This document shows positions 1 through 64,000 of a stretch of DNA of 64,000 nt, piece by piece. The notes below the pieces were generated by a model. The model was not told where the DNA came from. It did no database searches and worked only from the letters and a program-made list of their open reading frames with translations. The DNA comes from Clostridiales bacterium UBA7568. Its GTDB lineage: Bacteria; Bacillota; Clostridia; Oscillospirales; CAG-272. The position numbers were made by a program, and so were the translations under genes. Within the stretch, counting starts at the first letter, position 1; the number at the start of each line of letters is the position of its first letter. Location of the stretch: positions 373,205 to 437,204 of the forward strand of contig DLLG01000004.1 in the NCBI GenBank assembly GCA_002479075.1. The letters run 5' to 3'.

Positions 1-588
1 CGCGAACGTTATGGTTATTATACTGTTTACGTTTATGCCCATAAGTTGCGCTGCGCCTCTGTCCTCCGAAACGGCGATCATCGCTCTGCCGGTTTTGCTG
101 TATTTGACGAAGAGCGAAAGCGAGACCATAACGACTATCGACGCCGCAAGGGTGATAATCGTTGAAACCTTTATGCTGACCGCGCCCAGACTGACCTTTC
201 CGAGATCGGGAACCGAGACGAATTTCGTTGCCGATTTGAAGATTATCTGCGCAAGGCTTTGAAGCAGGTAGCTCACGCCTATGGCGGTTATGAGTACCGC
301 AAGGGGGGAAGCACCGCGCAGGGGCTTATACGCAACCTTTTCGACGATTACGCCGAGCAGCGTACACACTATGACAGCCATAGCTATTGCAACAAAGAAG
401 AAAGCGGGCGAGGAGGCGACGCTCATCGCGCAGAAAACGTATATCGTGTATCCGCCGACCATTATTATGTCGCCGTGAGCGAAGTTGAGCATTTTCGCAA
501 TGCCGTAGACCATCGTATATCCGAGGGCTATCATTGCATATATAACTCCGACATTCAGCCCGTTTATGAGAGTATTTATAAATTCCAT
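1..588 (-). CDS. branched-chain amino acid ABC transporter permease (LivH-like), C-terminal part runs off the window
   Basis: Absent from the ORF track because there is no stop in the window. Reverse complement from ATG 588-586 reads MEFINTLINGLNVGVIYAMIALGYTMVYGIAKMLNFAHGDIIMVGGYTIYVFCAMS..., the LivH-type N-terminus with the NFAHG signature. It lies directly downstream of the binding-protein gene. Confidence 0.8.
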   Translation of the reverse strand, partial: MEFINTLINGLNVGVIYAMIALGYTMVYGIAKMLNFAHGDIIMVGGYTIYVFCAMSVASSPAFFFVAIAMAVIVCTLLGVIVEKVAYKPLRGASPLAVLITAIGVSYLLQSLAQIIFKSATKFVSVPDLGKVSLGAVSIKVSTIITLAASIVVMVSLSLFVKYSKTGRAMIAVSEDRGAAQLMGINVNSIITITFA

Positions 589-675
589 AAAAATTCCTTA
601 AAAGATTTTTACGGCACTTTGCCGACGGGGCAGGACCCCGTCGGCAGATGCGCCTCTATTTTGTTTTGTCCGAAA

Positions 676-1845
676 TTATTTTGCGTCGGACTCCTTTACG
701 ATGTATTTGAGAGCCGTCTTGTTTACAAAGCCTTCCGAAGTCCATTTGATGTCTGTTCCCGTAACGCCGGAGTATGTATATCCGCCGCCGAACACTTCTT
801 TGAGTGCGTCGCAGATATCCGATGGGGAGGAGGTTACGGAGATCTTGTCTCCGGCTTCCTTCATAGCGCCGTAGATAGCGTATACGCAGTCATAAGCGGA
901 GGCGCCGAACTGGCTGAGGGAATCGGAACCGTATTTTTCCGTATATTTCTTGATAAACTCTCCGGACGCACCCTCTTCGGATTTGGAATTGAAATGAGAA
1001 AGGAAGGAGACCTCCTGAGGGATTGTCTTTATATCAAAGCCTTCAACGGCTGTATCGATACCGTCGAGACCGTCGCAGCCGTAATATATGGCATCCTTTG
1101 CGACATCGTTCTTTGCCTCCGTCATAAACTGGGAAGCGGGCGTATAATAGATGGGCATAAAGATGAGCTTGCAATCCTTGAGAGCCGCTATCTGGGAAGC
1201 GAAGGAGGCGACGGTGTCGCCGGAGAAGCTGGCTTCAACAACCGTTATCGATTTGTCAAGGCTTGAAAGGAACTGCTTGCGGATGCCTGTTGAATATTCG
1301 TCGTCAGATCTGTAAAGCATACCGATTGTCTGACCTTTATAATTTTCGCTGATGAACTGAGCGGCTGTAACGCCCTGTTTTTCATCTGCAAAGCACATCT
1401 GATATGCGTTGTCGTATTCAACGACGGCGTCTGCCGTTGCGGAGGGCGTCATAAAGAATACGTTGTCATCGTGAGAGAGAGACTTGAATTCGAGGCAGGG
1501 CTTGGTCGTTACGCAACCGAGCGAGACCTGCATTCCGTCTTCATACATTTTGGAATAGTTTGTGCCGATGTTTGCGGCATCGTTTACGTCATCCATCATA
1601 ACGAGCTTGAACTTGACGCCGTTCAGACCGCCTGCGGCGTTGATCTCATCAACAGCCATCTGCGCGCTGTTTTTGACAGCCTGCCCGTAAACTCCCGCGC
1701 CGCCTGTCAGAGGACCGGAAACGCCGATATAGAATTCGGTATTGTTTGCAGCATAATTTGTTTTCTTTGCGCCGCACGAAGCAAATGTGAATGCCGCTGC
1801 CGCGAGCATCATCAGCGCAAGAGCGAAGCTAACGAATTTTTTCAT
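676..1845 (-). CDS. ABC transporter substrate-binding lipoprotein, LivJ/LivK (branched-chain amino acid) family
   Basis: ORF 676..1938 trimmed to the ATG at 1845, preceded by AAGGAGAAAA. Signal peptide MKKFVSFALALMMLAAAAFTFASC carries a lipobox. The segment YIGVSGPLTGGAGVYGQAVKNSAQMAVDEINAAGGLNGVK is typical of the family. Operon partner of the LivH-like gene. Confidence 0.85.
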   Translation of the reverse strand: MKKFVSFALALMMLAAAAFTFASCGAKKTNYAANNTEFYIGVSGPLTGGAGVYGQAVKNSAQMAVDEINAAGGLNGVKFKLVMMDDVNDAANIGTNYSKMYEDGMQVSLGCVTTKPCLEFKSLSHDDNVFFMTPSATADAVVEYDNAYQMCFADEKQGVTAAQFISENYKGQTIGMLYRSDDEYSTGIRKQFLSSLDKSITVVEASFSGDTVASFASQIAALKDCKLIFMPIYYTPASQFMTEAKNDVAKDAIYYGCDGLDGIDTAVEGFDIKTIPQEVSFLSHFNSKSEEGASGEFIKKYTEKYGSDSLSQFGASAYDCVYAIYGAMKEAGDKISVTSSPSDICDALKEVFGGGYTYSGVTGTDIKWTSEGFVNKTALKYIVKESDAK

Positions 1846-1891
1846 ATTGATTTTCTCCTTTTGCCGCACTTTGCGGCGTAAAATTTTATAT

Positions 1892-1928
1892 AAAAAAACG
1901 GCTCTGCGTTTGCCGCAAAGCCGTTTTT
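1892..1928 (-). terminator. rho-independent terminator (usable on both strands)
   Basis: 10-bp stem cggctctgcg / cgcaaagccg with one mismatch and a 5-nt loop, flanked by an A7 run and a T5 run. Sits just downstream of the 72-aa ORF on the minus strand. Confidence 0.6.
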
Positions 1929-1944
1929 GAATATACACAAGATA

Positions 1945-2163
1945 TTAAAAAACAAACCCTGAAGTAAACGCTTTGAATTTTTCAATAATTATAATGCTCC
2001 AAATGCCGATGACGGAAATTAGAGCGAGGGCAAAAGAAATGGACACAGATATGACTGTGTCCATAATAATTATTGCGAGGGAAGCGTTGCGGCGCGACGA
2101 AAAATCAGCCGACTGAACCGCTGAGAAATTATTCATATTGCTCATACAAGTCGCTTTGAACAT
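1945..2163 (-). CDS. small hydrophobic protein of unknown function (72 aa)
   Basis: It has its own consensus-like promoter and a downstream terminator, and a C-terminal hydrophobic stretch (ISVSISFALALISVIGIWSIIII). I recognise no family. Confidence 0.35.
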   Translation of the reverse strand: MFKATCMSNMNNFSAVQSADFSSRRNASLAIIIMDTVISVSISFALALISVIGIWSIIIIEKFKAFTSGFVF

Positions 2164-2197
2164 TTCGCTTGCCGCCTTTCAAACAAATGATGACACT

Positions 2198-2251
2198 ATC
2201 ATAAACCATAGCGCACGGTTTGTCAATTGTAAATCTATATAAATTTACAAT
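2198..2251 (-). promoter_or_regulatory. sigma-A type promoter with an adjacent 26-bp palindrome (candidate operator)
   Basis: On the minus strand, TTGACA (2226-2221), a 17-nt spacer, then TATGAT (2203-2198). Immediately upstream is attgtaaatCtatataAatttacaat (2226-2251), a palindrome with a single mismatched pair. Confidence 0.55.
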
Positions 2252-2300
2252 CCAAAAAGGCGTTTTTTGCGAAAAAATGCACAAAAACACGCAAAAATCG

Positions 2301-2350
2301 CAAAAAACAAGGGCGCGGACGGAAAATTTTCGCTGAAAATCTCCGTCCGC
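2301..2350 (-). terminator. rho-independent terminator of the GH2 gene
   Basis: Stem gcggacgga (2315-2323) / tccgtccgc (2342-2350), followed on the minus strand by ttgttttttg. Confidence 0.7.
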
Positions 2351-2356
2351 AACAAA

Positions 2357-4075
2357 TTATTCTTCGCAAGCAGCCTTGTCTGCCATTGATTTTCTCATTT
2401 TTTCAAGACACTCTTTATCGAATTTGGCACTTCTGTCAAAACGGAAGATACCGTTGCATTCCTGCTCGACGTCATAAAGCTGTGTATAGCAAACGCCGCA
2501 TATTCTCGGATTTGAGCGGAGAATTTCGTTCATAGAGCAGTATCTTTCAACATATTCTTCAACGGTCGCCGGCGCGTCTCCGTAGCCCCAGCCGTCCTCG
2601 CTGTCCGTCCAGCGGATGCCGCCGTATTCGGAGAGGAAATAAGGCTGACCGCCGTAGCTCTGGCGCTTTGCCATATTCTCAAACACGCCCTCCTCCGTTT
2701 CGAAACTGTCATAGCGGCGGTGGTAGGCGTCGATGTGCTGGTTGTAGTCGTGAATGTCGTATATGTCGGTGACAACGTGATAATTTCCGCTTGTGTCTAT
2801 GCAGGGGCGGGAAGGGTCGTGACGCTTTGTGGCATAATACACATCGGCGAGGAAACCGTCGTTCTGCTGCCGACCTTTTATGTCCCAGGTTTCGTTGAGC
2901 GGGCACCAGCCGATCAGAGCGGGGTGATTATGATCTCTGTCCATCGCCTCGATCCATTCGGTAAGGAAATAATGCAGGGCATCGTCGCGCGTATGGTCAA
3001 AGCCCCAGCTTGCGTATTCTCCCCAGACGATATATCCGTTTTTGTCCGCTTCATAGAGGAAACGACGCTCGAAAACACGCTGATGAAGCCTTGCGCCGTT
3101 GAAACCCATAGACTGCGCCAGCTTTATATCCTTTATAAATGCGTCATCCGTCGGCGCGGTATAAACGCTTTCGGGGTAATAGCCCTGATCGAGCACGAGA
3201 CGCATAAAGACGGGCTTTCCGTTTATCAGCAGGCGGGTTTTGTCAAGCTCAACCTTTCTCATTCCGAAATAAGAACGGACTTTATCCTCGCCGCCCTTTC
3301 CGGAAACGGTTATGTCGAGGTCGTAGAGGGTCGGGTTTTCTATGCTCCAGAGATCGAGCTTGTCTATCGGCAGGGCAATACGGACATAGGCTCCCGTCGT
3401 CACAGCTTTTGCTTTGCCCGCTTTCTTTCCGGCAAGCGAGGCTTCGAGAGTTATCTTTTTCTCTCCTTCTCCGGCGACTTTCGCGCGGACAAAGAGGATG
3501 CTGTTGTCGATGTCCGGATCGAGCTTTATATCGACGAGGTGCACAGCCGGGACTCTTTCGAGCCAGACGGGCTGCCAGATGCCTGTCGAGCGGGTGTAAT
3601 AGCAACCGTATGACGCAAACTTATCGCTTTGCTTGCCCGTCGGCTGGGTGCCGTCTCTGACGTCGCTTTCGCAGTAAACAGCGAGAGTGTTTTCTCCCTC
3701 TGAGACGTATTCCGTTATATCAAATGAGAAGGGCGTATAGCTGCCCGTGTGCGTGCCGACTGATTTGCCGTTTACAAAGACCTCCGTTTTGTGGCAGGCG
3801 GCTTCGAAATTTATGATGAGCCTGTCGCCGCCGAGCTTTTTCGATTCAAATTTTCTTCTGTACCAGCAGGCGGGGATAAAGTCCTTGTGCCCGATTCCGG
3901 AAAGTCTGCTCTCCGGACAGAAGGGAACTTCTATTTTATAATCAAACCATTCTTTTTCAAGGATGTTGCTCTCTTTTCCCGATCTTCCGAAGTCAAAATC
4001 GAACTCCCATTCGCCGCAGAGGTTTTCCCAGTTCTTTCTTTCAAGCTCCGGGCGGGGATATGCCGTTCTTCTCAT
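2357..4075 (-). CDS. glycoside hydrolase family 2 (beta-galactosidase / beta-glucuronidase-like)
   Basis: ORF 2357..4099 trimmed to ATG 4075 with RBS AGGAGAAAAATT. GH2 hallmarks are present: NHPALIGWCPLNE (acid/base Glu region) and FLSEYGG (nucleophile region). The size and domain order fit sugar-binding, Ig-like and TIM barrel. Confidence 0.85.
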   Translation of the reverse strand: MRRTAYPRPELERKNWENLCGEWEFDFDFGRSGKESNILEKEWFDYKIEVPFCPESRLSGIGHKDFIPACWYRRKFESKKLGGDRLIINFEAACHKTEVFVNGKSVGTHTGSYTPFSFDITEYVSEGENTLAVYCESDVRDGTQPTGKQSDKFASYGCYYTRSTGIWQPVWLERVPAVHLVDIKLDPDIDNSILFVRAKVAGEGEKKITLEASLAGKKAGKAKAVTTGAYVRIALPIDKLDLWSIENPTLYDLDITVSGKGGEDKVRSYFGMRKVELDKTRLLINGKPVFMRLVLDQGYYPESVYTAPTDDAFIKDIKLAQSMGFNGARLHQRVFERRFLYEADKNGYIVWGEYASWGFDHTRDDALHYFLTEWIEAMDRDHNHPALIGWCPLNETWDIKGRQQNDGFLADVYYATKRHDPSRPCIDTSGNYHVVTDIYDIHDYNQHIDAYHRRYDSFETEEGVFENMAKRQSYGGQPYFLSEYGGIRWTDSEDGWGYGDAPATVEEYVERYCSMNEILRSNPRICGVCYTQLYDVEQECNGIFRFDRSAKFDKECLEKMRKSMADKAACEE

Positions 4076-4208
4076 AATTTTTCTCCTGCATAAAAACATT
4101 TTTGTGCGGATATTATATCATATAAGAAGGCGATTGTAAACATCAAAAGGGGAAAAGTCGGGCGGAAAAAGTTTTTTTCGGAAATTTGAAAAAAGCTATT
4201 GACAAACC

Positions 4209-4237
4209 GCAAAAGGCGCGATATAATGCGTACATCA
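4209..4237 (+). promoter_or_regulatory. consensus sigma-A promoter for the T-box leader
   Basis: TTGACA 4209-4214, 17-nt spacer, TATAAT 4232-4237. Confidence 0.75.
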
Positions 4238-4243
4238 TAGAAA

Positions 4244-4510
4244 ACCGACGAGTAAGAGTAGTAGCTTTGCAGGTTGTCTTTCAGAGAGTCGCGGATGGTG
4301 AAATCGCGGCAGATAAACGCAATGTGAATGGACTTATGAGGGCGGCGCGAAAGCCTTTGCAAGTAGTAGCCGACGGAGCGCAACCGTTACAGTGCGGGAC
4401 GTATGACAGTACGTCGCAGAGCCGGGCAAATTTATTTTGCCAATTTGGGTGGCAACGCAGGACACAGAGTCTTGTCCCAATTTTTATTGGGATAAGGCTC
4501 TTTTTTATTC
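4244..4510 (+). promoter_or_regulatory. T-box riboswitch leader, specifier codon UGG (tryptophan)
   Basis: Stem I elements are gacgagtaagagtagtagc (GA/K-turn side), AGAGAG (4293-4298) and distal loop GGTGAAA. The specifier loop is GAA-TGG-A (4326-4332). The T-box sequence is AATTTGGGTGGCAACGCAGG (4442-4461), whose UGGC bulge would pair with a GCCA 3' end. A terminator follows: 14-bp stem agagtcttgtccca / tgggataaggctct (two G-U pairs) plus a T run, 4467-4508. Confidence 0.85.
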
Positions 4511-4559
4511 GTTCAGTCATTTCTATGATAAAATTATTATATTTTCGGAGGAAAAGAAA

Positions 4560-5528
4560 ATGAAAAAAGTTTTATCTGTGATTTTTGCGGCTGTTATGCT
4601 TGCAGCGGCAATGCTCCTTGCAACATCCTGCGGGGAAAAGAAAGTTCCCGTCATCGGGATAAACCAGCTCGCCCAGCACGGCTCCCTTGACAACTGCCGC
4701 GAGGGATTCATTGAAGGACTTAAAGAAGCGGGACTTGTCGAAGGAAAAGATTTTGTAATCGATTATCAGAACGCTTCGGGCGACCCTTCGATCATCAGCC
4801 AGATATCAAGCGGATTTTCCGCAAAGAACGTTGCGATGATGGTCGGCATTGCGACAAACTCCGCAATATCCTGCTTTGCGGCGGCAGAAGATAAAGATAT
4901 TCCCGTCGTTTTCATCGCAGTTTCGGATCCTGTCGGCGCAAAGCTGACAGAGGGCAACGTTACGGGCATTTCGGATCTGCTCCCCGTTACGGCGCAGCTT
5001 GAGCTTATCCGCAAAATGCAGCCCGATGCAAAGAAAATCGGCATAATCTATACGCTCGGCGAGCCGAACTCCGTTTCGACTATCGAGCTTTACAAAAACG
5101 CCGTCAAGGATTACGGCTTTGAGCTTGAGGTCGTCGGCGTTACGGAACAGAGCCAGGTCACGCAGGCTGTCGATACGATAATCGCAAAGGGCGTTGACTG
5201 CTTCACAAACCTGACGGATAATACGGTCGTTGAGGTTCTCCCCGCAATACTTGAAAAGACGGACGAGGCGGGAATTCCCGTATACGGCAGCGAGATCGAG
5301 CAGGTTGTTCTCGGTTGCGTCGCTTCCGCCGGAATCGATTATATAGAGCTCGGCAAGAGCGCGGGCAAAATGGCGGCAAAGATACTCAAAGGCGAGGCGA
5401 AGGCTTCCGATATGCCTTATGAGACCGTCAAGGATTTCAGCTATTATGTCAACAGCAAGTCGGCGGAGCGCCTCGGAATAACAGTTCCCGCAGACGTTGC
5501 TTCTTCCGCTACGGAATGCGGAAAATAA
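4560..5528 (+). CDS. ABC transporter substrate-binding lipoprotein (ABC_sub_bind / COG2984 type; predicted tryptophan uptake, TrpX-like)
   Basis: ORF 4437..5528 trimmed to ATG 4560 after GGAGGAAAAG. The signal peptide carries the lipobox LLATSCG. Family resemblance in VIGINQLAQHGSLDNCREGF. First gene behind the Trp T-box. Confidence 0.85.
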   Translation: MKKVLSVIFAAVMLAAAMLLATSCGEKKVPVIGINQLAQHGSLDNCREGFIEGLKEAGLVEGKDFVIDYQNASGDPSIISQISSGFSAKNVAMMVGIATNSAISCFAAAEDKDIPVVFIAVSDPVGAKLTEGNVTGISDLLPVTAQLELIRKMQPDAKKIGIIYTLGEPNSVSTIELYKNAVKDYGFELEVVGVTEQSQVTQAVDTIIAKGVDCFTNLTDNTVVEVLPAILEKTDEAGIPVYGSEIEQVVLGCVASAGIDYIELGKSAGKMAAKILKGEAKASDMPYETVKDFSYYVNSKSAERLGITVPADVASSATECGK

Positions 5529-5546
5529 TATAAAAGAGGAAACAAA

Positions 5547-6461
5547 ATGGAGATAATCGAGCTTATAGCGGGAACGCTGACGCAGAGCTTTATATATGCG
5601 TTCATATCGTTCGGAATGTATATAACATATAAAATACTTGACTTTCCCGATATGACGGCAGAGGGCAGTTTTGCCTTCGGCGCGGCGGTTACCGCCGTAT
5701 GCCTGACAAACGGCGTAAACCCTTATCTGACAATGCTTATATCGATCGCCGCAGGCGCCCTTGCGGGGCTTTTCACGGGCATTATACACGTCCGTCTCGG
5801 CGTGCGCGATCTTATCGCCGGCATTATAACTATGACAGGGCTGTTTTCGATAAACCTTCAGCTTGCGGGAGCAAACCTCAGCATCGGCAGGGACATCGAT
5901 ACGATATTTACGGCGAAGCCGACAATGGCGATATTCGGCGCAATACCGTTGCTCTGGAGAAAGCTGGTTATCTCCTTTATCCTTCTTGTGATTTTCAAAT
6001 TTGCAATCGACGCTTATCTGAAAACCAAAAACGGGCTTCTTCTCCGCGCTGCTGGCGACAACGGCAGATTTGTCACTCTGCTCGCAAAGGACACCGGCAG
6101 AATGAAGATAATCGGGCTTGTTATCGCAAATGCGCTCATCGGATTTGCCGGATGTCTCGTCTGCCACGAGACAAGAGCGTTTTCATCGACGATAGGCACG
6201 GGGCAGGTCGTTTTCGGTCTTGCGACGGTCATCATAGGTACAACGATATTCAAACGCCTTGATTTTGTAAAAGGAACAACGGCAGTTGCCGTTGGCAGTA
6301 TCATTTATAAAGCGTGCATACAGCTTTCAATATCGCTCGGCTTGCCCGCAAACCTTATGAAGCTGGAAACGGCGGTGCTTTTCCTTATTATACTTGTCAT
6401 CGGCGGAACGAAGAAAAAACGCATTTTCTCAAAGGGGGCGAAGACCAATGCTCACACTTGA
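5547..6461 (+). CDS. ABC transporter permease (COG4120 type)
   Basis: 304-aa polytopic membrane protein, RBS AAGAGGAAAC, positioned between the binding protein and the ATPase. Confidence 0.85.
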   Translation: MEIIELIAGTLTQSFIYAFISFGMYITYKILDFPDMTAEGSFAFGAAVTAVCLTNGVNPYLTMLISIAAGALAGLFTGIIHVRLGVRDLIAGIITMTGLFSINLQLAGANLSIGRDIDTIFTAKPTMAIFGAIPLLWRKLVISFILLVIFKFAIDAYLKTKNGLLLRAAGDNGRFVTLLAKDTGRMKIIGLVIANALIGFAGCLVCHETRAFSSTIGTGQVVFGLATVIIGTTIFKRLDFVKGTTAVAVGSIIYKACIQLSISLGLPANLMKLETAVLFLIILVIGGTKKKRIFSKGAKTNAHT

Positions 6462-7221
6462 AAATATAAAAAAGATATATAATCCCGGTTCAGTTACGGA
6501 AATGTGCGTTTTTGACGGCTTCAACCTGACTGTTAAAACAGGGGAGTTCGTTTCGATTGTCGGCAGTAACGGCAGCGGAAAAACCTCAATGCTGAATATT
6601 ATCTGCGGCAGCATACCCGTTGAGGGAGGGCGTATTCTCATAGACGGAAAGGACATTACCCGCCTTTCGGAATACAAACGTTGCGCATTTATAGGCAGGG
6701 TGTATCAGAACCCCGCCTTCGGCGTTTGTCCGGAGCTGACCGTGCTTGAAAATATGTCCCTTGCCGACTGCAAAGGCGGGAGTTTCGGGCTTTCAAGCGG
6801 AATAAACAAGCAGAGACGCGGGTTTTACAGGGAAGAGCTCTCTCGTCTCGGGCTTTCGCTCGAAGACAAGCTGAATGTCAAAATGGGCGCGCTTTCGGGC
6901 GGACAACGACAGGCAGTCGCGCTGATAATGGCGACGATGAAGCCGATAGATTTTCTTATTCTTGATGAGCACACAGCCGCTCTCGACCCGAAAACGGCTG
7001 ATGTGATTATGGAGCTGACGGACAAAGTCGTCAGAGAAAAAAATCTGACGGCAATGATGGTAACTCATAACCTTCGCTATGCCGCAGAATACGGCGACAG
7101 GCTCATTATGCTTGATAAGGGGCATATCGTCATCGACAGGAGCGGGGAAGAGAAAAAAGATACCGAGGTCGGCGATATTCTGAAGATATTCAATGAGATA
7201 AGCATTGAATGCGGCAACTGA
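6448..7221 (+). CDS. ABC transporter ATP-binding protein (COG1101 type)
   Basis: ORF 6394..7221 trimmed to ATG 6448 (MLTLENIKKIY). Walker A GSNGSGKTS, signature LSGGQRQAVAL, Walker B FLILDEHTAALD. Overlaps the permease stop. Confidence 0.9.
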   Translation: MLTLENIKKIYNPGSVTEMCVFDGFNLTVKTGEFVSIVGSNGSGKTSMLNIICGSIPVEGGRILIDGKDITRLSEYKRCAFIGRVYQNPAFGVCPELTVLENMSLADCKGGSFGLSSGINKQRRGFYREELSRLGLSLEDKLNVKMGALSGGQRQAVALIMATMKPIDFLILDEHTAALDPKTADVIMELTDKVVREKNLTAMMVTHNLRYAAEYGDRLIMLDKGHIVIDRSGEEKKDTEVGDILKIFNEISIECGN

Positions 7222-7408
7222 GGGGGAAATGTTGACAGGCCGGGGCGGATATTGTATAATAAAGGTATCAAAGCTGTAAAGGGGAAGACAGAAATGAAAA
7301 AGATATCCGGAATTCTGAAATTGACGCTGGCAGTATGCCTGGCCGTCGGAACGACGCTTGCAATGATCGCTTGCGGGGTAAACAATTCGCGGGGAAGCTC
7401 TTCGGGGA
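7222..7408 (+). repeat. copy 1 of a 187-bp promoter + 5'UTR + lipoprotein signal-peptide module
   Basis: Near-identical to 8286-8472. Contains TTGACA 7232-7237, 17-nt spacer, TATAAT 7255-7260, an RBS, and codons for MKKISGILKLTLAVCLAVGTTLAMIACG...SSSG. Confidence 0.9.
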
Positions 7409-8259
7409 TCGGGACGGTGAGCACAAGCTCTTCCCTTGAAACCCAAACGGTAGCACCGAGCCAAACGACGTCTCCTGCCGCACAGACCGTAACGACAACC
7501 GCAACTACGACCGTTCCGCCCGTCATTGACGAAAAGCAGAAGACAATAAACAAATTTTTAGCTCTACTCGACGAGATGGCAGAACGCAACGGGGTTGATG
7601 AGATTAGGGAAGTAATGTTAACTTATGCTAATCCAGAGTTGGCCACAAGTGATTATTATCAATTATCATTTGGCTCAAATACTGGGATGTCTAAATATGA
7701 CATATTGGAATATTACATTTTGGATGAAGAAGGTTATAAACAAATTCTATCATCGATGAGATATAATTTCTCCCAAAATATCGCATACAATTTCGGGAAA
7801 GAAGAACTTATAGAAGAATACAAACACTCTAGTTTAGACATCATAAATGACGCAATTGAAACAAAAGAAAGATATAACAAAGACAACCCATATAAATACG
7901 AGATAGATTACGAAAAGAAAAAAGAAAAAGATTTGGCTGAATTCAATGAGTTTTTGGCTAAGGTGAGCGCTGAACATAGCGGGAAGAAAGTATCATCAAT
8001 CACTTTTACTAAAGATGCCAAAGGGTTTAACAGTATGATTTTGTTTTATAAAGAATTAGAACATTTTGAAATTAACTTGAGATCCTATGCTTTAAAAGAT
8101 GAATGGTACGAAACAATTGTGGAAAACTTGTTTGGCGAAGAACAATATAAATCAATTACGGTTGACGAATTGATAAAAAAGTATGATTCCGATGTATTTG
8201 ACTGTATATTGGAATCAATACGCACATACAGACCTGTTGTAAATCCAAACACGCTGTAA
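7294..8259 (+). CDS. lipoprotein of unknown function (Thr/Ser/Pro-rich linker plus AT-rich acidic domain)
   Basis: ORF 7252..8259 trimmed to ATG 7294 (MKKISGILKL..). Lipobox AMIAC. G+C drops visibly after about 7600. Confidence 0.6.
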   Translation: MKKISGILKLTLAVCLAVGTTLAMIACGVNNSRGSSSGIGTVSTSSSLETQTVAPSQTTSPAAQTVTTTATTTVPPVIDEKQKTINKFLALLDEMAERNGVDEIREVMLTYANPELATSDYYQLSFGSNTGMSKYDILEYYILDEEGYKQILSSMRYNFSQNIAYNFGKEELIEEYKHSSLDIINDAIETKERYNKDNPYKYEIDYEKKKEKDLAEFNEFLAKVSAEHSGKKVSSITFTKDAKGFNSMILFYKELEHFEINLRSYALKDEWYETIVENLFGEEQYKSITVDELIKKYDSDVFDCILESIRTYRPVVNPNTL

Positions 8260-8285
8260 TCAAAGGAAGTTGAGTGTGGCAACCG

Positions 8286-8472
8286 AGGGGAAATGTTGAC
8301 AGGCTGGGGCGGATATTGTATAATAAAGGTATCAAAACTGTAAAGGGGAAGACAGAAGTGAAAAAGATATCCGGAATTCTGAAATTAATGCTGGCAGTAT
8401 GCCTGGCCGTCGGGACAATGCTTGCAATAATCGCTTGCGGGGCAAACAATTCGCAGGGAAGCTCTTCGGGGA
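8286..8472 (+). repeat. copy 2 of the 187-bp promoter + signal-peptide module
   Basis: TTGACA 8296-8301, 17-nt spacer, TATAAT 8319-8324. Differs from copy 1 at about a dozen positions, including ATG to GTG at the start codon. Confidence 0.9.
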
Positions 8473-8975
8473 CAAGCATCTCCGAAGCTACGACTACTGC
8501 GCCAACAATAGTTGAAGACCCCAAATTAAGAATTGAAAGAAAAAAAGCATTGATTATTGAAAACATAAATTCTTGCTTTGATAAATATCGTGAACAGTTT
8601 AAAGATGAAGAAGACACTAAAGATATAGTAGAAGGGGATAAATTTATATATTTGGCAAGAGAAGAAGATTCAGAGAACTCTCAAACTTATAGTTTGGATG
8701 TCAATGGTAGCAATTTTGATAAAAAAATTTCAATTATTATTCAACAAATGAAAATATCAAAAGATCAATACAATTATCTTATTGAGACATTCAATGTTGC
8801 TGACAATAAATCTGAATCGTATCTTTACTATCCAATAATTCGTTTTTCAGACGATTATTCCGGTGAATTATCTACGGTATTGGAAATCACCAAAAATATC
8901 GATGAAATTGAAGATGAAAAAGTACTGGATATTATTCTGAATAGTTTTTCAAAGTCACTTTCTCAAGAACAATAA
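8358..8975 (+). CDS. lipoprotein of unknown function, paralogous only in its signal peptide to 7294..8259
   Basis: GTG start at 8358, homologous to the ATG of the first copy. Lipobox AIIAC. The mature part is AT-rich and unrelated to the first protein. Confidence 0.55.
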   Translation: MKKISGILKLMLAVCLAVGTMLAIIACGANNSQGSSSGTSISEATTTAPTIVEDPKLRIERKKALIIENINSCFDKYREQFKDEEDTKDIVEGDKFIYLAREEDSENSQTYSLDVNGSNFDKKISIIIQQMKISKDQYNYLIETFNVADNKSESYLYYPIIRFSDDYSGELSTVLEITKNIDEIEDEKVLDIILNSFSKSLSQEQ

Positions 8976-9030
8976 GACTGACAGATAGTTACTTAAATCA
9001 TAACTCAAAAGACTTAAACTCAACTCAAAC

Positions 9031-9062
9031 CCCTGAAATTGGCCAACCTTTCAGGGATTTTG
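9031..9062 (+). terminator. rho-independent terminator after the lipoprotein pair
   Basis: Stem ccctgaaa (9031-9038) / tttcaggg (9049-9056), followed by attttg. Confidence 0.55.
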
Positions 9063-9104
9063 ACTTGAGCGCGAAAAATGTCGGCAAATATTTGAAAAAA
9101 TTTA

Positions 9105-9133
9105 TTGACAAACGCTGTCTTTTGTGATATCAT
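9105..9133 (+). promoter_or_regulatory. promoter of the tRNA-Leu / tRNA-Met pair
   Basis: TTGACA 9105-9110, 17-nt spacer ending in TGA (extended -10), TATCAT 9128-9133. Confidence 0.6.
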
Positions 9134-9157
9134 AATCAGGCAGGCAGCGGAAAACGT

Positions 9158-9246
9158 GCCGGAATGGCGGAATTGGCAGACGCCCGGGACTTAAAATCCC
9201 GTGAGGTTCACCCCTCGTACCGGTTCGACCCCGGCTTCCGGCACCA
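9158..9246 (+). tRNA. tRNA-Leu (anticodon UAA), type II with long variable arm, CCA encoded
   Basis: Acceptor gccggaa / ttccggc, anticodon loop cTTAAaa, T arm ggttcgacc, 3' ACCA. Confidence 0.9.
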
Positions 9247-9253
9247 ATAGTAT

Positions 9254-9331
<78 letters not shown>

Positions 9332-9333
9332 AA

Positions 9334-9473
9334 CAAAAAACAGCCCGTCGGGCTGTTTTTTTGTTTTCTTTGCGGTAAAGAAAAGGGATTTGAACGGGCT
9401 CGGTAGTGAATGAGGCGCCTGCGGCGCGTCAGAGCCGAGCCTGACCGAGCGGCGGCGAGCCGCGAGAATTCAA
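9334..9473. repeat. A-type ~140-bp repeat, copy 1 (terminator hairpin plus structured core)
   Basis: Matches 14740-14878 except at roughly ten positions. Contains the motif ctcgg-TAGTGAATGA-hairpin-TCAGAG-ccgag at 9399-9439. Confidence 0.9.
9335..9362. terminator. hairpin terminator after tRNA-Met (A run / T run, usable on either strand)
   Basis: aaaaaa-cagcccg-tc-gggctg-ttttttt. Confidence 0.75.
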
Positions 9474-9491
9474 ATCCCACCTCCGCAACCA
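9462..9491 (+). repeat. duplicate of the 3' end of the initiator tRNA (T loop + acceptor 3' strand + CCA)
   Basis: ttcaaatcccacctccgcaacca (9469-9491) is identical to 9309-9331. The preceding 7 nt are similar but cannot form a T stem. Confidence 0.9.
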
Positions 9492-9558
9492 TTGAACAGG
9501 TCCCAACTTTCCGACCACCGTAATACGGAGTCGGCAGTTGGGACTTTCGTTTATATGT

Positions 9559-9759
9559 CTATATGTTTTCAGACTCCGTTTCAAATTGAAGCGGAGTTTT
9601 TATGTCCAATTTTCTGTGCGGACGCTCTTCATTGAAAAAATGAATGTATTCTTTGACGACTGCTTCCAATTTAAGCGGTGCTTGATATATTGCGTGATTG
9701 CGTTCATAGTACTTTATAACGGCATCTTTGAATTCTTGCGTGTGGATTTTGGGTGACAT
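9559..9759 (-). pseudogene. C-terminal remnant of an IS3-family (rve) transposase
   Basis: ..LEAVVKEYIHFFNEERPHRKLDIKTPLQFE resembles the conserved C-terminal tail of IS3 OrfB proteins. The ORF is only 66 aa with no catalytic domain upstream in frame. A long hairpin (9500-9546) follows it. Confidence 0.5.
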
Positions 9760-10259
9760 TTTGACCTCTCGGTGATTAATATATCACACAGGAGAGATAC
9801 TGTCGGTTCAGCAGTTGTAAAAAACAACTCCATAATCAAAAGAGCTTTCTGAGCCAGAATATGTACGATGCTGATCGCACCTTCATACTCTCGCAGAATT
9901 TGTGCAACAATCTGTTGCACAAATTCTATGACAGCATCGTCCGTCAAATGGTGGAATGCATCAAGGTATATGCCAATAAGTACATCGAGGTTATCTTCGG
10001 CGGCGGGTATGCGGTGGAAGAAACGGTGGAATAAGTAAAAAAGCAACCTGTACCGACAAGATGGTCGATACAGATTGCTTTTTTCATATTGGAGCGGTCC
10101 TATATAACGCAAATACTCTCCGGCAACGGTTTGGGTCTTGCCATTAAAAGATAAATTGTGGATCTGCACGGAAAAACGATTGGTATTCCCCAATCTGATA
10201 AAGAAGTATGGTTTATTAGGTGTGGTTGCCTTCGGGGGATAATCAATATACAATATCAA
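9714..10259 (-). pseudogene. 181-aa ORF of unknown origin, probably a gene fragment
   Basis: TTG start with no SD, overlaps the IS3 remnant in another frame, and I recognise no motif. Kept only because a 181-codon ORF in lower-GC DNA is unlikely by chance. Confidence 0.25.
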
Positions 10260-10351
10260 AACCAGTGTAGCATATCGGCGCCTACGCTATGTTTTTCTTC
10301 GTTATATTCTTAAAATTCAGAAAACAGTCAAATTCTATTTTCGAAAATCTA

Positions 10352-10380
10352 TTGACAACCTTCATTGACGATAGTATAAT
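10352..10380 (+). promoter_or_regulatory. consensus promoter of the MarR-ABC exporter operon
   Basis: TTGACA 10352-10357, 17-nt spacer, TATAAT 10375-10380. Confidence 0.7.
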
Positions 10381-10424
10381 AATGAATGTTCTAATATTAG
10401 AGTTTCTATGATTGGAGGGTGAAT

Positions 10425-10892
10425 ATGAATAATTGGAACTTCACAGCGTCCAGGATGTTCAACAGTGCGAACCGATTTATTGAAGCGTATCATACTGCGC
10501 TTCAGCCGATCTGCAAGGATACGGGGCTACCGCCTATGGCTGTTGATATTCTGATGTTTCTTGCAAACAATCCAGACAGCAATACGGCGGGAGATATCTG
10601 CCGGTGTCGCGGACTGAAAACCGGAATCGTATCGGTACATGTTGACCGACTTGTTAATGAGGGACTGCTTCTGCGGCAGGATATTCCGGGTGACCGGAGA
10701 AAAACACGGCTCGTCTGCACGGAAGCAGCAAACGGCGTCATTGAAAAGGGTCGCGAGGTGCAAAAGAACTTCGCGCAAAGGCTACTCGTCGGGATGTCGG
10801 ACACGGATATTGAAGTATTCCAACACTGCTTGACCGTTCTCGGCGAAAATATTGACGAGATCCGCAAAAACGGGTTTTCAACGAAAGAATAA
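10425..10892 (+). CDS. MarR family transcriptional regulator
   Basis: ATG 10425 follows GGAGGG. Winged-HTH region PMAVDILMFLANNPDSNTAGDICRCRGLKTGIVSVHVDRLVNEGLLLRQDIPGDRRKTRL. Confidence 0.85.
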   Translation: MNNWNFTASRMFNSANRFIEAYHTALQPICKDTGLPPMAVDILMFLANNPDSNTAGDICRCRGLKTGIVSVHVDRLVNEGLLLRQDIPGDRRKTRLVCTEAANGVIEKGREVQKNFAQRLLVGMSDTDIEVFQHCLTVLGENIDEIRKNGFSTKE

Positions 10893-10908
10893 AAAATAGG
10901 AGATAACT

Positions 10909-12663
10909 ATGTTCAAGTTACTGAAAAATATGCGCCGGAAAGAAAAGATGATGGCGTTGATTTGTCTTTTATTTGTTGTGGTTCAGGTTTACTTTGACCT
11001 GCGTCTTCCGGATTATATGACCGAGCTGACTATGCTCATCAAAACCTCCGGCACCACATCGGATATTGTGAATGTCGGGTTGAAAATGCTCGGTTGCACG
11101 ATGGCGAGCGCCGTACTTGCGATCGCCTGCGGCTTTCTTGCCGCAAAGACCGCATCCGGCTTCAGCTTTGCCGTGCGAGACAAACTGTTCCGCCATGTCA
11201 TTGACATCGGCAGCGAGGAAATGCAAGACTTTTCCATTCCAAGCCTGATTACCCGAACCACCAACGACATCACACAGATTCAGATGATTGTTGCAATGGG
11301 ACTGCAAATGATGATAAAAGCACCCATTATGGCAGTATGGGCAATCATCAAGATTCTCGGAAAGAGCTGGGAACTTTCTGCCGTAACTGCCGCATTCGTT
11401 GTGGTGCTGTTCGTTACGGTCTTGCTGATTATGAGCACTTGTATTCCGCGTTTCCGCCTTGTGCAGAAAATGACCGATAAAATCAACCGCGTTGCCCGTG
11501 AAAACCTGACTGGCATCAATGTGGTACATGCATTCAACGCCGAAGATTTTCAGAACGAAAAGTTTGACGGTCCGAGCCGCGGCATGATGGAGCTGCAAAT
11601 GAAAAACCAAAAGCTGTTTGCGCTGGTGCAGCCGACGATGATGCTTGGAATGAACGGGCTGGCGCTGGCGATCTATTGGCTCGGTGCGGCGCTCGTGAGC
11701 AATATCGCGGTCACCGATATGAGCGCCCGGCTTACGATGTTCAGCGAAGTGTTGGTATTCAGCACCTATGCGACCTATGTTGTGATGTCGTTCATGATGC
11801 TGGCGATGATCTTCATGCTGCTGCCGCAGGCACAGGTATCTGCGGAGCGTATCAATGAGGTGCTGAATCGCAGCGCCTCGATCCGTGAGGGCAGCATCCG
11901 AAACGGGAAAGAAACCGGAACGGTTGAATTTCGGAATGTGTCTTTTCGCTATCCCCATGCATCCGAGGATGAACTGACCGATATTGATTTTAAGGTGAAC
12001 AAGGGTGAAACCTTGGCGATCATCGGTGCGACCGGCAGCGGCAAGACCACCTTGGTCAGCCTGATTCCGCGCTTTTATGACGCAACAAATGGCGAGGTGT
12101 TGGTAGACGGCGTGAATGTCAAAGACTATACATTTGACGCACTGTACGATAAGCTGGGATATGTCACGCAGAAAGCGGTTCTGTTCTCCGGGACCATACA
12201 GGATAATGTGCTTTTCGGTGAAAGTGCCGACGATGCGGACGGGACAAGGCTGAACGACGCAATCGAGCTTTCGCAGGCAAAGGAATTCGTTGACAAATTG
12301 CCTGAAGGTACGGAATACGAGATCGCACAGCTCGGCCGCAATGTGTCCGGCGGTCAGAAACAGCGCCTTTCCATTGCCCGTGCGCTTGCACGAAAGCCCG
12401 AAATTCTGATCTTTGACGACTCGTTCTCGGCACTTGACTATCGAACCGATGCAAAGCTGCGCGAGGGCTTGAATGAACAGCTTCACGGAACCACAAAGAT
12501 CATCGTCGCTCAGCGTATCAGCACAATCCGCCACGCAGACAGAATCATCGTTCTTGACCGCGGTGAGATGGTCGGAATGGGTACACACGAAGAACTGATG
12601 CAGAACTGCGAGGTCTACCGTGAAATCGCCACATCGCAGCTCAGCGCATCCGAGCTTGCATAA
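10909..12663 (+). CDS. ABC transporter ATP-binding/permease protein (half-transporter, multidrug-exporter type)
   Basis: N-terminal 6-TM domain. Walker A GATGSGKTT, signature VSGGQKQRLSIARAL, Walker B ILIFDDSFSALD. Confidence 0.9.
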   Translation: MFKLLKNMRRKEKMMALICLLFVVVQVYFDLRLPDYMTELTMLIKTSGTTSDIVNVGLKMLGCTMASAVLAIACGFLAAKTASGFSFAVRDKLFRHVIDIGSEEMQDFSIPSLITRTTNDITQIQMIVAMGLQMMIKAPIMAVWAIIKILGKSWELSAVTAAFVVVLFVTVLLIMSTCIPRFRLVQKMTDKINRVARENLTGINVVHAFNAEDFQNEKFDGPSRGMMELQMKNQKLFALVQPTMMLGMNGLALAIYWLGAALVSNIAVTDMSARLTMFSEVLVFSTYATYVVMSFMMLAMIFMLLPQAQVSAERINEVLNRSASIREGSIRNGKETGTVEFRNVSFRYPHASEDELTDIDFKVNKGETLAIIGATGSGKTTLVSLIPRFYDATNGEVLVDGVNVKDYTFDALYDKLGYVTQKAVLFSGTIQDNVLFGESADDADGTRLNDAIELSQAKEFVDKLPEGTEYEIAQLGRNVSGGQKQRLSIARALARKPEILIFDDSFSALDYRTDAKLREGLNEQLHGTTKIIVAQRISTIRHADRIIVLDRGEMVGMGTHEELMQNCEVYREIATSQLSASELA

Positions 12664-12676
12664 GGAGGGATGAAAA

Positions 12677-14455
12677 ATGAAGAAAAAAGACAATCAAAAA
12701 GGCATCCGTTCCGCCATTCCGAGAATATCCGGCTATTTGCGTTCCAGCATGGGAATCATTATCGTCGCCTTAATCCTTGCGGCACTCAGTGCCGTTATGA
12801 CAATCATCGGTCCTGATAAGATCGGTCGGATTGCAACGCTGATGTCGGATGGTATTACCGGCAGTATCGACCTTGCGGCAATCGCAAAAATCGGTATTTC
12901 TCTTGCAGTCATCTATATACTCAGCGCACTTTTCAGCTTTATTCAGCACTACACGATGTCTGTCGTCACTCTGAAAATGTCCTACCGTATGCGCGGCGAG
13001 CTGTCTGAGAAGATCAACAAAGTACCGCAGAAGTATTTCAACACCACCTCGCAGGGTGACATTCTCAGCCGCATCACAAACGATGTGTCCACTTTGCAGC
13101 AGGGGCTGACGAACAGTATGCCGACGATCATCAGCGCCGCAACGCAGTTTGTCGGCTGTCTGATCATGATGTTCGTCACCGAATGGCGGCTTGCCCTCAT
13201 TTCCATCGGCGTGACCGTTATCGGTATGTTCCTGACAGTGCTTATCATGTCGAGATCACAGCGTTTCTTCGCAGCGCGGCAAAAGAGCCTTGGTGCGCTG
13301 AACGGGTATGTGGAGGAAATGTATTCCGGTCATGAGGTTGTGCGGATCAGCCGTGCCGAGCGTAAGGTCTGTGCAAAGTTTGACACGCTCAATGCCGCGG
13401 TATACGACGCAAACTGGAAGTCGCAGTTTCTCTCCGGCATGATGCAGCCGCTCATGAACATTATCGGCAACATTGCCTATGTCGCTGTCTGCGTCTTCGG
13501 TTCGGTTCTTGCCATAAACGGCACGATTGAGTTCGGCGTGATCGTTTCCTTCATCCTCTATGTTCGCCTGTTTACCTCGCCGCTGACGCAAATTGCTCAG
13601 GGCATGACCAATATGCAGACAGCATCTGCCTCCGCACACCGCATTTTCGACTTTCTTGAAAGCGAAGAAATGCCCGATGAAAGAGGGAAAACGACCGCTC
13701 TTACCGATGTTCACGGCACGGTCAGCTTTGAGCACGTCCGCTTCAGCTACCCCGATACGCCCGATAAGATAATTATCAAGGATTTCTCCGCCAATGTGCA
13801 TCCCGGTCAGAAGGTTGCTATCGTCGGCCCGACCGGTGCCGGAAAAACAACGATGGTCAACCTGCTGATGCGCTTCTTTGAGATCAACAGCGGAACAATC
13901 AAAATTGACGGTGTTCCGATCTCCGAAATGAGCCGTGAAAATGTGCATAAGTTGTTCAGCATGGTTTTGCAGGACACATGGCTCTTTGAGGGAACGGTCA
14001 GAGAAAACCTCGTCTATAACATGGAGGGTATTACCGACGCGCAGCTTGAAGAAGTCTGCCGAGCCTGCGGACTGGACAAATTCATTCACACGCTGCCGCA
14101 GGGTTTTGACACCGTTCTTTCTGAAAGCGCTAGCATCTCCGCCGGACAAAAGCAGCTTCTCACCATCGCCCGCGCTATGTTACAGAATGCGCCGATGCTC
14201 ATTCTTGACGAAGCCACTTCTTCGGTCGATACCCGTACCGAGCTTCTGATCCAGCGGGCAATGGATGAACTCACGAAAGGGCGCACAAGCTTTGTGATCG
14301 CACACCGCCTTTCCACCATCAAAAACGCCGACCTGATTCTTGTTATGTGCGACGGTGATGTGATCGAGAGCGGAACGCACGAGGAACTGATGCGGCGCGG
14401 CGGATTCTACGCCGATCTTTACAACAGCCAGTTTGAGGATAAAATTGCTTCGTAA
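12677..14455 (+). CDS. ABC transporter ATP-binding/permease protein (heterodimer partner)
   Basis: RBS AAGGAGGG. Walker A GPTGAGKTT, signature ISAGQKQLLTIARAM, Walker B MLILDEATSSVD. Confidence 0.9.
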   Translation: MKKKDNQKGIRSAIPRISGYLRSSMGIIIVALILAALSAVMTIIGPDKIGRIATLMSDGITGSIDLAAIAKIGISLAVIYILSALFSFIQHYTMSVVTLKMSYRMRGELSEKINKVPQKYFNTTSQGDILSRITNDVSTLQQGLTNSMPTIISAATQFVGCLIMMFVTEWRLALISIGVTVIGMFLTVLIMSRSQRFFAARQKSLGALNGYVEEMYSGHEVVRISRAERKVCAKFDTLNAAVYDANWKSQFLSGMMQPLMNIIGNIAYVAVCVFGSVLAINGTIEFGVIVSFILYVRLFTSPLTQIAQGMTNMQTASASAHRIFDFLESEEMPDERGKTTALTDVHGTVSFEHVRFSYPDTPDKIIIKDFSANVHPGQKVAIVGPTGAGKTTMVNLLMRFFEINSGTIKIDGVPISEMSRENVHKLFSMVLQDTWLFEGTVRENLVYNMEGITDAQLEEVCRACGLDKFIHTLPQGFDTVLSESASISAGQKQLLTIARAMLQNAPMLILDEATSSVDTRTELLIQRAMDELTKGRTSFVIAHRLSTIKNADLILVMCDGDVIESGTHEELMRRGGFYADLYNSQFEDKIAS

Positions 14456-14706
14456 AATCGAATTGAAACACAGTCAAGGCGACATAGGCTCACAGATGCT
14501 CCCTGTGAGTCTAACGAAAAAAACAAGCGTTGAGACCGACGCAAACCTTGGATATCGGCACTTGCTTTTTCCTTTTGTTCAAAGGAAGTTGAGATATCTT
14601 TTTCGGTTGACTGCGTTTTTCCGCCTTTCTTATTTCTGCCGATCAAAATCAGTGAAAAAAGTATCAAAAAGCACCGAAATCCCTTATATCATAAGGATTT
14701 TCAGGT

Positions 14707-14740
14707 GATATCTTTTTCAGCGGTGCGATACAAACAAAGC
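14707..14740. repeat. E-box, copy 1 (34-nt conserved box preceding a terminator hairpin)
   Basis: gatatctttttcagcggtgcgatacaaacaaagc compared with 17341-17375 gatatctttttcagtagcgcgattcaaacaaaagc. A third partial copy, gagatatctttttcgg, lies near 14600. Confidence 0.8.
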
Positions 14741-14878
14741 AAAAAACAGCCCGTCGGGCTGTTTTTTGTTTTCTTTACCGCAAAGAAAAGGGATTTGAAC
14801 GGGCTCGGTAGTGAATGAGGCGCCTGTGGCGTGTCAGAGCCGAGCCTGACTGAGCGGCGGCGAGCCGCGAGAATTCAA
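14740..14878. repeat. A-type ~140-bp repeat, copy 2
   Basis: Direct repeat of 9334-9473. The small hairpin ctttaccgcaaag (14773-14785) is the exact reverse complement of ctttgcggtaaag (9368-9380). The motif is at 14804-14844. Confidence 0.9.
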
Positions 14879-14908
14879 CCCCTTTTCAAATTTTAACTTG
14901 TTACATAT

Positions 14909-15050
14909 GTGCTTCTGTTTTGCGTGCGATGGGTATGAATGCACAAAGACAGGGTTATGAGCCCGAAGGGCGAGTAACTCGGAGGGGGAGGCGGTAGTGA
15001 ATGACAGCCTTGGAGGGCTGTCAGAGCCGCCGAACCGACCGCAGCATTTT
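14909..15050. repeat. D-type ~142-bp repeat, copy 1
   Basis: Matches 17391-17534 with about five differences. Carries ggcgg-TAGTGAATGA-hairpin-TCAGAG-ccgcc (14990-15031). Carries gggttatgagcccga (14952-14966), the exact reverse complement of the initiator tRNA anticodon arm at 9281-9295. Confidence 0.9.
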
Positions 15051-15073
15051 CCTATGCAGAGAAAATGCAAGAA

Positions 15074-15192
15074 CGTGAGGTTCAAATCCTTCTCGCCTGC
15101 GGGCTCGGTCACCGTACTGCTCTAAAGTGCCAAAGGGCACTTTATTCACCACCGTACGGCCGTTCCGCCTTGCTCCACTACCTCCGCAACCA
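15074..15192 (+). pseudogene. split copy of the initiator-tRNA 3' half (T arm ... acceptor 3' strand + CCA) interrupted by about 84 nt
   Basis: cgtgaggttcaaatcc (15074-15089) is identical to 9302-9317. acctccgcaacca (15180-15192) is identical to 9319-9331. The intervening 15090-15173 contains the hairpin aaagtgcc-aaag-ggcacttt. Confidence 0.8.
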
Positions 15193-15226
15193 AAAAATCC
15201 TCACTCATATGAGTGAGGATTTTTTT
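15192..15226. terminator. strong bidirectional terminator
   Basis: aaaaaa-tcctcactc-atat-gagtgagga-tttttt. Lies downstream of the split tRNA fragment (+) and of the hydrolase gene (-). Confidence 0.8.
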
Positions 15227-15300
15227 ATTACTCTTTGTTTTTCGCTCCTTTTAGCGCCCGTTTTTCTGAGGCGGAAAGTGCGATGATTTTACGCACCTTT

Positions 15301-16317
15301 TCATCGTTCTCCTTTAATAAAATTGGCAAAGTTGGAAATCAGCTCGCTTGGAAAATCAACTTGAGTATATATTGACGCAGGGTCTGTGGTGTCGATCCTA
15401 TATCCGAAATGACTTATATCGTCGTATACACATATGGATACGTTTGCTGAATCAGAGAAAAGCACTTGCCACAGCTCAATATCTTCATCGAAGGATTGCT
15501 TGTCAGATTTACTGTTAATGATAAGTGTTTTTATATTAGCGTCAGCAATGTTTTTGGCGGTATCCATTTGATTATAGGACACCCAATAATAATCGCTTGC
15601 GCTGTAATAGTAGTATCCTTTTGTAGAGATAGCTGTTACATTTTTAGCGGCTGTTGCATAAGCGATATAGGACTCTTTATTGGCAGGATCAAGCGCAGAA
15701 TATTGATTGCAAGCGATATCTGCAAGATGCCGTGCAGAGCTGTTGAATAGAATGATTCCGTTAATGTCTTCGATGCTTGCAGCAAGCTCGGCAGCAATCT
15801 GTCCTCCAAGGCTGTGACCGAGTAAATACAATCCCGAAACATTTTGTGATTTCAAGTATTCAACGGCGATATTACAATCATCGAGATACTCTTCTTCGAT
15901 GCCGCACTTTATATCGAATTCGGCAGTATAGCTGAAGGTTCTTTTGTCAACTCGCAGAGAATTGATGCCTTCTTTAGCCAGCCCATCGGCAATATCCTTA
16001 AACGGCTTCAATACGCCGAGAGTTTCATCATAATCATTTGGACCGGAGCCCGCAATTAAAAGCACCGCAGGATGCACATTTCCGTCGTTAATATAGGTAT
16101 AAGCAGCGTTTAACTTATAGCCGTCACTTTTTAAAACAAATTTCTTTTCTTCAATACTGTTGCTTTGGGGGGGAGTACCTTGATCGGGAATATTTGTTGA
16201 TTTATCTGCGCTCGACTCGGTATTATCACTTGTTTCTTTCGTATCGGGCACTTCTGTATTGCATCCGGACAGAACAAAGATACACAAAAGTAAGATAATA
16301 GCTATGAATTTTTTCAT
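15301..16317 (-). CDS. alpha/beta hydrolase lipoprotein
   Basis: ATG 16317 with RBS GAGGTG. Signal peptide MKKFIAIILLLCIFVLSGC carries a lipobox. Nucleophile elbow GHSLGG. Confidence 0.8.
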   Translation of the reverse strand: MKKFIAIILLLCIFVLSGCNTEVPDTKETSDNTESSADKSTNIPDQGTPPQSNSIEEKKFVLKSDGYKLNAAYTYINDGNVHPAVLLIAGSGPNDYDETLGVLKPFKDIADGLAKEGINSLRVDKRTFSYTAEFDIKCGIEEEYLDDCNIAVEYLKSQNVSGLYLLGHSLGGQIAAELAASIEDINGIILFNSSARHLADIACNQYSALDPANKESYIAYATAAKNVTAISTKGYYYYSASDYYWVSYNQMDTAKNIADANIKTLIINSKSDKQSFDEDIELWQVLFSDSANVSICVYDDISHFGYRIDTTDPASIYTQVDFPSELISNFANFIKGER

Positions 16318-16322
16318 TCGTC

Positions 16323-17024
16323 TCACCTCGTATTCAAGTCATAATATCCAAGCCAAAGTCCGTCAATTTTCCCACCGTGGAATACGTATGTGATTTTAAG
16401 ACCAAGTTTTGAATATCTGACAAAGCAATATAATTTGTTTGAAAATCTATCATCCGCAACTGTTCTGTCAACCGAAAGATATTCACCAAGTGGGGCTAAT
16501 GTATCCTTACGCACTACAATATATACATCTTTCGGCATATATTCTGCCAAGTGAGGACTTAAATACTCGTAGAGAGTATCGGTAGCTCCGCTTAAAATAG
16601 CGTCTGTGCAAATTCGCGCGATTTCTTTTTCTTCGGTATTCATTACGGAAGAAAGTTGCCAATCCTCAGCAAAGATGTCTTTACCGGATTCAAGCGCGGA
16701 TAAAGCTTCATTCAAGAGGTTGATTTCGCGTATGCGAGATTCAATAGAGGCGTATATTTCCGCACGTTTGGAAAGGACTGCATCTTTCAAATCTATTCCT
16801 TTGGTTTGCAACTCTGCAATTGCCTTTACGGATAGTCCCAATGTACGAAGAACAAGAACATTTTTAATACGAGAAATTTGTTTTTCGGTATATTGTCGGC
16901 GAGATGAGATCCCAACGGTCGTACTTTGAATGATACCTTTTTCTTCATAAAAGCGAAGTGTTCTTGATGTGGTGTCAAGCATCTTGCAAACTTCTGTAAT
17001 ATCGTATAGAGATTTTTGATACAT
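16323..17024 (-). CDS. MerR family transcriptional regulator
   Basis: N-terminal HTH YDITEVCKMLDTTSRTLRFYEEKGII, followed by a coiled-coil and an effector domain. RBS GGGGGTGAGGA. Confidence 0.85.
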   Translation of the reverse strand: MYQKSLYDITEVCKMLDTTSRTLRFYEEKGIIQSTTVGISSRRQYTEKQISRIKNVLVLRTLGLSVKAIAELQTKGIDLKDAVLSKRAEIYASIESRIREINLLNEALSALESGKDIFAEDWQLSSVMNTEEKEIARICTDAILSGATDTLYEYLSPHLAEYMPKDVYIVVRKDTLAPLGEYLSVDRTVADDRFSNKLYCFVRYSKLGLKITYVFHGGKIDGLWLGYYDLNTR

Positions 17025-17041
17025 ATCCTCACCCCCTCTGT

Positions 17042-17072
17042 ATTATATCACTTGACGCAGCGTCAATGTCAA
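17042..17072 (-). promoter_or_regulatory. MerR-type promoter with 19-bp spacer filled by a perfect palindrome
   Basis: On the minus strand, TTGACA (17072-17067), a 19-nt spacer, then TATAAT (17047-17042). The spacer contains TTGACGC-t-GCGTCAA (17052-17066), a 7-1-7 palindrome. Confidence 0.7.
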
Positions 17073-17340
17073 GTGAAAATATTACTTTAATAGAGCTTTC
17101 AAGTATAGAAAAACTATTGACAATACCGAACCTTCGCTAAAATGAAAAAATAGTAAGCCGGCGCCTGCTTCCGGTACTATTATATCACAAAGTAGGGAGG
17201 CATTCCTGGGATATATGAGATTAACTGCTGGCTAAAAAACATAGCAAAAGGACAATTGACGCCGTGGATAAAGCGTGCGAGGGCTGTGTAGCGAACCTAA
17301 AAATGGCAGGTATTCGGTAATGCCTTCCGGATTTGAAAGC

Positions 17341-17375
17341 GATATCTTTTTCAGTAGCGCGATTCAAACAAAAGC
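17341..17375. repeat. E-box, copy 2, followed by hairpin 17371-17398
   Basis: See 14707-14740. The hairpin here is aaagcacc-gtcgaaaggga-ggtgcttt. It differs in sequence from the 14741-14767 hairpin but sits in the same position. Confidence 0.8.
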
Positions 17376-17390
17376 ACCGTCGAAAGGGAG

Positions 17391-17534
17391 GTGCTTTTGT
17401 TTTGCGTGCGAGAGGGTATGAATGCACAAAGACAGGGTTATGAGCCCGAATGGCGAGTAACTCGGAGGGGGAGGCGGTAGTGAATGACAGCCTTGGAGGG
17501 CTGTCAGAGCCGCCGAACCGACTGCAGCATTTTT
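17391..17534. repeat. D-type repeat, copy 2
   Basis: Direct repeat of 14909-15050. The motif is at 17473-17514 and the antisense anticodon-arm segment at 17435-17449. Confidence 0.9.
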
Positions 17535-17574
17535 CTCAAATCTCTTGACAAACGAACGGTAGGTAGGTATAATA
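17528..17574 (+). promoter_or_regulatory. consensus promoter block, copy 1 (shared with 31830-31876)
   Basis: TTGACA 17545-17550, spacer aacgaacggtaggtagg (17 nt), TATAAT 17568-17573. About 47 nt are nearly identical to the block upstream of the YoaP-like gene. Confidence 0.75.
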
Positions 17575-17617
17575 TATAGATGAGTGATGCTCAATAAACT
17601 ATTTTGGAGATTGTGCT

Positions 17618-18238
17618 ATGGAAAAAGGAAACACCAAACAGGAAATTCTGGAGGCGGCGCTTGACCTGTTTTCAACACAGGGATTCGAGGCGACATCTGT
17701 TTCGCAAATCGCAGATGCGGTTGGTATACGCAAGGCTTCGCTTTACAGTCATTTTGCAAGCAAGCAGGAGATTTTAGAATCGTTAATGACGCAGGTTCTG
17801 GAGCAATACAATAAACATTCGATTTTTATCCATACCGATTGGGATAACGCTGCTTTTGCCGAAGCCAAGCAAAGTTTATCGGCTGAAGAAGTTGAACAAT
17901 TGGTTTTTACGCAGATCCGCTATATTTTGCACGACCCTTTGGTAAGCAAAGCCCGTAAAATGCTGACAATAGAACAGTTTCGTAATGCGCAAATGGCAGA
18001 GCTCCAGACCAAACAGAATTACGCGAATGTTATGAAATATTTTACCAACCTTATGCGTTTTTTCATTCAACGCGGGAAATTGAAAGACTGCGATGCGGAA
18101 ATTATGGCGGCGCAGTTATGCCTGCCGGTTTCCGTCTGGATCAATCTTTGTGATCGTGAGCCGGAGCGCGAGGACGAAGTTATAGAGCTTGTCGGGCGGC
18201 ACATACGGCAGTTTTTTGAAATGTATAAGGAGCAATAA
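17618..18238 (+). CDS. TetR/AcrR family transcriptional regulator
   Basis: N-terminal HTH ILEAALDLFSTQGFEATSVSQIADAVGIRKASLYSHF. Confidence 0.9.
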   Translation: MEKGNTKQEILEAALDLFSTQGFEATSVSQIADAVGIRKASLYSHFASKQEILESLMTQVLEQYNKHSIFIHTDWDNAAFAEAKQSLSAEEVEQLVFTQIRYILHDPLVSKARKMLTIEQFRNAQMAELQTKQNYANVMKYFTNLMRFFIQRGKLKDCDAEIMAAQLCLPVSVWINLCDREPEREDEVIELVGRHIRQFFEMYKEQ

Positions 18239-18243
18239 TTAAA

Positions 18244-18990
18244 ATGAAATCACAGCAATGCCTGAATGCAAATCATTTAAAGCTTATTGCGATTCTTGCT
18301 ATGACGATAGACCACATATGCGATTTGCTTTATCCCGGCTTTCCGACCGAGCCTGCGGCAATCGGATTACATATTGTTGGGCGGTTGACGGCTCCGATTA
18401 TGTGGTTTTTTGTGTGCGAAGGATATTATTACACGCGCAATGTTAAAAAATATATGTTGCGGATGGGAATTTTCGCGCTGATTTCGCATTTTGCATATTG
18501 CTTTGCGTTCGGAATAAATATGATCCCGTTCAGCACGGGAATCTTTAATCAGACAAGCGTAATGTATCCGTTGTTTGTTGCCATTGTGGTTATGTGGATG
18601 CAGGATAATGATTTGCCGATGAAAAATTGGGTAAAGAATTCGCTTATCGTTTTATTGATTTTGAGCGCATTTCCTGCAGATTGGAGCTGTATCGCGATAT
18701 TTGCGATATTGGGGATGCATAAAAACAGAGGCAACTTAAAAAAACAGATGACGGTTATGTTTTTATGTGTTGCCGTGTATTCGGCGGTGTCATTCTTTTT
18801 TGTGAGCAGGAGCTATGCTTTGGTACAATTCGGCGTTTTGCTTGTTTACCCGTTCTTAAAAATGTATAACGGCAAGAAGGGAACGGCAAATTGGATGAAG
18901 TGGTTTTTCTATCTGTATTATCCGCTGCACCTTGTCGCGGTCGGAATTCTCCGCATCTGCATTTACGGAAATATTGGTTTATTGTTTTAA
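18244..18990 (+). CDS. TraX family membrane protein
   Basis: LKLIAILAMTIDHI start and a polytopic profile typical of TraX-like acyltransferase-family proteins. RBS AAGGAG. Confidence 0.75.
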   Translation: MKSQQCLNANHLKLIAILAMTIDHICDLLYPGFPTEPAAIGLHIVGRLTAPIMWFFVCEGYYYTRNVKKYMLRMGIFALISHFAYCFAFGINMIPFSTGIFNQTSVMYPLFVAIVVMWMQDNDLPMKNWVKNSLIVLLILSAFPADWSCIAIFAILGMHKNRGNLKKQMTVMFLCVAVYSAVSFFFVSRSYALVQFGVLLVYPFLKMYNGKKGTANWMKWFFYLYYPLHLVAVGILRICIYGNIGLLF

Positions 18991-19005
18991 CGAGGATAAA
19001 TCAGA

Positions 19006-19638
19006 ATGGGTATTTTCAAGGAGAAAACAAAAGACAGGAATATGCAGATACGAAAAATATGGCTGATCGCTGCAATTGTTGTAGTCATCCTGTCAATTGT
19101 CGCGGCTATTAGCTTTCTTGCATACATAAGCCCGCCGAAAGACGAGGTTGAATCCTTTAATTATCCGCCGGAATTCTTCTGCGCAGGCGCAGAGAACCGT
19201 ATTGACTACCAGACAGACGGAAAATGCGCAGCCTATGCCGCCGCTTATCTGATACGGCATTTCGGAGAGGAGGCGGACGGGGAAGAACTGTTTCGGGAAT
19301 TGAAACGACCGTTTGGCTTCGCTTCTGCAAACAGCATAGCGGATATTCTGAGGCGGCGCGGGCATCGGGCAAAAGCCTGCCACGGAAGCATTGACACATT
19401 GAAGCAGCGGCTGACAGAGGGGAATCCGATCATCGTTTTCATCAGAATTTCGGGAGATACGCACTATGCTGTCGTTGTCGGCTATGACGAGCAATATGTT
19501 TATCTGGCGGATTCTCTTGCGGAAAACACCAATGCGTCGGAGGAGCAATACAATCGTGTGTTGAGGGCGGAAGATTTTGAAGCCGTATGGAAAACGGGAA
19601 CACTGCTTCCCGACAACATTTATATCATATTCTTCTAA
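19006..19638 (+). CDS. membrane-anchored C39-like cysteine peptidase domain protein
   Basis: N-terminal TM segment. Candidate catalytic Cys (DGKCAAYAAAYL) and His (GDTHYAVVVGYD) are in the order seen in Peptidase_C39-like proteins. Confidence 0.6.
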   Translation: MGIFKEKTKDRNMQIRKIWLIAAIVVVILSIVAAISFLAYISPPKDEVESFNYPPEFFCAGAENRIDYQTDGKCAAYAAAYLIRHFGEEADGEELFRELKRPFGFASANSIADILRRRGHRAKACHGSIDTLKQRLTEGNPIIVFIRISGDTHYAVVVGYDEQYVYLADSLAENTNASEEQYNRVLRAEDFEAVWKTGTLLPDNIYIIFF

Positions 19639-19685
19639 AAACAGATAAGTATGAGCAGTTATCAGAAAGGGGGAAGTCGCAGACG

Positions 19686-20555
19686 ATGATATTCTTGCTT
19701 TTTTTACCTTTGGTTTTACTTGTGTGCTTCTTTTGCATCGCCTTTTTGGTCAATTCTGCGATGTTCAAGCCATACAAAAAAATAAAGCCACCGACCGATG
19801 GGCGCAAGGTGACCTTCCGTAGCGGCAGAAACCGTCTCGCAGGTTATCTCTGGAATGAGGCGGGAACGCGCGGTCTCATTGTTTTTGCACACGGAATGGG
19901 AACCGGAATCGAATATTATCTTCCGGAAATTCACCATTTTGCCGCTCAGGGATATAAGGTATTCGCCTTTGAATACAGCGGATACCCGGGCAGTTCCGGA
20001 CATTTTTACGGTTTCCCGCAGGCGGTGATCGATCTGAAAAATGCACTTAATTTTATCGATGACGGCCCACTTCCCGTCATTTTGGCGGGGCACAGTATGG
20101 GTGCATACGCCGTTTGTGCGGTGCGGCAATGCGCAGATAAACAGGTGGACGGGATCGTCGCCTATGCGCCGTTTTTCTCATCGGATGAGGCTGTTATCGC
20201 GGAGGCGACCGGAAAAAATCAAAAATGTGGAAGGCTTCTGTGCGGGCTGATTCTGCCGATACAGCGCCTTTTGTTCGGCAGGAACTGCAATCCGACCGCT
20301 GTTGCGGGGCTTTTTCGCGCCAACGTGCCGACGCTTATTTTGCAAGGCAGCGAGGATGTTGAAGTTATCCCCGACGGTTGCGCTCTGTATGCGCACCGAG
20401 ACGAGCTGGCTGATGCTCCAGTTACCTTTCGGCTGATTGATGAAGAAGAAAGCAACGGGCATATGACGATAGTGCGGAAGAATGGCAGTCAAACGGTCAA
20501 TGAAGATACCATCCGTCAGGTCGATGAGTTTCTTTGCACGATACCGCATCGATAA
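19686..20555 (+). CDS. alpha/beta hydrolase with N-terminal membrane anchor
   Basis: ORF 19587..20555 trimmed to ATG 19686 (MIFLLFLPLVLL..). Nucleophile elbow GHSMGA. The His-containing C-terminal segment is ESNGHM. Confidence 0.8.
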   Translation: MIFLLFLPLVLLVCFFCIAFLVNSAMFKPYKKIKPPTDGRKVTFRSGRNRLAGYLWNEAGTRGLIVFAHGMGTGIEYYLPEIHHFAAQGYKVFAFEYSGYPGSSGHFYGFPQAVIDLKNALNFIDDGPLPVILAGHSMGAYAVCAVRQCADKQVDGIVAYAPFFSSDEAVIAEATGKNQKCGRLLCGLILPIQRLLFGRNCNPTAVAGLFRANVPTLILQGSEDVEVIPDGCALYAHRDELADAPVTFRLIDEEESNGHMTIVRKNGSQTVNEDTIRQVDEFLCTIPHR

Positions 20556-20644
20556 AATTTGAAAAAACTTGCAGCAATAATCCTGTCATAAATCGGCGCG
20601 GAGCCGATGACATCGGAAAAACGATATTTAAGGGGTAACATATT

Positions 20645-21139
20645 ATGAAAAATAGTGCGCTGGTTGTAATAGACCTGCAAAACGATATTACAAAGAACTA
20701 CAAAGAGATAATCGGGAGGGTAAACGAGGCTGTTGACTGGGCAATGGCGGGGAATATTCCCGTCGTTTATATTTGCAATCATAATCTTTCCGCAGTAGCG
20801 AGGACATTCAAGCCGGGAACGCGCGGCGCGAAATTTGTACCGGAGCTGAAAGTCGTATCCGACCATATTTTCGCAAAGTCAAAAAGTAATGCGCTGACAA
20901 GCGAGGAGTTTGCGGCTTTTATCGGGGAAAACGGCATTACCGAGTTTTATATTGTCGGTGCGGACGCTGCGGCTTGTATCAAGTCCACCTGTTTTAATAT
21001 GGCAAAAAGCGGATACACCGTTTATGTGCTTTCGGACTGTATAACGAGTTATGATAAAAAGAAACTGCCCGAAATGCTTGCTTATTACGAAAGCAAGGGC
21101 TGTTCCGTTGTGACACTCGGAGAAATTATCAATAGCTGA
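20645..21139 (+). CDS. isochorismatase-family cysteine hydrolase
   Basis: ALVVIDLQNDI start motif, 164 aa, RBS AAGGGG. Confidence 0.75.
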   Translation: MKNSALVVIDLQNDITKNYKEIIGRVNEAVDWAMAGNIPVVYICNHNLSAVARTFKPGTRGAKFVPELKVVSDHIFAKSKSNALTSEEFAAFIGENGITEFYIVGADAAACIKSTCFNMAKSGYTVYVLSDCITSYDKKKLPEMLAYYESKGCSVVTLGEIINS

Positions 21140-21263
21140 AAATAGTATTAGAAAAGGTTTTTGTAATGGAAATAAGCGGCTTGTGCCCGCTTGGGCACGA
21201 CCGCAATTTTATTTGCTCACAGGACTATCAAACGATAGGCAATTATGAATTTTGGAGGACGAT

Positions 21264-21695
21264 ATGGATATATGGGAAGAACTTTATACTCAAGCAAAAA
21301 AAGAGTATCATCCGGAGGATGTAAGCCCTTTTATCCAAGCACATCACGTTGTATGTGCCTTGGAAAGCGAGGACGGGAGGATTTATACGGGCTTTTGCAT
21401 TGAGTCGTGCAGCGGTGTTATGAACCTATGCGCAGAGCGGGTCGCCGCTCTGAATATGTATGCAAGCAGCGGTCAGACGAAAATAAAAAGGTTGATTGCC
21501 TTTCGGGACAGGGCGCCCTATGGCGGCGGGAGCGGAATGCCGTGCGGCGCGTGCCGGGAATTTCTGTATCAGCTGAATGAAGAGAATGAAGATACGGAAA
21601 TTATGGTGGATTATGAAAGCCGGGAAACCGTTACTCTTGGGGAACTGATGCCCGGCTTTTGGGGAAAAGAACGTTATTCCGGAGATAATAAGTAA
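21264..21695 (+). CDS. cytidine/deoxycytidylate deaminase-fold protein (cytidine or blasticidin-S deaminase-like)
   Basis: Zinc-binding motifs CAE (LCAERVA) and PCGACREF. ATG 21264 follows GGAGGA. Confidence 0.8.
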   Translation: MDIWEELYTQAKKEYHPEDVSPFIQAHHVVCALESEDGRIYTGFCIESCSGVMNLCAERVAALNMYASSGQTKIKRLIAFRDRAPYGGGSGMPCGACREFLYQLNEENEDTEIMVDYESRETVTLGELMPGFWGKERYSGDNK

Positions 21696-21726
21696 AAAAC
21701 TTTAATCAAAGCTCGGAGAAATAAAA

Positions 21727-22041
21727 ATGAATACAATTTTGAATTTTATTCATACGGCGGGAAATGCGCTTTTGCGCTCCCTCCGCAACGCCACATTCTG
21801 TTGGGTGGCGGCGGGTCTGGCGATCGCAATTCCGGTCGCTCGCGGCGTAATAAAGAAAAAGAGCGGCAAAAAGCAAGATATTAGCTACGGCTTGGAAGGG
21901 ATGAGCCTCGGTATGTGCTTCGGTCTGCTGGGCGGAACAATGTTTGAGGGATATATCGGCGTCGGTATTTCAATCGGAATGATCGCTGGGCTTGTTATCG
22001 GTATGTGTATCCAGAAAAAGCAGGAGGATGAGAGTAGATGA
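21727..22041 (+). CDS. small membrane protein, unknown function
   Basis: Two or three hydrophobic, Gly-rich segments (GMSLGMCFGLLGGTMFEGYIGVGISIGMIAGLVIGM). RBS GGAGA. Confidence 0.5.
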   Translation: MNTILNFIHTAGNALLRSLRNATFCWVAAGLAIAIPVARGVIKKKSGKKQDISYGLEGMSLGMCFGLLGGTMFEGYIGVGISIGMIAGLVIGMCIQKKQEDESR

Positions 22042-22409
22042 GGCGGAAGTTAATAATCATCTTGCTCTTGGGGCTTGCTGTCCTTTTGGCTGCCTGCAAT
22101 CAAAGGGGATTTGACGGAACCCGCGTGGCAAATCCGGATTCTTATCGATTGGACATCGAGAAAATGACAGGAACGGACACTCACGTTTTGGAGCTGAATG
22201 CGGGCGATACGCTGGAAATTCATTTTGAAACCGAACGCGGAAAATTGCAGATTGAAATCAAAGCGCCGGACGGCACGCTCATTTATGCAGGCAACGGAGA
22301 GGAAGCTACCGATTTTACCGTAAATATTTCCGAGGGCGGCGAGTATTCCGTTTGCGTGAAAGCGAAAGGCGCCAAAGGAAGGATTTATATTCAGCGGATA
22401 GCGATATAA
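22038..22409 (+). CDS. small lipoprotein, unknown function
   Basis: Start overlaps the previous stop (ATGA). Lipobox LLAAC. RBS AGGAGG. Confidence 0.55.
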   Translation: MRRKLIIILLLGLAVLLAACNQRGFDGTRVANPDSYRLDIEKMTGTDTHVLELNAGDTLEIHFETERGKLQIEIKAPDGTLIYAGNGEEATDFTVNISEGGEYSVCVKAKGAKGRIYIQRIAI

Positions 22410-22429
22410 GTAGTGCAGGAGAAAATAAA

Positions 22430-23173
22430 ATGAAAAAATTATATGAGAAAAGCCAGCTGACCTTTGCGATTGTATGGATTGTGGTTTATTGCGTTCTGCA
22501 ATCGCTTGCGAATCCGCTGAACAAAATGATAGGCATTGAATACTCGGCAAGTGCGTTTTTTTGCGTCTTACAGACAATCGTTCTATTGACCTTTATTCTG
22601 AAAAACAAATTACATAAGCGGTATGGACTTTGCAGATCTCCCGTTCCGGTAAGGAGATTTCTTTTTTATCTGCCGCTTGTCGCTTTGGCTTCGGGAAACC
22701 TCTGGAACGGCGTTGCGATCAATTATTCACCTGCGGAGACTGTCTGTCGCATTGCGTGTATGCTTTGCGTCGGTTTTTTGGAGGAAGTTATTTTTCGGGG
22801 GCTTCTGTTTGTTGCCATCGCAAAGAATAATATAAAATCCGCTGTTATCATATCAAGCGTGACCTTTGGAATCGGACATATTATCAACCTGTTCAACGGT
22901 AGCGGTATGGATCTTGTGAGCAACTTGTGCCAGATTGTTTTTGCGATTGCTGTCGGTTTTTTGCTGGTTACGATTTTTTATCGCGGCGGAAGCCTCTTCC
23001 CCTGTATCATCGTTCATTCCGCAATCAACACTCTCGGCACTTTTGCAAATGACGCAAGCCTTACGGCGGGAATGCACCTGATTCATCTCGCTGTTCTGAT
23101 TGTAATTACGGTTGCCTATACCTTAATTCTGACAAAAACGCTTCCGAAAGGTCAGTTGACAGAAGAGAATTGA
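22430..23173 (+). CDS. CPBP family intramembrane glutamic endopeptidase (CAAX/Abi-like)
   Basis: ORF 22352..23173 trimmed to ATG 22430. Motifs EEVIFRG, FGIGH and HSAIN are present. Confidence 0.85.
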   Translation: MKKLYEKSQLTFAIVWIVVYCVLQSLANPLNKMIGIEYSASAFFCVLQTIVLLTFILKNKLHKRYGLCRSPVPVRRFLFYLPLVALASGNLWNGVAINYSPAETVCRIACMLCVGFLEEVIFRGLLFVAIAKNNIKSAVIISSVTFGIGHIINLFNGSGMDLVSNLCQIVFAIAVGFLLVTIFYRGGSLFPCIIVHSAINTLGTFANDASLTAGMHLIHLAVLIVITVAYTLILTKTLPKGQLTEEN

Positions 23174-23599
23174 AACAAAAATTCAGGAGGGGAAAACTAT
23201 GCCGATGTGGATATAAGCTGTACCCATGAGTCAGGGTAATACCGATATATTATTGTTGATAAATATTTATGCGTGTATTCTGTTTTAGAATTAAAATACC
23301 AAAATGTGATATTTGAACATTTTCATTTACTCAGCATGTGGAATTTGGGGCATTTATTAATTAAAAAAATGATACGAATATTTTCTTAGAAGAATGAAAA
23401 TTTATGAATGAAAAAATGTCGGAAAAATCAAACCATGTTGAACTCGACCGATTTTAATAGAATTGAAAAAGATTATTTTAATACATCGATGTGCTTTATA
23501 ACCCCATTGCATCAGCATAAGAATTGAATGTGAACAATACAGAGTTAACATACTGCTAATTAAGAAACGGATAAAATTTACAAATAAAAACAGAGGAAA

Positions 23600-24034
23600 A
23601 TGGAGGAAATGCACTTGAAGCAATATAATGTTATCGTCGTTTTTGACCACGAAGCCCGTCATATACTTATGTGTATGCGTAGCAAAGAACCTTATAAGGG
23701 TAAATTCAATTTCATTGGCGGAAAAATTGAAAATGGTGAGATTCATTTACAAGCGGCTTATCGCGAATTATATGAGGAAACATCTATTACGAGTGATGAT
23801 ATTAAATTAATTCATGTGATGGATTTTGTCTTTCATATAACCAATTGTAGTGTTGAACTATATGTCGGTAAGTTAAATAGGCAAGTAAAGCTTATAGAGG
23901 AAGAAAACCCCTTATTTTGGGTAGAACTTTCGAGGGATTTTAGTGATTTAAACTGCTTTGCTGGCGATGGGGATATTGCATATATTATGAAATATCTTGA
24001 TAATTTAGGGTTGAATAATATATTGAATCATTAG
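23600..24034 (+). CDS. NUDIX hydrolase (on an AT-rich segment)
   Basis: Nudix box GGKIENGEIHLQAAYRELYEETSI. Confidence 0.8.
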   Translation: MEEMHLKQYNVIVVFDHEARHILMCMRSKEPYKGKFNFIGGKIENGEIHLQAAYRELYEETSITSDDIKLIHVMDFVFHITNCSVELYVGKLNRQVKLIEEENPLFWVELSRDFSDLNCFAGDGDIAYIMKYLDNLGLNNILNH

Positions 24035-24098
24035 GACGCACGAACCCAATATATATTTATTGCCGTTTAAATTATTTAATAATAAACAATAAATACGT

Positions 24099-24818
24099 AT
24101 GCTTATGCACTCAGCAGTAAAGTATAGGTGCAGCGAGGGCTGCCTGCATTGCTATATACATAAGGGCGACGCCAAACGGGGTGTCGATACGAGCGTGATC
24201 GTCCGGACCAAGGACTTCGATAAGCCGGTGGCACAGCTCAAAAAGGGCGGTTATAAAATGAAGCCGGGGCTTGTATATCTCGGCTTTTCCACCGACTTTC
24301 TCATCGAAGAAGCCGACGCTTGGCGTAGCGAATGCTGGAAAATGATCAAAGAGCGGTCAGACTGTAGCTTTCTCTTCCTGACAAAGCGCATTGAACGGTT
24401 CTCTCGGTGTATGCCGGAGGATTGGGCGGACGGATATGAGAATGTTACCGTGTGCTGTACAATTGAGAATCAGCGCAATGCGGACAAAAAGCTGTCTGTA
24501 TTTCGGTCGTTGCCTATCAAACACAAGTGCATCACAGCACAGCCGCTTATCGAGCGCGTGAATTTGGAGCCGTATTTAGACGGCGTGGAACTTGTCGTTG
24601 TCGGCGGAGAGTCAGACAAGGAAGCGAGACCGCTCGACTATGACTGGGTGCTTGACATTCGTGAGCAGTGCATCCGGAAGCAGGTCAATTTTGAGTTCCG
24701 TCAATGCGGAACGCACTTCATCAAAGACGGCAGGAAGTATAAGTTGCAGACAAAAGATATTTGCAGGCAGGCGCGTCTGGCCGGTATCGACTACAAGTGC
24801 ACGAATGAATTACTTTAA
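24099..24818 (+). pseudogene. DUF5131 (phage Gp37/Gp68 family) gene, apparently missing its native 5' end
   Basis: Family features are CSEGCLHCY near the N-terminus and GGESDKEARPLDYDWVLDIREQC...FEFRQCG. The first ATG (24099) has no SD and abuts AT-rich DNA. An orphaned SD plus ATGCCGATGTGG start lies at 23186-23210. Confidence 0.6.
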
Positions 24819-24841
24819 TTTTAAAGACGGAGACCAACGGA

Positions 24842-25750
24842 ATGAATAACAAAGCCAGTATTACCGCCCTGATGAGTTCCTTCGGACGGGCGTTTCACGC
24901 AGAAAACGAAGAACATCCGGTTTTTGCGGATTATCTTGCCAAAGGACTTATGACGGAAGAAGAATATGCCGCTGTCGGGAGCTATATCATTGGCGGAGCA
25001 CGGTTTTTTGAACCGGAGACAGATCCCGAGAAACAGGAGCCGAGGGAGCTTTTGCGCAGGCTTGTAAACGTTCATATCGCGCCGTCGCCGCTTTGTCGTG
25101 CGGTGTATACGGAACAGGCGCTGAAGGCAGCTGCTCTGACCGGCACCGGGCAATATGTCATCCTCGGCGCAGGCCTTGATACCTTTGCTTTTCGGGAAAA
25201 AGAGTTTTCATCAAAGCACCGGGTGTTTGAGGTTGATCATCCCCTGACCCATGCGGACAAAAAGGAAAGGATTGCCCGCGCCGGCTGGACGATTCCCGCA
25301 AATCTCACCTTTGTTCCCGTAGATTTTGCAAAGGACAGCTTGACGGAACGTTTGATCGCCTACGGCTTTGATCCGTCTGCAAAATCTTTTTTCTCCTGGC
25401 TCGGGGTTACGTATTATCTCTCGGAGGAGGCAATCGGTAAAACTCTTGCCGAGCTTTCGTCGCTTTGCGCGGACGGTAGCGCGCTTGTGTTCGATTATCC
25501 GGACGAGAACTTCTTTGACGCCGCCGAAAGGCGCGTGCAGAACACCATAATGATGGCAAAAGCGGGCGGGGAACCGATGCAATCGTCGTTTTCATATTCG
25601 GAGCTTGAATGGCTGCTTAAAAAGTACGGATTTATGATTTACGAGCTATTGACGCCGGGTGATATTCAAAGAGATATTATCGGCAGGGCGGGAGCGGAAA
25701 TGAAAGCCTTTGAGCACGTTAATTATTGCCTTGCCGTAAGGAAAAACTAA
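24842..25750 (+). CDS. class I SAM-dependent methyltransferase (leucine carboxyl / TcmP-like O-methyltransferase family)
   Basis: SITALMSSFGRAFH N-terminus and motif I VILGAGLDTFAFR. Confidence 0.8.
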   Translation: MNNKASITALMSSFGRAFHAENEEHPVFADYLAKGLMTEEEYAAVGSYIIGGARFFEPETDPEKQEPRELLRRLVNVHIAPSPLCRAVYTEQALKAAALTGTGQYVILGAGLDTFAFREKEFSSKHRVFEVDHPLTHADKKERIARAGWTIPANLTFVPVDFAKDSLTERLIAYGFDPSAKSFFSWLGVTYYLSEEAIGKTLAELSSLCADGSALVFDYPDENFFDAAERRVQNTIMMAKAGGEPMQSSFSYSELEWLLKKYGFMIYELLTPGDIQRDIIGRAGAEMKAFEHVNYCLAVRKN

Positions 25751-25848
25751 TGCCTGCGGGGAAAGCGGCGGTCAGAACAGATATTTCGCTTGAGCTTGTT
25801 GCAGTGAAACCGAATAGAAAAAATGAAAAGTAAAAAGGAAGAAATGCT

Positions 25849-26388
25849 ATGAAAAATTCATCTTATGAAATTGTCCGTGCGCAGGCAGGGGACGCCGCCG
25901 CATTATTGGAGTATCTGAAAATCATCGGCGGAGAGACAGATAACCTCAGCTTCGGTCCGGAGGGGGTGCCGCTTGACGAGGAAGCCGAGCGAGCCTATCT
26001 CGCTATGCAGGCAGAGTCGAACGACAATATTCAGCTTCTTGCCAAGGTAAACGGGGAGATTATCGGTACCGCCAGTCTTAACCGCAAGCGCGGCCGTATG
26101 AATCACCGTGCGGAATTCGGTATCAGCCTGAAAAAGGTATGGTGGGGATGCGGCGCAGCAACCGTTTTGGCGGAGGGTGTGCTTGCTTTTGCGAGAAAAG
26201 CCGGAATAGAGCAGGTAAATCTTGAAGTCCGAAGCGACAACAAACGTGCCATTGCGCTTTATGAAAAGCTCGGCTTTTGCAAGCTGTGCACGTTCCCCGG
26301 CTTTTTCAAAATCAAGGGTGAGTTGATCGATTTTGACTTGATGAATCTTGACCTCACCTCTGCGGGGCAAAACGGCGAAGTGCTCTGA
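25849..26388 (+). CDS. GNAT family N-acetyltransferase
   Basis: Acetyl-CoA binding region WWGCGAATVLAEGVLAFARKAG and KRAIALYEKLGF. Confidence 0.85.
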   Translation: MKNSSYEIVRAQAGDAAALLEYLKIIGGETDNLSFGPEGVPLDEEAERAYLAMQAESNDNIQLLAKVNGEIIGTASLNRKRGRMNHRAEFGISLKKVWWGCGAATVLAEGVLAFARKAGIEQVNLEVRSDNKRAIALYEKLGFCKLCTFPGFFKIKGELIDFDLMNLDLTSAGQNGEVL

Positions 26389-26560
26389 AAATTATACACG
26401 AAAAAAATGATTTCAATAAGCTCATTTGTTGTCTCGGATGCGGCTGCCGGACTTTGCAGCGCATTGCTGCAAACAGCCGATTCGTCTTATAAAACACGGT
26501 GTGGCTACGCCCGGAGAAGTGATCTCATACAAATCAAGTGTGGCAAACAGGGGATAGGTT

Positions 26561-27385
26561 ATGGTAAAAATCATTGTATTATTGGAAAACACGAAGGATT
26601 CTCCGGACTTAAAGTGCAGGCACGGGCTTTCTCTTTACGCAGAGACGGAAGCTCATAAAATACTGTTTGATACGGGTCCGGACGATCTGTTTCTGAAAAA
26701 CGCCGGGGCGCTCGGTATTGATATTGCCGATGTTGACATTGCGGTAATTTCTCACGGGCATATCGATCATTGCGGCGGACTGAAATATTTTTTGGAGAAA
26801 AACAAAAAGGCGAAAATCTATATTCGCCCGCAAGCAATAGAAAAGCATTATGTCAAAGTCTTCGGGATTCCTTTCTATGCCGGGATGGACAGAACGCTTT
26901 TTTCGGAAGAACGATTTGTATTTACCGATGATGTTCATAGGGTGGACGGAGAGATTACGTTGTTTTCAAATGTCATCGGACAATTTCCGCTCCCAAAATC
27001 AGACGGCAATCTATTTGCGAAAAGAAACGGCAGGATGATTCCGGATGACTTTTGTCACGAGCAGAATCTTATTATCACCTCCGGCGGCAGTCGGATTTTG
27101 GTCTGCGGATGCGCACATACCGGTATTGTAAATATAGTCCGTCGGGCAAAAACGATTATCGGAAACGAGCCGACTGCGGTGATCGGCGGGATGCACCTTT
27201 ATAATCCGACGGGGAAACGCTATGAGAGCGACGGATACATAGCCGATGTTGCTGCCGCGCTTGCAGAGGAAAACTCATCTTATTACACCTGCCATTGCAC
27301 CGGAGAAAAAGCATACGAAAAAATGAAAACGTTCTTGGGCGCTCGCCTTGCTTACCTGCGCACGGGCGCGGAGCTTCGGATATAG
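26561..27385 (+). CDS. MBL-fold metallo-hydrolase
   Basis: HxHxDH motif ISHGHIDHCGG. RBS GGGGATAGG. Confidence 0.8.
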   Translation: MVKIIVLLENTKDSPDLKCRHGLSLYAETEAHKILFDTGPDDLFLKNAGALGIDIADVDIAVISHGHIDHCGGLKYFLEKNKKAKIYIRPQAIEKHYVKVFGIPFYAGMDRTLFSEERFVFTDDVHRVDGEITLFSNVIGQFPLPKSDGNLFAKRNGRMIPDDFCHEQNLIITSGGSRILVCGCAHTGIVNIVRRAKTIIGNEPTAVIGGMHLYNPTGKRYESDGYIADVAAALAEENSSYYTCHCTGEKAYEKMKTFLGARLAYLRTGAELRI

Positions 27386-27479
27386 CGCGATTTTGACAGC
27401 ACCGGTTGCATTTGCGGACATTCTCCGGTATCCGGACGTCTCAATTTAGAAAAAGGCATAAGAAAATCATTATATCTCC

Positions 27480-27602
27480 TTGACATTGGGAGAAAAATGT
27501 GATAAACTCTCCGATGTTCGCTCGGAGGGCGAGTTGTTCGGAGAAACAACAGCCGGATAAGGCGCAGACTGAAACGTCTGTTTCCTTATCCGGCTTTTTT
27601 GT
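27480..27602 (+). promoter_or_regulatory. promoter plus about 95-nt leader with an intrinsic terminator upstream of the MATE gene (candidate attenuator or riboswitch)
   Basis: TTGACA 27480-27485, 17-nt spacer ending TGA, TAAACT 27503-27508. Hairpins ctccga..tcggag and gttgtt..aacaac. Long terminator stem agccggataagg / ccttatccggct (27551-27594) plus T7, ending about 20 nt before the start codon. Confidence 0.6.
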
Positions 27603-27620
27603 TTAAAGGAGGAATATAAT

Positions 27621-28967
27621 ATGGATCTTCTGAACGGAAAGATCAAACCTATGTATTTAAAATATCTGTCGGCAGCTTTCGGCAGCGCTATGATCTCCTC
27701 GATATATTCTATCGTGGATACGGCAATGGTCGGACAGTACCACGGACCGCAGGGAACGGCGGCGCTGGCGGTTGTTGCGCCGGTCTGGAACATTATATAC
27801 AGTCTGGGGCTGCTTATGGGAATCGGCGGCAGCGTCATCTTCAGCACAAAGCGCGGTAGCGAAAAAAGCGACGGAAGCGAAAACCAATATTTTACGTCGT
27901 CGGTGGTTGGCTCCGTGGCTTTATCTGTTCTGGTATGGATCGGGGCTATATGCTTCGAACGACCGATTCTGACCTTTTTCGGGGCGGACGAAGCCTTGCT
28001 TGCAATGGCGCAGGATTATCTTCGCCCCATCAAATATGTGTTCCCGCTTTTCCTTTTTAATCAGATGCTGGCGGCGTTTTTGCGCAATGACGGCAGTCCC
28101 GGTCTTGCGACCCTCGGCGTGCTTTTCGGCGGCGTTTTCAATATTTTTGGCGATTACTTTTTTGTATTTACCTGCGATATGGGAATCTACGGTGCGGGGC
28201 TTGCGACCGCTATCGGCTCCGGAATTTCGTTTGTTGTGATGCTGACGCACTTTTTCAGCCGCAAAAACACGCTTCGTCCGGTAAAGCCCGAAAACCTTAT
28301 GCGCAAGCTACGGGAGATCACCGTCACGGGCTTCTCCACATTCTTTATCGATGTGGCTATGGGTATTTTGACGGTGCTTTTCAACCGCCAGATTATGAAG
28401 TATCTCGGCGCAAATGCGTTGGCGATTTACGGTCCCATTATTCAGGTCAGCACCTTTGTTCAGTGCTGCGCATACAGCGTCGGGCAGGCGTCACAACCGA
28501 TTATTTCAACAAACTTCGGCGCGGGAAAAGGCGAGCGTATCAAGGAAACTCTCCGTCTGGCACTCCTGACAACGGCGTTTTTCGGCGTGTTCTGGACGGC
28601 GCTGAGTATGGCGTGCCCGAATGTCTACATTCGCATTTTTATGGCGCCTACGCCGGAGATACTGGATATGGCTCCTGCCATTGTCCGCACATATGCGCTG
28701 TCATTTCTGCTGCTGCCGTTTAACATTTTCTCAACATACTATTTCCAGGCTATTATGAAGCCGCAAGCCGCGTTTATTGTTTCTGTGGCGCGCGGACTTG
28801 TCATCAGCGGTATTCTGATTACGGTTCTTCCCGGTATGATCAGCGCCAATGCTATCTGGCTGGCTATGCCGATTACGGAGCTTTTGGTTATGCTTTACGC
28901 CGCCGTGGCGATCCGGAAATACACAAGGGCTTTGCCGGCTTGCAATAATGGCTTCTGCAATAGATGA
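27621..28967 (+). CDS. MATE family efflux transporter
   Basis: 448 aa with a 12-TM profile. N-terminus KPMYLKYLSAAFGSAMISSIYSIVDTAMVGQ is typical of MATE/NorM proteins. RBS AAAGGAGG. Confidence 0.9.
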   Translation: MDLLNGKIKPMYLKYLSAAFGSAMISSIYSIVDTAMVGQYHGPQGTAALAVVAPVWNIIYSLGLLMGIGGSVIFSTKRGSEKSDGSENQYFTSSVVGSVALSVLVWIGAICFERPILTFFGADEALLAMAQDYLRPIKYVFPLFLFNQMLAAFLRNDGSPGLATLGVLFGGVFNIFGDYFFVFTCDMGIYGAGLATAIGSGISFVVMLTHFFSRKNTLRPVKPENLMRKLREITVTGFSTFFIDVAMGILTVLFNRQIMKYLGANALAIYGPIIQVSTFVQCCAYSVGQASQPIISTNFGAGKGERIKETLRLALLTTAFFGVFWTALSMACPNVYIRIFMAPTPEILDMAPAIVRTYALSFLLLPFNIFSTYYFQAIMKPQAAFIVSVARGLVISGILITVLPGMISANAIWLAMPITELLVMLYAAVAIRKYTRALPACNNGFCNR

Positions 28968-29330
28968 GTTCGGTACCGGTTTAATTTCGGCATAAAAACA
29001 GGGGGGAAAATCAATGCCCGGCCGGCTCTTTATGCCGAAAAACGGTTTGTACCGTTAGCATTCCGTCGGGGACGGAGCTACGCTTTTTATCGCGGGAAAC
29101 CGATAAAGCTCTAACCTCCGAAAGCTACTGTTTTGGGATGCGAGCCGGGGCTTACAAAAGACGGAGCCGCTTTGATTAAAATTATGAAGTAAAGTCTGCG
29201 CAAAGGAGATAATTCCAAATGTAATGCGCAGGCGCGAGAGCAAGCGGACTACATTTCAGAAAAATTCGATATATTCGCTCGGGCGGTTACAGAGGGTTCT
29301 GTGATCGCCTGAATTTTTTGCAAAAAACTC

Positions 29331-29389
29331 TTGCATTTTCGCTATCTCCGTGCTAAAATAAAAATACAGCTGTAACGCTACGGCTGTAT
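29331..29389 (+). promoter_or_regulatory. promoter and candidate TetR operator
   Basis: TTGCAT 29331-29336, 17-nt spacer, TAAAAT 29354-29359. Inverted repeat ATACAGC-N12-GCTGTAT at 29364-29389. Confidence 0.55.
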
Positions 29390-29412
29390 CTAAAAGAAAA
29401 AGAGGTGTTATT

Positions 29413-29988
29413 ATGCCGCGAAATTATATGTTTACAAAAGAACAGGTGCTTGACGCTGCGCTTGAACTGACGCGCGAAAAAGGATTTTCGGCAGTTTCGG
29501 CGCGGTCGCTCGGCGAGAGACTCGGTACGTCGTCACGACCGGTATTCAGCCATTTCAGCAATATGGGGGAGGTTCAGAGGGCGATTATAGATGCGGCGAA
29601 CAGGCTTTATCAGGCATACAGAAAAAGAGAAATCGCAGGCGGAAAATATGTGCCGTACAAGGCGAGCGGAATGGCGTATATACGTTTTGCAAAAGAGGAG
29701 AAGGAGCTTTTCAAGCTGCTTTTTATGCGCGACCGTTCGGAAGAGCAAATCAAGGAAAATCCGGAAGAAATGGACGCGCTGATCGGGCTGATTGCCAAAC
29801 AGGTTGGCATTGACAAGGCGGCGGCAGAGTTTTTTTATCTTGAAATGTGGGCGTATACGCACGGCATCGCATCTATGATTGCGACTGGCTATCTCAACCT
29901 TGACGAGGAGTTTGCAAGCCGGGCGTTGACTGATATGTACGAGGGACTGAAATGTCGCTATGAAAACGGAGGAGCCTGCAATGATTGA
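29413..29988 (+). CDS. TetR/AcrR family transcriptional regulator
   Basis: HTH VLDAALELTREKGFSAVSARSLGERLGTSSRPVFSHF. Confidence 0.85.
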   Translation: MPRNYMFTKEQVLDAALELTREKGFSAVSARSLGERLGTSSRPVFSHFSNMGEVQRAIIDAANRLYQAYRKREIAGGKYVPYKASGMAYIRFAKEEKELFKLLFMRDRSEEQIKENPEEMDALIGLIAKQVGIDKAAAEFFYLEMWAYTHGIASMIATGYLNLDEEFASRALTDMYEGLKCRYENGGACND

Positions 29989-30673
29989 AGCAAAGAAGAT
30001 TACAAAGGCATACGGCTCCGGCGAGAGCAAGGCGGAGGTGCTTAAAGGAATCGACCTGCAAATCGCGGACGGAGGGTTTACGGTGATTTTGGGTGCTTCG
30101 GGCTCCGGCAAATCAACGCTTCTCAACTGTCTTTCGGGGCTTGAGCGGGTAGATGACGGCAGTATCGAATACGACGGCTTGAATATCACGGGGCTCTCCG
30201 ATAAGGCGCTGACAAAATTCCGCAAGGACAATATCGGATTTATCTTTCAGCAGTATTACCTGCTTCCCGATATGACTGTTGATAAAAATGTTCGTATGGG
30301 CGCGGATCTTGCGGGGAACACAGCTTACAGGGAAGTCATAAAGGCGGTTGGACTTGAGGCGAAAAGCGCAAAATATCCGTCCGAGCTTTCGGGCGGCGAA
30401 CAGCAGAGGGTATCTGTTGCCCGTGCGCTTGCAAAAAAGCCGAAGGTTTTGTTTTTGGACGAACCGACGGGCGCGCTTGACGAAAAGACAGGGCGGCAGA
30501 TACTTGATTACATCTGCAAGCTACATAAAGAATACGGCTTTACAATCGTGATGGTTACGCACAACGCAAATATTGCGGAAATGGCGGATACGGTCATCAG
30601 AATGAACAGCGGGAAAATTGCCGAGAGATATACGAATGCGGTGCAGAAAACCGCTTATGAGATCGGGTGGTAA
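29981..30673 (+). CDS. ABC transporter ATP-binding protein (MacB/FtsE-like)
   Basis: ATG 29981 follows GGAGG. Walker A GASGSGKST, signature LSGGEQQRVSVARAL, Walker B VLFLDEPTGALD. Confidence 0.9.
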   Translation: MIEAKKITKAYGSGESKAEVLKGIDLQIADGGFTVILGASGSGKSTLLNCLSGLERVDDGSIEYDGLNITGLSDKALTKFRKDNIGFIFQQYYLLPDMTVDKNVRMGADLAGNTAYREVIKAVGLEAKSAKYPSELSGGEQQRVSVARALAKKPKVLFLDEPTGALDEKTGRQILDYICKLHKEYGFTIVMVTHNANIAEMADTVIRMNSGKIAERYTNAVQKTAYEIGW

Positions 30674-30677
30674 CGTT

Positions 30678-31808
30678 ATGGTAATCAGATTAAGAGACAC
30701 CTTTAAATTATTCGGTATTTCTATAATCGCATGCTGTGCCGTTTTTGTCTGTACGCTGTTTTTAAGCTACAATATCGATCTTGCGGCAATAAAAGACGAG
30801 GTTTTGGCAGAAGAAGCGGCGATATATAATGCGCAGGTGCTTATGGGAAAAGTTGTTTCGGGCGTTTCCGGCGGCTGTCTGATTGCAACTTCTGTCGTTA
30901 TGCTGTTATTCTATGTAAAAAACTATATCGGCACACACGGCAAGGAGCTTGGTATTCTCAAAGCGCTTGGCTACTCGAATATCAAAATTGCAAGGCATTT
31001 TTGGGTTTTCGGGCTTTCGGTATTTGTCGGTTGCATTATCGGGTTTGTTATCGGGCGTCTTTACCTACCGACGTTTTACCAAAAGCAAGCGCCGAACCTG
31101 CAATCGTTGAGTCCTGAATTTCATCCGCTGCTCGCGTTTGCCTTGGTCGGCGTGCCGACGGTCGTTTATTCCGCAATATCTGTATTGTTTGCCTGCATCA
31201 AGCTGAAAAGTCCCGTGCTTGATTTGCTCCGCGAAAAGCAGAATGTCAAAGCCAAAACCGGCGTGAGCGGGAAAGAGAATACGCCTTTTTTGAAGGACTT
31301 GCGCAGAGTAACGCTCAGAAGCAGAAAGTCGCTTGTATTTTTCGTAGCGTTTTCGGCGTTCTGCTTTTCGGCAATGGTGCAGATGTCGTTTTCTATGAAC
31401 GAGCTTGCGAGCGAAACGTTTGCTTTGATGATTCTGTCGATCGGGCTGATTTTAGCCTTTGTCACCTTGCTTCTCTCTCTTTCAAGCGTCGTAAAAGGGA
31501 ACACAAAGACAATCGCTATGATGCGGGTGTTCGGCTATGACGATACAACTTGCAGCCGTTATATACTGTGTGCTTACCGCCCGATTTCATATATCGGCTT
31601 TGTGCTCGGTACGGCATATCAATACGGACTGCTTAAGCTGATGGTATCAGTAGTGTTTGCGGATATCGGAAATATGCCGGAATACAGTTTCGATTTCAAA
31701 GCACTCATTGTCACACTGATACTGTTTGTGCTTGTCTACGAACTTGTGATGTATCTGTATTCCCGCAGTATAAAAAGGCTTTCCGTCAAGAGCGTTATGA
31801 TGGAGTAA
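30678..31808 (+). CDS. ABC transporter permease, FtsX-like
   Basis: ORF 30618..31808 trimmed to ATG 30678. Polytopic membrane protein immediately after the MacB-like ATPase. Confidence 0.8.
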   Translation: MVIRLRDTFKLFGISIIACCAVFVCTLFLSYNIDLAAIKDEVLAEEAAIYNAQVLMGKVVSGVSGGCLIATSVVMLLFYVKNYIGTHGKELGILKALGYSNIKIARHFWVFGLSVFVGCIIGFVIGRLYLPTFYQKQAPNLQSLSPEFHPLLAFALVGVPTVVYSAISVLFACIKLKSPVLDLLREKQNVKAKTGVSGKENTPFLKDLRRVTLRSRKSLVFFVAFSAFCFSAMVQMSFSMNELASETFALMILSIGLILAFVTLLLSLSSVVKGNTKTIAMMRVFGYDDTTCSRYILCAYRPISYIGFVLGTAYQYGLLKLMVSVVFADIGNMPEYSFDFKALIVTLILFVLVYELVMYLYSRSIKRLSVKSVMME

Positions 31809-31829
31809 GGCGGTTTACGGGGGAGAAAT

Positions 31830-31876
31830 CATTTTCTCAAAACCTATTGACAAACGAACGGTAGGTAGCTATAATA
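31830..31876 (+). promoter_or_regulatory. consensus promoter block, copy 2
   Basis: TTGACA 31847-31852, spacer aacgaacggtaggtagc, TATAAT 31870-31875. Near-identical to 17528-17574. Confidence 0.75.
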
Positions 31877-32035
31877 CAAGTAAACGATATTCAATGAAAT
31901 TTTGAAGAACAATATTGCGGAGGCTACCGAAATTCTCTTACGCCACGGAGACTATGCCGGCTCGGATAAGGAACGCAGCGGCGTTTGCCCGAGAGAATAT
32001 TTTGCGCTTTCCGAATTTATCAAAGGAGTTGCGAA

Positions 32036-32779
32036 ATGAATTATATAAGAATTACCAAAGACAATATTGATAAGGAGCATATCTGTTGCGCGATGTCCGG
32101 CAGTCAGAGCGTTGCAAAAAAAGAATGGATGAAACAGCGTTTTGCTGAAGGGCTTGTATTTTATCGCAGCGAGGAGCGTGGCAAATGCTTTATCGAATAT
32201 ATTCCGGCGGAAAATGCGTGGGTACCGATAGTAGCTGACGGGTATATTTATATCAACTGCTTGTGGATCGCCGGCGCTCTCAAGGGACACGGATATTCAA
32301 ACGACCTGCTTTCGGAATGTATACGCGACGCAAAGTCGCAGGGGAAAAAGGGCGTCTGTATTCTTTCCTCCGAGGGCAGAAAAAGAGAATTCCTTTCCGA
32401 CCCGAAATATATGGCATACAAAGGTTTTTCCGTTGTGGATGTTTCGGATTGCGGGATAAATCTTATGTATCTTCCGCTTGCAGAGGACGCAGAACCGCCG
32501 AAATTCAAGGACTGCGCGAAGAGTCCGAGAGATGACGGCGAGGGTTTTGTCCTTTACTATACCGACCAGTGCCCGTTTACATACTACTGGGTTCCGAGGG
32601 TACAAGAGGTGGCAAATGAACACGGTATTCCGCTTAAAGTCATTCATATAACAAGCAAAGAGGCGGCGCAAAGCGTCCCCGCCCCTGTCACGACTTACGC
32701 CCTGTTCCGGGACGGGAAATTCATAACGCAGGCGATACAGTCTGATAAGAAATTTCTTGCGCTTGCGGGCGTTAAATGA
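32036..32779 (+). CDS. GNAT N-acetyltransferase with C-terminal YoaP-like domain
   Basis: ATG 32036 follows AAAGGAG. GNAT core NCLWIAGALKGHGYSNDLLSECIRDAKSQGKKG. C-terminal FVLYYTDQCPFTYYW.. segment as in YoaP-type proteins. Confidence 0.7.
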   Translation: MNYIRITKDNIDKEHICCAMSGSQSVAKKEWMKQRFAEGLVFYRSEERGKCFIEYIPAENAWVPIVADGYIYINCLWIAGALKGHGYSNDLLSECIRDAKSQGKKGVCILSSEGRKREFLSDPKYMAYKGFSVVDVSDCGINLMYLPLAEDAEPPKFKDCAKSPRDDGEGFVLYYTDQCPFTYYWVPRVQEVANEHGIPLKVIHITSKEAAQSVPAPVTTYALFRDGKFITQAIQSDKKFLALAGVK

Positions 32780-32840
32780 AAGTCGGAAAAAGAGAAATTT
32801 AAATTATGCAGGGAAGAGCCTGCGAAGAAGGTTGCGGAGT

Positions 32841-33395
32841 ATGGAAATAAGGTCGCTTGACAAGAAAATATTCGGGGGAAAGAAATTCAGCGCCGTGTAT
32901 ATAACAAATGGTTATTATGATATTTACTCGTCCGATGAAGGCTTTTGTATGCATTATGTACCTTTTGAGGTGCCTGTCGAAAAATCGTTTGATGACGTGT
33001 TTTTCGGGGAGTGGCTTGAAAAGCCTGTTGCGTTCGGCGCATTTGAGGGCGAAGAGCTTATAGGATATGTTGAAGGCTCTCCGGAAAGCTGGAACAATCG
33101 CTTTCGGATCAGCAATATCTGCATATTTGAGCGCTCGAGACGCAACGGTGGAATCGGAACGGAGCTTATGAAAGTTATAACGGAAGCGGCCGAGAACTAT
33201 GGCGCGCGGATGATCGTTCTTGAAACGCAGTCCTGCAACGAAGCCGCAATCTCCTTCTATAAAAAGAACGGATTTGAAATTATCGGCTTTGACCTGTATG
33301 CTTACTCAAACGAAGATCCCGCGCGGCACGAGGTCAGATTTGAAATGGGGAAGAAGTTGCAGCACAACGGGCTTCGATGCAGAAAGAACGGATAA
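32841..33395 (+). CDS. GNAT family N-acetyltransferase
   Basis: ORF 32757..33395 trimmed to ATG 32841. Core RRNGGIGTELMKVITEAAENYGARMIVLETQSCNEAAISFYKKNGF. Confidence 0.8.
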   Translation: MEIRSLDKKIFGGKKFSAVYITNGYYDIYSSDEGFCMHYVPFEVPVEKSFDDVFFGEWLEKPVAFGAFEGEELIGYVEGSPESWNNRFRISNICIFERSRRNGGIGTELMKVITEAAENYGARMIVLETQSCNEAAISFYKKNGFEIIGFDLYAYSNEDPARHEVRFEMGKKLQHNGLRCRKNG

Positions 33396-33447
33396 TCGGG
33401 CGGCGCGCAAGAGAAGAAAGTTATATTCAGACAAAGGAGAAAACATA

Positions 33448-33993
33448 ATGAAAACACTTCAGAAGATTCAGAAAACATTTAATGTATTCAAGACGCTTGC
33501 AAAGGTTGCAGAGATACTTTGCATCGTCGGCGCGGCTATGCTCGGCGTCGGTGTGCTGTGTGCTGTTGTACAGTATAACGGCGGACATATATTCAGCGTT
33601 CTCGGCGAGCCGATGAAGCTCTTTGCCGACGGGACAGACCTTGTTCAAAAGTATGTTGAGCTTTTGTCCGGGGCTTTTATGCTGACCGCAGAAGCAATTC
33701 TCTTCGGGCTTGCACACAGCTATCTCAAATCAGAACAGGCGGACGGCACCCCGTTTACGGAAAAAGGCGCCGACAATCTCAGAGCGCTCGGCATAAATTT
33801 TATATGGATACCGATCGTTGCGATTGCTGCCTCGGAGGCGGTTGCTCTCTGGCAGGATGTTGAGAGCAGCGGCGTGACAGACAATTTCGGAAGCGTGATG
33901 ACGGGTATCGTCCTTATCATCGCTTCTCTGATCTTCCGTTACGGCGCAGAGCTGGAAAAAGGAAAAGGCTCCTCCGATACGGAAAAAGAATGA
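33448..33993 (+). CDS. membrane protein, unknown function
   Basis: ATG 33448 follows AAAGGAGA. Four hydrophobic segments. A terminator lies at 34026-34056. Confidence 0.55.
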   Translation: MKTLQKIQKTFNVFKTLAKVAEILCIVGAAMLGVGVLCAVVQYNGGHIFSVLGEPMKLFADGTDLVQKYVELLSGAFMLTAEAILFGLAHSYLKSEQADGTPFTEKGADNLRALGINFIWIPIVAIAASEAVALWQDVESSGVTDNFGSVMTGIVLIIASLIFRYGAELEKGKGSSDTEKE

Positions 33994-34025
33994 TCCGGCA
34001 GGGAAAAGTCTCATAGAATACAGAA

Positions 34026-34068
34026 AAAAAGCACGCTCCGGCGTGCTTTTTGTTTTGGATTATATTAT
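34026..34068. repeat. 43-bp perfect direct repeat, copy 1 (contains a terminator hairpin)
   Basis: aaaaagcacgctccggcgtgctttttgttttggattatattat is identical to 35270-35312. Confidence 0.95.
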
Positions 34069-34270
34069 AATCCGGAAGAACCAAGCCATAAAGAAAAAAT
34101 TTCCGAAATGTGCGAAAATTGCGGAAAAATGTTGACAAAATGGGGGGGGTATAATGGAATTGCTACATATATTTACAAATAAATTTTGCGTAAAAGACGG
34201 GTTGCCCGCTTTCGTACCGTGCATATGTTCTTTTGCGCAAACACTTACCATCATTTTGAGGAGGAGAATT

Positions 34271-35260
34271 ATGGACGTTAAAGAATTGGTTCAAAGTCTG
34301 TATGATTTAAGTAGCAAGGTTTTATATTACGAAGGCTTGGAAAGCAAGATTGAAACAAAGAAAAAGCTGCGGGCCGAGGAGATCGGCAGCGTTATAAAAA
34401 AGCCGCAGAAGGTTCTTATGAGATCAACGCTGAGCCCGAAGAGCGTCCCGCCGACGGCCAAAAATCTTTTCAGATATGACAACACGCATATGCCGAAGAA
34501 TGTGGAGTCGCGACAGAGCTGGACGATTTTTCTGACTGTTCTTTTGTCGGTGATATTGGTCGTTGTAGCGGCGCGTTTTCAGTCGGTGCTGCTTTTGTTC
34601 GCGTCTCTGATTGCGGCAGGTGTAATAATATTTGTGGTTATATTTGAAAAACCTTATGAAAAATATGCTGCCCGTCACAAAAATAAGCGCGACAAAGCGT
34701 ATCAGCGCGATTTGGAGGCGGAGCAAAAGGCTTATGAAGTACAATTTGAAAAGTATAAAAAAGACGTCGAAGAGAAAAACGAGTTTTTGAAATCACTTGA
34801 TGCGGAAATTGAGGACGCAGAGCGCGAGTTGGCTGGGCTTAAGCCCCAAATCGATGCGGACGAAAGCATTCCGTATGTATATAAACATTTTGAGGCGCTC
34901 GTATCAATAATCGGATATCTGGAAAACAAACGTGCGGATTCTCTCAAAGAGGCGATAAACCTTTATGAGAGCGAAACCCGTGAAAAGCTTCACAACGCCA
35001 AAATGGAACAATATGCAAAAACGCAGGCTCAAGAAGCCCAGCTTCAGAGAGAAGCTGCGGAGCGGACGGAACGCTCGGCTTATTTGCAAAGACTGGCTGC
35101 GGAGCGTGCGGCGAGCGAGGCGGCACGTCAAAGACAGGTTGCCGAAAATGCTGCGGAACAGCAGAGAAGAGCATCCGAAAGAATGGAAGCCGAAGCTCGT
35201 CAGCAGAGAAAGGCTATAGAGAAAGCGGCGACAGACATCACCAAAAAGCTTGATGAATAA
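34271..35260 (+). CDS. membrane-anchored coiled-coil protein, unknown function
   Basis: ATG 34271 follows GAGGAGAA. Central double TM segment (WTIFLTVLLSVILVVVAARFQSVLLLFASLIAAGVIIFVVIF). C-terminal half is rich in E/A/Q/R heptad-like sequence. Confidence 0.6.
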   Translation: MDVKELVQSLYDLSSKVLYYEGLESKIETKKKLRAEEIGSVIKKPQKVLMRSTLSPKSVPPTAKNLFRYDNTHMPKNVESRQSWTIFLTVLLSVILVVVAARFQSVLLLFASLIAAGVIIFVVIFEKPYEKYAARHKNKRDKAYQRDLEAEQKAYEVQFEKYKKDVEEKNEFLKSLDAEIEDAERELAGLKPQIDADESIPYVYKHFEALVSIIGYLENKRADSLKEAINLYESETREKLHNAKMEQYAKTQAQEAQLQREAAERTERSAYLQRLAAERAASEAARQRQVAENAAEQQRRASERMEAEARQQRKAIEKAATDITKKLDE

Positions 35261-35269
35261 TAAAATAAC

Positions 35270-35312
35270 AAAAAGCACGCTCCGGCGTGCTTTTTGTTTT
35301 GGATTATATTAT
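35270..35312. repeat. 43-bp perfect direct repeat, copy 2
   Basis: Identical to 34026-34068. Overlaps the stop codon of the Gx transporter gene. Confidence 0.95.
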
Positions 35313-35815
35313 TGCGTATTTGCGGGCTTCAGCTTCTTTATCAGAAGCGCAGAGACAAGCCCGACGAGCACGCCGGAGACGACGGCGGCGACGGAGAGGA
35401 AGATCAGATAATAGCCTATTTCCGCTGTGCCGAGTATGATGACAGCGCATAGAACCTGCCCGACATTATGCATAACCGCGCCCGCGACGCTGACTCCGAC
35501 TGCCGAAAACAGCGCAGATTTTTTCAGAAGTATCATAACGGCAAGACTTAAAACCGCACCCGAAAAACTGTATATAAACGACATAACCGAGCCGAAGAGC
35601 AGAGCTGAAAGAGCAACTCTTACCAAAGATATGAGTGCTGCGCTTTTCGGGTCAACAGAATAAAGCGCAAATATGACGGCGATGTTTGCAAGTCCGAGCT
35701 TTATTCCCGGAACGGCGGAGTATACCGGCGGGAGGAGAGCTTCTATGTATGAAAGCATCATCGCCACAGCCGCCATAACCCCGATGAGGGCGAGTTTTTT
35801 AGTATTTATTTTCAC
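35309..35815 (-). CDS. Gx transporter family protein (heptaprenyl diphosphate synthase component I-like)
   Basis: MKINTKKLALIGVMAAVAMMLSYIEALLP.. GIKLGLANI signature. Paired with a NusG_II gene, as is usual for this family. Confidence 0.8.
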   Translation of the reverse strand: MKINTKKLALIGVMAAVAMMLSYIEALLPPVYSAVPGIKLGLANIAVIFALYSVDPKSAALISLVRVALSALLFGSVMSFIYSFSGAVLSLAVMILLKKSALFSAVGVSVAGAVMHNVGQVLCAVIILGTAEIGYYLIFLSVAAVVSGVLVGLVSALLIKKLKPANTQ

Positions 35816-36174
35816 GATACCGCGTCAACCCCCTCGCCGGAAACGATCTTTATAACGGTTTTGTTCGGCAGGCAGGTTATCGCTTCGCCCGCAAAGCGGA
35901 TTTTCCTGTGTCGGACGCAGATCTTATCCGGGCACGAGGCGTCCGAAACGAAAACATACCCGTTTTCAATGACAAGGACGTTCGTTCCGCCGTTTTCAAG
36001 GGTGACCGTCAGATTTTCCGAAAGGGAATACCGCGCGGTCTCTTTGCCGTTCTGCACGACGGAGACATATGCCCCCTCTTTGCGCAGAGCAAAGAAGAGC
36101 AGAGCAAATATTGCTGCCGCAAGAAGTACGGCGGCTATAAGGATAATATCGTTTCTTAATTTTTTGTTTTTCAT
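35812..36174 (-). CDS. NusG domain II-containing protein
   Basis: TM anchor followed by VSDASCPDKICVRHRKI...ITCLPNKTVIKI. The start is uncertain: ATG 36174 is preferred over 36207 because the latter lies inside the hairpin 36187-36205. Confidence 0.7.
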   Translation of the reverse strand: MKNKKLRNDIILIAAVLLAAAIFALLFFALRKEGAYVSVVQNGKETARYSLSENLTVTLENGGTNVLVIENGYVFVSDASCPDKICVRHRKIRFAGEAITCLPNKTVIKIVSGEGVDAVS

Positions 36175-36210
36175 AGCTAAGATTTTGCCCGCACGGTGTG
36201 CGGGCATTTT

Positions 36211-37026
36211 TTATTTTTTGTTTATTCCGAGAAACGACCCGCTTCTGATACATCCGACAGGGCAATTATCTGCGCACACGCCGCACCCGGTGCATTTTTC
36301 CGCATCAACGGAGGCAAGATTGTCACGCACGGTTATCGCCTGTTCGGGGCAGAGCTTTTCGCACTTTTTGCAACCGATACAACCGGCGAGGCACTCCTTG
36401 CGTACAAGCGCGCCCTTTTCTTTATTTGAACAGAGGACGACGGTCTTTGCGACGTCAGGAACGAGCGAAATTATATGCTTCGGGCAGGCACGGACGCACA
36501 GTCCGCAGCCCATACAGAGCGCGGTATTGATATGCGCAATGCCGTTTTCAATGCAGATTGCGTCATTTGCGCAGACAGAGGCGCAGTCGCCGTAGCCGAG
36601 ACAGCCGAAGGCGCATTTTCCGGTTCCGCCGTATAGCTGGTTTGCCGCAGCACAGCTTTCAATGCCCTCGTATATCTCTTTCTTTTCGGTTGCGTTGCAG
36701 TCGCCGCCGCAATATACTATCGCAACCTGCTCGGCGACGTCCTCGTACGCGACCCCAAGCACCTCTGACAGCTTTTTTGCAACGGCATCCGCGCCAGGAA
36801 TGCAGAGGTTGACCTCTGCTTTGCCGTTTGCCAACGCCTCTGCGTAACCGTCGCAGCCTGTGTATCCGCAGGCGCCGCAGTTGACGCCCGGCAGGCACGC
36901 GCGGACAGCTTCTTTCTTTTCATCGACCTTGACAGCCATAAAATGAGAGGCGAGCGCAAGAACGATTCCGCATACAAGCCCGATTCCCGAAACAACGGCA
37001 ACGGCTATGAGAATGTTATATATCAT
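36211..37026 (-). CDS. rnfB: Rnf complex subunit B (ferredoxin-like, multiple 4Fe-4S clusters)
   Basis: N-terminal TM segment, CxxCGxxGC and several CxxCxxCxxxCP motifs. Last gene of the rnfCDGEAB order. Confidence 0.9.
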   Translation of the reverse strand: MIYNILIAVAVVSGIGLVCGIVLALASHFMAVKVDEKKEAVRACLPGVNCGACGYTGCDGYAEALANGKAEVNLCIPGADAVAKKLSEVLGVAYEDVAEQVAIVYCGGDCNATEKKEIYEGIESCAAANQLYGGTGKCAFGCLGYGDCASVCANDAICIENGIAHINTALCMGCGLCVRACPKHIISLVPDVAKTVVLCSNKEKGALVRKECLAGCIGCKKCEKLCPEQAITVRDNLASVDAEKCTGCGVCADNCPVGCIRSGSFLGINKK

Positions 37027-37038
37027 TTGCGCCTCCTT

Positions 37039-37632
37039 TCAGGCAAAGAGATTTTCAACTATCCCCGCAAACCCGAAGAATGAAAGGGAAACGATCGAAG
37101 CGGCGATAAGAGTTGCGGGCAAGCCCTTGAAGCATTCGGGAGCGTCGCAGTTTTCGATGCGTGAACGAACGCCGGAGAAGAGCACCATTGCAAGAAGAAA
37201 TCCGAGCCCGCAGCCAAGAGAACTTACCATTGACTCAACGAAATTATATCCGTCCGAGATGTTCTGAATCGTAACGCCGAGGACGGCGCAGTTTGTCGTT
37301 ATGAGCGGGAGATATATTCCGAGACTTCTATGAAGCGAGGGAATAAACTTTTTCAGCACGATCTCTATGAACTGAACGAGCGCCGCAATGACGAGAATAA
37401 AAACTATTGTTTGCAAATATCCGAGACCGAAACGGTCGAGAACGAACTTTTGTATCGGATAAGTGACGGCTGTCGAAACAAGCATAACAAAGATGACGGA
37501 AAGCCCCATACCTGTTGCCTGATCGAGCTTTTTCGAAACGCCGAGAAACGGACATATGCCGAGGAATTTCGAGAGGACGTAGTTATTGACAAGTACACTT
37601 GACATAAGAATGACGATGAGTGTCTTAAACAT
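37039..37632 (-). CDS. rnfA: Rnf complex subunit A
   Basis: VLVNNYVLSKFLGICPFLGVS signature, 197 aa polytopic. Confidence 0.9.
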   Translation of the reverse strand: MFKTLIVILMSSVLVNNYVLSKFLGICPFLGVSKKLDQATGMGLSVIFVMLVSTAVTYPIQKFVLDRFGLGYLQTIVFILVIAALVQFIEIVLKKFIPSLHRSLGIYLPLITTNCAVLGVTIQNISDGYNFVESMVSSLGCGLGFLLAMVLFSGVRSRIENCDAPECFKGLPATLIAASIVSLSFFGFAGIVENLFA

Positions 37633-38314
37633 TGTTCTCCTCCTTTCCTGAGCAAGAAGAATGCCCGCAAACTCCGGCGGAAGGGCAGCCCTCGCAGCCG
37701 AAATCCTTTTTCTTTATGGCTTTGCCTTTTGTGATTTTGTTGACAACGGCAATGAGAATTCCGAAAACGAGGAAGCCTCCGGGAGCCATTGTCAGTATCG
37801 GGATCGAATAATCGGATATGACGGGTATTTTTATTCCTGCCCAGGTTCCCGAGCCGATTATCTCTCTTATCGATGACATAACAAGCAGGGCGAGGGTAAA
37901 TCCGAGCCCCATCCCGGCGCCGTCCAGCGCCGATTCGCCGACTGTGTGCTCTCTTGCAAACATTTCCGCCCTGCCGAGAATAATGCAGTTTACGACTATG
38001 AGCGCAAGGTATATTCCGAGCAGGTCATAAAGCTCCGGCAGAAATGCGTTCATCAGCATTGAAACAACCGTAACAAAAGCGGCGATTATAACGATATAGC
38101 AAGGAATTCTGACCTTGTCCGGAATGATCTTTCTCATCGCCGAGATAGCCATATTGGAGCAGATGAGAACAGCCGTTGCGGCAAGGCCCATACTGACAGC
38201 ACCGATTACGCTTTTGGTTGTTGCGAGGGTCGGGCAGGTGCCGAGCACGAGCACAAACACCGGGTTTTCGCGGAGAAGTCCGGCAAGAAAAATCGAGAGT
38301 TTGTTCTTTTTCAT
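37625..38314 (-). CDS. rnfE: Rnf complex subunit E, with a Cys-rich C-terminal tail
   Basis: LLRENPVFVLVLGTCPTLATT signature. Tail DFGCEGCPSAGVCGHSSCSG. Confidence 0.9.
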   Translation of the reverse strand: MKKNKLSIFLAGLLRENPVFVLVLGTCPTLATTKSVIGAVSMGLAATAVLICSNMAISAMRKIIPDKVRIPCYIVIIAAFVTVVSMLMNAFLPELYDLLGIYLALIVVNCIILGRAEMFAREHTVGESALDGAGMGLGFTLALLVMSSIREIIGSGTWAGIKIPVISDYSIPILTMAPGGFLVFGILIAVVNKITKGKAIKKKDFGCEGCPSAGVCGHSSCSGKEENNV

Positions 38315-38823
38315 TTTGCCGCTCCTTTCAGGATGTCGAACGCGGAGAGCGCGTCCTTCAGCGCCTTTTTATAGTTTGCCGTTGTCTTTGTTGCTCCGGA
38401 AACGGAATCGACTGAATCGACAGTGCTTCTGTCCGCGCCGAGGAAAAGCTCTCCGTATGTTTTTTCGTTTCCGAGCGTTTCACCGCTTGAGACGCACGTT
38501 GCGCCCGTGATTTTTCCGTTTGAATCAATTCCGCACATTATCGTGAGTCCTGCGGAATAGCCCGTTGTGACGAGCTTGAAAACATAACCGCCGCCGCTCT
38601 CCGAATAAATTTCTTTGATTGTGTCCGCAATGCCGTCCGGCATAGTTTCGAGCTTTCCAAAGTCTTTTCCGTCCGGCATTACGACGAGCAGCGATTTTTC
38701 AACCTTTTCGTTTTCGCTCTTTTCGATGAGCGGTGCCGTAAATGAGTTGACAGCCGCAAGAATTGCGGAGGCAACGAGGCATATGGCAAGCAATACGATT
38801 ACGCTCTTTAAGGAGTCTTTCAT
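38311..38823 (-). CDS. rnfG: Rnf complex subunit G (FMN-binding)
   Basis: N-terminal anchor. VSGATKTT, the flavinylation-type SGAT motif. Confidence 0.85.
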   Translation of the reverse strand: MKDSLKSVIVLLAICLVASAILAAVNSFTAPLIEKSENEKVEKSLLVVMPDGKDFGKLETMPDGIADTIKEIYSESGGGYVFKLVTTGYSAGLTIMCGIDSNGKITGATCVSSGETLGNEKTYGELFLGADRSTVDSVDSVSGATKTTANYKKALKDALSAFDILKGAAK

Positions 38824-39755
38824 ACCTTTTCACCTCCCAAGGGCTTTTTTCTTGTCAGCTTTTCGATATAAGGGGTGAGAATGTTCATAAGGAGAATTGC
38901 ATATGAAACGCCCTCGGGAAGGGAACCCCATATGCGTATGACGGACGTTATAAAGCCCGCACCTATGCCGAACACGACTTTACCGAGGGTGTTTGTCGGA
39001 GTTGTCGAATAGTCTGTTGCCATAAAGATTGCGCCGATGAAAAGTCCGCCGAGGAGGGTATGATAAAGAGCGGTCTTGGGGTCGCCTGTGAAAATGAGTA
39101 TAAATACGAACGTTGATGCGACGAAAGCAACCGGCGTATGCCAGCTGATGACCCGTCTTATCATAAGATAAATCCCGCCGATGACGAGCGCAATCACACA
39201 CGTTTCGCCGATGGCGCCTGCCCTTTTGCCGATGAGCATATCGAGAATCGAGGGAAGCTCTCCCTCCGCCGTTCCTTCAAGAATTACGAGCGGAGTTGCA
39301 GAGGAAACGGCGTCAACGCCTTTCGGCACCGCCGTCGCTGCGACGGTCTTTGAAAAGGCGATTATCATAAATACTCTCGCCGTTACGGCGGGGTTGGCAA
39401 AGTTCTGCCCGATACCGCCGAATATGCATTTGACGATGATTATCGCAAATACCGCACCGACTGCAACCTGCCATAACGGCATTGTCACAGGGAGGCTGAG
39501 CGCAAGGATAAGTCCGGATACGACGGCGCTGAGATCGTAAATTGTAATCTCCCGTTTGCAGACAAGGCAGAACAGAAGCTCGGCAATGACAGCCGCCGCA
39601 ACGCTCGTCAGCATAACGAAAAGCGATCTTATTCCGAATATGATACAGCCTGCAACCGCCGCCGGCACAAGCGCGATTATCACGTCCAACATTATCTTTT
39701 GCGTTGTTACGCGGCTGTGAATATGGGGCGAAACGGATACTTTCAGCTTATTCAT
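38820..39755 (-). CDS. rnfD: Rnf complex subunit D
   Basis: VSPHIHS.. start motif, polytopic, SSATPL segment. Confidence 0.9.
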   Translation of the reverse strand: MNKLKVSVSPHIHSRVTTQKIMLDVIIALVPAAVAGCIIFGIRSLFVMLTSVAAAVIAELLFCLVCKREITIYDLSAVVSGLILALSLPVTMPLWQVAVGAVFAIIIVKCIFGGIGQNFANPAVTARVFMIIAFSKTVAATAVPKGVDAVSSATPLVILEGTAEGELPSILDMLIGKRAGAIGETCVIALVIGGIYLMIRRVISWHTPVAFVASTFVFILIFTGDPKTALYHTLLGGLFIGAIFMATDYSTTPTNTLGKVVFGIGAGFITSVIRIWGSLPEGVSYAILLMNILTPYIEKLTRKKPLGGEKV

Positions 39756-41080
39756 TTTCCGCTTTCCTCCTTTGCTTTTGCCTGTTTCTTTGCAATGTAG
39801 TCACGCAAGGTCGCCTTTGCAAGCTTGTTTGTCTGAACGAGGGGGCGTTTTGCGGGGCAGATATATGAGCAACAGCCGCATTCCATACAGAGGTTGACCT
39901 GCAATTTTTCGAGCAGTTCTCCGTTTTTTGCTTTATAAGCTTTTTCGATCTCCGTCGGTACGAGACCGAGCGGACAATGATTTACGCATCTGCCGCAATG
40001 AATACAAGCCGTTGTCCTCGGAGCGGTTGCGTCTGCTTTGCCGAAGGCAAGAATTGCGTTTGTGTTTTTCAGGACGGGCGAGTCCGGAGATGGAACGGAA
40101 ATTCCCATCATCGGTCCGCCGTAAAGGATTTTTTCCGGCTCTTCCGAAAAGCCGCCGCAGAATTCAAAAACGTCCGCAAGGGAAGTGCCGATCGGAACGA
40201 CGACATTTTGCGGGCTTTTTACGGCTCCGCCGTCAACTGTTACGCATTTTTTGACAAGCGGCATACCTGTTTTTATATAATCCGCAATCTCCGCTGCCGT
40301 TGTGCAGTTGCAGACGATGCACCCGACATCCGCCGGCAGCTTGCCCGCAGGGACGACCTTCCCGGTCGTATTGTATATCAGAACCTTCTCTGCGCCCTGC
40401 GGATATGAGGAGGGCAGAGCTTTTACCGTTATACTGTCGTCGTCTGCCGCCAGATTTTTCATATTCAGAATTGCTTCTTTTTTATTCTTCTCAATGCCGA
40501 TGATGACCTTTCTTATGCCGATGAATTTTTTCATCAGCCCGATGGCTTCAATAATTTCCTCGCCCCTTGAGAGCAGGGTGACGCTGTCACTCGTGATATA
40601 AGGCTCGCATTCCGCTCCGTTTATGATAAGTGTATCGATGCCTTCCTTTGCATCGAGCTTGACGTAAGTCGGAAAGCCGGCGCCGCCGAGGCCGACGATA
40701 CCGCTTGCGCGGACAGCCGAGATAAAGTCTTCTCTTGTGTTTATGACGGGCGGTGTGACACTTTCGTGTCTTTCCATAAGCTCGTCCGATTCTATTGTTA
40801 TTGCCGGAACATATGCTCCGGACGATGTAAGAATGTCTTCGATTTTTTTGACGGTTCCCGATACGCTTGCGTGTACGGGGGAGGAGATGAATCCGCTTTG
40901 CTCGGCAACGAGCTGACCGACCAGAACCCTGTCGCCGACCTTGACAACGGGTACGGCTGGCTTGCCTATATGCATAGAGCAGAGGAGAGTTACGCTTTTC
41001 GGAGGCGGCATTTCCGCAGGCGAGGAGAGATATGTGTTCTTCCTGTGCGGAACGCGGATGCCTTTGAGCATTTTCAACAT
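39752..41080 (-). CDS. rnfC: Rnf complex subunit C
   Basis: GIVGLGGAGFPT (NADH/FMN site) and two CxxCxxCxxxCP ferredoxin motifs. RBS GAGGTG. Confidence 0.9.
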   Translation of the reverse strand: MLKMLKGIRVPHRKNTYLSSPAEMPPPKSVTLLCSMHIGKPAVPVVKVGDRVLVGQLVAEQSGFISSPVHASVSGTVKKIEDILTSSGAYVPAITIESDELMERHESVTPPVINTREDFISAVRASGIVGLGGAGFPTYVKLDAKEGIDTLIINGAECEPYITSDSVTLLSRGEEIIEAIGLMKKFIGIRKVIIGIEKNKKEAILNMKNLAADDDSITVKALPSSYPQGAEKVLIYNTTGKVVPAGKLPADVGCIVCNCTTAAEIADYIKTGMPLVKKCVTVDGGAVKSPQNVVVPIGTSLADVFEFCGGFSEEPEKILYGGPMMGISVPSPDSPVLKNTNAILAFGKADATAPRTTACIHCGRCVNHCPLGLVPTEIEKAYKAKNGELLEKLQVNLCMECGCCSYICPAKRPLVQTNKLAKATLRDYIAKKQAKAKEESGK

Positions 41081-41258
41081 TTTGTCACCTCGTGTTTGAT
41101 GAATATTTGTATTATATTCATTATAACCTATCGGAAAATAAAAGTCAATCCGAAAAATGAGTTATGAGCCGGCAAAACAGTTACCTTGTACTTGTATTTT
41201 TTATCGCATTATGCTAATATGAACAAAAAGATATTATTTTGATTGGAGAGTTTTGAAA

Positions 41259-43328
41259 ATGGATATAAAGGCGGCGAGATTGAAGGCGAAGGAGCTTGTC
41301 GGAAATATGACGGTCGAAGAAAAGGCATCGCAGCTTTTATATAACTCTCCTGCGATAGAGAGGCTCGGAATTCACGAATACAACTGGTGGAACGAAAGCT
41401 CGCACGGTGTTGCAAGATGCGGTACGGCGACCGTTTTTCCCCATTCGATAGGTCTTGCGGCAACGTTTGATCCGGAACTTATATTTGAGGTCGCAGACGT
41501 TATATCAACAGAGGCGAGAGTCAAATTCAATCAGCACGAAAAGCGCGGAGATTATGATATATATAAGGGTCTTACCTTCTGGGCGCCGAATATCAACATA
41601 TTCCGGGATCCGAGGTGGGGCAGAGGACAGGAAACTATGGGTGAGGATCCGTTTCTGACGGCAACCCTTGCATCCGAATACATCAAAGGACTGCAAGGAA
41701 ACGGGGAATTTCTCAAAGCGATAGCTTGCTCAAAGCATTTCGCAGCGCATTCGGGCCCCGAAGGGCTTCGCCACGGGTTCAACGCCGAAGTAAGCGAGCA
41801 CGATCTTTGGGAGACGTACCTCCCCGCTTTCGAAAGGACGGTCAGGAGCGGGGTTCTGGGCGTTATGGGTGCATATAACAGATTGAACGGAGAGCCGTGC
41901 TGCGCAAGCCATACTTTGCTTACAGATATACTGCGCAATAAATGGCATTTTAACGGCTATGTCACCTCCGACTGCGGTGCTCTGAAAGATATGATTACCG
42001 GGCATAAATGCGCCGGCACGTCTGCGGAGGCGGCAGCTATGGCACTCAAGGCGGGGTGTGACCTGAATTGCGGAGACGTGTATTCTGCGCTTATCGACGC
42101 ATACGAGGAGGACTTTATAACAGAAGATGATATAACCCTGGCGGCAGAGCGACTTTTTACAATCCGCTATCTTCTCGGCGAATTCGAAACGCCTCATCCT
42201 TGGAGCGATCTGCCGTATGACCTGCTTGACTGCAAGGCTCACAAGGCGCTGAACCTCAGGACGGCGGAGGAGAGCATCGTTCTTGTTGAGAATAAGGACC
42301 GCTTTTTACCGCTTGATAAAAACGTAAAGAAAATAGCCGTTGTCGGGCCGAATTCTATGTCGGTTTCGGCGCTTGAGGGCAGTTACAACGGCTATGCCTC
42401 GGAATATATAACGGTTGCAGACGGGATCAGGAGAGAATTTCCCGATGCGGATATAAAGGTTGAACGCGGCTGCAGGCTCATTTCCGAAAAACTCTGCGAC
42501 TGGAACGGCTTTTCGAATATGTACAGCGACGGTATCGCCGCCGCGGAAAGCGCGGATGTAACCGTGCTTTGTCTGGGCCTCGATTGCTCTGTCGAGGGGG
42601 AGGAAATACCCGGCGCCACAGGGGATTACCTTGACAGAGGAGACAGGAAGTCGCTCCGCTTGCCGAAACCTCAGCAGAAGCTGGCGGATGCCGTTTGCGA
42701 CGTATGCGAAAATGTTGTCGTTGTGCTTCTCTGCGGAGGGTCGATCGATGTCGGAGAAAAAGTCAGAAAGCACGCAAAGGCAATTCTTTACGGCTGGTAT
42801 CCGGGCGCTGTCGGCGGGTTGGCGATTGCAAGAATACTCTCCGGAAAAGCAAATCCTTGTGGGAAATTGCCGATAACAATATACAAGGGAGACGATGTTC
42901 TTCCGGACTTTTCGGATTATTCGATGAAGGGGAGAACGTATAGATACCTGACTTCCGAGCCGCTTTATCCGTTTGGTTACGGGCTTTCATATACCGAGTT
43001 TGTATATGAGACAACCGAGATTGCTTCGGAGAATGACAGGGAAATTTCGGTTAGGCTCAAAATAAAAAATGCCGGAAAACGCGACGGGACGGAAAAAGTG
43101 CAGGTTTACGCACGCTTTACAGACAGCAGAACGTATACTCCGAATTGTCAGCTTTGCGCTGTTAAGGCGGTGACGCTTGCGGCGGGAGAAAATGCCGAAT
43201 TTGAGCTTTGCATAGATCGTTACTGGCTGAAGGCTGTGCTACAAAACGGCGAAAGAGTCGATCCGGACGGAGAGATAGGGCTTTACATCGGAGGAGACAA
43301 AAACGCTTTTGGAATTCTGAAAAAATAA
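41259..43328 (+). CDS. glycoside hydrolase family 3 (beta-glucosidase / beta-xylosidase-like)
   Basis: ATG 41259 follows GGAGAG. N-terminus MTVEEKASQLL.., FRDPRWGRGQET, and the nucleotide-side segment GYVTSDCGA (Asp nucleophile region). C-terminal Fn3-like domain. Confidence 0.9.
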   Translation: MDIKAARLKAKELVGNMTVEEKASQLLYNSPAIERLGIHEYNWWNESSHGVARCGTATVFPHSIGLAATFDPELIFEVADVISTEARVKFNQHEKRGDYDIYKGLTFWAPNINIFRDPRWGRGQETMGEDPFLTATLASEYIKGLQGNGEFLKAIACSKHFAAHSGPEGLRHGFNAEVSEHDLWETYLPAFERTVRSGVLGVMGAYNRLNGEPCCASHTLLTDILRNKWHFNGYVTSDCGALKDMITGHKCAGTSAEAAAMALKAGCDLNCGDVYSALIDAYEEDFITEDDITLAAERLFTIRYLLGEFETPHPWSDLPYDLLDCKAHKALNLRTAEESIVLVENKDRFLPLDKNVKKIAVVGPNSMSVSALEGSYNGYASEYITVADGIRREFPDADIKVERGCRLISEKLCDWNGFSNMYSDGIAAAESADVTVLCLGLDCSVEGEEIPGATGDYLDRGDRKSLRLPKPQQKLADAVCDVCENVVVVLLCGGSIDVGEKVRKHAKAILYGWYPGAVGGLAIARILSGKANPCGKLPITIYKGDDVLPDFSDYSMKGRTYRYLTSEPLYPFGYGLSYTEFVYETTEIASENDREISVRLKIKNAGKRDGTEKVQVYARFTDSRTYTPNCQLCAVKAVTLAAGENAEFELCIDRYWLKAVLQNGERVDPDGEIGLYIGGDKNAFGILKK

Positions 43329-43332
43329 TCTG

Positions 43333-43372
43333 AAAAAAAGAAGCAACCTTGCGGTTGCTTTCTCGTTTTATT
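43333..43372. terminator. bidirectional terminator between convergent genes
   Basis: aaaaaaag-aagcaacc-ttgc-ggttgctt-tctcgtttta. Confidence 0.75.
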
Positions 43373-43373
43373 T

Positions 43374-44039
43374 TTATTTTTCCGACCTATGCGCCGACCT
43401 GATCTCGCGGTTTATATCGGAGATGCGGTCATAAACTATTGAGCTTTGCGGGATCGGAGTATGGAGGAGGGTGTTTCCGCTCCTGTCTTTTATTTCAAGC
43501 GTATGATACTTGACAAGAACTCCGCCGTTTTCTTCAAGCGCCTTGTCTTCTATCGCAAGCGGAGCAATATCTGAAAATTCGAATACGGAGGAGCCTTCGG
43601 ATTCTTTTTCTTCAACTATCGAAAATGCCTTCTTCTCAACGACGAGCTTCCTTCCGCTCATAAACATACAAGTCGTCATTGCGTTCTTCGGGCGGAACTT
43701 TCCGTCTGTGCCCTTGCGCATAGAAAGGGCGTTTTCGCCTTCGAAAACGTAGTCTGTAAACGTTATGACGGTATCACTTGCGCGGGTTATATTGTATGCG
43801 GCGACGATTTTTTCTTCAAATTCCTTTGCTGTCTTTTCGACCTCGGAATCGACCTCCTCTCCTTTGACCAGACCCTCTCTGTGTATGAAGATGCAGGCAG
43901 CCCCGATGGCGATTATCCCCGCGCCGAATATCCACCACCAGAAGATCGCAAAAAACAGCCCTACTGCGGCAATTCCGATGCCTATATACATAAGCGTGTT
44001 TCCCTGAGTAAAGTATTTGTTTGTTGTTTTGTAATTCAT
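43374..44039 (-). CDS. membrane protein, unknown function
   Basis: Two N-terminal TM segments (YIGIGIAAVGLFFAIFWWWIFGAGIIAIGAACIF) and a soluble C-terminal domain. I recognise no family. Confidence 0.5.
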   Translation of the reverse strand: MNYKTTNKYFTQGNTLMYIGIGIAAVGLFFAIFWWWIFGAGIIAIGAACIFIHREGLVKGEEVDSEVEKTAKEFEEKIVAAYNITRASDTVITFTDYVFEGENALSMRKGTDGKFRPKNAMTTCMFMSGRKLVVEKKAFSIVEEKESEGSSVFEFSDIAPLAIEDKALEENGGVLVKYHTLEIKDRSGNTLLHTPIPQSSIVYDRISDINREIRSAHRSEK

Positions 44040-44283
44040 TTGTCCCTCCGATTTTTTCTCTTGCCAACATTATATCTTTTGTGAGCCCGAAAGTCAATCA
44101 ACTGGTAGTTTTAATCTTATCGAGTGTTAATTGAGATCGCGCCCGGCAGTTGCTTTTCATATATATAGTGTCTGAAAGTTGCTTTCGGTTTGATACTTTT
44201 TATAATTTTTTGCTTTTCCGCGCAACCTTTTTATGCTTTCGGCTTCAATGAGAATTTTCAATGCGCCAAGGTCTGAAAAACAC

Positions 44284-44312
44284 TTGACAATATTCGGCTC
44301 CGATGCTATAAT
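44284..44312 (+). promoter_or_regulatory. consensus promoter of tRNA-Ala
   Basis: TTGACA 44284-44289, 17-nt spacer, TATAAT 44307-44312. Confidence 0.75.
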
Positions 44313-44329
44313 TTTTTTGCGGTTTGTAT

Positions 44330-44405
44330 GGGCCTGTAGCTCAGCTGGGAGAGCGCTGCGTTCGCAACGCAGAGGTCAAGGGTTCGAACCCCTCCAGGTC
44401 CACCA
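44330..44405 (+). tRNA. tRNA-Ala (anticodon CGC), CCA encoded
   Basis: Acceptor gggcctg / caggtcc with the G3-U70 Ala identity pair. Anticodon loop ttCGCaa. T loop ggttcgaacc. Confidence 0.9.
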
Positions 44406-44473
44406 GCGGCAAGTTGCCGCTCCGGCGGGTAGACTTTATTGGGTACTTTATTTAAGAAAGGGCGGCAAATCGA

Positions 44474-44848
44474 ATGGCAAAAGAAATCAATGGTTTCGAG
44501 AACGGGCAAACGACATCGGCAGGGGAAACCGGCATTGATTATTCGGAAAAGACTGTTCGGGAGCTGTTGACTGTGCTTGATGAGAAGATTGCGGTGCTGG
44601 GCGAAGGCGATGTTGCTGTGGCTTTTAATGAAATCGTGTCAATAAAATCCGCTATTGAAGAGAAGATAAACAAGGCGGCTCTCCCGGAGAGGGCGAGCTT
44701 GAACGGGCCTATGGCTTATCTTGATTTGTATATAAATGCTATAAGTCTGCAGCTCGGTATGGCTTTTGTCGATGTCAGACAGTTTCTCGGCTTTTATATT
44801 TCGCAGATGCGTGCAGCTGTTTCGCAGATGGCTGCAATTGTCAGCTGA
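44474..44848 (+). CDS. hypothetical protein (124 aa)
   Basis: ORF followed by a terminator at 44876-44893. No recognisable motif and only a weak SD. Confidence 0.45.
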   Translation: MAKEINGFENGQTTSAGETGIDYSEKTVRELLTVLDEKIAVLGEGDVAVAFNEIVSIKSAIEEKINKAALPERASLNGPMAYLDLYINAISLQLGMAFVDVRQFLGFYISQMRAAVSQMAAIVS

Positions 44849-44872
44849 CTTCAAAAAACGAATACATTATAG

Positions 44873-44900
44873 AAAAACCGCCCTCGGGCGGTTTTTCGTT
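44873..44900. terminator. bidirectional terminator
   Basis: aaaaaccgccc-tcg-ggcggttttt. Confidence 0.75.
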
Positions 44901-44909
44901 ATGGGAAAA

Positions 44910-45803
44910 TCAAATATAGATTTTAAGCGTTTTTTCTATCCAATAAGCAAATTCGGCGTCGGGGAGACGTTTTTCTGCTTTTTTAAGCCGTTTATAAGCG
45001 GGAACGCCATCGATTGGATCGTGCCAGATGTCGGCAAAGACGAAATCATATCCGGAGCTTTCATTCAGACTCTCCGCAAACTCAAAAGCGTCGGCGCGGA
45101 CTATATTTATCTTATCCGACCGAGAAATCTGCGGCAGAACGACTTCTTCAAAAAGGGAAATGACGCTATCGTCCCGCTCGACGACCGTAACCGACGCAAC
45201 ATTCTCCTTTTCCGCCGCCATATACGCAAAATATCCAAGTCCGAGTCCGTACGTCAGGACGTTTCCGTGTGCCCTTTCGATCGGCGCGCGCATTGTGTTT
45301 ATCTCGTTCGGAGTTATCAGCATCCATTCCGTTCCGCCTTCAAGCACGGCGGGATATTCAAATTCTTCATCAAAAAAGCCTATCCGGGGAATGATTCTTC
45401 CGTCGCGCAGGACGAGAGGGTCGTCAAAGACGAACGCCTGATAAGGGGCGTATTTTTTATGGCAAAGCTCCCATTTTCCGAGCTTTTTATCGGGGATTTT
45501 TATGTTTCTGAAATACGGATCGACAGTATAGTCCGATGTGCTCAGAAGGTGAACCATACGGGGAAAGTATTCTTCAAAAATTTCGGCATCTCGCGGACTG
45601 TTCTCTGTATCAAGATCGATTGCCGCTGCGAGGGTGAAGCAATAGGCTTCTTCCTTTGAAACGTCACAGTTGCGGCAGAGGCTCTCTATAAATTCCGGGC
45701 GGATAAAATCGGCTTCGTGATTTATAAAAACGCTGAGCTTTTTGAAAAGTATGCCGTTATATTGCGCGAATTTTTCTCTCTCCGTCATTTTCGGGTCCTC
45801 CAT
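44910..45803 (-). CDS. class I SAM-dependent methyltransferase-fold protein (spermidine-synthase-like)
   Basis: Rossmann motif NVLTYGLGLGYFAYMAA, followed by VTVVERD and VFADIWHD acidic loops. Confidence 0.6.
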   Translation of the reverse strand: MEDPKMTEREKFAQYNGILFKKLSVFINHEADFIRPEFIESLCRNCDVSKEEAYCFTLAAAIDLDTENSPRDAEIFEEYFPRMVHLLSTSDYTVDPYFRNIKIPDKKLGKWELCHKKYAPYQAFVFDDPLVLRDGRIIPRIGFFDEEFEYPAVLEGGTEWMLITPNEINTMRAPIERAHGNVLTYGLGLGYFAYMAAEKENVASVTVVERDDSVISLFEEVVLPQISRSDKINIVRADAFEFAESLNESSGYDFVFADIWHDPIDGVPAYKRLKKAEKRLPDAEFAYWIEKTLKIYI

Positions 45804-45861
45804 TAAAAACTTCTGATTATATTATAACGGGCTGCCTGCGTTTCTGCAATACAAATGCGAA

Positions 45862-45900
45862 AAATTAAAGAGCAAAAGCCGATCGGCTTTTGCTCTTTTT
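45862..45900 (-). terminator. terminator of the TetR / acyltransferase / ligase operon
   Basis: Palindromic stem aaagagcaaaagcc-gatc-ggcttttgctcttt with flanking A and T runs. Confidence 0.75.
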
Positions 45901-45902
45901 GT

Positions 45903-47633
45903 TTACTTGTTTTCTTCCGCTTCTTTTTCGAGAACGGTATATGCAACCTTGCCGACAAGTGTTTTCGGAAGCTCCTCGCGGAATTCGATCTGATATGGAA
46001 GGGCGTATTTTGCAACATTCTTCTTGCAGTATTCGTGCAGTTCCTGACGAATATCCTCGGAGGGCTTTATGCCGTCCTTGAGAACGATAAACGCTTTCAC
46101 CTTCTGCATTTTGTAAGGATCTTTTACGCCGATGACGCAGCTCATCTGAACCTTCGGGTGAGCGTCGAGAATGTTTTCAATCTGCGAGGGATAAACGTTA
46201 TATCCGCTTGTGATTATCATTCTCTTTATGCGTTGCTTGAAATAGATGAAGCCGTCCTCATCCATTTTTCCGAGGTCGCCCGTGTGCAGCCAGACATTTC
46301 CGTCCGCGTGTGTGCGGAGGGTGTTTGCCGTCTCTGCCTCGTTATTCATATATCCGACCATTACAGAGGGACCGCAGAGGCATATTTCACCGTCCTCGCC
46401 GTAAGGAACTTCGTCGCAGGTGCCGACGGCACATATCTGATAATACGTATCGGGATAGGGAAGTCCTATGCTGGCTTCGCGCTCCTCGCAATACGGGGTG
46501 AGACAGCTTGCCGTGACACATTCTGTTGTTCCGTAGCCCTCGCGGACGTGAACGGGGGAGCCGTGGTCATCGAGGAATTTATCGAATTTCTTTTTGAGCT
46601 CAACTGAAAGCGAGTCGCCGCCGGAGAAGACGCCGCGGAGAAAGTCGAGAGACACACCGTCGAGATACGGGTTTCTTGTGATAGCTTCAAAGAGCGTGGG
46701 TACGCCGGCGATGAAATTCGGCTTTTCAGTCTTTATGAGATTTGCATAAGCTTTGACGTTGAAGCGGGGAACGAGGATTGAAAGTCCGCCGGCAACCATC
46801 ATTGTGTGTATGCACACGCCGAGACCGAACCCGTGGAAAACGGGCATCGCGGCGAGCATTTTCATTGCGTGAATATCATAGTGCGACATTGCCGCTGTCT
46901 GGAGAGCAAGCGCATTGAAATTGAGGTTTGAGAGCATAATGCCCTTTGTTGTTCCCGTTGTACCGCCGGAAAAGAGAATAACGGCAACGTCCTTATCGCA
47001 TTTTTCAATCTTCGGCTCGTCTCCCTTGAACTTCTTGCCGAGGGCAAAAAATTCGTTCCATTTCATAACTGTGTCGTTTTTCGGGAGCTTTGGCGTTTTG
47101 CCGAGATTCATAAGCGAAAAGGCAACCTTTTTGACGGCGCCGAGCTCGCTTCCCGCGCTTGCGATTATCAACTTTTCAAGAGGATATTTTTTCATAACCT
47201 CTTCAAACTTGGGATAGAACTGGTCAAGTGTTATGGCGCATTTCGAGCCTGCTGTGCGGAGATAGAATTCAATCTCGCTCTCTGCCGAGAGAGGATGAAT
47301 CATACTTGCAATTGCGCCGATGTAGTTCAGAGCGTAGAGGCAATAGATAGCCTGCGGAACGTTCGGCAGGCAGACGGTGACCTTGTCGCCTTCCTTTATG
47401 CCGATCGAAGCAAATGCCCTTGCTGTGATTTTTATGTTCTTTTCGAGGAGAGAATAAGGAATTATTCTTCCCATATACGAGAGAGCGGGGAGAGTCGGAT
47501 ATTTTTCTGCTGTTGCCAAAACAACTCCGCTCATTGAGTCCTTCGGGTATTCGAGATGGAACGGTACGTCGCCGTAATGAGAGATCCAGGGTGTTTTCGG
47601 TTGCATTTTATTTTCCTCCGATTTATTATTCAA
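45903..47633 (-). CDS. AMP-binding enzyme (long-chain fatty acid-CoA ligase-like)
   Basis: A3 motif ILFSGGTTGTTKG, A5-like YGTTE, and GDLGKMDEDGFIYFKQRIKRMI. Confidence 0.9.
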   Translation of the reverse strand: MNNKSEENKMQPKTPWISHYGDVPFHLEYPKDSMSGVVLATAEKYPTLPALSYMGRIIPYSLLEKNIKITARAFASIGIKEGDKVTVCLPNVPQAIYCLYALNYIGAIASMIHPLSAESEIEFYLRTAGSKCAITLDQFYPKFEEVMKKYPLEKLIIASAGSELGAVKKVAFSLMNLGKTPKLPKNDTVMKWNEFFALGKKFKGDEPKIEKCDKDVAVILFSGGTTGTTKGIMLSNLNFNALALQTAAMSHYDIHAMKMLAAMPVFHGFGLGVCIHTMMVAGGLSILVPRFNVKAYANLIKTEKPNFIAGVPTLFEAITRNPYLDGVSLDFLRGVFSGGDSLSVELKKKFDKFLDDHGSPVHVREGYGTTECVTASCLTPYCEEREASIGLPYPDTYYQICAVGTCDEVPYGEDGEICLCGPSVMVGYMNNEAETANTLRTHADGNVWLHTGDLGKMDEDGFIYFKQRIKRMIITSGYNVYPSQIENILDAHPKVQMSCVIGVKDPYKMQKVKAFIVLKDGIKPSEDIRQELHEYCKKNVAKYALPYQIEFREELPKTLVGKVAYTVLEKEAEENK

Positions 47634-48573
47634 ATTCTATTTCCGTTTGCAGCGGCAGCTCAAGCAACTCCGGATTCTGAAGGAGCTTGCGGAGCAGCTT
47701 TATACTTTTTGCAAAATATACGCCGTCTGCGATGCGTTCGTCGATTGTCAGCCCCAGCTCGAGCGCATTTTTCATTGTGACATTGCCGTTTTCATCATAA
47801 AACGGATGCAGGTGCTTCTCGCCGACGAGAATGAAGAACGAATTCGTTCCCCAGTTTGTCAGGTGATGATACTGTGCAGAAAGCTTTATGCTTCCCGTAT
47901 TCGATATGAAAACGCTTGAATGATACGGGTCGAATTCGACAAGGTCGCGCGGGAGCCAGTCGCGGTTTTCAAGGAAATTGAGCACACTGATTATGAATTT
48001 CATAATCGGGCGCGGAGACTTGACGAGAACCGAAATAATATCTGTCGTCCCGTCTGTCTTGTTTTCGCTACGGACGTGCGTGACGAACTTTTTGACCTTG
48101 CCGTATATCTGCTCGAGCGGGGAAGTGTCGCTCTCCTTATCCAGCTTTATTATTGCGAGCGCCTCGCTTGACGAGTCGACGAACTGTCTCTTTACAACGA
48201 ATGAAAACGAGATTTCGTTGCGCTCATAGAGCCTGTTTCCCGCATAGAAATAGTTCATCTTCGGGCGGTCGTAAAGCACCTTTGCAACAGCCGCGCAGAT
48301 GACGTGAAACATTGTGTATTTAAAGTCCGGCGAGTCAGAATTCTTCATTTTGACGAACTCTTCAACGGCTGTCATATCGATAAGCTCGCTCATAACAGCC
48401 TCGTTATCGCACCTGTTCGGCAGGAGAAAGCCTGCGAATTTATGCATCGAATCCGCTTCGCGGACGAGCCTGCCGTCTCTGCGGTCGCCGCGTTTTTTCT
48501 TCGCCTTTTTGACCTTTTCCTTCGGCTCCGAGACGGTTGCCGCTTTTTCTTTTTTCTTTTTATCTTTTGCCAT
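47626..48573 (-). CDS. 2-oxoacid dehydrogenase acyltransferase (E2 catalytic domain)-like protein with Lys-rich N-terminus
   Basis: CAT-like fold ending in LGLTIDERIADGVYF, which aligns to the E2 motif DHRxxDG. The N-terminus is MAKDKKKKEKAATVSEPKEKVKKAKKKRGDRRDGR. Overlaps the ligase start by 8 nt. Confidence 0.7.
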   Translation of the reverse strand: MAKDKKKKEKAATVSEPKEKVKKAKKKRGDRRDGRLVREADSMHKFAGFLLPNRCDNEAVMSELIDMTAVEEFVKMKNSDSPDFKYTMFHVICAAVAKVLYDRPKMNYFYAGNRLYERNEISFSFVVKRQFVDSSSEALAIIKLDKESDTSPLEQIYGKVKKFVTHVRSENKTDGTTDIISVLVKSPRPIMKFIISVLNFLENRDWLPRDLVEFDPYHSSVFISNTGSIKLSAQYHHLTNWGTNSFFILVGEKHLHPFYDENGNVTMKNALELGLTIDERIADGVYFAKSIKLLRKLLQNPELLELPLQTEIEFE

Positions 48574-48585
48574 TATGCTGACCTC

Positions 48586-49182
48586 TTATTTACTGCAAAT
48601 TTCGATAAGCGTGTTTCCGAGACCGAAAATCTCGTCAAGCTCATTCTGGCTCTTTCCCGCAAGAAGTACCTGAAATGCCGTTCCGTAAAGCGAGCCGAGG
48701 ATGACTTTTGATACAGCCTCTGCGCCGTATTTCCCGAGAACGGGGCTGTCCTCCGAGGGCTTCTTTGAGAGAACGTCGTCACGGATGAGCTCTGCGAGCT
48801 TATTGAAAAGATATGTGACCTGAAACCTAAACGACCTGTTCCACATCGCCTGAATGGAGAAATCAAGGAAGATCTTCATAACATCCGGACGTTCTACGAG
48901 AATTTTTTTGAAATATTCGGAGAGAAGATGCATTCTTTCTTCTTCGTCCTTGCCGCGCTCCATTTCGCGGACGACATCATCAAAGCAGGTTGAGACGAGC
49001 TTTGAGGCAAGCGCCGTGAAAAGGTTTTCCTTTGTGCGGAAATGATACGTCAGAAGTCCGAGGGCAACCTGCGCCTCCGCCGCTATATCGCGCATGGAAA
49101 CGTTCGCATAGCCCTTTTTTGAGAGCAGCCTGAATGCGGCATCGAGAATTTTATCGCGTGAATTTTCTCTTTGAGTATTCAT
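48586..49182 (-). CDS. TetR/AcrR family transcriptional regulator
   Basis: HTH ILDAAFRLLSKKGYANVSMRDIAAEAQVALGLLTYHF. Confidence 0.85.
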   Translation of the reverse strand: MNTQRENSRDKILDAAFRLLSKKGYANVSMRDIAAEAQVALGLLTYHFRTKENLFTALASKLVSTCFDDVVREMERGKDEEERMHLLSEYFKKILVERPDVMKIFLDFSIQAMWNRSFRFQVTYLFNKLAELIRDDVLSKKPSEDSPVLGKYGAEAVSKVILGSLYGTAFQVLLAGKSQNELDEIFGLGNTLIEICSK

Positions 49183-49283
49183 TGTTCACCTCAGCGAGTT
49201 TTTGTACGAATGTACAGCTGATATTATATCATACGATATGTGATTTGTCAATGATTTCTTAACATTCCGTTAAAAAATAGAGC

Positions 49284-49317
49284 AAAGAAAAAATCCCAAG
49301 CCGGAGCTTGGGATTTT
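49284..49317 (-). terminator. terminator after ispH-S1
   Basis: aaaatcccaagc-tccg-gcttgggatttttt on the minus strand. Confidence 0.75.
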
Positions 49318-49330
49318 GGTCTTATTCTGA

Positions 49331-51325
49331 TTATTCTGCGTCTGTTGTTTCGGCTACTTCTTCCGTAGCTTCCTCTGTGGGTTCTTCTTTAGCAAGAAGA
49401 GCGCGGACAGAAAGGCTGACTTTGTGCTTCTCATCGTCGATTTCTGTGATCTTTGCATCAACGACCTGTCCCTTTTCGAGAACATCGGAAGGGTGAGTGA
49501 GCTTCTTGTCTGCTATCTGGGAGATGTGGATAAGTCCGTCAACGCCTGGAATGATCTGAGCAAACGCTCCGAAGGGCATAAGAGACGCAACCTTTACGGA
49601 TACGACATCGCCTACATTGTGCTCTGCTCTGAAGAGTGTCCAGGGGTTTGTTTCCTCTGTCTTGTGACCGAGGGAAATTCTGCCCTTTTCGCGGTCGAAG
49701 CTCTTGACGAATACGTCAAGAGTATCGCCGACAGAAACAACATCCTTCGGGTTTGAGATATGGAGCCAGGTAAGCTCGGAGCTGTGAACCATTCCGTCCA
49801 CTCCGCCAAGGTCAACGAATACTCCGTATGAAGTCATACTCTTGACTGTGCCCGTGTAGTGCTTGCCGACTTCGATCTCGTTCCAGAAAGCGTCCTCGCG
49901 AGCCTTGCGTTCTTCTCTTGCGACAACGCGGATCGAGCCGAGAACTCTGCGGCGGGAAGCGTCGAGGTCGATTATCTTGAATTTCTGTGTTGTTCCGACG
50001 AGTGTCGAAAGGTCGCCGTCACGCGGAACGCCCGTCTGCGATGCGGGGATGAATATACGCTGGGAAAGAGCGCGGATAACTACGCCGCCCTTGACCGCTT
50101 CCGTAACCTTACCTTCAAGAACCGTTCCGTTCTCAAAAGCATCCTGTACACGTTTCCAGTCATTTGCGGCGGTAATCTTCTTGGTGGAGAGGTAAGCAAT
50201 GCCGTCGATGTCGCTGACTCTGTATGCAACAGCCTCTATCTTATCTCCTACCTTAAAAAGATTTTCGAGCTTAGCCTGAGGATCGTCTGTGACGTTGTCA
50301 AGCGTGAGCACGCCTGTGCATTTCGAGCCGATGTCAACACGGACTTCGGTGCCGGAAACGGACATGACGTATCCCACGACGGTATCTCCTGTACTGATAT
50401 TTTTGAACGATTCGTCAAGAAGCTCCGCGAAATTTTCATGTTCGCTCATAATTGTTTGTACCTCCTCGATTATGTAGCCCGGAGTTGAAGCTCCGGCTGC
50501 GATGCCTGCTTTGCAGTGCATCTTTTTTATGTTATCGGGAATTTCGGACGCGCTTTCGATGAAAAACGTGCGCTTGCAGTTTCGCTTTGCAATCTCGAAG
50601 AGCTTGCGTGAGTTTGCGCTCTCGCTGTCTCCGACGACGAGCATAACGTCGCAGCCTTGCGCCAGCCTTTCCGTTTCAAGCTGTCTTTCTTCCGTAACAC
50701 AACATATTGTATCAAAAAATAAAGCGTTTGTATATAGTTTTTGAATAATTTTTTTACTTTTTTCGTAGTCAAAATGGTTCAGAGTCGTCTGGCTTGCAAC
50801 AATTATTCGCTTCTTTGCCAATTTATCCCTCGAAATTCCATTCAAGGCGCTTTCAAGCTCTGCACTTCCGGATATTACGGCATAATCTCCGTGGACATAG
50901 CTGACTATTCCCCTGACCTCCGGGTGGTTCTTATCGCCGAAGATGATGGCAAAGGTCTCGCCCGAGGTGTTCTTGTCCATTATCTTATGGATTTTCGAAA
51001 CGAAGGGGCAGGTGCAGTCGCAGATGCGCAGCGTTCCGTCGCAATTTTCGGCGTCGCGGAGCGTCTGCATAAGACTGCGGGAGATTCCGTGTGCACGGAT
51101 GATGACCGTTGCATTCGCCGGCGGGGAAGAGAGAAGCCGCGAAAGCTCGTCTTCGTCTATGGAGCGCACACCCTTTTTTTCGAGATATTCTGTATATTTT
51201 CTGTTGTGAATGAGGTGGCCGAGGGTGTATATTTTCCCGCCCGTGCCGGCGAGGGACTCGGCTGTCTCCGTCGCACGCTTTACGCCGAAGCAAAAGCCTG
51301 AATGCTTTGCGAGTATAACACTCAT
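49331..51325 (-). CDS. ispH: bifunctional 4-hydroxy-3-methylbut-2-enyl diphosphate reductase / ribosomal protein S1-domain protein
   Basis: ORF trimmed to ATG 51325 after GGAGGAAAAG. The N-terminal half is LytB/IspH (AKHSGFCFGVKRA). The C-terminal half carries four S1 OB-fold repeats (G.V.G.V...GV.V). Confidence 0.9.
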   Translation of the reverse strand: MSVILAKHSGFCFGVKRATETAESLAGTGGKIYTLGHLIHNRKYTEYLEKKGVRSIDEDELSRLLSSPPANATVIIRAHGISRSLMQTLRDAENCDGTLRICDCTCPFVSKIHKIMDKNTSGETFAIIFGDKNHPEVRGIVSYVHGDYAVISGSAELESALNGISRDKLAKKRIIVASQTTLNHFDYEKSKKIIQKLYTNALFFDTICCVTEERQLETERLAQGCDVMLVVGDSESANSRKLFEIAKRNCKRTFFIESASEIPDNIKKMHCKAGIAAGASTPGYIIEEVQTIMSEHENFAELLDESFKNISTGDTVVGYVMSVSGTEVRVDIGSKCTGVLTLDNVTDDPQAKLENLFKVGDKIEAVAYRVSDIDGIAYLSTKKITAANDWKRVQDAFENGTVLEGKVTEAVKGGVVIRALSQRIFIPASQTGVPRDGDLSTLVGTTQKFKIIDLDASRRRVLGSIRVVAREERKAREDAFWNEIEVGKHYTGTVKSMTSYGVFVDLGGVDGMVHSSELTWLHISNPKDVVSVGDTLDVFVKSFDREKGRISLGHKTEETNPWTLFRAEHNVGDVVSVKVASLMPFGAFAQIIPGVDGLIHISQIADKKLTHPSDVLEKGQVVDAKITEIDDEKHKVSLSVRALLAKEEPTEEATEEVAETTDAE

Positions 51326-51951
51326 TGCTTTTCCTCCGCTGTTTTCGATATGTCTGCTCCGAGCTCGCATATTCTGTCGAAGATAAGCTCGCTTGCGCGT
51401 CTGTATTCCTCCGCTCCGCCGTTTTCAAAGCCGAGCTCGTCAAAGGCGATCGGTTTGCCGAAGCGAACCTCCGTTTTTCTGAACGGACGGACTTTCATTC
51501 CCTTCGCGCCGATGAAAACGGGAAGAACAGTCGCCTTTGAATGATAGGCGATGAGCCCGATGCCGCTCTTTATTTTTGTCTCGGCGGGATCTTTTCCGGG
51601 AATTCTCGTCCCCTGCGGGAAAATGCCGACAGGCTCTCCCTTTTCAAGCGACGAAATGACCTCGTTTACCGATTCGATTCCGGCGGCTTTTCTGTTTATC
51701 GGGATAGCTCCCGCGCCGCGGAAAATGAATCTGCCGAAGGGATTTCTGAAAAGCTCCGCCTTTGCGAGAAACCTTATCGAACGTTTTGAAAACGTTGAAA
51801 TAAAGAACATATCGAAGGCGTGCAGGTGGTTCGCCGCTATAATAACCGGACCCTCTTTCGGGATGTTTTCCTTGCCCTTCTGCCTTGCGCCGAACAGCAG
51901 TCGCACAATCGGAAAGAGGAAAAAGTCCGCTATTTTGAAGAAAACGTTCAT
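51322..51951 (-). CDS. plsC: 1-acyl-sn-glycerol-3-phosphate acyltransferase
   Basis: HX4D motif NHLHAFD and FPQGTR. Confidence 0.85.
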   Translation of the reverse strand: MNVFFKIADFFLFPIVRLLFGARQKGKENIPKEGPVIIAANHLHAFDMFFISTFSKRSIRFLAKAELFRNPFGRFIFRGAGAIPINRKAAGIESVNEVISSLEKGEPVGIFPQGTRIPGKDPAETKIKSGIGLIAYHSKATVLPVFIGAKGMKVRPFRKTEVRFGKPIAFDELGFENGGAEEYRRASELIFDRICELGADISKTAEEKQ

Positions 51952-51952
51952 T

Positions 51953-52615
51953 TTATTTTATTCTGCTTTCTATTATTTCTATGGCACGGTTCAGCGTGTT
52001 CTCAAAGCTGCCGGAGTTATCAAGCATTATTGCGTCCTCTGCGGGAATTGCAGGGGCGATGTCTCTCGTTCTGTCCTGTTCGTCTCTTGCGGAGAGCGCC
52101 TTTTTAACCTCTTCAACGGTCATCTTTTCGCCCTTTTCTTCAAGCTCTGCCTGTCTGCGGACGGCTCTTGCGTCGTCGGACGCCGTCATAAAGAATTTGA
52201 CATCCGCATCGGGAAGGATGACCGTGCCGATGTCGCGCCCGTCCATAATGACGTTGTTTTTCTTTGCCATATCGCGCTGAACATCGAGAAGAAACGCTCT
52301 GACCGCGCCCATTTTTGAGGTCGCGGAGGCGTAATCCGCGACTTCGCTCGTGCGGATGAGTCCTGTTACATCCTCCCCGCAGAGGAACATATGCTGAACG
52401 CCGCCGGAAAATTCAATGTCCATTTTTATTTCCGAAAGGCGAGCCTTGACAGCCTCCTCGTCGTGCGGGTCGGTGCCTGTGCGAAGGATGTACAGCCCGA
52501 TGGTTCTGTACATTGCGCCGGTGTCTACGTAGCTGAAGCCGAATTTTTTTGCAAGCGCTTTTGCAAGAGTGCTTTTTCCGGAGCCGGAGGGCCCGTCGAT
52601 TGCTATGTTTACCAT
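51953..52615 (-). CDS. cmk: cytidylate kinase
   Basis: IAIDGPSGSGKST P-loop and YVDTGAMYR motif. Confidence 0.9.
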   Translation of the reverse strand: MVNIAIDGPSGSGKSTLAKALAKKFGFSYVDTGAMYRTIGLYILRTGTDPHDEEAVKARLSEIKMDIEFSGGVQHMFLCGEDVTGLIRTSEVADYASATSKMGAVRAFLLDVQRDMAKKNNVIMDGRDIGTVILPDADVKFFMTASDDARAVRRQAELEEKGEKMTVEEVKKALSARDEQDRTRDIAPAIPAEDAIMLDNSGSFENTLNRAIEIIESRIK

Positions 52616-52632
52616 AATGATTTACTTCCTTT

Positions 52633-53877
52633 TTATATTTTAGCTGCGTCCGTTGCCGCCGCGACAGCGGTTGCGAACGCCGATTGCAGGTTGAAGCCGC
52701 CGGTGTATGCGTCAACATCGATCATTTCTCCGGCGAAATACAGATTTTTTATCAGTTTTGATTTCATCGTCTGCGGGGATATTTCTGAAACGGAAACGCC
52801 GCCGCCCGTGACGATCGCTTCGCTTATCGGGCGGAAGCCTGTGACCGTCAGTTTTATCGCTTTGAGAGAAGCGACTATGTTCTTCCGCTCCGCCTTTGTT
52901 ATCGAGTTTGCCGTTCTGTCCCCGCGCACGCCGCAGATGTCGCAGAACGGAATTATCATTTTTGAGGGGAGGAGAGATCCCAGAACGGACGAAAAGTGCT
53001 TGTTTTTGTTCTTATCGAATTCGGAGAGCAGACGCTTGTCAAGCGTTTCCTCGTCCAGAGCGGGCTTTTCGTCGATTATCACTTCATATTTTCCGCTTGT
53101 CATCGGTCGCATATGTGCGGAGGCAGACAAGATTACGGGTCCGCTTACGCCGAAGTGCGTAAAGAGCAGCTCGCCGAAGTCCTCGTAGATAACCGAGCCC
53201 TTTTCCTTATCAACTACTTTTATCGCAATATTTTTCAGCGTCAGTCCCTGCATACGCATACATAAGTCGCCCGCGCAGGTCAGCCCGACGAGGGAAGGGA
53301 TGAGCTCCGTTACCGTGTGCCCGAGAGACTTTGCCATTTCAAGCCCGTCTCCGGTTGAGCCCGTTACGGGGTACGAAACGCCGCCCGTGCATAAAATTAT
53401 GCTGTCAAAATCCGTATATCTGTGCTTTTCGGTGACGAGTGCGGTTATGCTTCCGTCCGTACTTTCAAGGCGTTTAACCCGCTCGTGAACAATTCTGCAA
53501 CCGAGATCGAGCACGTGCTTTTTCAGCGCGAGAACGATGTCTGTCGCCTTGTCCGAAACGGGGAAAACACGGTTGCCCCTTTCAACCTTCAGCGGCACGC
53601 CGAGAGCTTCGAAATAGTCGATTGTGTCCTGCGGGGTGAAACGGTGAATCGCCGAAAAGAGAAATTTTCCGTTCTGTGTGACGTTTCGGATAAACTCTTC
53701 GGGTGAGCAGGAATTTGTCAGGTTGCACCTGCCTTTTCCCGTTATTCCGAGCTTCATTCCGAGCAGGTCGTTTCTTTCAAAGAGGGTGACTTTCGCGCCG
53801 AGCTCAGCCGCCCTGCAGGACGCCATCAGCCCTGCGGCTCCGCCGCCGACTATGAAAACCCTTTTTTCTGTCGTCAT
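52633..53877 (-). CDS. NAD(P)/FAD-dependent oxidoreductase, HI0933/YhiN family
   Basis: Dinucleotide fold VFIVGGGAAGLMAS. C-terminal YFAGEMIDVDAYTGGFNLQ. Confidence 0.85.
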   Translation of the reverse strand: MTTEKRVFIVGGGAAGLMASCRAAELGAKVTLFERNDLLGMKLGITGKGRCNLTNSCSPEEFIRNVTQNGKFLFSAIHRFTPQDTIDYFEALGVPLKVERGNRVFPVSDKATDIVLALKKHVLDLGCRIVHERVKRLESTDGSITALVTEKHRYTDFDSIILCTGGVSYPVTGSTGDGLEMAKSLGHTVTELIPSLVGLTCAGDLCMRMQGLTLKNIAIKVVDKEKGSVIYEDFGELLFTHFGVSGPVILSASAHMRPMTSGKYEVIIDEKPALDEETLDKRLLSEFDKNKNKHFSSVLGSLLPSKMIIPFCDICGVRGDRTANSITKAERKNIVASLKAIKLTVTGFRPISEAIVTGGGVSVSEISPQTMKSKLIKNLYFAGEMIDVDAYTGGFNLQSAFATAVAAATDAAKI

Positions 53878-55802
53878 ACGGTTCCTCCCAGCTCGGCAAG
53901 CGCCTTTTCCGCCGAATCGATGTCGTCATAGAGCGAGTCGAGGAGCTTGTCTATCTCGTCCGTTCTCGCATAAATCTCGGAAAGGCGGACGTAGTTTCCG
54001 GAGGCTTCGCCCTCCGCCTCCTTTTCAAGGTGCGATTTTTCTTCTTCGAGTTTTTCGATTTCCGCTTCGCAACGTTCGATCTTTGACTTGTTTTTTCTTA
54101 TGTCGGAGGCGGTTTTCTTTGCGTCGAGATAGCTCTGTTTGCTTTCCGCGATCGGCTTTTCGCCTGCGGCGTCGACTGCCTTCTCCGTCTCCTTTTCCTT
54201 CTCTTTTTTCTCGCAGTATTCATCGTAATTTCCGATGAAGATGCGCAGTCCGCCCGTCATATCGAATATCTTTGACGACAGCTTGCGGACGAAGTATCTG
54301 TCGTGAGAAACGGCGATTATCGTTCCGGAAAACTGCATAAGCGCATCTTCCAGAGCCTCGCGCGAGCCGATGTCCAGATGGTTTGTCGGCTCGTCCAGAA
54401 TAAGGAGATTTATCTGCGAAAGTATCATTTTGCAGAGCATAAGTCTTGCTCTCTCGCCGCCGGAAAGCACGGCGACCTTTTTGTCCATATCCTCCGCAAA
54501 GAAGAGGAAGGACGCAAGCGCGGAGCGAACCTGCGGCATTGTCAGCTTGTCGTGCGCACGGCAGACCTCCTCAAGGACTGTGCTGTCGTTGTCGAGCGTC
54601 TGCTGCTCCTGATCGTAATATCCGGGGATGACGTTGTATCCGAAACGGAGAATTCCGTCGTAATCCTCGTCAAGTCCGCCGAGAATACGCACGAGGGTAC
54701 TCTTTCCGCACCCGTTCGGTCCGACGATCATTATCCTGTCCCGCTTTTTGACCTCAAAGCTGATATTGTCAAGGATTTTTCTCTCTCCGTACGACTTTGA
54801 AATGTTTTCCGCAAAGAGAACGTCGTTTCCGCTCTCCCTTGCCTCCGAAAAGCGCAGGGAAATGTTCTTCGGATCCTTTTTCGGCGCATCTACGCTGTCC
54901 TTTTTCAGATGTTCTATCTGCTTTTGCTTGCTTTTTATGGTTATGAAGTTGCGCTCCTGCCCCCAGCGACGCTGCTGCTCGATTATCGCCTCAATGCGGG
55001 AGATTTCTTTCTGCTGAAGTTCGTGCTTTTTTGCAAGCGCCTTGCGCTGTTCCGCCTTCTGGGCGGCATAGGCGCTGTAATTTCCGGGGTATATCGTTGC
55101 TTCTGTGTGTTCGATGTCAAGTATCTTGTTTGCCGCGCGGTCGAGAAAATATCTGTCGTGCGATATAAGAATGAGCGTCTTTTTGTACGATCGCAGGTGC
55201 TCTTCGAGCCAGGCGAGCGTATCCATATCGAGATGGTTTGTCGGCTCGTCCAGAATGAGAAGATCCGGCTCGCGGAGCAGGAGCTTGACAAGGGCAAGAC
55301 GTGTTCTCTCGCCGCCGGAAAGGGTGTTTATCGTTTTATCGAAAAATTCCTCTCCGAAACCGAAGCGGGCGAGAGTCGATTTTATCCTTGAGCGATATTC
55401 GTAGCCGCCCATTTTGCGGAATTCTTCCGTCAGAAGGGCGTATTTTTCGATTGCCGCTTCGCCTCCGATGTGATTTTCAATATTTTCTGAAAGCTCTGAA
55501 AGGCGTTTTTCCGTCGCAACGACTTCGGGAAAAGCGTCCGACATTTCGGAGAGAACGGTATTGTCGCTTTCAAGCATTGCATTCTGCGCAAGCATTGAGA
55601 TTGTTTTGTCTTTCGCTATATAAACGCTGCCCGCCGACGGAGAAAAAGTCCCCGCGATTATCTTTGCAAGGGTGCTCTTTCCTGCGCCGTTTACGCCGAC
55701 AATGCCGAGCCTGTCGCCCTCGTTTATCGAAAAATTTATATTATTTAATACGACGTCCGTCCCATATTCGACGGTCACGCCGCTGACGCTTAAAAGTACC
55801 AT
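53874..55802 (-). CDS. ABC-F family ATPase (two ABC domains, no TM domain)
   Basis: Walker A GVNGAGKST and GPNGCGKST. Signatures LSGGERTRL and LSGGERARL. A charged linker and a C-terminal coiled coil. Confidence 0.9.
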   Translation of the reverse strand: MVLLSVSGVTVEYGTDVVLNNINFSINEGDRLGIVGVNGAGKSTLAKIIAGTFSPSAGSVYIAKDKTISMLAQNAMLESDNTVLSEMSDAFPEVVATEKRLSELSENIENHIGGEAAIEKYALLTEEFRKMGGYEYRSRIKSTLARFGFGEEFFDKTINTLSGGERTRLALVKLLLREPDLLILDEPTNHLDMDTLAWLEEHLRSYKKTLILISHDRYFLDRAANKILDIEHTEATIYPGNYSAYAAQKAEQRKALAKKHELQQKEISRIEAIIEQQRRWGQERNFITIKSKQKQIEHLKKDSVDAPKKDPKNISLRFSEARESGNDVLFAENISKSYGERKILDNISFEVKKRDRIMIVGPNGCGKSTLVRILGGLDEDYDGILRFGYNVIPGYYDQEQQTLDNDSTVLEEVCRAHDKLTMPQVRSALASFLFFAEDMDKKVAVLSGGERARLMLCKMILSQINLLILDEPTNHLDIGSREALEDALMQFSGTIIAVSHDRYFVRKLSSKIFDMTGGLRIFIGNYDEYCEKKEKEKETEKAVDAAGEKPIAESKQSYLDAKKTASDIRKNKSKIERCEAEIEKLEEEKSHLEKEAEGEASGNYVRLSEIYARTDEIDKLLDSLYDDIDSAEKALAELGGTV

Positions 55803-56057
55803 TTTGAGAGTTCCTGCCTCAATATAATATTCTCTTTATTATACAACATATAATGCCGCTCTGTCAACCGTTCGCAATTAAAAACAGGTGTTTGGAAAGC
55901 GACACCGGCGAGGAGGACGCACGTTTTTCGGCAAGGAAACCTCCGCCCTTCTTTTTTGCGACAGAAATCACCAAAATTGCTCCGTCGCATAAAATATAGC
56001 AGGAGGGAAAACTTGTTCCCTCTGCCCGAATAATTATTTTGGAGGATATTATTTAAT

Positions 56058-56903
56058 ATGGCTGATAACAGAAATATGTCGCTCCCCTGCGCGGGACGTG
56101 ACACGGTTTATATAGACACAAACAGAATCCTTGACAGCTGCAGAGACAAAGACTGCTTTGAAGACGTAGTTGTTTATCTTACGGACTGCGGCAGAGACGC
56201 GGTTGAGCGAGGAGGCAATGTCAGAACAAAGAGCGCGCACGTCATCGCCGCGGATATGAGCGTCGATCCGGTTCCGTTCAACAGAGGCTTTTATCAGGTC
56301 AATGTCAAAATGTATGTAAAGCTCGTTTGCGAGGTGTGTGTCGGGCTCGGACGCTCACAGGAAGCAGAGGGACTTGCAATAGCGGAAAAGAAGGTCATCC
56401 TCTACGGCAGCGAAGGCAACGTCAGCATTTTCAAGAGTGCGGCAGACAGCTCGGGCTTCTGCGGCGGCGGAAGCGAATGCAATGCAACGAGCAACCTCCC
56501 GACGGCTGTGCTTGAAGTTGTCGATCCGATAGTACTTAACACGAAGATCGTTGAGGCTTGCCGTTGCCAGAACTTCCGCAACTGCCTCTGCGACAGCGAC
56601 CTGCCAGAAGCGGTTCGCGCCGTTTTCGAGGGAAGGCTCTGCGCCGATCCCGCAGGAAAATACCTGCTTGTTTCGCTCGGTTTCTTCTCTGTCATAAGAA
56701 TCGAAAGACCCGCGCAGTATCTTATGAACGGCACGGAATACACGGTTCCCGAAAAAGAATGTCTCTCTCCCGAAACGGATGATCCGTGCAGTATGTTCAA
56801 GCATATGGCATTCCCCGTTGACGAGTTTTATCCGCCCGCTCTCTCCGATATAGACAGGGGCGAAAGACCCGATGGCGGCGGCTGCGGCTGCGGAAGAAGA
56901 TAA
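56058..56903 (+). CDS. Cys-rich hypothetical protein (281 aa)
   Basis: RBS GGAGGA. More than 20 Cys, including a C-terminal GGGCGCG. I recognise no family. Confidence 0.55.
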   Translation: MADNRNMSLPCAGRDTVYIDTNRILDSCRDKDCFEDVVVYLTDCGRDAVERGGNVRTKSAHVIAADMSVDPVPFNRGFYQVNVKMYVKLVCEVCVGLGRSQEAEGLAIAEKKVILYGSEGNVSIFKSAADSSGFCGGGSECNATSNLPTAVLEVVDPIVLNTKIVEACRCQNFRNCLCDSDLPEAVRAVFEGRLCADPAGKYLLVSLGFFSVIRIERPAQYLMNGTEYTVPEKECLSPETDDPCSMFKHMAFPVDEFYPPALSDIDRGERPDGGGCGCGRR

Positions 56904-56913
56904 ATCCCGTAAA

Positions 56914-56948
56914 TAAAAAAATCCCGCGCGAGCGGGATTTTTGTTTTG
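56914..56948. terminator. bidirectional terminator between convergent genes
   Basis: aaaaaaa-tcccgc-gcga-gcggga-tttttgtttt. Confidence 0.8.
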
Positions 56949-56950
56949 TA

Positions 56951-59038
56951 TCAAACAGAGAAGAGCAGTTTTGCGTAGTCCGGTATAGGCCAGTATTCGG
57001 AGGAGGTTATTGATTCTGCCTCGTCCGTAAGAGCGCGGAGCGAGGTCATATCCTTGCAGATCACTGCGCGGAAATACGCAGCTTTTTCTGCCTCTCCAGA
57101 GGGCTGCTTTGTTGCCATATCGGACGCCAGCTTTTCGCAGGAGGAGCAGATGCCCGCAAGCAGGGAGGAGAGCTTTTTGCAAAGCGAGGTTTCCGTCGTT
57201 ACGTCGATTACGCAGGAGCCGATGCTTGATTTGAGCTTGAGCGACTCTGCAATCTCCTTCGAAAACGCAATAACCGCAGGGATTATCTGCTTTCTTGTCA
57301 TTTCTATCATAGTCAGCGCTTCAATGCCGACTGTTTTGCAATAATTTTCAAGGATAATCTCGTGGCGCGAGCGGACTTCGGTTTCCGTCAGCACGCCGTA
57401 TTTTGTGAACAGCGAGATGTTTTCCGAAGCGACGAGCCTTTCAACGGCTTCGGGCGTTGAGGGAAGGTTGTAAAGTCCGCGCGCCTCCGCCTCCTTGACC
57501 CATTCCGCAGAATAGTTGTTGCCGTTGAAGATGATGCGCTTATGCTCCTTTATAGTGTCTCTTATGAGAGAATGAAGCTCTGCGTCAAAGTCGGTTGCCG
57601 CTTCAAGCCTGCTTGCGAATTCATCGAGCGTTTCGGCAACGATCGTGTTTATAACGGTGTTCGTATCGGCTATCGACTGGCTTGACCCCGGCGAGCGGAA
57701 TTCGAATTTATTCCCCGTAAAAGCGAAGGGGGAGGTACGGTTCCTGTCCGTTGTGTCGCGGGGGAATTTCGGCAGAGTGTGAACGCCTATGCGCATAAGA
57801 GTGCGCTCTTTTTTGCTTGAGACGCTGTCATTTTCGATAGCGGAAAGCACCTCTTCAAGCTCTTCTCCGACGAACATCGAGATGATTGCGGGGGGGGCTT
57901 CGTCCGCGCCGAGACGATGGTCATTGCCCGCCGATGCGACGGAAATGCGGAGCAGATCCTGATGGCGATCGACCGCGGCGATTACGGCTGCGAGGAAAAG
58001 CAGAAACTGAGCGTTTTCGGCGGGAGTATCGCCCGGCTCGAGAAGGTTTGCGCCGGTGTCCGTCGCCATTGACCAGTTATTATGCTTGCCGGAACCGTTT
58101 ACACCGGCAAAGGGCTTTTCGTGCAGCAGGCACGCCAGTCCGTGACGCGCGGCAACATTTTTCATTATCTCCATCATAAGCTGGTTGTTATCGGTTGCCG
58201 TGTTTGAGGTTGTATAAAGAACGGCGACCTCGTGCTGCGAGGGAGCGACTTCGTTGTGCTCCGTCTTCGCGGGAATGCCGAGCTTCCAGAGCTCCTCATT
58301 CAGCTCGCTCATAAATGCCTTGACACGAGGTTTTATCGAGCCGTAGTAATGGTCATCGAGCTCCTGTCCCTTCGGAGGCTTTGCGCCGAAAAGTGTTCTT
58401 CCCGTAAAAACGAGATCCTCGCGACGATCAAAGAGCTTTTTATCTATGAGAAAATATTCCTGCTCCGCGCCGACCGTTGTCACAACCTTTTTGACGCCGT
58501 CGTTTCCGAAGAGCTTCATTATTCTCATCGCCTGACGGTTTATCAGCTCCATAGAGCGGAGAAGGGGAGTTTTCTTATCAAGAGCTTCGCCCCCGTAAGA
58601 GCAGAAGGCTGTCGGAATGCAGAGGGTTCCTTCCTTTATAAAGGCATAAGAGGTTGCGTCCCAGGCGGTATAGCCTCTCGCTTCAAAAGTTGCGCGCAGC
58701 CCGCCGGAGGGAAAAGAGGATGCGTCAGATTCGCCTTTTATGAGGGCTTTTCCGGAAAACTCGTCAATTACGCCGCCGTCGCGACCGAACGAAATGAAGC
58801 TGTCGTGCTTTTCCGCCGTTACGCCTGTCATCGGCTGGAACCAATGCGTGTAATGCGTTGCGCCGAGCGACTCCGCCCATTTTCTCATTCCTTCGGCAAC
58901 GTCGTCCGCAATTTCCGGAGCGAGACTTTTGCCGTCTGTTATGGTCTTTTTCAGGCGCAGATATACATTTTCGGGAAGATATTTTTTCATTGCGGCATCT
59001 CCGAAAACCATCGAACCGTAGTAATCAGTTATTTTCAT
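56951..59038 (-). CDS. glnN: glutamine synthetase, type III
   Basis: ORF trimmed to ATG 59038 after AAGAGGTG. About 695 aa. Begins MKITDYYGSMVFGD..; NGSGKHNNWS catalytic region. Consensus promoter on the minus strand: -35 at 59100-59095 and -10 at 59077-59072. Confidence 0.9.
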   Translation of the reverse strand: MKITDYYGSMVFGDAAMKKYLPENVYLRLKKTITDGKSLAPEIADDVAEGMRKWAESLGATHYTHWFQPMTGVTAEKHDSFISFGRDGGVIDEFSGKALIKGESDASSFPSGGLRATFEARGYTAWDATSYAFIKEGTLCIPTAFCSYGGEALDKKTPLLRSMELINRQAMRIMKLFGNDGVKKVVTTVGAEQEYFLIDKKLFDRREDLVFTGRTLFGAKPPKGQELDDHYYGSIKPRVKAFMSELNEELWKLGIPAKTEHNEVAPSQHEVAVLYTTSNTATDNNQLMMEIMKNVAARHGLACLLHEKPFAGVNGSGKHNNWSMATDTGANLLEPGDTPAENAQFLLFLAAVIAAVDRHQDLLRISVASAGNDHRLGADEAPPAIISMFVGEELEEVLSAIENDSVSSKKERTLMRIGVHTLPKFPRDTTDRNRTSPFAFTGNKFEFRSPGSSQSIADTNTVINTIVAETLDEFASRLEAATDFDAELHSLIRDTIKEHKRIIFNGNNYSAEWVKEAEARGLYNLPSTPEAVERLVASENISLFTKYGVLTETEVRSRHEIILENYCKTVGIEALTMIEMTRKQIIPAVIAFSKEIAESLKLKSSIGSCVIDVTTETSLCKKLSSLLAGICSSCEKLASDMATKQPSGEAEKAAYFRAVICKDMTSLRALTDEAESITSSEYWPIPDYAKLLFSV

Positions 59039-59157
59039 AAAGCACCTCTTTTTTAAAAAAATAATGGAACGATTATATATCAAACTTTTTCATTTGTCAA
59101 GAAAAAATTTCAAATAAAAAAACAAAAACCGAAATTTTTGTCTTTTTAAGTCCTTTT

Positions 59158-60006
59158 TCATTTAATTTCTGCGATGTAACCCGTCGCGGATGACAGCGCA
59201 AAGAAAGCAATCCCAATCTCACATATTTCAAGCACGTTTATGACCGTCAGCGAGGGCTCCCAGAAGGCATAGAGGATAAGCGTCGGCACAACGTATACTA
59301 TGATGAGCATAACCGTCAGCAGCGAGAAAAAGAAATAAAGAATGTTCATCGGTCTTTTTATCGCAAGTCTTGCCTCTAAAAGCATAAGAATCATACAGGC
59401 GACGGCTGCCATATTTGCGAGAACCCTGTTGTAATCCGAATAGATATAATCCGGATCAAAATATGATACGCAGACGAAAAATATTCCCCAGAGCGGCAAG
59501 AGCAAAGCCATATTGTTCTTTGAACGTCTCTTATTTAACGCAACCGATGCGGAAAAGAGAAAATACACTCCCGCAAACAGCATAAGTACTACACAGAGCA
59601 ACATTGCGGCTCCGTAAAGAGGGGATGCCGTCTTATCTGATTTTATGACGCGGTAAAAGAGAGAAAAAACGTCTCTCTTATAATACATAACAGCAATTAT
59701 GGGGGCAATTATGAACGACGCTCCGCAAAGGGCGCAACAGAAAACAGAGAAAAGGTTTCCCGTTGTCTCTCCGCGCTTTTCAGGACCCTTTTCGCGAAGG
59801 AAAAATGACGCGACAAGTACTGCGATCACAGAGGCGAAAAGCACCCATCCGAAAATATTTATATCCTTTTTTGCCGCAAGATCGTATTCGAGCGAGTAAG
59901 GATTGAAATATTTTTTCATAAATATCACTCTGTATATCATAAGCGACAGGGACGCCAAAACGGCGAACGCCGATATACCGATTGCAAGACGCTTTTCTTT
60001 AATCAA
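59158..60006 (-). CDS. polytopic membrane protein, unknown function
   Basis: 282 aa with about 8 hydrophobic segments and no recognisable motif. Confidence 0.5.
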   Translation of the reverse strand: MIKEKRLAIGISAFAVLASLSLMIYRVIFMKKYFNPYSLEYDLAAKKDINIFGWVLFASVIAVLVASFFLREKGPEKRGETTGNLFSVFCCALCGASFIIAPIIAVMYYKRDVFSLFYRVIKSDKTASPLYGAAMLLCVVLMLFAGVYFLFSASVALNKRRSKNNMALLLPLWGIFFVCVSYFDPDYIYSDYNRVLANMAAVACMILMLLEARLAIKRPMNILYFFFSLLTVMLIIVYVVPTLILYAFWEPSLTVINVLEICEIGIAFFALSSATGYIAEIK

Positions 60007-60081
60007 AACGTGCCTCCACAGAAAGAATATGAGATAATTATAACTTATGAATGTTAATAAACTGTAATCAAAAAATAAATT

Positions 60082-60705
60082 TTATTTATCGTTTTCCTTA
60101 TCTGTCGGCTCGGTTTTTATTTCGATAAATTCGCCCTCGATCGTCTTTTTGCCAAAGGATTTTTTCAGCGAACGGAACTTGCCGGAAACAACAGCCGTTG
60201 CGCAGAGATTTTCGATTGCCTCGATAATCAGCGAAACGCCGATTATTCTGACGACGAGATCCGCTGCCGCTCCGGCGTTGAAAACAATCAGAAATCCGAA
60301 AACCAACCCGATGACGGAGAGCACAAAAACTCCGAGCCAGCCGTATTCCGTCGCTTTCTTTATTTCAAACGAGGTGACCAGCTTCGAAGCGCTGTCCGCA
60401 ATCATCGCAATGCCGATTATGACGGGGAAAATGCTCTTTACAAAGCTCGGATTTGCGATAAGGATTATTCCGCAGACAAGGCTGAATATTCCGAAAACGA
60501 GTCCCGCTGCCGGCATAAGAGACGCAGCGCCGCGGAAAAAGGATTTGATTATGATGCAGGCTCCGCAGATGATCGCCGTCGCGCCGATTATATAGCAGAC
60601 TACATCTATCGTCTGCGAAGGGTAGATAAGAAGAATTACTCCGAGGATTATATAAATAACGGAAAGGAGAATATATCCCCATTTTGCTTTTTTGATAAAT
60701 TCCAT
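60082..60705 (-). CDS. DUF308 / HdeD-family membrane protein
   Basis: Repeated TM hairpins with the W.YILLSVIYIILGVILLIYP pattern. Confidence 0.7.
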   Translation of the reverse strand: MEFIKKAKWGYILLSVIYIILGVILLIYPSQTIDVVCYIIGATAIICGACIIIKSFFRGAASLMPAAGLVFGIFSLVCGIILIANPSFVKSIFPVIIGIAMIADSASKLVTSFEIKKATEYGWLGVFVLSVIGLVFGFLIVFNAGAAADLVVRIIGVSLIIEAIENLCATAVVSGKFRSLKKSFGKKTIEGEFIEIKTEPTDKENDK

Positions 60706-60950
60706 AACAGCCTCCGTGAAATTTTTTTAATATTATATCACCTGTGTCGGCACTTGTCAAATAAAATCGGATATGTTATAATTCAAGCGGGAATTGAATC
60801 TTGAAAAAACGACGTTTTCAAGCGCTGCTTGCTGTTGTTTTTCTGTGTTTTGGCGTAAAATGGGCGTAGACCGAAAGGAAAAAACAAAAGCAGGAGGAAA
60901 ACAAAATGTTGTTTTCAAAACGGAAAGAAACCAAAACGGAGGACGAAAAA

Positions 60951-61901
60951 ATGTTTGATATGAGAAAGATAGGGAAGCGCATAGCGGAGCTGAGAAAATC
61001 AAAGAACATAACTCAGATGGCGCTTGCCGATATGATGGGAATCAGCTTTCAGGCAGTATCAAACTGGGAACGCGGCGAGAGTATGCCCGATATTTCGAAG
61101 CTTGGGGAGCTTTCGGAGATATTCGGGGTGTCAATTGACGACATCCTCTGCAACAAACGCGCGGCGGAAATTGTTGAAGAAATATCGGCGGGAGAGAAGC
61201 CTTCCGATATAACGCCCGAGGAGCTTACGGAAACAGTCCCGCTTATGGCGCCCAAGCAGGCAGAGGAGAGTATTAAGGAAAATAAGAATAAAATGACGAT
61301 TTCTCAGCTTGCCGCACTTGCACCTTATATGAATGGAGACGACCTGGGCGAAATCGCCGTTGGGCTGGCGAAAAACGGTGGCTCGCTTGAAGATGTTGCC
61401 GCACTTGCGCCTTATATGGATGAAGACGATGTGGGCAAGGTTGTCAAAGAGCTGACGAAGAATGGCGGTTCGCTTGAAGATGTTGCCTCGCTTGTGTATT
61501 TTATGAATGAAGACGATGTGGGTGAAGTCGTCAGAGAACTGGCGAAAAACGGCGGCTCGCTTAAAGACGTTGCCGCACTTGCTCCTTATATGAATGAATC
61601 CGATCTTGGTGAAGCCGCCGGGGAGCTGGCGAAAAGCGGCGGCTCGCTTGAAGACGTTGCCGCACTTGCGCCTTATATGAATGAAGATGATATCGGTGAG
61701 ATTGCAAAAGAAAAGCTGAAGAACGGCGGAACACTTGAGGATATAGTGGCGCTTGCACCGTTTATGGATGATGACGATATAAAAGAGCTCGCAAAAGAAA
61801 AGCTGAAAAGCAGCGGCAAGATTGAGGATATCGCAGCATTTGCTCCTTTTATGGATGAGGACGACATCGGCGAGATTATAAAACATATGATTTCAAAATG
61901 A
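60951..61901 (+). CDS. XRE-family HTH protein with seven C-terminal 29-aa repeats
   Basis: ATG 60951 follows GGAGGA. HTH IAELRKSKNITQMALADMMGISFQAVSNWERGESMPD. Repeats have the form LEDVAALAPYMNEDD(I/V)GE....L.KNGGS. Confidence 0.8.
   Translation: MFDMRKIGKRIAELRKSKNITQMALADMMGISFQAVSNWERGESMPDISKLGELSEIFGVSIDDILCNKRAAEIVEEISAGEKPSDITPEELTETVPLMAPKQAEESIKENKNKMTISQLAALAPYMNGDDLGEIAVGLAKNGGSLEDVAALAPYMDEDDVGKVVKELTKNGGSLEDVASLVYFMNEDDVGEVVRELAKNGGSLKDVAALAPYMNESDLGEAAGELAKSGGSLEDVAALAPYMNEDDIGEIAKEKLKNGGTLEDIVALAPFMDDDDIKELAKEKLKSSGKIEDIAAFAPFMDEDDIGEIIKHMISK
61299..61898 (+). repeat. 7 tandem units of 87 bp (coding)
   Basis: Unit boundaries at 61386, 61473, 61560, 61647, 61734 and 61821, each beginning cttgaag/cttaaag/attgagg. 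Confidence 0.9.
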
Positions 61902-61983
61902 CGAAATAAACGAATAAAAACAGCGGAATTTTGCGGAAAAAGCTAAATTTTTCTGAAAAAACCGCCGTTTTGCTTAAAAAGTA

Positions 61984-62012
61984 TTGACAAAATGTTTTTT
62001 ACCGCATATAAT
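61984..62012 (+). promoter_or_regulatory. consensus promoter of the glutamate dehydrogenase gene
   Basis: TTGACA 61984-61989, 17-nt spacer, TATAAT 62007-62012. Confidence 0.7.
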
Positions 62013-62045
62013 AAAGCATTATTATTTGTTTCCGAGGTGAAAACT

Positions 62046-63308
62046 ATGTCAAAATACGATCCTTATCAGAATATGCTGAAGGTGCTTGACAGCGCAGCAG
62101 GCAAAATGGAAATAACGGCAGACGACTATGCATTTCTGCGTTATCCCGAAAGAACAATAACTGTACACGTTCCGGTCAAAATGGATGACGGTCATACGAA
62201 AGTTTTTGAGGGCTACCGTGTTCAGTATTCAAGCGTGAGAGGACCGTATAAAGGCGGTATCCGTTATCACAGAGATACCGACCTCGGAGAGGTTACTGCG
62301 CTTGCAGCCTGGATGAGCCTTAAGTGTGCCGTCGCGGGAATTCCTTATGGCGGCGGTAAGGGAGGGATAACGGTCGATCCGAGGGCTCTTTCTGTCGGCG
62401 AGCTCGAACGTCTCACAAGGGGTTATACAAAGGCGATCGCTCCGGTTATCGGACCCGATATGGATATACCCGCGCCGGACGTCAACACAAATTCGCAGAC
62501 GATGGCCTGGATACTTGATACATTCAATCTTCTCAGCGGCGGAAAGTCGCTTCCCGGCGTTGTAACAGGTAAACCAACGGAGCTCGGCGGCTCGCTCGGA
62601 AGAAATGAATCGACGGGGCGCGGCGTGCTTTTCGTTATGCGTGAGACGCTTAAAAAGTTCGGCAAAAGTCTTGCGGGCACAAAGGTTGCCGTTCAGGGAG
62701 CGGGAAATGTCGGCGGAATTGCCGCACAACTGCTTTATGAAGCGGGTTGCACGATAGTCGCAATCTCCGATTCCACAGGGTCTATATACGCCGAAAAGGG
62801 AATCGATATGAATAAATTTACGGCATACAAAGGAGCATCTGCAAAGAATAAAGTGGCAAATTATGAGGAAGAGGGAATAGTTCATCTGCCTTGCGAAGGC
62901 GTGCTGAAGGTCCCTGCCGATGTACTTGTTCCAGCCGCGCTTGAAAATTCAATAACGGAAGAAATCGCAAAGGACGTTAAGGCAAAGATAATCGTCGAAG
63001 GCGCAAACGGTCCGACAACAGCCGAAGCTGACGCCGTTCTTGAAGAAAAGGGAATAACGGTCGTCCCGGACATTCTTGCAAACTCCGGCGGTGTTATAGT
63101 CTCGTATTTTGAATGGGTGCAGAATTTGCAGAATTATTACTGGAGCGAAGAAGAGGTTAATTCACGCCTTGAAACAACTATCGTCTCCGCTTTTGAGACG
63201 GTCTGGAAGTGCGCTGAAAAATATAAAACATCGCTCCGCCTCGGCGCATATATCACCGCCGTTGACCGCATTGTCACAACGAAAAAACTCAAGGGCTCCG
63301 CAATTTAA
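62046..63308 (+). CDS. gdhA: NAD(P)-specific glutamate dehydrogenase (Glu/Leu/Phe/Val dehydrogenase family)
   Basis: ATG 62046 follows GAGGTG. Motifs PYKGGIRYH, GGGKGG and GAGNVGG. Confidence 0.9.
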   Translation: MSKYDPYQNMLKVLDSAAGKMEITADDYAFLRYPERTITVHVPVKMDDGHTKVFEGYRVQYSSVRGPYKGGIRYHRDTDLGEVTALAAWMSLKCAVAGIPYGGGKGGITVDPRALSVGELERLTRGYTKAIAPVIGPDMDIPAPDVNTNSQTMAWILDTFNLLSGGKSLPGVVTGKPTELGGSLGRNESTGRGVLFVMRETLKKFGKSLAGTKVAVQGAGNVGGIAAQLLYEAGCTIVAISDSTGSIYAEKGIDMNKFTAYKGASAKNKVANYEEEGIVHLPCEGVLKVPADVLVPAALENSITEEIAKDVKAKIIVEGANGPTTAEADAVLEEKGITVVPDILANSGGVIVSYFEWVQNLQNYYWSEEEVNSRLETTIVSAFETVWKCAEKYKTSLRLGAYITAVDRIVTTKKLKGSAI

Positions 63309-63311
63309 TCA

Positions 63312-63340
63312 TTGACAAACAGAACTGCTTCCGCTATAAT
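63312..63340 (+). promoter_or_regulatory. consensus promoter of tRNA-Pro, with its -10 in the loop of a 10-bp inverted repeat
   Basis: TTGACA 63312-63317, 17-nt spacer, TATAAT 63335-63340. ctgcttccgc / gcggaagcag flank the -10. Confidence 0.6.
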
Positions 63341-63372
63341 ATTATGGCGGAAGCAGTTTCGCTTCTGATATT

Positions 63373-63447
63373 CGGGATGTAGGGTAACGGTTACCCGCTT
63401 GCTTTGGGAGCAAGTTCAAGCAGGTTCGACTCCTGTCATCCCGACCA
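63373..63447 (+). tRNA. tRNA-Pro (anticodon UGG), CCA encoded
   Basis: Acceptor cgggatg / catcccg, anticodon loop ttTGGga, T loop ttcgact. The D stem gggt/accc is somewhat atypical. Confidence 0.8.
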
Positions 63448-63452
63448 AAAAT

Positions 63453-63495
63453 CAGCCGAAAATGAGGTTTTTTGCCCCACTTTCGGCTGGTTTTC
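63453..63495 (+). terminator. terminator after tRNA-Pro
   Basis: Stem cagccgaaa / tttcggctg followed by gtttt. Confidence 0.5.
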
Positions 63496-63768
63496 TGCTT
63501 ATAATTGATATTTTGCCGCCACTTTGGCAAATTTGCCTGACGGCAGAAAAACGGCTTGTGTCGCATTTACAGCACAAGCCGCTTTATTTTTTCGAAAAAC
63601 CTTTTCTTTGCCTACTGCACCACAAATTTTAATGGCTGACCGCCACGAATTATATAAACAGAGTAATACCGTAAGTCACGGTACAGTATATTGTTTTTCT
63701 TTGAAATTTTGCTATAATAATATCAGAAACAGGCGCCGGTTTCAATACAACTCAAACGGAGGAACATA

Positions 63769-64000
63769 ATGAATAGTTTTGGACAACGACTGAAAGCACT
63801 TCGTAAAGAAGCCGGAGTATCGCAATCCTTTGTTGCCGACCACATCGGCGTATCTACGCAGTCCGTATCTAATTGGGAATGTGATAATACCATGCCCGAT
63901 ATTTCGCAAATCGTTCCGTTAGCGGCTCTTTTGTCTGTATCCACAGACTACTTGCTCGGAGTCGGAACAAATGAATATGCGGACAAGGGAGAGCTCGAAA
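63769..64000 (+). CDS. XRE-family HTH transcriptional regulator, 3' end runs off the window
   Basis: Absent from the ORF track because there is no stop. ATG 63769 follows GGAGGAA. Reads MNSFGQRLKALRKEAGVSQSFVADHIGVSTQSVSNWECDNTMPD... Confidence 0.75.
   Translation, partial: MNSFGQRLKALRKEAGVSQSFVADHIGVSTQSVSNWECDNTMPDISQIVPLAALLSVSTDYLLGVGTNEYADKGELE

Follow-up and report, generated by a model that had tools for sequence, protein, structure and literature searches.

The window analysed here, a 64,000-nt stretch of contig DLLG01000004.1 from Clostridiales bacterium UBA7568, carries a short motif in several copies, which raises the question of what this motif is and what kind of element it belongs to. 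In the original prediction, four loci in two repeat families were described, each with the strands TAGTGAATGA and TCAGAG separated by a hairpin. The sequences at all four positions (9399-9439, 14804-14844, 14990-15031 and 17473-17514) read as described, including the G-C to G-T change in the inner helix of the second copy and the pair-preserving differences between the families. Repeat comparison recovers both families, with 95% identity between 9357-9473 and 14762-14878 (family A) and 98% between 14931-15053 and 17414-17536 (family B), and the pattern TAGTGAATGA-N10-25-TCAGAG has four + strand matches in the window and 0 in 100 shuffles. The hairpins with an A run and a T run expected beside each copy are present at all four sites (9335-9361, 14740-14768, 15192-15225 and ~17372-17400), and the only ORFs overlapping the copies are short minus-strand ones of 60-92 aa, in keeping with the view that no credible ORF covers the motif. 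The supposed invariance of the loop stands for these four copies but not for a fifth, inverted and diverged copy located by the covariance model on the minus strand (15091-15160; 46.8 bits, E 1.6e-8); it reads TGGTGAATAA / TTAGAG, so that the UGA/UCA pairing is kept as UAA/UUA. The features of the locus are as follows.

9254..9331, +, initiator-type tRNA-Met(CAT), the putative integration target (ARAGORN, Rfam tRNA)
9309-9331, +, direct-repeat copy 1, the last 23 nt of tRNA-fMet, TTCAAATCCCACCTCCGCAACCA (repeat family D6)
9332..9384, +, left part of mini-element E1 (repeat and hairpin analysis)
9335-9361, +, bidirectional terminator hairpin of E1
9364-9384, +, hairpin TTTTCTTT-GCGGT-AAAGAAAA of E1
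9385..9395, +, anti-T arm GGGATTTGAAC, 5' strand of P1 (11-nt match to its own tRNA)
9396..9441, +, core copy A1: P2, internal loop and P3 hairpin (covariance model 68.6 bits, folds)
9442..9468, +, conserved 3' module: TGACCGAG, P4 hairpin CGGC-GGCGA-GCCG, CGAGAA (alignments A1, A2)
9469..9491, +, direct-repeat copy 2, tRNA-fMet 3' end, 100% identical (repeat family D6)
9492..14735, +, E2 cargo (Pfam and same-contig gene calls)
10419-10892, +, MarR gene of the E2 cargo (Pfam)
10909-12663 and 12677-14455, +, two ABC exporter genes of the E2 cargo (Pfam)
14736..14878, +, repeat copy A2, distal end of E2 (repeats, covariance model 65 bits, fold)
14740-14768, +, terminator of A2
14769-14789, +, hairpin of A2 with flipped loop
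14790-14800, +, anti-T arm of A2
14801-14846, +, core of A2
14847-14873, +, 3' module of A2
14909..15073, +, family B copy B1, tRNA-Met variable-loop type (repeat I8, covariance model 47.7 bits)
14952-14966, +, flipped anticodon-arm copy GGGTTATGAGCCCGA of B1
14985-15036, +, core of B1, with the motif at 14990-15031
15074..15192, +, tRNA-fMet 3' part after B1 (repeats D20, D6)
15091..15160, -, fifth core and 3' module, nested in the T-arm of the B1 repeat (cmsearch)
15301..17024, -, cargo between B1 and B2 (Pfam)
15301-16326, -, alpha/beta hydrolase gene (Pfam)
16323-17024, -, MerR regulator gene (Pfam)
17391..17536, +, family B copy B2 (repeats, covariance model 46.2 bits)
17435-17449, +, flipped anticodon-arm copy of B2
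17473-17514, +, core motif of B2

The tRNA-Met(CAT) displays, on reading its sequence, the initiator features C1xA72 and GGG/CCC in the anticodon stem. The arm GGGATTTGAAC is the reverse complement of G53-C63 of this tRNA (GTTCAAATCCC) and is predicted to pair with 9469-9478; direct-repeat copy 2 provides P1 with its 3' strand, and a second terminator lies behind it (~9500-9553). In A1, within whose core the originally described 9399-9439 falls, P2 consists of GGGCTCGG / CCGAGCC and the internal loop of TAGTGAATGA / TCAGAG, and the 3' module runs up to the repeat junction. The left segment of E1 also starts A2, which is cut off after TTCAA (14874-14878), and the E2 cargo includes an 850-nt stretch without a confident gene. 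The window may hold two tandem tRNA-fMet units, an empty 160-bp E1 and a 5.4-kb E2 with MarR and the ABC exporter. The MerR-hydrolase segment is bracketed by family B, a related variable-loop type. The 3' module of B1 has a long P4 (GCATTTTC...GAAAATGC) and ends in AAGAA, and the tRNA-fMet part behind it, from C48 onward, extends from CGTGAGGTTCAAATCC (15074-15089) to CCACTACCTCCGCAACCA (15175-15192), interrupted by the nested inverted fifth copy. B2 is cut within P4 at ~17536, just upstream of the consensus promoter (17545-17573) of a TetR gene. A simple integration model would not predict how the window arrays end: in the truncated units A2 and B2 and without an intact native 3' end of the tRNA. 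Neither an excised circle nor a clean empty site was found for the window locus. The direct repeat of the tRNA-fMet 3' end and the antisense copies of the T-arm and anticodon arm had been missed in the original prediction.

What fold does the motif belong to? It is the tip of a three-way junction composed of P1, of P2-loop-P3, and of TGACCGA-P4-GAGA. Copy A1 folds into this junction with z values of -5.2 (DNA parameters) and -5.6 (RNA parameters), and both strands fold. A selected fold with compensatory helices had been proposed, and both helices indeed covary strongly across more than 100 homologues. In 105 distinct instances among the matches listed, pairing in P3 amounts to 94-100%, positions 2-4 having 3-4 types of Watson-Crick pair, and P2 pairing lies well over the permuted-flank level. 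Paired cells amount to 92.5% against 77.6% after shuffling, a value reached by 0/500 shuffles; double-change cells number 123 against 29.5 in shuffles, and slid controls are paired to only 31-46%. The P4 helix covaries as well, and GAC.GA is invariant in the 3' module (alignments A1, A2). G-U intermediates make up ~1% of cells, and GT mismatches are no commoner than AC. The invariance of the loop among database matches arises partly because the search pattern required the loop sequence; the few pattern-free copies vary at loop positions 1-3 (TGG, AAG, GAA). As judged from its sequence, the K-turn originally drawn for the motif is probably not canonical. The motif shares with K-turns and box C/D an asymmetric GA-rich internal loop between two helices, and GUGAAUGA resembles the C box RUGAUGA; however, its 3' strand is UCAGAG rather than CUGA, a closing G.U pair is required for the canonical K-turn register, and the tandem G.A and UGA/UCA pairs are separated by one additional A.

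The exact pattern occurs at at least 119 genome loci, nearly all in Oscillospiraceae/Clostridia MAGs, and on 18 viral contigs. No Rfam family matches any motif context at gathering or permissive thresholds, which agrees with the earlier failure to name a known RNA, and no protein family recurs near the copies in the loci examined among the matches listed. The copies show random orientation: the counts are 48/43 and 49/51 with respect to the flanking genes, and 35/33 and 29/39 with respect to GC skew or coding strand. In the tRNA type, represented by family A in the window, the 5' arm corresponds to the adjacent tRNA's T-arm in reverse complement, and the stretch from C56 to CCA of that tRNA recurs as the 3' arm. 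At least 29 copies follow a tRNA or tmRNA encoded on the same strand, at a distance of 32-78 nt (four at 229-274 nt), and at least 12 tRNA amino-acid identities plus tmRNA are represented. Counted from G53/T54, the anti-arm matches its own tRNA over 12.4 nt on average, compared with 6.0 nt for other tRNAs, the base opposite G53 being often non-complementary (TCGAAG). In most intact cases the first base of the repeat is C56, at -21 from the tRNA end, and the last lies 0-4 nt beyond CCA; the junction invariably comes after the scaffold (..GAGA|C). Most tRNA-type copies sit behind a terminator; Val-Asp-Gly tRNA operons have the element between their tRNA genes with no terminator, so that it must be co-transcribed in the sense orientation.

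The tRNA type occurs in tandem, with or without cargo, and two loci, L087 (354 bp) and L011, contain identical tandem units. At one tRNA-Val position the element is present in L062 and absent from L067 in another MAG; one phage has three copies in both orientations and its relative with a 98%-identical terminase has none; and independent assemblies break at the repeats. The remaining, non-tRNA contexts are MITE-like and include phage intergenic regions, in either orientation, as well as phage structural operons; a single phage operon can hold both orientations. The arms resemble terminal inverted repeats (16 bp in L017/L073), and among the MITE-like copies neither a target-site duplication nor a clear target is seen. 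The cargo is accessory in nature: besides the MarR/ABC and MerR/hydrolase genes, it comprises a restriction-modification system with an Abi-like ATPase (L003), an AAA ATPase (L104) and an ABC pair (L017). In the loci examined, neither a recombinase nor a transposase, Y1 transposases included, is linked to the element; the single integrase beside a copy (L134/L226) is that of a provirus sharing the tmRNA target, and of 80 related integrase loci, 79 do not have the module. Also overlooked at first were the conserved 3' module, the way the cassettes are built and the multicopy, mobile nature of the element.

How can these observations be brought together? We tentatively propose, at somewhat less than an even chance, that the motif is the conserved core of small, non-coding mobile elements that are present in many copies in Oscillospirales (gut Clostridia) and form a family not described before, and that it serves, as a folded module, in the recombination or mobility of non-autonomous integrative cassettes whose enzyme is supplied in trans. 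The core (P2, asymmetric loop, P3) and the 3' module (TGACCGA, P4, GAGA) cap helix P1, itself built from two variable outer arms. In the tRNA-targeting subfamily the 5' arm is complementary to the T-loop and T-stem of one specific tRNA or tmRNA, and the end of the element falls precisely at T55|C56 within a displaced 3'-end copy of the target tRNA; with such an arm and such an end, it would behave as an integrative cassette. Cassettes ordered as tRNA 3' end, terminator, optional cargo, anti-arm and core would pile up at the tRNA gene like integron cassettes, and in the window the T-loop of the initiator tRNA gene would be where they inserted, with the motif at the ends of two cassettes of accessory genes. 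A single strand of the element, presumably as single-stranded DNA, would fold, and the anti-arm would pair with the tRNA-derived arm or with the sense strand of the target. This pairing would place the crossover point at the foot of the conserved scaffold, and a trans-acting recombinase or transposase would recognise that scaffold. The second alternative of the original prediction, a folded single-stranded DNA recombination site, fits the genomic context best. What is observed directly is the covarying fold, the repeats with their constant left edge, the agreement of arm and tRNA, and the occurrence in tandem arrays, with cargo and in many copies, phages included; the single-strand action, the recombination-site role and the identity of the enzyme are inferred.

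It is less likely, though it deserves some weight, that the module works as RNA, its core being the protein-binding or catalytic scaffold (K-turn-like or otherwise) of an element-borne small non-coding RNA. Such an RNA could be a guide, bringing a recombinase to the target tRNA gene by base-pairing of the anti-arm (cf. bridge RNAs, omega RNAs), or a stability or processing element. The purine-rich asymmetric loops, the covarying helices, the very stable RNA fold (z -5.6) and the sense co-transcription in Val-Asp-Gly operons agree with this; so do the guide-like complementarity of the anti-arm to the target across the junction (GTT|CGA) and the location of that junction always after the scaffold, as in omega RNAs with a flanking-DNA guide. 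Against it, Rfam holds no matching family, no promoter is evident and most tRNA-type copies stand behind a terminator, orientation relative to neighbours is random and one phage operon has both orientations, G-U pairs are no commoner than A-C mismatches, no associated effector gene was found in the loci examined, and the anti-arm base facing G53 is often mismatched. A self-cleaving ribozyme is highly improbable: P1-AAC-P2-(C)UGACCGA-P4-GAGA-P1' resembles the hammerhead core (CUGANGA ... GAAA) in being a three-way junction with conserved purine-rich joining strands (alignments A1, A2; folds), but there is an extra nucleotide in CUGANGA, GAGA replaces GAAA, U16.1 is missing, and no hammerhead or other ribozyme model scores at E<=10.

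Could the copies instead be inert scars, attachment-site-arm remnants of integrase-bearing islands or prophages in tRNA T-loops, left by deletion as with CIME-type elements and carrying the conserved hairpins as terminator-like or insulator-like passengers? T-loop-to-CCA direct repeats are expected of T-loop-integrating tyrosine recombinases, a class reportedly defined by Williams in 2002, an integrase-bearing provirus shares the tmRNA site with a mini copy, and the arrays contain truncated units. This is nevertheless improbable, given that the mini copies are uniform in size and spacer (32-78 nt) over 12 tRNA identities, that identical tandem units exist, that the same core appears in tRNA-unrelated MITE-like contexts and phage structural operons, that the covariation indicates a fold under selection, and that 79/80 related integrase loci are without the module. 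Quite improbable, too, is movement of hairpin elements by an HUH enzyme that is specific for single strands and has one gene elsewhere in the genome, as IS200/IS605 palindrome-associated derivatives or as REP/REPIN-like repeats served by RAYT, with the 5' hairpin foot providing the DNA guide sequence. The elements are multicopy, extragenic, hairpin-shaped and non-coding, the MITE-like type lacks target duplications, GTAG lies 5' of the hairpin and again within GTAGCGAAGCG, the target-complementary arm is directly 5' of the hairpin foot, and the 5' module contains GC-GNA-GC mini-hairpins, which are very stable DNA hairpins. Yet replication- or coding-strand bias is absent (35/33, 29/39), tRNA-type copies have 21-nt direct repeats, the P3 and P4 hairpins are dissimilar, no locus examined has a Y1 transposase, and TAG is exactly the part that varies in pattern-free copies.

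The proposed cassettes have parallels in several known systems. With T-loop islands and prophages that use tyrosine integrases (CIMEs, tycheposon satellites, cargo arrays) they share the tRNA/tmRNA 3' target, the direct repeat from T-loop to tRNA end, an element-borne 3' end that restores the tRNA, tandem accretion, and accessory and defence cargo. They differ in having no integrase inside or near the element, in units down to ~160 bp, in the covarying three-way-junction module and target-antisense arm adjoining the repeat, and in the use of one module at 12 tRNA identities and in tRNA-unrelated contexts. Like CTX-phi-type IMEX, the element lacks its own recombinase, and as in attC and the CTX-phi (+)ssDNA attP, one strand could by analogy fold into a hairpin imitating a duplex target; the CTX-phi attP has two inverted target-like sites ~90 nt apart. 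Conserved structure, covarying stems and arrays at one anchor site also recall integron attC/IMEX, although the target here is a tRNA T-loop rather than attI or dif, no IntI gene lies beside the anchor, GTTCRAA deviates from the R' consensus GTTRRRY, and the conserved part is the hairpin tip instead of the stem. Unlike integron cassettes, those described here have their own promoters, regulators and terminators, and their single-strand activity is putative. MITEs and REP/REPIN repeats are similarly short, non-coding, multicopy and intergenic in either orientation, have terminal-inverted-repeat-like arms, break assemblies and invade phage genomes. In contrast to MITEs, no target-site duplication is seen and one subfamily is tRNA T-loop-specific with cargo; the arms are variable and the interior conserved, the reverse of a transposase-bound MITE.

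Re-reading the sequence at all four window positions gave agreement with the original prediction, and its two repeat families were borne out by repeat finding, the family-A pair (A1 and A2) being 95% identical and the family-B pair (B1 and B2) 98% identical. The pattern TAGTGAATGA-N10–25-TCAGAG matches four times in the window, all on the plus strand, and not once in 100 dinucleotide shuffles. A covariance model, R1, was built from an alignment of homologues (alignment A2, distinct from repeat copy A2); it recovered all four known copies and added a fifth one.

9357–9473, plus strand: family-A repeat with copy A1
14762–14878, plus strand: family-A repeat with copy A2
14931–15053, plus strand: family-B repeat with copy B1
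17414–17536, plus strand: family-B repeat with copy B2
15091–15160, minus strand: fifth copy, found with R1 (46.8 bits, E = 1.6e-8)

The loops of the fifth copy read TGGTGAATAA and TTAGAG, and the proposed UGA/UCA pairs are kept as UAA/UUA. R1 found no further scoring site in the 64-kb window, including beside tRNA-Ala (44330) and tRNA-Pro (63373). Every core, consisting of helix P2, the internal loop and hairpin P3, is followed on its 3′ side by a second conserved module, namely TGACCGA, a short P4 hairpin and then GAGA. The predicted fold of A1 is a three-way junction of P1, P2-loop-P3 and P4, in which the 10-bp helix P1 is formed by the anti-arm (a 5′ arm that is the reverse complement of the T-arm of the adjacent tRNA) and the repeated T-arm. 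This fold scores z = −5.2 under DNA parameters and z = −5.6 under RNA parameters, and the complementary strand of A1 also folds. The K-turn register, as judged by inspection, needs GGU/GCC closed by U·G with AGU as the bulge, and an unpaired A then stands between the G·A pairs and UGA/UCA; a K-turn is defined by a C stem, a 3-nt bulge and, directly, tandem sheared G·A/A·G, with the GA of the 3′ strand abutting the C stem. A separate hairpin differs between the family-A copies: TTTTCTTT-GCGGT-AAAGAAAA in A1 (9364–9384) has the same stem as TTTTCTTT-ACCGC-AAAGAAAA in A2 (14769–14789), the 5-nt loop being reverse-complemented through a small inversion at what is a perfect palindrome.

An exact scan of one genome per species with the pattern GGTAGTGAATGA-N10–25-TCAGAGCC traced the motif across related Clostridia to at least 119 loci, and IMG/VR contributed 18 further loci. 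Among the matches listed, almost all are in gut MAGs of Oscillospiraceae, Acutalibacteraceae or other Clostridia; single MAGs carry several loci, and many matches lie at the end of a contig. L099 and L118 are chance-like. The compensatory helices claimed from the four copies extend well beyond the window, as P2 and P3 covary in 105 distinct instances, measured in positions not constrained by the search pattern. Among the matches listed, P3 is 94–100% paired in these instances, with A-T, G-C, T-A and C-G each frequent at positions 2–4, and the P2 positions beyond GG/CC are 98%, 91% and 72% paired; permuting the 3′ flanks lowers these values to 88%, 51% and 38%. In alignment A2, 92.5% of cells are paired versus 77.6% in shuffles, and double-change cells number 123 versus 29.5; none of 500 shuffles reached the observed values, and slid controls were 31–46% paired. 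P4 covaries as well, for example from GAG..CGAG to GAC..GGAG. The invariance of the loops among database matches is imposed by the exact search pattern. Model searches over 600 kb of listed loci, together with inspection, gave few copies lacking that pattern, and the three informative ones, the fifth window copy included, keep (G/A)TGAAT(G/A)A and differ in the first three loop bases.

The original prediction had missed a link to tRNA genes. Copy A1 lies 70 nt downstream of an initiator-type tRNA-Met gene (tRNA-fMet, 9254–9331; C1xA72, GGG/CCC anticodon stem), whose last 23 nt (TTCAAATCCCACCTCCGCAACCA, 9309–9331) are perfectly repeated at 9469–9491, directly after A1, and ACCTCCGCAACCA occurs again at 15180–15192, after B1. 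Directly 5′ of the A cores stands GGGATTTGAAC, the reverse complement of the tRNA-fMet T-loop and T-stem, and 5′ of the B cores stands GGGTTATGAGCCCGA, the reverse complement of its anticodon arm. Three context types can be distinguished among the loci. Type 1, which includes window family A, consists of copies just downstream of a tRNA or tmRNA gene on the same strand (ARAGORN); its hosts are Leu, Ser, Gln, Ala, Trp, Asp, Lys, Pro, Glu, Met and Arg tRNAs and three tmRNAs. In 29 type-1 pairs, the distance from tRNA end to core is 32–78 nt, with four at 229–274 nt, and the anti-arm matches its own tRNA over 7–24 nt from G53/T54 (mean 12.4 nt), compared with a mean of 6.0 nt for tRNAs of other identity. 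The 3′ arm is the tRNA repeat from C56 to CCA (29 loci), with a left boundary that lies, for most intact cases, at −21 relative to the tRNA end and a right boundary 0–4 nt past CCA unless another tandem unit follows. Since the repeat starts at C56, the junction lies in the T-loop at T55|C56, directly after the ..GAGA of the 3′ module. An invertible switch, by recombination between the two arms, was rejected as the orientation of the core relative to the tRNA is constant in 29/29 type-1 copies.

Type 3 comprises window family B, L011, L093, L110 and L117 and is specific for tRNA-Met. Its repeat starts at C48, which puts the junction in the variable loop (GGAGGT|CGTTGG), and upstream stands a copy of the anticodon arm, which has the sense orientation in L110 and is flipped in L093, L117 and the window. 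The loop of this arm reads TTATGAG at window positions 14952–14966 and 17435–17449 and in L093 and L117, and CTCATAA in L110, which is another hairpin-loop inversion. Type 2, the majority of listed loci, has no relation to tRNA; its arms are GC-rich (CTCCC...GGGAG or GTAGGGG...CCCCTAC), with an GTAGCGAAGCG module 5′ of P2. In one MAG (L017/L073) the type-2 unit is ~330 bp long with 16-bp inverted termini, and a subfamily (L128/L139/L084) of ~190 bp has an internal variable hairpin. In these otherwise near-identical units the hairpin, P5, located between CGAGACGCTG and ACTGAGGGG, is wholly different in sequence in each copy.

The window locus begins with two units at tRNA-fMet.

9332–9468 plus repeat 9469–9491: E1, an empty 160-bp unit directly after tRNA-fMet
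repeat 9469–9491 to 14878: E2, with a second terminator (~9500–9553), cargo, and A2 at its distal end

The A2 repeat is cut after TTCAA, and a 30-nt junction connects A2 with B1, which is truncated at its 5′ end, inside a terminator. After B1 comes the 3′ part of the tRNA from C48; its T-arm is broken by the inverted fifth copy, and CCA plus a terminator (15192–15225) close it. Then come a MerR–hydrolase segment and B2, which is cut inside P4 and abuts the consensus promoter of a TetR gene. The truncated A2 and B2 ends and the nested inversion indicate later rearrangement, and we infer which copy of the repeat is native to tRNA-fMet.

Some smaller features accompany this layout. A repeat, (G)GATATCTTTTTCAG..GCGAT.CAAACAAA, stands at 14695–14738 and 17329–17372 (82% identity), before the terminators opening A2 and B2, and a third, partial copy at 14591–14607 precedes the first by 114 nt; the repeat may be a marker of cassette ends. 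A 26-nt repeat family (..ATTGACAA) includes two perfect TTGACA-17-TATAAT promoters, one at 10352–10380 before the MarR cassette genes and the other at 17545–17573, abutting the truncated B2 end before the TetR gene. The tRNA-proximal part of E2 (9560–10400) comprises ~850 nt without a confident gene, where Pfam, NCBIfam and PHROG give no match for a 181-aa ORF on the minus strand; the stretch holds an inverted repeat with 25-nt arms (9885–9937) and a strong terminator-like hairpin (10038–10083).

Units are stacked in arrays elsewhere, and the comparisons that follow are taken as signs of mobility and of gene carriage. In L087, tRNA-Ser is followed by two identical 354-bp units, each in the order tRNA 3′ end, terminator, ~270 nt, terminator, anti-arm, core and 3′ module, and L011 has two identical type-3 units. 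In the Val-Asp-Gly tRNA operon of L062, one element follows tRNA-Val and another tRNA-Asp, each with its own anti-arm and repeat, while the same operon in L067 has no element after tRNA-Val. Three type-2 copies, in both orientations, occupy intergenic spacers of a bona fide phage, which has genes for capsid, portal and terminase; the element is absent from 80/80 related phages, including one with a 98%-identical terminase, and in a related phage the spacer is filled with other hairpin repeats, so that the boundaries of the phage copy are not readable there. Phage spacers at L143 3920–4330, at L144 1820–2150 and upstream of both terminases are full of other small GC-rich hairpin repeats, among them GACCAGTCCGCAGACTGGTCGTGGGAATCC, of which L144 has two, and GGGGCGCC-GCTTCGCTGCCTAAGA-GGGGCGCC, a solo hairpin that resembles the type-2 5′ module without a core. 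The larger units carry accessory genes, as follows.

Window: MarR and two ABC exporter genes; MerR and hydrolase (Pfam)
L003: methylase, MjaI-type endonuclease and AbiEii-like ATPase (Pfam)
L104: AAA_14/DUF4143 ATPase (Pfam)
L017, 1225–4883: ABC exporter pair bracketed by two element copies

A half-size ABC exporter pair lies between two element copies in two unrelated genomes (window 10909–14455; L017). Three independent assemblies of the window region break exactly at the B repeats. Exact-protein look-ups for an empty window site gave only the same contig or contigs broken at repeats, the contig of a 92% orthologue ends inside tRNA-Leu, and a metagenome scan for the predicted empty tRNA-fMet junction gave no match. 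Such an empty site would read GAGGTTCAAATCCCACCTCCGCAACCA, then the second terminator, and a circular or hairpin junction would read ..GCGAGAA|TTCAAATCCC.. joined to cargo ends.

No recurring protein family and no recombinase cluster emerged when ORFs within 3 kb of the 119 listed loci were clustered, and the largest neighbour cluster, ABC exporters, covers 5 loci among the matches listed. Pfam scans of genes between paired copies gave only cargo or housekeeping genes. The 9.3–17.5 kb segment has no integrase, its genes being MarR, two ABC, hydrolase, MerR and one unassigned ORF, and upstream of the window tRNAs lie a T-box-regulated ABC transporter and two unassigned ORFs with no recombinase match. 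Likewise, no RAYT (Y1 HUH) gene lies within 3 kb of any listed copy. As no linked protein was found, the enzyme would be supplied in trans. On one viral contig (L134/L226) a tyrosine integrase adjoins a type-1 copy. This is a provirus whose attR carries a tmRNA 3′ end, and it is the T-loop of this tmRNA copy that the mini element has entered; linkage to this integrase was rejected because provirus and mini element share the tmRNA target and the integrase lies outside the mini element. Of 80 viral loci with related integrases (34–42% identical, apart from L134's own), only the locus of L134 itself has the module.

A repeat that spans T-loop to CCA and has a constant left edge is the product expected from site-specific integration into a tRNA T-loop, a class reportedly known for tyrosine integrases. 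The antisense arm always matches the adjacent tRNA and crosses the junction (..TCGAA opposite T54, T55), and a conserved 75-nt scaffold stands between arm and repeat; compared with known T-loop integration, the target-antisense arm is the unusual feature. We tentatively favour, at a little less than an even chance, the reading that the motif is a recombination or mobility module of non-autonomous mobile cassettes. One strand would fold into a hairpin that has the crossover point at its foot and a stem mimicking the duplex target between about positions 53 and 65; the scaffold would cap this hairpin, and a recombinase could recognise this scaffold whatever the tRNA. Alternatively, the arm may pair as a guide with the sense strand of the target. 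It is a rather unlikely proposition that integration is nucleic-acid-guided in this manner, with the variable 5′ arm as a programmable guide (DNA or RNA) that base-pairs to the sense strand of whichever target is chosen, for example a tRNA T-arm. The guide would stand at the foot of the conserved scaffold, which would recruit the trans enzyme, and integron-like arrays would be built. If so, such arrays of self-contained accessory-gene cassettes would exist at tRNA genes in Firmicutes, where, to our knowledge, classical integrons are not found.

An RNA function is somewhat unlikely. Elements in tRNA operons without a terminator (Val-Asp-Gly, L062/L067) must be transcribed; however, most type-1 copies stand behind a terminator, and a cis-acting RNA is at odds with the random orientation to flanking genes (48/43 upstream and 49/51 downstream among the matches listed) and with both orientations in one phage operon. 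A cis-regulatory leader or riboswitch, prompted by the SD-like GGAG in the 3′ arms, was rejected since the copies are randomly oriented to neighbour genes, which are themselves unrelated. Single-step G-U intermediates make up ~1% of cells in alignment A2 versus abundant double changes, and G-T mismatches are about as rare as A-C, hence there is no RNA-type wobble signature, in a test of low power because mismatches of any kind are rare. Taken as a whole, the DNA-versus-RNA evidence is not decisive. A self-cleaving ribozyme is very improbable: the joining strands (C)UGACCGA, GAGA and AAC differ from the CUGANGA, GAAA and UH cleavage site required of a hammerhead, and no hammerhead model matches 9100–9600 or 14650–15300 at E ≤ 10. 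That the copies are inert scars is improbable, and so is an HUH-type hairpin repeat. The type-2 5′ module does contain GC-GNA-GC mini-hairpins, a hallmark of DNA hairpins, but an IS200/IS605-like lagging-strand route is opposed by the lack of bias in type 2 (GC-skew sign 35/33, coding strand 29/39).

The original prediction had placed the motif in no familiar RNA class, and no Rfam family matches it in scans of the whole window, the motif regions and related loci. At Rfam 15 gathering thresholds, cmscan of the whole window reported only a T-box leader and four tRNAs, permissive scans of 9100–9600 and 14650–15300 gave only weak terminator-driven matches far below threshold, and related loci of type 2 and every other context type had no match. 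A blastn search with an 81-nt type-2 query had no match in PLSDB plasmids or INPHARED phages, and literature searches by sequence and by keywords returned no relevant description. The T-box leader (4239–4482, 112 bits) precedes an operon for a tryptophan ABC transporter of the TrpX type and is ordinary and unrelated to the motif. A 5S-rRNA-like reading, based on GGTAGTG similarity, received no support from the models.

The element lacks at least one defining feature of each family tested here. Like the tRNA T-loop islands of tyrosine integrases, it has the direct repeat from the T-loop to the tRNA/tmRNA 3′ end (23 nt; 29 loci), but those islands carry the integrase inside the element. Cassette stacking is shared with integrons, tycheposons and CIMEs; however, integron attC needs R′ = GTTRRRY and an R″-L″...L′-R′ inverted repeat, whereas the junction here is GTTCRAA(T), with C at position 4, and no adjacent intI/attI, which an integron needs, was found beside the window tRNAs. 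Spread as multicopy hairpins is a trait that the element has in common with MITEs and REPINs. The element resembles MITEs in being short, non-coding and multicopy (at least 119 loci, several per MAG), with terminal inverted repeats (16 bp in L017/L073) and P1 arms in all types, but differs in having no fixed-length target-site duplication at the unit ends of L017/L073 and L128/L139/L084, and in a tRNA-type repeat that is the tRNA 3′ end with a variable right boundary instead of a fixed duplication. IS200/IS605-derived PATE insert into the lagging-strand template, whereas type 2 has no orientation bias. IS110 bridge RNA and IS1111 seekRNA adjoin a DEDD recombinase, which does not adjoin the element, and have conserved stems with two variable guide loops, whereas the element has conserved loops and variable stems. 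The proposed folded strand is formally like the folded attP of CTX-phi and integron attC. We file the element among non-autonomous integrative or mobile elements, as one whose end module is structured.

If the module moves cassettes, dominant gut Clostridia would have a widespread route of gene flux that has gone unannotated, with efflux pumps, restriction-modification and Abi-like defence genes as cargo so far; the module would explain recurrent MAG assembly breaks, and would offer a compact ~75-nt scaffold whose insertion site is apparently set by the flanking arm. Read in the least exciting way, it still is a structured repeat family that is new and well supported, and it merits a covariance model because it would otherwise be missed or mis-annotated.

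Downstream, at 17.6–28 kb (gene calls of L120), the window arrays give way to a series of unrelated accessory genes: TetR, TraX, C39 peptidase, hydrolases, isochorismatase, deaminase, NUDIX, DUF5131, methyltransferase, GNAT, metallo-beta-lactamase fold and MATE. The island at tRNA-fMet may reach beyond its recognisable modules.

Follow-up and report, generated by a model that had tools for sequence, protein, structure and literature searches.

The tRNA-linked repeats (TLRs) of Escherichia coli were reportedly described by Egan and Landy in 1978 and by Rudd in 1999, and a T-loop class of tyrosine-integrase att sites in tRNA and tmRNA genes is said to go back to Williams in 2002. Tyrosine integrases of this class typically leave, as their footprint, a direct repeat of the tRNA 3′ end with its start in the T-loop. 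The E. coli TLRs occur as one to five copies per locus, often between two terminators, and are mostly without known function; RrA, RrB and RrF are cut out by tRNA-processing enzymes, and RrB arises by read-through transcription followed by processing (Stenum et al. 2021, PMC8144298).

The window, which is the whole 64,000-nucleotide stretch of DNA analyzed here, holds a series of four units behind tRNA-fMet, with two foreign blocks between them (MarR-ABC-ABC and MerR-hydrolase; Table 1). The 140-bp direct repeats on either side of the first block each represent one unit of an undescribed family of folded-DNA modules that is widespread in gut Clostridia. A literature search by sequence words and by topic returned nothing on this family, and only the TLR paper came close.

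Repeat units at the tRNA-Met locus

The anchor of the series, tRNA-Met(CAU), has a non-standard first acceptor pair and GGG/CCC in its anticodon stem, both hallmarks of initiator tRNAs. The first-pass annotation had described long direct repeats at 9334-9473 and 14740-14878 that enclose the MarR-ABC-ABC block, with a loop flip in a small hairpin, and these observations hold. The two copies align with 6 mismatches and 1 gap column across 140 nt, a repeat search of the window gives 95% identity for 9357-9473 against 14762-14878, and a terminator hairpin opens each copy. The small hairpin of the second copy is the exact reverse complement of that in the first (CTTTGCGGTAAAG), and this flip of a 5-nt loop makes up three of the six substitutions, while the other three are all C to T in copy 2. 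A second repeat pair, 14931-15053 and 17414-17536 (98%), encloses the MerR-hydrolase block in the same way.

The 3′ part of tRNA-Met recurs as a direct repeat in unit A, with 9309-9331 and 9469-9491 identical at 23 of 23 nt. The predicted fold of unit A has an energy of -78 kcal/mol and a z score of -5.96. The unit B variant also stands behind tRNA-Met in other genomes (L039, L132), and its copy in unit B′ breaks off inside the last hairpin, at the promoter of a TetR operon (17545-17573). Units A and A′ are 95% alike and units B and B′ 98%, with orthologous units of sister species only 79-89% alike. This closeness within pairs also fits duplication by the insertion event itself, which counts against the reading preferred below.

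Table 1. Features of the tRNA-Met locus, in window positions
Feature	Position	Strand	Evidence or content
tRNA promoter	9105-9133	+	11/12 consensus plus TG
tRNA-Leu(UAA)	9158-9246	+	ARAGORN; Rfam tRNA (58.8 and 45.9 bits for the two tRNAs)
tRNA-Met(CAU), initiator-type, anchor of repeat array	9254-9331	+	ARAGORN; Rfam tRNA
Unit A, complete	9334-9491	+	Repeat search, fold, alignment of cores
Unit A terminator	9335-9361	+	
Unit A small hairpin	9368-9380		Contains TTGCGG, antisense of acceptor strand CCGCAA
Unit A P1 5′ strand	9385-9394		GGGATTTGAA, antisense of tRNA-Met T-loop and T-stem
Unit A P2	9397-9403/9435-9441		
Unit A internal loop			TAGTGAAT / AGAG
Unit A P3	9412-9419/9423-9430		
Unit A junction			TGACCGA, between P2/P3 part and P4
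Unit A P4	9449-9453/9459-9463		Followed by GAGAA
Unit A P1 3′ strand and direct tRNA 3′-end copy	9469-9491		TTCAAATCCCACCTCCGCAACCA
IS3-family element, internally deleted	9493-9823	-	rve_2 match; intact G010 copy
Serine recombinase C-terminal tail and bidirectional terminator	9837-10083	+	~65 codons to 10034; terminator 10038-10083
Cargo 1 promoter	10352-10380	+	12/12 consensus
Cargo 1 MarR	10419-10892	+	Pfam
Cargo 1 heterodimeric ABC exporter halves (half-transporter fusions)	10909-12663, 12677-14455	+	Pfam
Unit A′, decaying	14707-14878	+	Terminator, flipped hairpin, P1 5′ strand, core
Unit A′ conserved box	14707-14738	+	GATATCTTTTTCAGCGGTGCGATACAAAC; then terminator 14740-14768, flipped hairpin 14773-14785
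Unit B, tRNA-Met-specific variant	14909-15225	+	
Unit B anticodon-arm copies	~14951-14990		Antisense, then sense
Unit B core			GTAGTGAATGA-hairpin-TCAGAGCC, in would-be variable-loop position
Unit B 3′ part			T-arm copy (CGTGAGGTTCAAATCC), ~95-nt insert, ACCTCCGCAACCA, terminator 15192-15225
Cargo 2 alpha/beta hydrolase	15301-16326	-	Pfam
Cargo 2 MerR regulator	16323-17024	-	Pfam
Unit B′, shortened	17240-17536	+	~100-nt conserved segment and box 17341-17372, terminator ~17376-17403, unit B copy 17414-17536

A module family fitted to its tRNA genes

The 1.83-Mb genome to which the window belongs carries 14 cores at 10 loci, and family matches occur in 53 of 401 genomes of the order. Seven of the ten loci lie 64-109 nt 3′ of a co-oriented tRNA or tmRNA gene, and the others stand behind a tRNA-end relic or a cargo block. 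One conserved core is found behind at least nine different tRNA or tmRNA genes, with cargo-free modules behind tRNA-Arg(ACG), Arg(CCG), Ser(GGA), Gly(CCC), Glu(CUC), Val(CAC), and tmRNA. The repeats had at first been taken for att-like ends of their own cassette, an interpretation said to fail if the repeat were dispersed genome-wide with no link to cassette boundaries. Such dispersal is largely what the genome displays, several of the ten loci being free of cargo, and the idea of cassette-specific ends is abandoned here, as the same module serves many tRNA and tmRNA loci that hold no cassette.

Each unit runs from a terminator, through an inverted T-arm copy of the neighboring tRNA and a conserved three-helix core, to a direct T-loop-to-CCA copy of that tRNA. 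This last part measures 23 nt at tRNA-Met, 22 nt at tRNA-Gly, and 17 nt at tRNA-Glu. The closing stem P1 follows the local tRNA (ATTTGAA at Met, GGGAATCGA at Glu, GGGAAGCGGA at Gly, GGAGAATCGAA at tmRNA, and GGGCTCGAA at Val), and its own strands form 8.0 contiguous Watson-Crick pairs versus 5.2 in cross pairs. The unpaired motifs of the unit are conserved, and the junction of GAGAA with the T-loop is invariant in all tRNA-linked copies. Cores are alike across the loci of one genome and different between genomes. The tRNA-Glu locus holds one, two, or four cores depending on the species, the four comprising three simple units and one long-form module; the long form occurs in both orientations and also away from tRNAs, in phage and chromosomal spacers. 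Searches of Rfam 15 at E <= 1 with 8800-15600, 15200-17700, and eight related loci returned only tRNAs and chance matches, with no match to RtT (RF00391).

The helices of the core evolve in a DNA-like manner. In the alignment of cores, P3 is 97% paired and P4 98% paired, and both-side changes occur in 14 of 20 pairs, a count reached by none of 500 shuffles. The 84 distinct P3 hairpins contain 582 Watson-Crick, 5 G:T, and 6 A:C pairs, and 54 of them close loops of 3 nt. Covariation is almost exclusively Watson-Crick and the loops are mostly of 3 nt; the units therefore behave like DNA folded into a hairpin or cruciform and not like an RNA gene.

A small RNA would nevertheless account for part of the anatomy. 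Terminator read-through would be cut by tRNA-processing enzymes, with the tRNA 3′-end copy as the processing signal and the cassettes as incidental neighbors, and a position between two terminators, co-orientation with the tRNA, and an end in a tRNA 3′-end copy are all TLR anatomy, to which the strong predicted fold and the conserved unpaired motifs can be added. This explanation is quite unlikely, as G:T pairs (5) do not outnumber A:C pairs (6) in the 601 stem pairs, most loops are of 3 nt, no promoter is predicted between the terminators that flank the unit and those upstream are strong, the long form ignores orientation and tRNA linkage, and Rfam matches are absent.

Foreign cargo and relics of mobility

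The block between units A and A′ (cassette 1) retains two relics. An IS3 remnant begins with TGAACAGG directly after the tRNA-end copy and keeps both ends (TGAAC at the start and GTTCA at the finish, of the TG...CA type), with only the transposase tail left between them (ORF 9559-9759, minus strand; Pfam rve_2, E 1.3e-7). An intact 378-aa homolog with HTH, rve, rve_3, and rve_2 domains is present in another genome, G010 (L249:16506-17642), and this copy matches window positions 9492-9687 at 96% and 9695-10038 at 83%. The fragment at 9837-10034, initially recorded as an unidentifiable ORF, is what survives of a large serine recombinase, its C-terminal tail, with 64% identity to residues 491-546 of a 566-aa G010 protein that has Resolvase, Recombinase, and Zn_ribbon_recom domains. 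It lacks the N-terminal resolvase catalytic domain, keeps the last ~55-65 residues, and is a dead remnant.

The left edge of cassette 1 is an IS3 end and not a recombination junction. In G010, the junction of GATATCTTT with TGAACAGG suggested a circle or attP whose breakpoints would fall at unit edges. This reading was rejected, because TGAACAGG is the end of an IS3 copy found intact there, which makes each of the two junctions an IS junction that lacks a target duplication. A recombinase-like tail before the unit at C10:53570 received no confirmation by BLAST and is not claimed.

Cargo at the same site differs among relatives. In a sister species (G004), two units at tRNA-Met enclose a different cargo of 1.8 kb, whereas G008 lacks cargo there and G002 keeps a relic. 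At tRNA-Gln of the window's own genome, a GNAT-like insert of ~1.1 kb ends in the same box, terminator, and unit, and the direct repeat there runs ~170 nt past the tRNA end. The box, ~30 nt long, is common to the ends of four different cargos, before the distal unit. This counts against the reading preferred below, since it is more suggestive of a specific end or site than of lodging at random. The hydrolase-MerR block is 93.7% identical in G010, in another context, and this block and the IS/recombinase-tail block, together 94-96% identical, stand there in another order and context. The nearest MarR-ABC-ABC homolog among 300 genomes of the order is 74% identical, and none of 11 other loci with such an operon has the repeat motif or a tRNA within ~1.5-kb flanks. 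Joint movement of this operon with the repeat was rejected, given that its nearest homologs (<=74%) have neither in those flanks.

The first-pass annotation had proposed a search for an empty site in close relatives and for a matching recombinase elsewhere in the genome. The former yielded no empty site and no cargo polymorphism within the species, whose other assemblies, where they carry the flanking genes, match the window at 100% identity here. A scan of metagenome contigs for the exact deletion-junction pattern gave no match and is uninformative, since a control pattern for the filled junction gave none either. The window holds no intact recombinase gene, as the same annotation had stated, and no match to PF00589, the nearest being fragments beyond its end; no integrase adjoins any unit in this genome. 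When ~128 motif loci were searched by tblastn with the five tyrosine recombinases of the genome and one of the large serine recombinases it encodes, only one tyrosine-integrase and two serine-recombinase homologs were found nearby, and the tyrosine integrase is that of a prophage lying upstream of the native tmRNA end. A 296-aa tyrosine recombinase at C10:2813 was rejected as a partner, since it occurs in only three species and its distribution is unlike that of the motif; it is small and non-Xer-like and adjoins tRNA-Lys like an ordinary island integrase.

These searches bear on the notion that the units are scars, that is, attL/attR and arm DNA left by the repeated integration and decay of islands whose tyrosine integrases target the T-loop, with the cassettes as island remains. 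The tRNA 3′-end repeat (23 nt here) starts in the T-loop as expected of such an enzyme, and in this genome an integrase adjoins tRNA-Ser(CGA) and tRNA-Lys, with integrase fragments beyond tRNA-Pro. However, an integrase family normally has one target, whereas one core serves at least nine tRNA or tmRNA genes here, the only integrase among the ~128 loci is that of the prophage, and neither an inverted T-arm copy nor covarying helices are expected of decaying arm DNA, making this origin very improbable.

Capture in the manner of an integron is less improbable and still unlikely. The unit would be a folded-DNA site at which a tyrosine-type recombinase encoded elsewhere exchanges cassettes at the T-loop junction, P1 would rebuild the duplex T arm of the tRNA gene as a hairpin, and the tRNA gene and the units would correspond to attI and attC. 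A conserved fold with variable sequence and Watson-Crick-only covariation is expected of folded DNA, the GAGAA/T-loop junction is fixed, unit A′ ends at TTCAA inside its T-loop copy, one tRNA is followed by a succession of units and cargos, a sister species has different cargo there, and four cargos share one box beside the distal unit. The GC skew of the + strand is positive, from which the tRNA-sense strand would be the lagging-strand template. Against this stand the rarity of recombinase homologs at the motif loci, none of them linked, the failure of the C10:2813 enzyme (the one small, non-Xer-like tyrosine recombinase tested) to track the motif, the absence of cargo from most units, cargos that have their own promoters and regulators, the IS end at the left edge of cassette 1, and the ~170-nt extension of the tRNA-Gln repeat, which fits homologous and not site-specific recombination. 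The joint claim that units imitate the duplex T arm as a hairpin while an unlinked recombinase captures, stacks, and swaps promoter-bearing cassettes behind tRNA genes, as an integron-like platform without linked integrase across gut and rumen Oscillospirales and their phages, is slightly more doubtful again.

The preferred reading, with a probability of about one half, is that the units are resident tRNA-linked modules of a TLR-like kind that act as a hotspot of recombination and insertion. Units would multiply in tandem behind tRNA genes, and copying between loci would keep cores alike within a genome. For the foreign DNA between successive units, the most likely route of entry or exchange is recombination inside or beside the units, for which their homology alone would suffice. 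Cassette 1 would be the remnant of an element formerly equipped with a large serine recombinase of its own, later struck by IS3 and eroded. Since the unit family is resident and cassette 1 has mobility relics of its own, the repeats would be generic landing and recombination substrates and not the att sites of that cassette. The recombination route and the order of events, with units first and cargo later, are what we infer, the order because neither an empty site nor cargo polymorphism was found within the species.

Comparison with known systems

The ssoA-type single-strand origins of rolling-circle plasmids (PMC5703833, PMC4598088) are likewise orientation-dependent folded DNA of ~100-160 nt with conserved unpaired boxes. 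TAGCGA/TAGTGA in the units loosely resembles CS-6 (TAGCGT), and GCCGCGAGAATT may be set beside RSB GCCGAGAAAATT, in reverse order; however, the RSB/CS-6 arrangement is absent and the units are chromosomal and tied to tRNA tails. The box resemblance to an ssoA-type origin is only loose, and the unit has no match among the annotated plasmids and phages of PLSDB and INPHARED. REP/BIME elements and REPINs, which are moved by RAYT (Y1) transposases, are similar in being intergenic, palindromic, and DNA-level, in forming tandem clusters, and in their patchy presence among close relatives with many copies per genome, but they lack the tRNA-specific position and locus-specific closing stem of the units. 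The Y1 transposase PF01797 (RAYT or IS200/IS605 TnpA) is absent from this genome (G000) and all seven other motif-bearing species of the genus and present in its three motif-free species, and a REPIN/RAYT model was rejected, the transposase being missing wherever the motif occurs in the genus.

Integrase att sites in tRNA and tmRNA genes share the T-loop-to-CCA direct repeat, the terminator supplied after the tRNA, and the use of tmRNA. The "island" here is ~140 bp without integrase, one core serves many tRNA species, and inverted T-arm copies and tandem arrays are present. Integron attC sites share a conserved fold with variable sequence, conserved unpaired bases, a strand- and orientation-specific logic, and gene blocks in series beside one fixed site. 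The units differ in having no IntI or other linked recombinase, no intI with attI and Pc beside the array, and no R/L boxes (GTTRRRY), the closing stem being instead the local tRNA T-loop (TTCAAAT or TTCGAAT). Their arms are tRNA-derived and locus-specific, their cargos bring their own promoters and regulators, and most units are cargo-free.

If the units are recombination substrates, they would offer small accessory operons, including drug-efflux genes, a general route between gut commensals without a carried recombinase, and would explain assembly breaks at tRNA loci. If they are instead processed RNAs, they would add a new class of abundant RNAs linked to the transcription of tRNAs.

The closest likeness is to the TLRs, which are also gene-less repeats directly behind tRNA genes (or, for TLRs, rRNA genes) and whose last 18-19 bp in E. 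coli, or 17-23 bp here, repeat the 3′ end of the gene upstream. The two have no sequence or Rfam relation (RtT, RF00391), and the units belong to Oscillospirales rather than Enterobacteria. Their copy begins in the T-loop, an inverted T-arm copy closes a covarying multi-helix core, evolution is DNA-like, and foreign gene blocks lie between units. Known since 1978 and mostly without known function, the E. coli TLRs have a far larger and structurally richer counterpart in gut and rumen Clostridia, with a closing stem tailored to each tRNA, helices that evolve in a DNA-like way, and foreign genes between the units (an efflux pump and a hydrolase, each with a regulator).

The paired repeats and the structure of the unit

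The direct repeat at 9334-9473 and 14740-14878, read in the first-pass annotation as the ends of a MarR-ABC-ABC efflux cassette, is real: over 140 nt, the copies differ at six substituted positions and by one indel in a T run (95% identity over 117 nt in a repeat search of the window), and each opens with the terminator hairpin, as annotated. The reported inversion of a 13-nt small hairpin (9368-9380 versus 14773-14785) is exact, with the loop reverse-complemented, and accounts for three of the six substitutions. The remaining three are all C to T in the second copy (14740-14878), which is decaying, as one of them leaves a G:T pair in a stem and another strikes a conserved junction base. The operon does have its own promoter (12/12 match at 10352-10380), and the content between the copies was correctly described as a transposase tail (rve_2), MarR, and two ABC exporter halves, except that the supposedly unidentifiable ORF is the tail of a large serine recombinase. 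The window likewise holds no intact recombinase gene, as had been noted. What failed was the reading of the repeats as cassette ends, because the same core is dispersed, with 14 cores at 10 loci of the organism's own genome (1.83 Mb, 21 contigs). Units B and B' stand either side of a hydrolase-MerR block, so that a second repeat pair (14931-15053 and 17414-17536, 98%) brackets a second block.

Order of features along the window, with the inner helices of the unit beside tRNA-Met
Feature	Position	Remarks
tRNA-Leu and tRNA-fMet		
Unit A	9334-9491	
Helix P2	9397-9403/9435-9441	
Helix P3	9412-9419/9423-9430	conserved loop TAGTGAAT / AGAG on its flanks
Helix P4	9449-9453/9459-9463	TGACCGA before, GAGAA after
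IS3	9493-9823	internally deleted
Serine-recombinase tail and its own terminator	9837-10083	
MarR-ABC-ABC		
Conserved box and unit A'	14707-14878	
Unit B and its terminator	14909-15225	
Hydrolase, MerR		minus strand
Conserved ~100-nt segment, box, and unit B'	17240-17536	
TetR operon		

The last 23 nt of the unit beside tRNA-Met perfectly duplicate the tRNA from its T-loop to the CCA end (9309-9331 = 9469-9491). About 85 nt upstream of this duplicate lies GGGATTTGAA, the antisense of the tRNA-Met T-loop and T-stem, which pairs with the duplicate as the closing helix (P1) and encloses three more helices, P2, P3, and P4. The predicted fold has an energy of -78 kcal/mol, with a z of -5.96 against shuffled controls. 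The TTGCGG of the small hairpin is antisense to the acceptor CCGCAA; the terminator, small hairpin, and 5′ strand of P1 mirror the 3′ end of tRNA-Met, and the tRNA tail, terminator, and inverted tail form a single long imperfect palindrome. Both P1 strands bear the T-arm variant of the local tRNA in all tRNA-linked copies, and contiguous Watson-Crick pairs in P1 averaged 8.0 between a copy's own 5′ and 3′ strands versus 5.2 between strands from different tRNA types. The P3 of some copies houses a second, longer nested module. Unit B is a tRNA-Met-specific variant, also found behind tRNA-Met in other genomes (loci L039 and L132), in which an antisense and then a sense copy of the anticodon arm precede the core, and the core occupies the variable-loop position, with the T-arm and acceptor copy behind it.

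Across 24 copies, pairing in P3 and P4 reaches 97-98%, with changes on both sides in 14 of 20 pairs, a figure that 0 of 500 shuffles and no slid register came near, and the covarying changes nearly all replace one Watson-Crick pair with another. The 84 distinct P3 hairpins, 54 of which close 3-nt loops, contain 582 Watson-Crick, 5 G:T, 6 A:C, and 8 other pairs. RNA stems are expected to accept G:U much more readily than A:C, whereas G:T and A:C are nearly balanced here, and this symmetry points to folding of the units as DNA. A promoter search between the flanking terminators of the unit found none.

Upstream of the tRNAs, a 204-nt repeat (7205-7408 versus 8270-8472, 92.6% identity) lies at the starts of adjacent ORFs, 7252-8259 and 8274-8975. 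Neither has a confident Pfam match, and the pair resembles tandem paralogues that share a conserved N-terminal part.

A module family tailored to tRNA genes

The repeats belong to a resident and widespread family of modules tailored to tRNA genes. In the organism's own genome, units stand behind tRNA-Met, Arg(ACG), Arg(CCG), Ser(GGA), Gly(CCC), Glu(CUC), Val(CAC), and tmRNA, always co-oriented with the gene and 64-109 nt 3′ of it. Two units stand in tandem at tRNA-Glu(CUC), one closes the distal end of the 1.1-kb tRNA-Gln insert, and one, on contig 10, lies behind a decayed tRNA-like tail; four of the genome's units are within the window. Cores are alike inside one genome across different tRNA loci, which shows copying between loci.

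Of 41 close relatives, 12 have the core pattern. Across the order it turns up in 53 of 401 genomes, spread over 29 of 177 genera, and a control pattern had zero matches in all genomes. A species-representative collection contains at least 119 stretches with the pattern, where the carriers are nearly all Oscillospiraceae, Acutalibacteraceae, Faecousia, and unnamed Clostridia MAGs from gut or rumen and a few records are labelled Lachnospiraceae, Bacteroidaceae, or Synergistaceae. Within the genus, the motif occurs in eight species and is absent from three even with a looser pattern. Copy number ranges widely, from 26 cores in one genome of the order (G257, 1.6 Mb) and 16 in a relative (G006, 1.5 Mb) to 0 in three congeneric species. 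Contigs of several relatives end at tRNA-Met units, indicating that units break assemblies.

Among 88 instances in other genomes, a short form stands behind tRNA-Asp, Leu, Gln, Ser, Met, Ala, Lys, Glu, and tmRNA, and a long form (TAGCGAAGCG...GTGACCGAGCCGCAGCGAGA) has non-tRNA closing stems and is never tRNA-adjacent. The long form occurs in viral contigs from IMG/VR (L064 and L068), two or three per phage contig, in both orientations and in intergenic spacers. There it lies amid other GC-rich hairpin repeats, with closing stems of the CCCCTC/GAGGGG type, not tRNA arms. Neither form matched Rfam 15, GenBank phages, or PLSDB plasmids, and literature searches found no paper on this module family.

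Gene blocks between successive modules

Gene blocks between successive modules differ between species. In the relative G004, tRNA-Met is followed by a unit with the 23-nt tRNA-end copy, a 1.8-kb cargo, the box, another unit that likewise has a tRNA-end copy, and a terminator, so that a pair of units encloses a cargo different from that of the window at the same tRNA-Met position. This cargo contains a 514-aa ORF whose N-terminus looks MerR-like (by inspection only), and the two G004 units have identical flanks and different P3 helices. At tRNA-Met, the relative G001 carries yet another cargo and G002 only half a decayed core, while in G008 the tRNA is plain and has a terminator of its own. Elsewhere, the MarR-ABC-ABC operons closest to that of the window (at most 74% identity) lack any unit or tRNA within ~1.5 kb.

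The hydrolase-MerR and IS/recombinase-tail blocks are both present in sister species G010, 94-96% identical, where they adjoin each other in a different contig context. The G010 junction was rejected as a circle junction because it is an IS3 end, and it is therefore uninformative on site-specific exchange. Near-identical terminators on either side of the hydrolase-MerR/IS3 region of G010 (L249, G010:C20, 14300-14340 and 19000-19040) differ by an exact 4-nt loop flip (GAAA versus TTTC), as in the small hairpin of A and A'.

The IS3 of the window retains both ends and lacks ~940 bp; the intact G010 element encodes 378 aa. The recombinase tail preserves the C-terminal 55-65 residues of a large serine recombinase and shares 64% identity with residues 491-546 of a G010 protein of 566 aa, which has Resolvase, Recombinase, and Zn_ribbon domains. 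In the own genome, this tail and its terminator recur as a decayed copy directly 3′ of the tRNA-Gln unit. The 566-aa gene, the intact relative of the window tail, is one of three successive serine-recombinase genes (513 aa, 291 aa without the catalytic domain, and 566 aa; L249, G010:C20, 3805-7926) adjoining a helicase gene and tRNA-Ser(CGA).

The conserved box (ATATCTTTTTCRG.G.GCGAT.CAAAC) ends three cargo blocks in the own genome and further ones in relatives, mostly followed by a terminator and a unit whose tRNA type differs between genomes. Ahead of the box is a non-coding segment of ~100 nt (GCTGTGTAGCGAACC..GGCAGGTATTCGGTAATGCC..ATTTGAAAGCGATATC; window 17240-17375), which is associated with a tRNA-Met type B unit in the window and a tRNA-Gln-type unit in relative G009 (C4, L114), and has no unit after it in G004 (C38, L119). 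At 14660-14706, and likewise in G010, the segment ahead of the box is of a second version (GGAAATCCCTTATATCA.AAGGATTTTC). The conserved segment had no Rfam match. A ~36-nt hairpin (GGCAGAAAGTGCG.TGATTTTACGC...CTGCC) has just two close copies in the own genome, at 15260-15300 of the window and at G000:C2:344940-344990, near tRNA-Met and tRNA-Gln units.

Candidate enzymes, proposed mechanism, and precedent

In the genus, no motif-bearing species has a Y1 transposase and all three motif-free species do, which rules out a REPIN-type system for the units in this genus. Recombinase homologues occur near the motif at only 3 of ~128 loci. One of the three is a tyrosine integrase, and it belongs to a prophage that sits in the tmRNA gene upstream of a resident unit. 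A small tyrosine recombinase (C10:2813), found in three species only and beside tRNA-Lys, is placed like an ordinary island integrase. At the window end, tRNA-Pro(UGG) (63373-63447) is followed, outside the window, by two tyrosine integrase gene fragments on the minus strand (G000:C2:438574-438922), and these look like a decayed island.

Recombination at the units is the probable route by which cargo came to lie between them: tandem modules (1 to 4 cores at tRNA-Glu) would supply long stretches of homology, possibly together with a structured site, and foreign DNA carrying a module, circular or linear, could recombine there; IS and recombinase-borne elements may land there as well. An integron-like mechanism for units and cargo is a separate reading and is considered unlikely. 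The inverted T-arm copy may be matched to each tRNA by fold-back synthesis at the terminator, by repair inside the hairpin, or by selection.

The nearest published counterpart is the TLR family of E. coli, which shares the position, the copy of the gene's 3′ end, and the tandem habit, and for which a known function is likewise absent (PMC8144298). The module family has no sequence relation to these repeats, and its inverted arm, covarying core, and cargo are new relative to them.

Follow-up and report, generated by a model that had tools for sequence, protein, structure and literature searches.

The window, a 64,000-nucleotide stretch of a metagenome-assembled genome (MAG), contains an array of repeats and accessory genes anchored by an initiator-type tRNA-Met(CAT) gene at 9254 to 9331 on the forward strand (ARAGORN; Rfam tRNA, 58.8 bits). 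The terminator of the tRNA operon, T1 (9334 to 9366), was called on both strands and forms the center of a long quasi-palindrome composed of the tRNA 3' end, T1, and an inverted piece of the tRNA 3' end. It is followed by an element designated A1 (9385 to 9468, forward strand; nhmmer E = 1e-24; fold z = -4.0), whose helices are supported by covariation and which reads, in order, the P1 5' strand GGGATTTGAA, P2, an internal loop TAGTGAA/GA, the P3 hairpin, GACCGAGC, the P4 hairpin, and GAGAA. In sequence, the P1 5' strand is antisense to the T-loop of tRNA-Met. Directly behind A1 lies S2 (9469 to 9491, forward strand), in which 23 nt of the tRNA-Met 3' end, T-loop through CCA, are repeated exactly and in direct orientation; its template is the last 23 nt of the gene (9309 to 9331), and among 41 tRNAs its best match was the adjacent tRNA-Met (23/23). 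A second unit, A2 (14740 to 14893, forward strand), consists of terminator T1' (14740 to 14771), an element (14790 to 14873), and an S2 segment (14874 to 14893), and is 95% identical to T1-A1. Its S2 has been rewritten so that it now complements the 5' flank of the element itself, giving an extended P1 and a fold z of -6.1. A full A-type unit is ordered as terminator, inverted copy of the tRNA T-loop region, core, and direct copy of the tRNA 3' end.

Two further copies, D1 (14909 to 15053) and D2 (17391 to 17536), aligned globally as a direct repeat of about 145 nt with five substitutions and a 1-nt indel, at a spacing of 2,483 nt. A repeat search resolved this into 14931 to 15053 against 17414 to 17536 (123 nt, 98%) and 14909 to 14929 against 17391 to 17411 (95%), and D1 and D2 were the sole full-length D matches when BLAST was run against the whole genome. 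The D cores matched the A-family HMM (E = 6e-8 and 9e-8); therefore, the internal-loop motif shared by D and A is real. An initial annotation of this DNA, which had described D as direct repeats with about five differences and as a diverged homologue of A, was right on both counts.

Repeat and HMM searches together with alignment divided D1 (forward strand) into the 3' half of a T2-type terminator (14909 to 14922), an inverted tRNA-Met fragment containing a perfect 15-nt anticodon arm (14952 to 14966), a core-only module (14990 to 15031), and a tail. As the left end of D1 falls within the 3' arm of a terminator copy, the 5' arm is absent. The inverted tRNA alignment of the left part of D scored 30 against a maximum of 29 in 1,000 shuffles, with the adjacent tRNA-Met as the best tRNA. 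The idea that this part is a whole inverted pseudo-tRNA was rejected, the 15-nt anticodon arm being its only statistically solid portion; the remaining tRNA likeness is suggestive, by eye only. The S2 of D1 (15074 to 15192, forward strand) comprises the tRNA-Met T-stem and T-loop (15074 to 15089) and the acceptor 3' strand with CCA (15180 to 15192), and is split within the T-loop by E (15090 to 15179), a reversed degenerate core-only copy recognized by a minus-strand nhmmer match and its fold. Unit D2 (17376 to 17536, forward strand) is composed of terminator T2 (17376 to 17400) and D (17391 to 17536); it is truncated and joined to a TetR promoter block, so that D2 sits between a terminator and a promoter. 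Its right end shares 8 to 9 nt of microhomology (CATTTTYC) with that block, which is also present at 31830.

A 44-nt box recurs at 82% identity (repeat search) at 14695 to 14738 (box 1, core ATATCTTTTTCAGCGGTGCGATACA) and 17329 to 17372 (box 2, core ATATCTTTTTCAGTAGCGCGATTCA), on the forward strand in both cases. Each copy ends between CA and AAC, with an A-tract, a hairpin, and a T-run behind it; the end of box 1 coincides exactly with the position at which a tRNA CCA end would meet the terminator. The hairpin at 14740 to 14768 was called by the terminator scan. The one at 17376 to 17400 (GCACC..GGTGC) was missed only because of its 11-nt loop, and its orthologue in the congener G010 has a perfect 9-bp stem and a GAAA loop. 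A common box ahead of each unit, with a terminator-like hairpin behind it, had been proposed earlier and was borne out. The box is genus restricted (8 copies in 5 of 11 genomes), and G001 carries it alone; it is therefore separable from the repeat, with which it had been grouped. In the sole complete example, a GNAT island at tRNA-Gln, it forms an inverted repeat with the opposite end of the island (21/23), and the box is most likely the conserved right end of islands rather than a component of the repeat. That inverted repeat is known from one complete island only, which weighs against the interpretation preferred below. No inverted-repeat partner of the box was found at the left ends of cassettes 1 and 2, which are occupied by an IS3 remnant and terminator T3, respectively; these two cassettes lost, or never had, a left end matching the box. 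A decayed tRNA 3' end was also considered as the source of the box, and on inspection no significant similarity to tRNA-Met or other tRNAs was seen.

Each of the two cassettes lies between two units, immediately after a tRNA 3'-end copy. Cassette 1 starts directly past the CCA of the S2 of A1 with a damaged left end (9492 to 10090) that holds an IS3-family end, an IS3 transposase tail (9559 to 9759, reverse strand; Pfam rve_2/rve_3), and what is left of the 3' part of a large serine recombinase gene (about 9840 to 10035, forward strand). In G010, an intact IS3 and the 3' end of a serine recombinase gene (566 aa) match this region at 94 to 96% identity. The cargo (10419 to 14455, forward strand) encodes a MarR regulator and two ABC exporter half-transporters (Pfam), and none of 10 congeners has it at >72% identity. 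Cassette 2 (15192 to 17024, reverse strand) consists of bidirectional terminator T3 (15192 to 15225), a lipoprotein-type alpha/beta hydrolase gene (15301 to 16326, reverse strand), and a MerR regulator gene (16323 to 17024, reverse strand). It was present in one of 10 congeners, G010, at 94% identity in a different context, in agreement with the suggestion that it is variably present. Both cassettes have consensus promoters and their own regulators, and neither contains an integrase in addition to the MarR/ABC and MerR/hydrolase cargo, the serine recombinase 3' remnant, and the IS3 tail. Between cassette 2 and box 2, a conserved non-coding "unit" (17130 to 17340, forward strand) runs into the box; it is 76 to 77% identical in G009 and G004, where the corresponding sequence forms the divergent region upstream of a gene for an XRE-family regulator. 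The order of elements given in the initial annotation (tRNA-Met, A1, cassette 1, box, A2, D1, split tRNA, cassette 2, box, D2, TetR promoter) is correct.

D and A share one covarying core. Both sides changed in 18 of 31 pairs, 91% of alignment cells were paired compared to 28 to 42% when partners were slid, and this was matched in 0 of 500 shuffles. Covariation was seen in all four helices, and mismatches in P2 and P4 were G-T in 14 cases and A-C in none. The asymmetric internal loop TAGTGAA/GA is strongly conserved, the junction strands are invariant too, and the element ends read GGGATTYGAA...TTCRAATCCC. No Rfam model matched the core at E ≤ 1 in the window region, and searches of relatives returned none at the gathering score or at E ≤ 5. 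A hammerhead-like three-way junction (CUGA..GA/GAGAA) was discarded: conservation across subtypes does not extend to the C and U of CUGA, GAGAA makes up the third strand, and no model matched.

The association with tRNA genes is locus specific. Full A-type copies share the strand of a tRNA or tmRNA gene and begin 41 to 57 nt past it, and in relatives the element starts 41 to 51 nt beyond the tRNA end. BLAST and HMM searches located the family at 13 loci in the source genome, nine of which have a tRNA or tmRNA gene directly upstream in the same orientation and no cassette. At GTDB loci, 18 of 32 assessable P1-containing matches were tRNA adjacent, compared to 4 of 80 core-only matches (the other 76 being away from tRNAs). 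The P1 5' strand is antisense to the local T-loop also where that loop is non-palindromic, namely, at tmRNA (GGAGAATCGAA), Glu (GGGAATCGAA), Val (GGGCTCGAA), and Pro (GAGGATTTGAA) loci; because the strand is antisense and not sense there, a target-site duplication of the T-loop was rejected as the source of P1. S2 matched the local tRNA at at least 18 of 24 positions in 14 of 35 loci, spanning 11 tRNA identities, and displaced direct 3' copies were present for Met (23/23), Gly (22/22, plus terminator), and Gln (19). The flanking duplication comprises 20 to 65 nt of tRNA end and may or may not include the terminator. A second terminator follows S2 at the Gly, Arg(ACG), Val, and G004-Met loci, and several loci lie between two terminators after a stable-RNA gene.

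The family was present in 15 of 41 relatives, with 6 to 17 matches per genome in seven carrier congeners, and in at least 120 stretches of species representatives, mostly Clostridia MAGs, as well as in 6 IMG/VR contigs. Neither A, D, the unit, nor the box matched any of 50,697 phage records, and a phage origin was rejected on this basis. BLAST of the genome revealed no longer element containing the repeat, and no autonomous relative was found in the genome or its relatives. Tandem units occur at the tRNA-Glu and tRNA-Val loci of the source genome, and arrays of two to five units in G002, G004, G006, G007, and G009; such arrays are common in relatives in cargo-free form. Many copies are located at contig ends: the units break MAG assemblies and can mislead the annotation of "cassette boundaries," and repeat-rich regions of the source MAG could likewise be misjoined.

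Comparison with empty sites gave precise island junctions. At tRNA-Gln, set against the empty site in G001, the GNAT island (1.18 kb) occupies exactly the point between CCA and AAAC, with a unit on one side only, and in G009 the island at tRNA-Gln ends in the non-coding "unit" and box ahead of terminator, A, and S2. The tRNA-Met locus of G004 repeats this arrangement with other cargo: terminator, A, and S2 are followed by a 1.85-kb MerR-like gene with a box and then by another terminator, A, and S2; the two flanking A copies differ in the P3 hairpin and in P2 sequence, and so do not represent a duplication made on insertion. An island at G004:C38 lies within the terminator stem and not at the CCA end, so insertion points are not uniform, and no recombinase or transposase tied to the repeat or to the islands was found; both points weigh against the interpretation that follows.

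We consider it probable, at roughly 60%, that D and A represent two forms of a single family of hairpin-forming repeats of about 100 nt, resident behind tRNA and tmRNA genes of gut Clostridia, between copies of which islands have been inserted. A complete unit would comprise a terminator, an inverted T-loop-to-3' copy of the neighboring tRNA, the three-helix core, S2, and often a second terminator. Because S2 and its terminator repeat the tRNA end, units could multiply in tandem by unequal recombination. Small islands of accessory genes would insert at or near the junction of CCA and terminator, in either the tRNA or an S2 copy, S2 copies probably serving as secondary attachment sites; an island landing after an internal S2 therefore sits between two units, as with cassette 1 (A1...A2) and cassette 2 (D1...D2). 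The box would then adjoin the terminator at the former position of the tRNA end. D would be a composite unit specific to this lineage, its inverted tRNA-Met copy extending to the anticodon arm, and would later have been trimmed at both outer ends. Against this, Campbell-type homologous integration of a circle that carried a single unit could instead have produced the repeats on either side of each cassette. The recombinase that moves the islands may be among the serine-recombinase types whose remnants lie adjacent, none of them proven. The family appears to behave as folded DNA, spread and reshaped by template switching at hairpins and by recombination, and not as an RNA gene; DNA-level hairpin processes are the favored route of spreading. 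Copies nested within the P3 hairpin of other copies, the reversed copy in the T-loop, and hairpin-loop inversions, including those of Val terminators, are consistent with this behavior, as are the rewritten S2 of A2, the placement of D2 between a terminator and a promoter, and the orientation of core-only copies relative to the flanking upstream open reading frame, which showed no bias (33 same, 24 opposite).

A different origin, which we regard as somewhat unlikely, is that tyrosine-integrase elements, crossing over in the tRNA T-loop, or in the anticodon loop for D, left the units behind as micro-islands or scars. S2 would then be the displaced tRNA fragment (attR), and the first terminator, antisense strand, and core would be remains of attP arms, the conserved core motifs serving as binding sites for integrase or accessory proteins. 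Succession of a regenerated tRNA, an insert, and a direct T-loop-to-CCA copy is the layout from which the Islander database maps tDNA islands by their displaced tRNA 3' fragment (PMC4383910), and T-loop attB sites are known (PMC1762012). S2 is locus specific at 11 tRNA identities, D has the segment expected of an anticodon-loop class site, and the genome encodes six tyrosine recombinases, two of them adjoining tRNA genes. However, the inserts are just 115 to 140 bp and lack an integrase, integrases with more than 11 different tRNA specificities would all have to use one core, and GAGAA to the left of S2 is no T-stem mimic. Moreover, attP arms are unlikely to display compensatory hairpin changes, nesting, and core-only copies far from tRNAs, and the phage records contained no full-length core-bearing element.

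That the core is a structured non-coding RNA seems unlikely. This reading draws on the covariation in all four helices, the invariant loop and junction strands, and the second terminators past S2, and has a precedent (PMC8144298); the asymmetric loop would be a protein-binding, k-turn-like motif, and in one variant transcription would run on the opposite strand into the shared bidirectional terminator. The conserved asymmetric loop, the fixed orientation behind tRNA genes, and G-T mismatches without A-C would also fit a transcribed RNA, and to that extent speak against a DNA repeat. On the other side, the first terminators are strong (6 to 8 GC-rich pairs plus T7-8), D2 is placed between a terminator and a promoter, and core-only copies have neither a preferred orientation to neighboring genes nor a conserved promoter. 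Copies also nest in one another and invert, the Rfam searches gave no family, and the hammerhead-like junction varies between subtypes.

It is distinctly unlikely, in our estimation, that the unit is a new tRNA-gene-associated element that makes spare tRNA 3' ends as decoy or secondary attachment sites for islands and phages. Such an element would act as a built-in landing pad, with the local tRNA programming its terminal stem, and would spread by hairpin template switching or an unrecognized structure-specific recombinase; cargo and phages would accumulate behind the tRNA, the functional gene never being disrupted. The spare ends in S2 are perfect at several loci.

The most doubtful reading is that D and A are functional boundaries of mobile cassettes, excised or inserted by copy-to-copy recombination or duplicated on integration: direct repeats of 117 to 146 nt and 95 to 98% identity surround both strain-variable cassettes and would be good substrates for RecA-mediated deletion, but D1/D2 homology stops at two unrelated truncation points, cassette 2 occurs in G010 without D1 at its left, the box, terminator, and TetR promoter of G001 occur without D at the position corresponding to D2, the differing A copies of G004 and the one-sided GNAT island do not conform, and most family copies flank nothing. 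The initial annotation had treated D as a second family whose copies define and bound the cassette and the repeats generally as markers of accessory genes; these claims did not hold, since the family is resident at tRNA genes and most A-type copies do not lie at accessory-gene boundaries.

In bacteria, accessory genes enter mainly at integration hot spots behind tRNA genes, and the hot spot described here has a repeated, structured architecture of its own. Owing to this architecture, unrelated drug-response cassettes (MarR-ABC exporter, MerR-hydrolase, MerR-like, GNAT, XRE) pile up behind the same tRNAs, across a whole clade of uncultured gut Clostridia. The hairpin repeat family is undescribed, literature searches having returned nothing relevant on a tRNA-linked bacterial repeat of this kind. 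To our knowledge, no known mechanism of transposition or integration accounts for a repeat whose closing stem copies the neighboring tRNA in both orientations; the repeat thus offers a tangible way into either a new recombination route or a new RNA.

Among known systems, REP/REPIN/BIME, BOX, RUP, Correia, and ERIC repeats resemble the family in being multicopy, intergenic, about 100 nt long, able to form hairpins with compensatory changes, modular, nestable, often placed just behind genes or terminators, and clustered in tandem. In contrast to these, the terminal stem here is templated by the T-loop of the neighboring tRNA and is not a fixed inverted repeat, and a direct tRNA 3'-end copy follows each unit. 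GTAG, the type of tetranucleotide that precedes the short imperfect palindrome of REP systems, lies next to hairpins in GGTAGTGAATGA and, in core-only copies, GGTAGCGAAGCG, but within a three-helix junction and not a simple REP or REP doublet. The RAYT/Y1 transposase is the defining enzyme of REP systems. No match to it (Y1 HUH transposase, PF01797) was found in G000 and the seven other carriers of the genus, and PF01797 matches were confined to G003, G005, and G008, genus genomes without the repeat; a REP/RAYT origin was rejected because carriers lack the enzyme. An IS200/IS605-derived PATE or TnpB omega-RNA remnant was set aside, with neither PF01797 nor PF07282 in the 98.7%-complete genome, as was a retroelement origin, there being no reverse transcriptase in the genome. 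A MITE does not fit a P1 that varies by locus with the local tRNA, a flanking duplication of 20 to 65 nt, and the lack of an autonomous relative.

Integrons likewise have small cargo units separated by structured, covarying hairpin repeats (attC). Here, however, the repeat ends (GGGATTYGAA...TTCRAATCCC) lack R''/R' (RYYYAAC/GTTRRRY) cores, the cassettes are not promoterless and carry regulators, the repeats are mostly cargo free, and arrays are anchored on tRNA genes and not on an intI-attI platform; an integron cassette was rejected accordingly. Features are also shared with the tyrT-linked rtT repeats of E. coli and the dual-terminator sRNAs rrA/rrB/rrF (PMC8144298). In both cases, repeated units lie 3' of a stable-RNA gene, each contains the 3' end of that gene, and the units sit between successive terminators and expand by unequal recombination. 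Those are confined to single loci in one species, whereas the family described here is dispersed behind more than 11 tRNA identities in many genera and has a conserved core. Genomic islands in tRNA and tmRNA genes with a displaced 3' fragment were reportedly described by Williams in 2002. The loci reported here share with such tDNA islands an intact tRNA followed by a distant direct 3'-end copy that starts from the T-loop (from the anticodon arm for D) and bounds the insert, tandem accretion of cargo behind one tRNA, and strain-variable cargo. They differ in that the bounded segment encloses no integrase, the basic unit being only about 115 to 140 bp, in that cargo ends at the junction of CCA and terminator and not within the tRNA, and in having an extra inverted tRNA piece and a conserved structured core.

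Alignment of the D repeats that bracket cassette 2 (MerR and alpha/beta hydrolase, D1 to D2) agreed with the initial annotation, which had described direct repeats with about five differences. Positions 14931-15053 correspond to 17414-17536 (98%) and 14909-14929 to 17391-17411 (95%); under global alignment, D1 and D2 form one direct repeat of ~145 nt with 5 substitutions and a 1-base indel. By whole-genome BLAST, these are the only two genome copies of full-length D. The conserved box was likewise recovered twice in a repeat search, at 14695-14738 and 17329-17372 (44 nt, 82% identity), with an A-tract, then the hairpin that had been described, and then a T-run after each copy. The hairpin after box 1 (14740-14768) was predicted as a terminator in a terminator scan; that after box 2 (17376-17400) has an 11-nt loop here, but its orthologue in the congener G010 is a 9-bp stem without mismatches, capped by a GAAA loop. 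Pfam bore out the gene content as first read: an IS3 transposase tail, MarR with two ABC half-transporters, the alpha/beta hydrolase with MerR, and TetR with TraX.

The proposed homology of D with the A repeats was also upheld, as an HMM of the A-type copies recognised the D cores (E = 6e-8 and 9e-8). This model identified 13 loci in the 1.83-Mb genome, and the HMM search showed E (15090-15179) to be a reversed, degenerate family copy within the split tRNA piece. The family was found in 15 of 41 relatives and in 7 of 10 congeners (6-17 matches per genome), and in relatives many copies are located at the ends of contigs and in arrays of 2-5. When species representatives were scanned with a pattern, at least 120 stretches matched; among the matches listed, nearly all are gut Clostridia MAGs, human and ruminant, with Oscillospiraceae, Acutalibacteraceae, Christensenellales, and Lachnospiraceae represented. 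Six IMG/VR contigs also carry it. No Rfam family matched the repeat in the window region and relatives searched, and no published description of such a tRNA-templated repeat was found in literature searches. Copies lacking helix P1 (core-only; loci L045-L169, e.g., L166:4431, 9069, 12765 and L061:1044, 5027) constitute a class with no tRNA link and no Rfam match, several copies occurring per contig, IMG/VR viral contigs included. Their 5' side reads GGTAGCGAAGCGGC, containing a GCGAAGC mini-hairpin motif, and their 3' side GACCGAGCCGCAGCGAGAC, after which come another hairpin and TGA(T)GAGGGG; a larger outer stem, C-rich/G-rich, encloses the whole.

Four helices were supported when 25 full copies were aligned: P1 as the closing stem of the element, P2 and P3 stacked with an invariant asymmetric loop (TAGTGAA/GA) between them, and P4 as a short hairpin. 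Paired cells amounted to 91% in this alignment, compared to 28-42% with partners slid, and double-sided changes were seen in 18 of 31 pairs; the level of covariation was reached by 0 of 500 shuffles. A1 and A2 fold into this junction structure (z = -4.0 and -6.1, respectively), while D folds as the P2/P3 arm only (z about -2). In the small hairpin between terminator and element (9364-9384 versus 14769-14789), the loop is inverted between A1 and A2 (TTTTCTTT-GCGGT-AAAGAAAA versus TTTTCTTT-ACCGC-AAAGAAAA), and the tRNA-Val terminators at G000:C8:162730 and 162895 in the genome carrying the window differ by a loop inversion, GAT versus ATC.

In a whole-genome ARAGORN analysis, nine loci of the genome start 41-57 nt past a co-oriented tRNA or tmRNA gene, with a terminator filling the gap. 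The preceding genes are tmRNA and the tRNAs Glu, Met, Val, Arg(ACG), Ser(GGA), Arg(CCG), Gly(CCC), and Pro(CGG), and the spacing is the same in relatives. Among the GTDB matches listed, 18 of 32 assessable P1-containing copies are tRNA-adjacent versus 4 of 80 core-only copies. In P1, the 5' strand is antisense to the T-loop and T-stem of the local tRNA, a relation kept with non-palindromic loops (tmRNA, GGAGAATCGAA; Glu, GGGAATCGAA; Val, GGGCTCGAA; Pro, GAGGATTTGAA). Its 3' strand runs into S2, which copies the T-loop-to-CCA part of that tRNA in direct orientation and matches at 23/23 positions for Met, 22/22 for Gly (plus a terminator copy), and 19 for Gln; across many genomes, at least 18 of 24 S2 positions match in 14 of 35 tRNA-adjacent loci, with 11 tRNA identities. 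T-loop, terminator, and antisense strand together form a single long quasi-palindrome, as at tRNA-Val (TTCGAGCCCCCTCGTTTCCACCA...terminator...rc(TTCGAGCCCGCCTCTGACCA)). The stretch TTTGACTCTCT(C/G)CC(G)CCA|AAAC, which resembles a tRNA 3' fragment that has been displaced, occurs at L033 (G001:C117, upstream of a TetR promoter), where it lies 5' of a solo box, and at G000:C10:53480-53510, 5' of a tRNA-less family copy.

D itself begins part-way through a T2-type terminator, in its 3' arm, continues with the anticodon stem-loop of tRNA-Met in reverse complement (15/15 positions), and then has a core of the core-only type. With all 40 tRNAs as targets, the inverted anticodon arm scored 30, and the best of 1000 shuffles scored 29; the adjacent tRNA-Met was the best match among the 40. 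D1 is followed by a small hairpin and a tRNA-Met 3' copy (15074-15089 plus 15180-15192) whose T-loop is split by E. D2 ends at 17536 with an 8-9-nt microhomology (CATTTTYC) to the TetR promoter block, of which a second copy lies at 31830; the sequence suggests that this junction is microhomology-mediated. Because D starts inside a terminator arm and D2 is cut off at the microhomology, the limits of D1/D2 homology represent two independent truncations and do not mark a recombination site. The TetR/GNAT promoter block common to 17528-17574 and 31830-31876 starts with CATTTTCTC, overlapping the last bases of D2, GCAGCATTTTTC.

Both cassettes share their placement between units. Cassette 1 (MarR and ABC half-transporters, A1 to A2) starts directly past the CCA of A1's S2 and ends where box 1 meets T1'-A2; cassette 2 starts past the CCA of D1's S2 and ends where box 2 meets T2-D2. 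Cassette 1 was found in 0 of 10 congeners, and cassette 2, suspected to be variably present, in G010 only (1 of 10; 94%), where the left side lacks D1 and an intact IS3 lies within the box. In G001, box and terminator stand straight before the TetR promoter and D2 is absent. The box has 8 copies in 5 of 11 congeners, with none elsewhere among 41 relatives. Cargo-free tandem units occur at the tRNA-Glu and tRNA-Val loci of G000 and are frequent in relatives. At tRNA-Met of G004, terminator, A, and S2 are followed by 1.85 kb (a MerR-like gene and box) and again by terminator, A, and S2; both S2 copies are perfect, and the two A copies differ in P3 and P2 and are therefore older neighbours, not an insertion-made duplication. 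At tRNA-Gln of G000, a 1.18-kb GNAT island sits exactly between CCA and AAAC by reference to G001, where the site is empty, and the island's left end pairs with its box as a 21/23 inverted repeat. Its left module recurs after tRNA-Met in G010 and after tRNA-Gln in G007 and G009, and a XRE-regulator island in G009 ends with a 17130-17340-type unit and box, then terminator, A, and S2.

The GNAT island, which spans G000:C2:343554-344735 and lies 29 kb upstream of the window, has only one gene, a GNAT acetyltransferase gene that carries its own promoter; beyond the S2 copy at this locus there is a second left module, part of which is deleted. The non-coding unit upstream of box 2 (17130-17340) is 76-77% conserved in G009:C4 and G004:C38, where the RBS and start of a divergently oriented XRE-family regulator gene form its 5' end; in the window, the gene beside it is MerR. 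An IS3-family remnant (9492-9760) abuts the CCA of S2; the G010 element (L031:12439-14800, 378-aa transposase) lies in the box at GATATCTTTT|, and an IS3-end-like TTCCGACCACCATA abuts the box in G004:C17. IS3 may target the box region. A repeated hairpin module, GGC(A/G)GAAAGTGCG-ATGATTTTA-CGCACCTT(C)TGCC, was seen inside or adjoining small islands, at 15262-15300, G000:C2:344640-344680 and 344955-344995, and L031:10355-10395.

Several behaviours of the family point to folded DNA. Some family copies are nested inside the P3 arms of others, and one lies within a T-loop; hairpin loops are inverted between copies; in A2, S2 has been rewritten to complement the 5' flank of the element, which extends the palindrome by several bases; D2 has a terminator on one side and a promoter on the other; and core-only copies display no orientation bias to neighbouring ORFs. 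The family may alternatively have a role as RNA, consistent with the invariance of the asymmetric loop, an orientation that is fixed behind tRNAs, dual terminators at some loci, and mismatches in P2 and P4 that include G-T and no A-C.

The G000 genome encodes six tyrosine and three serine recombinases, with no TnpB and no reverse transcriptase found; Y1 transposases occur only in the three congeners without the repeat. Across the 11 congeners, IS200-type Y1 transposase genes (G003, G005, G008) and the repeat family (other 8) are mutually exclusive. Assignment of the repeat as a REP-RAYT system, an IS200/605 derivative, a MITE, an integron attC, or a known ribozyme failed the defining tests of each. 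The closest known kinds are structured intergenic repeats of the REP/REPIN or BOX sort, along with tDNA islands with displaced tRNA fragments. Such fragments have been described for tDNA islands (PMC4383910), as have T-loop attB sites in tDNA integration (PMC1762012); of the features that define tDNA islands, the displaced fragment is the one that the repeat shares.
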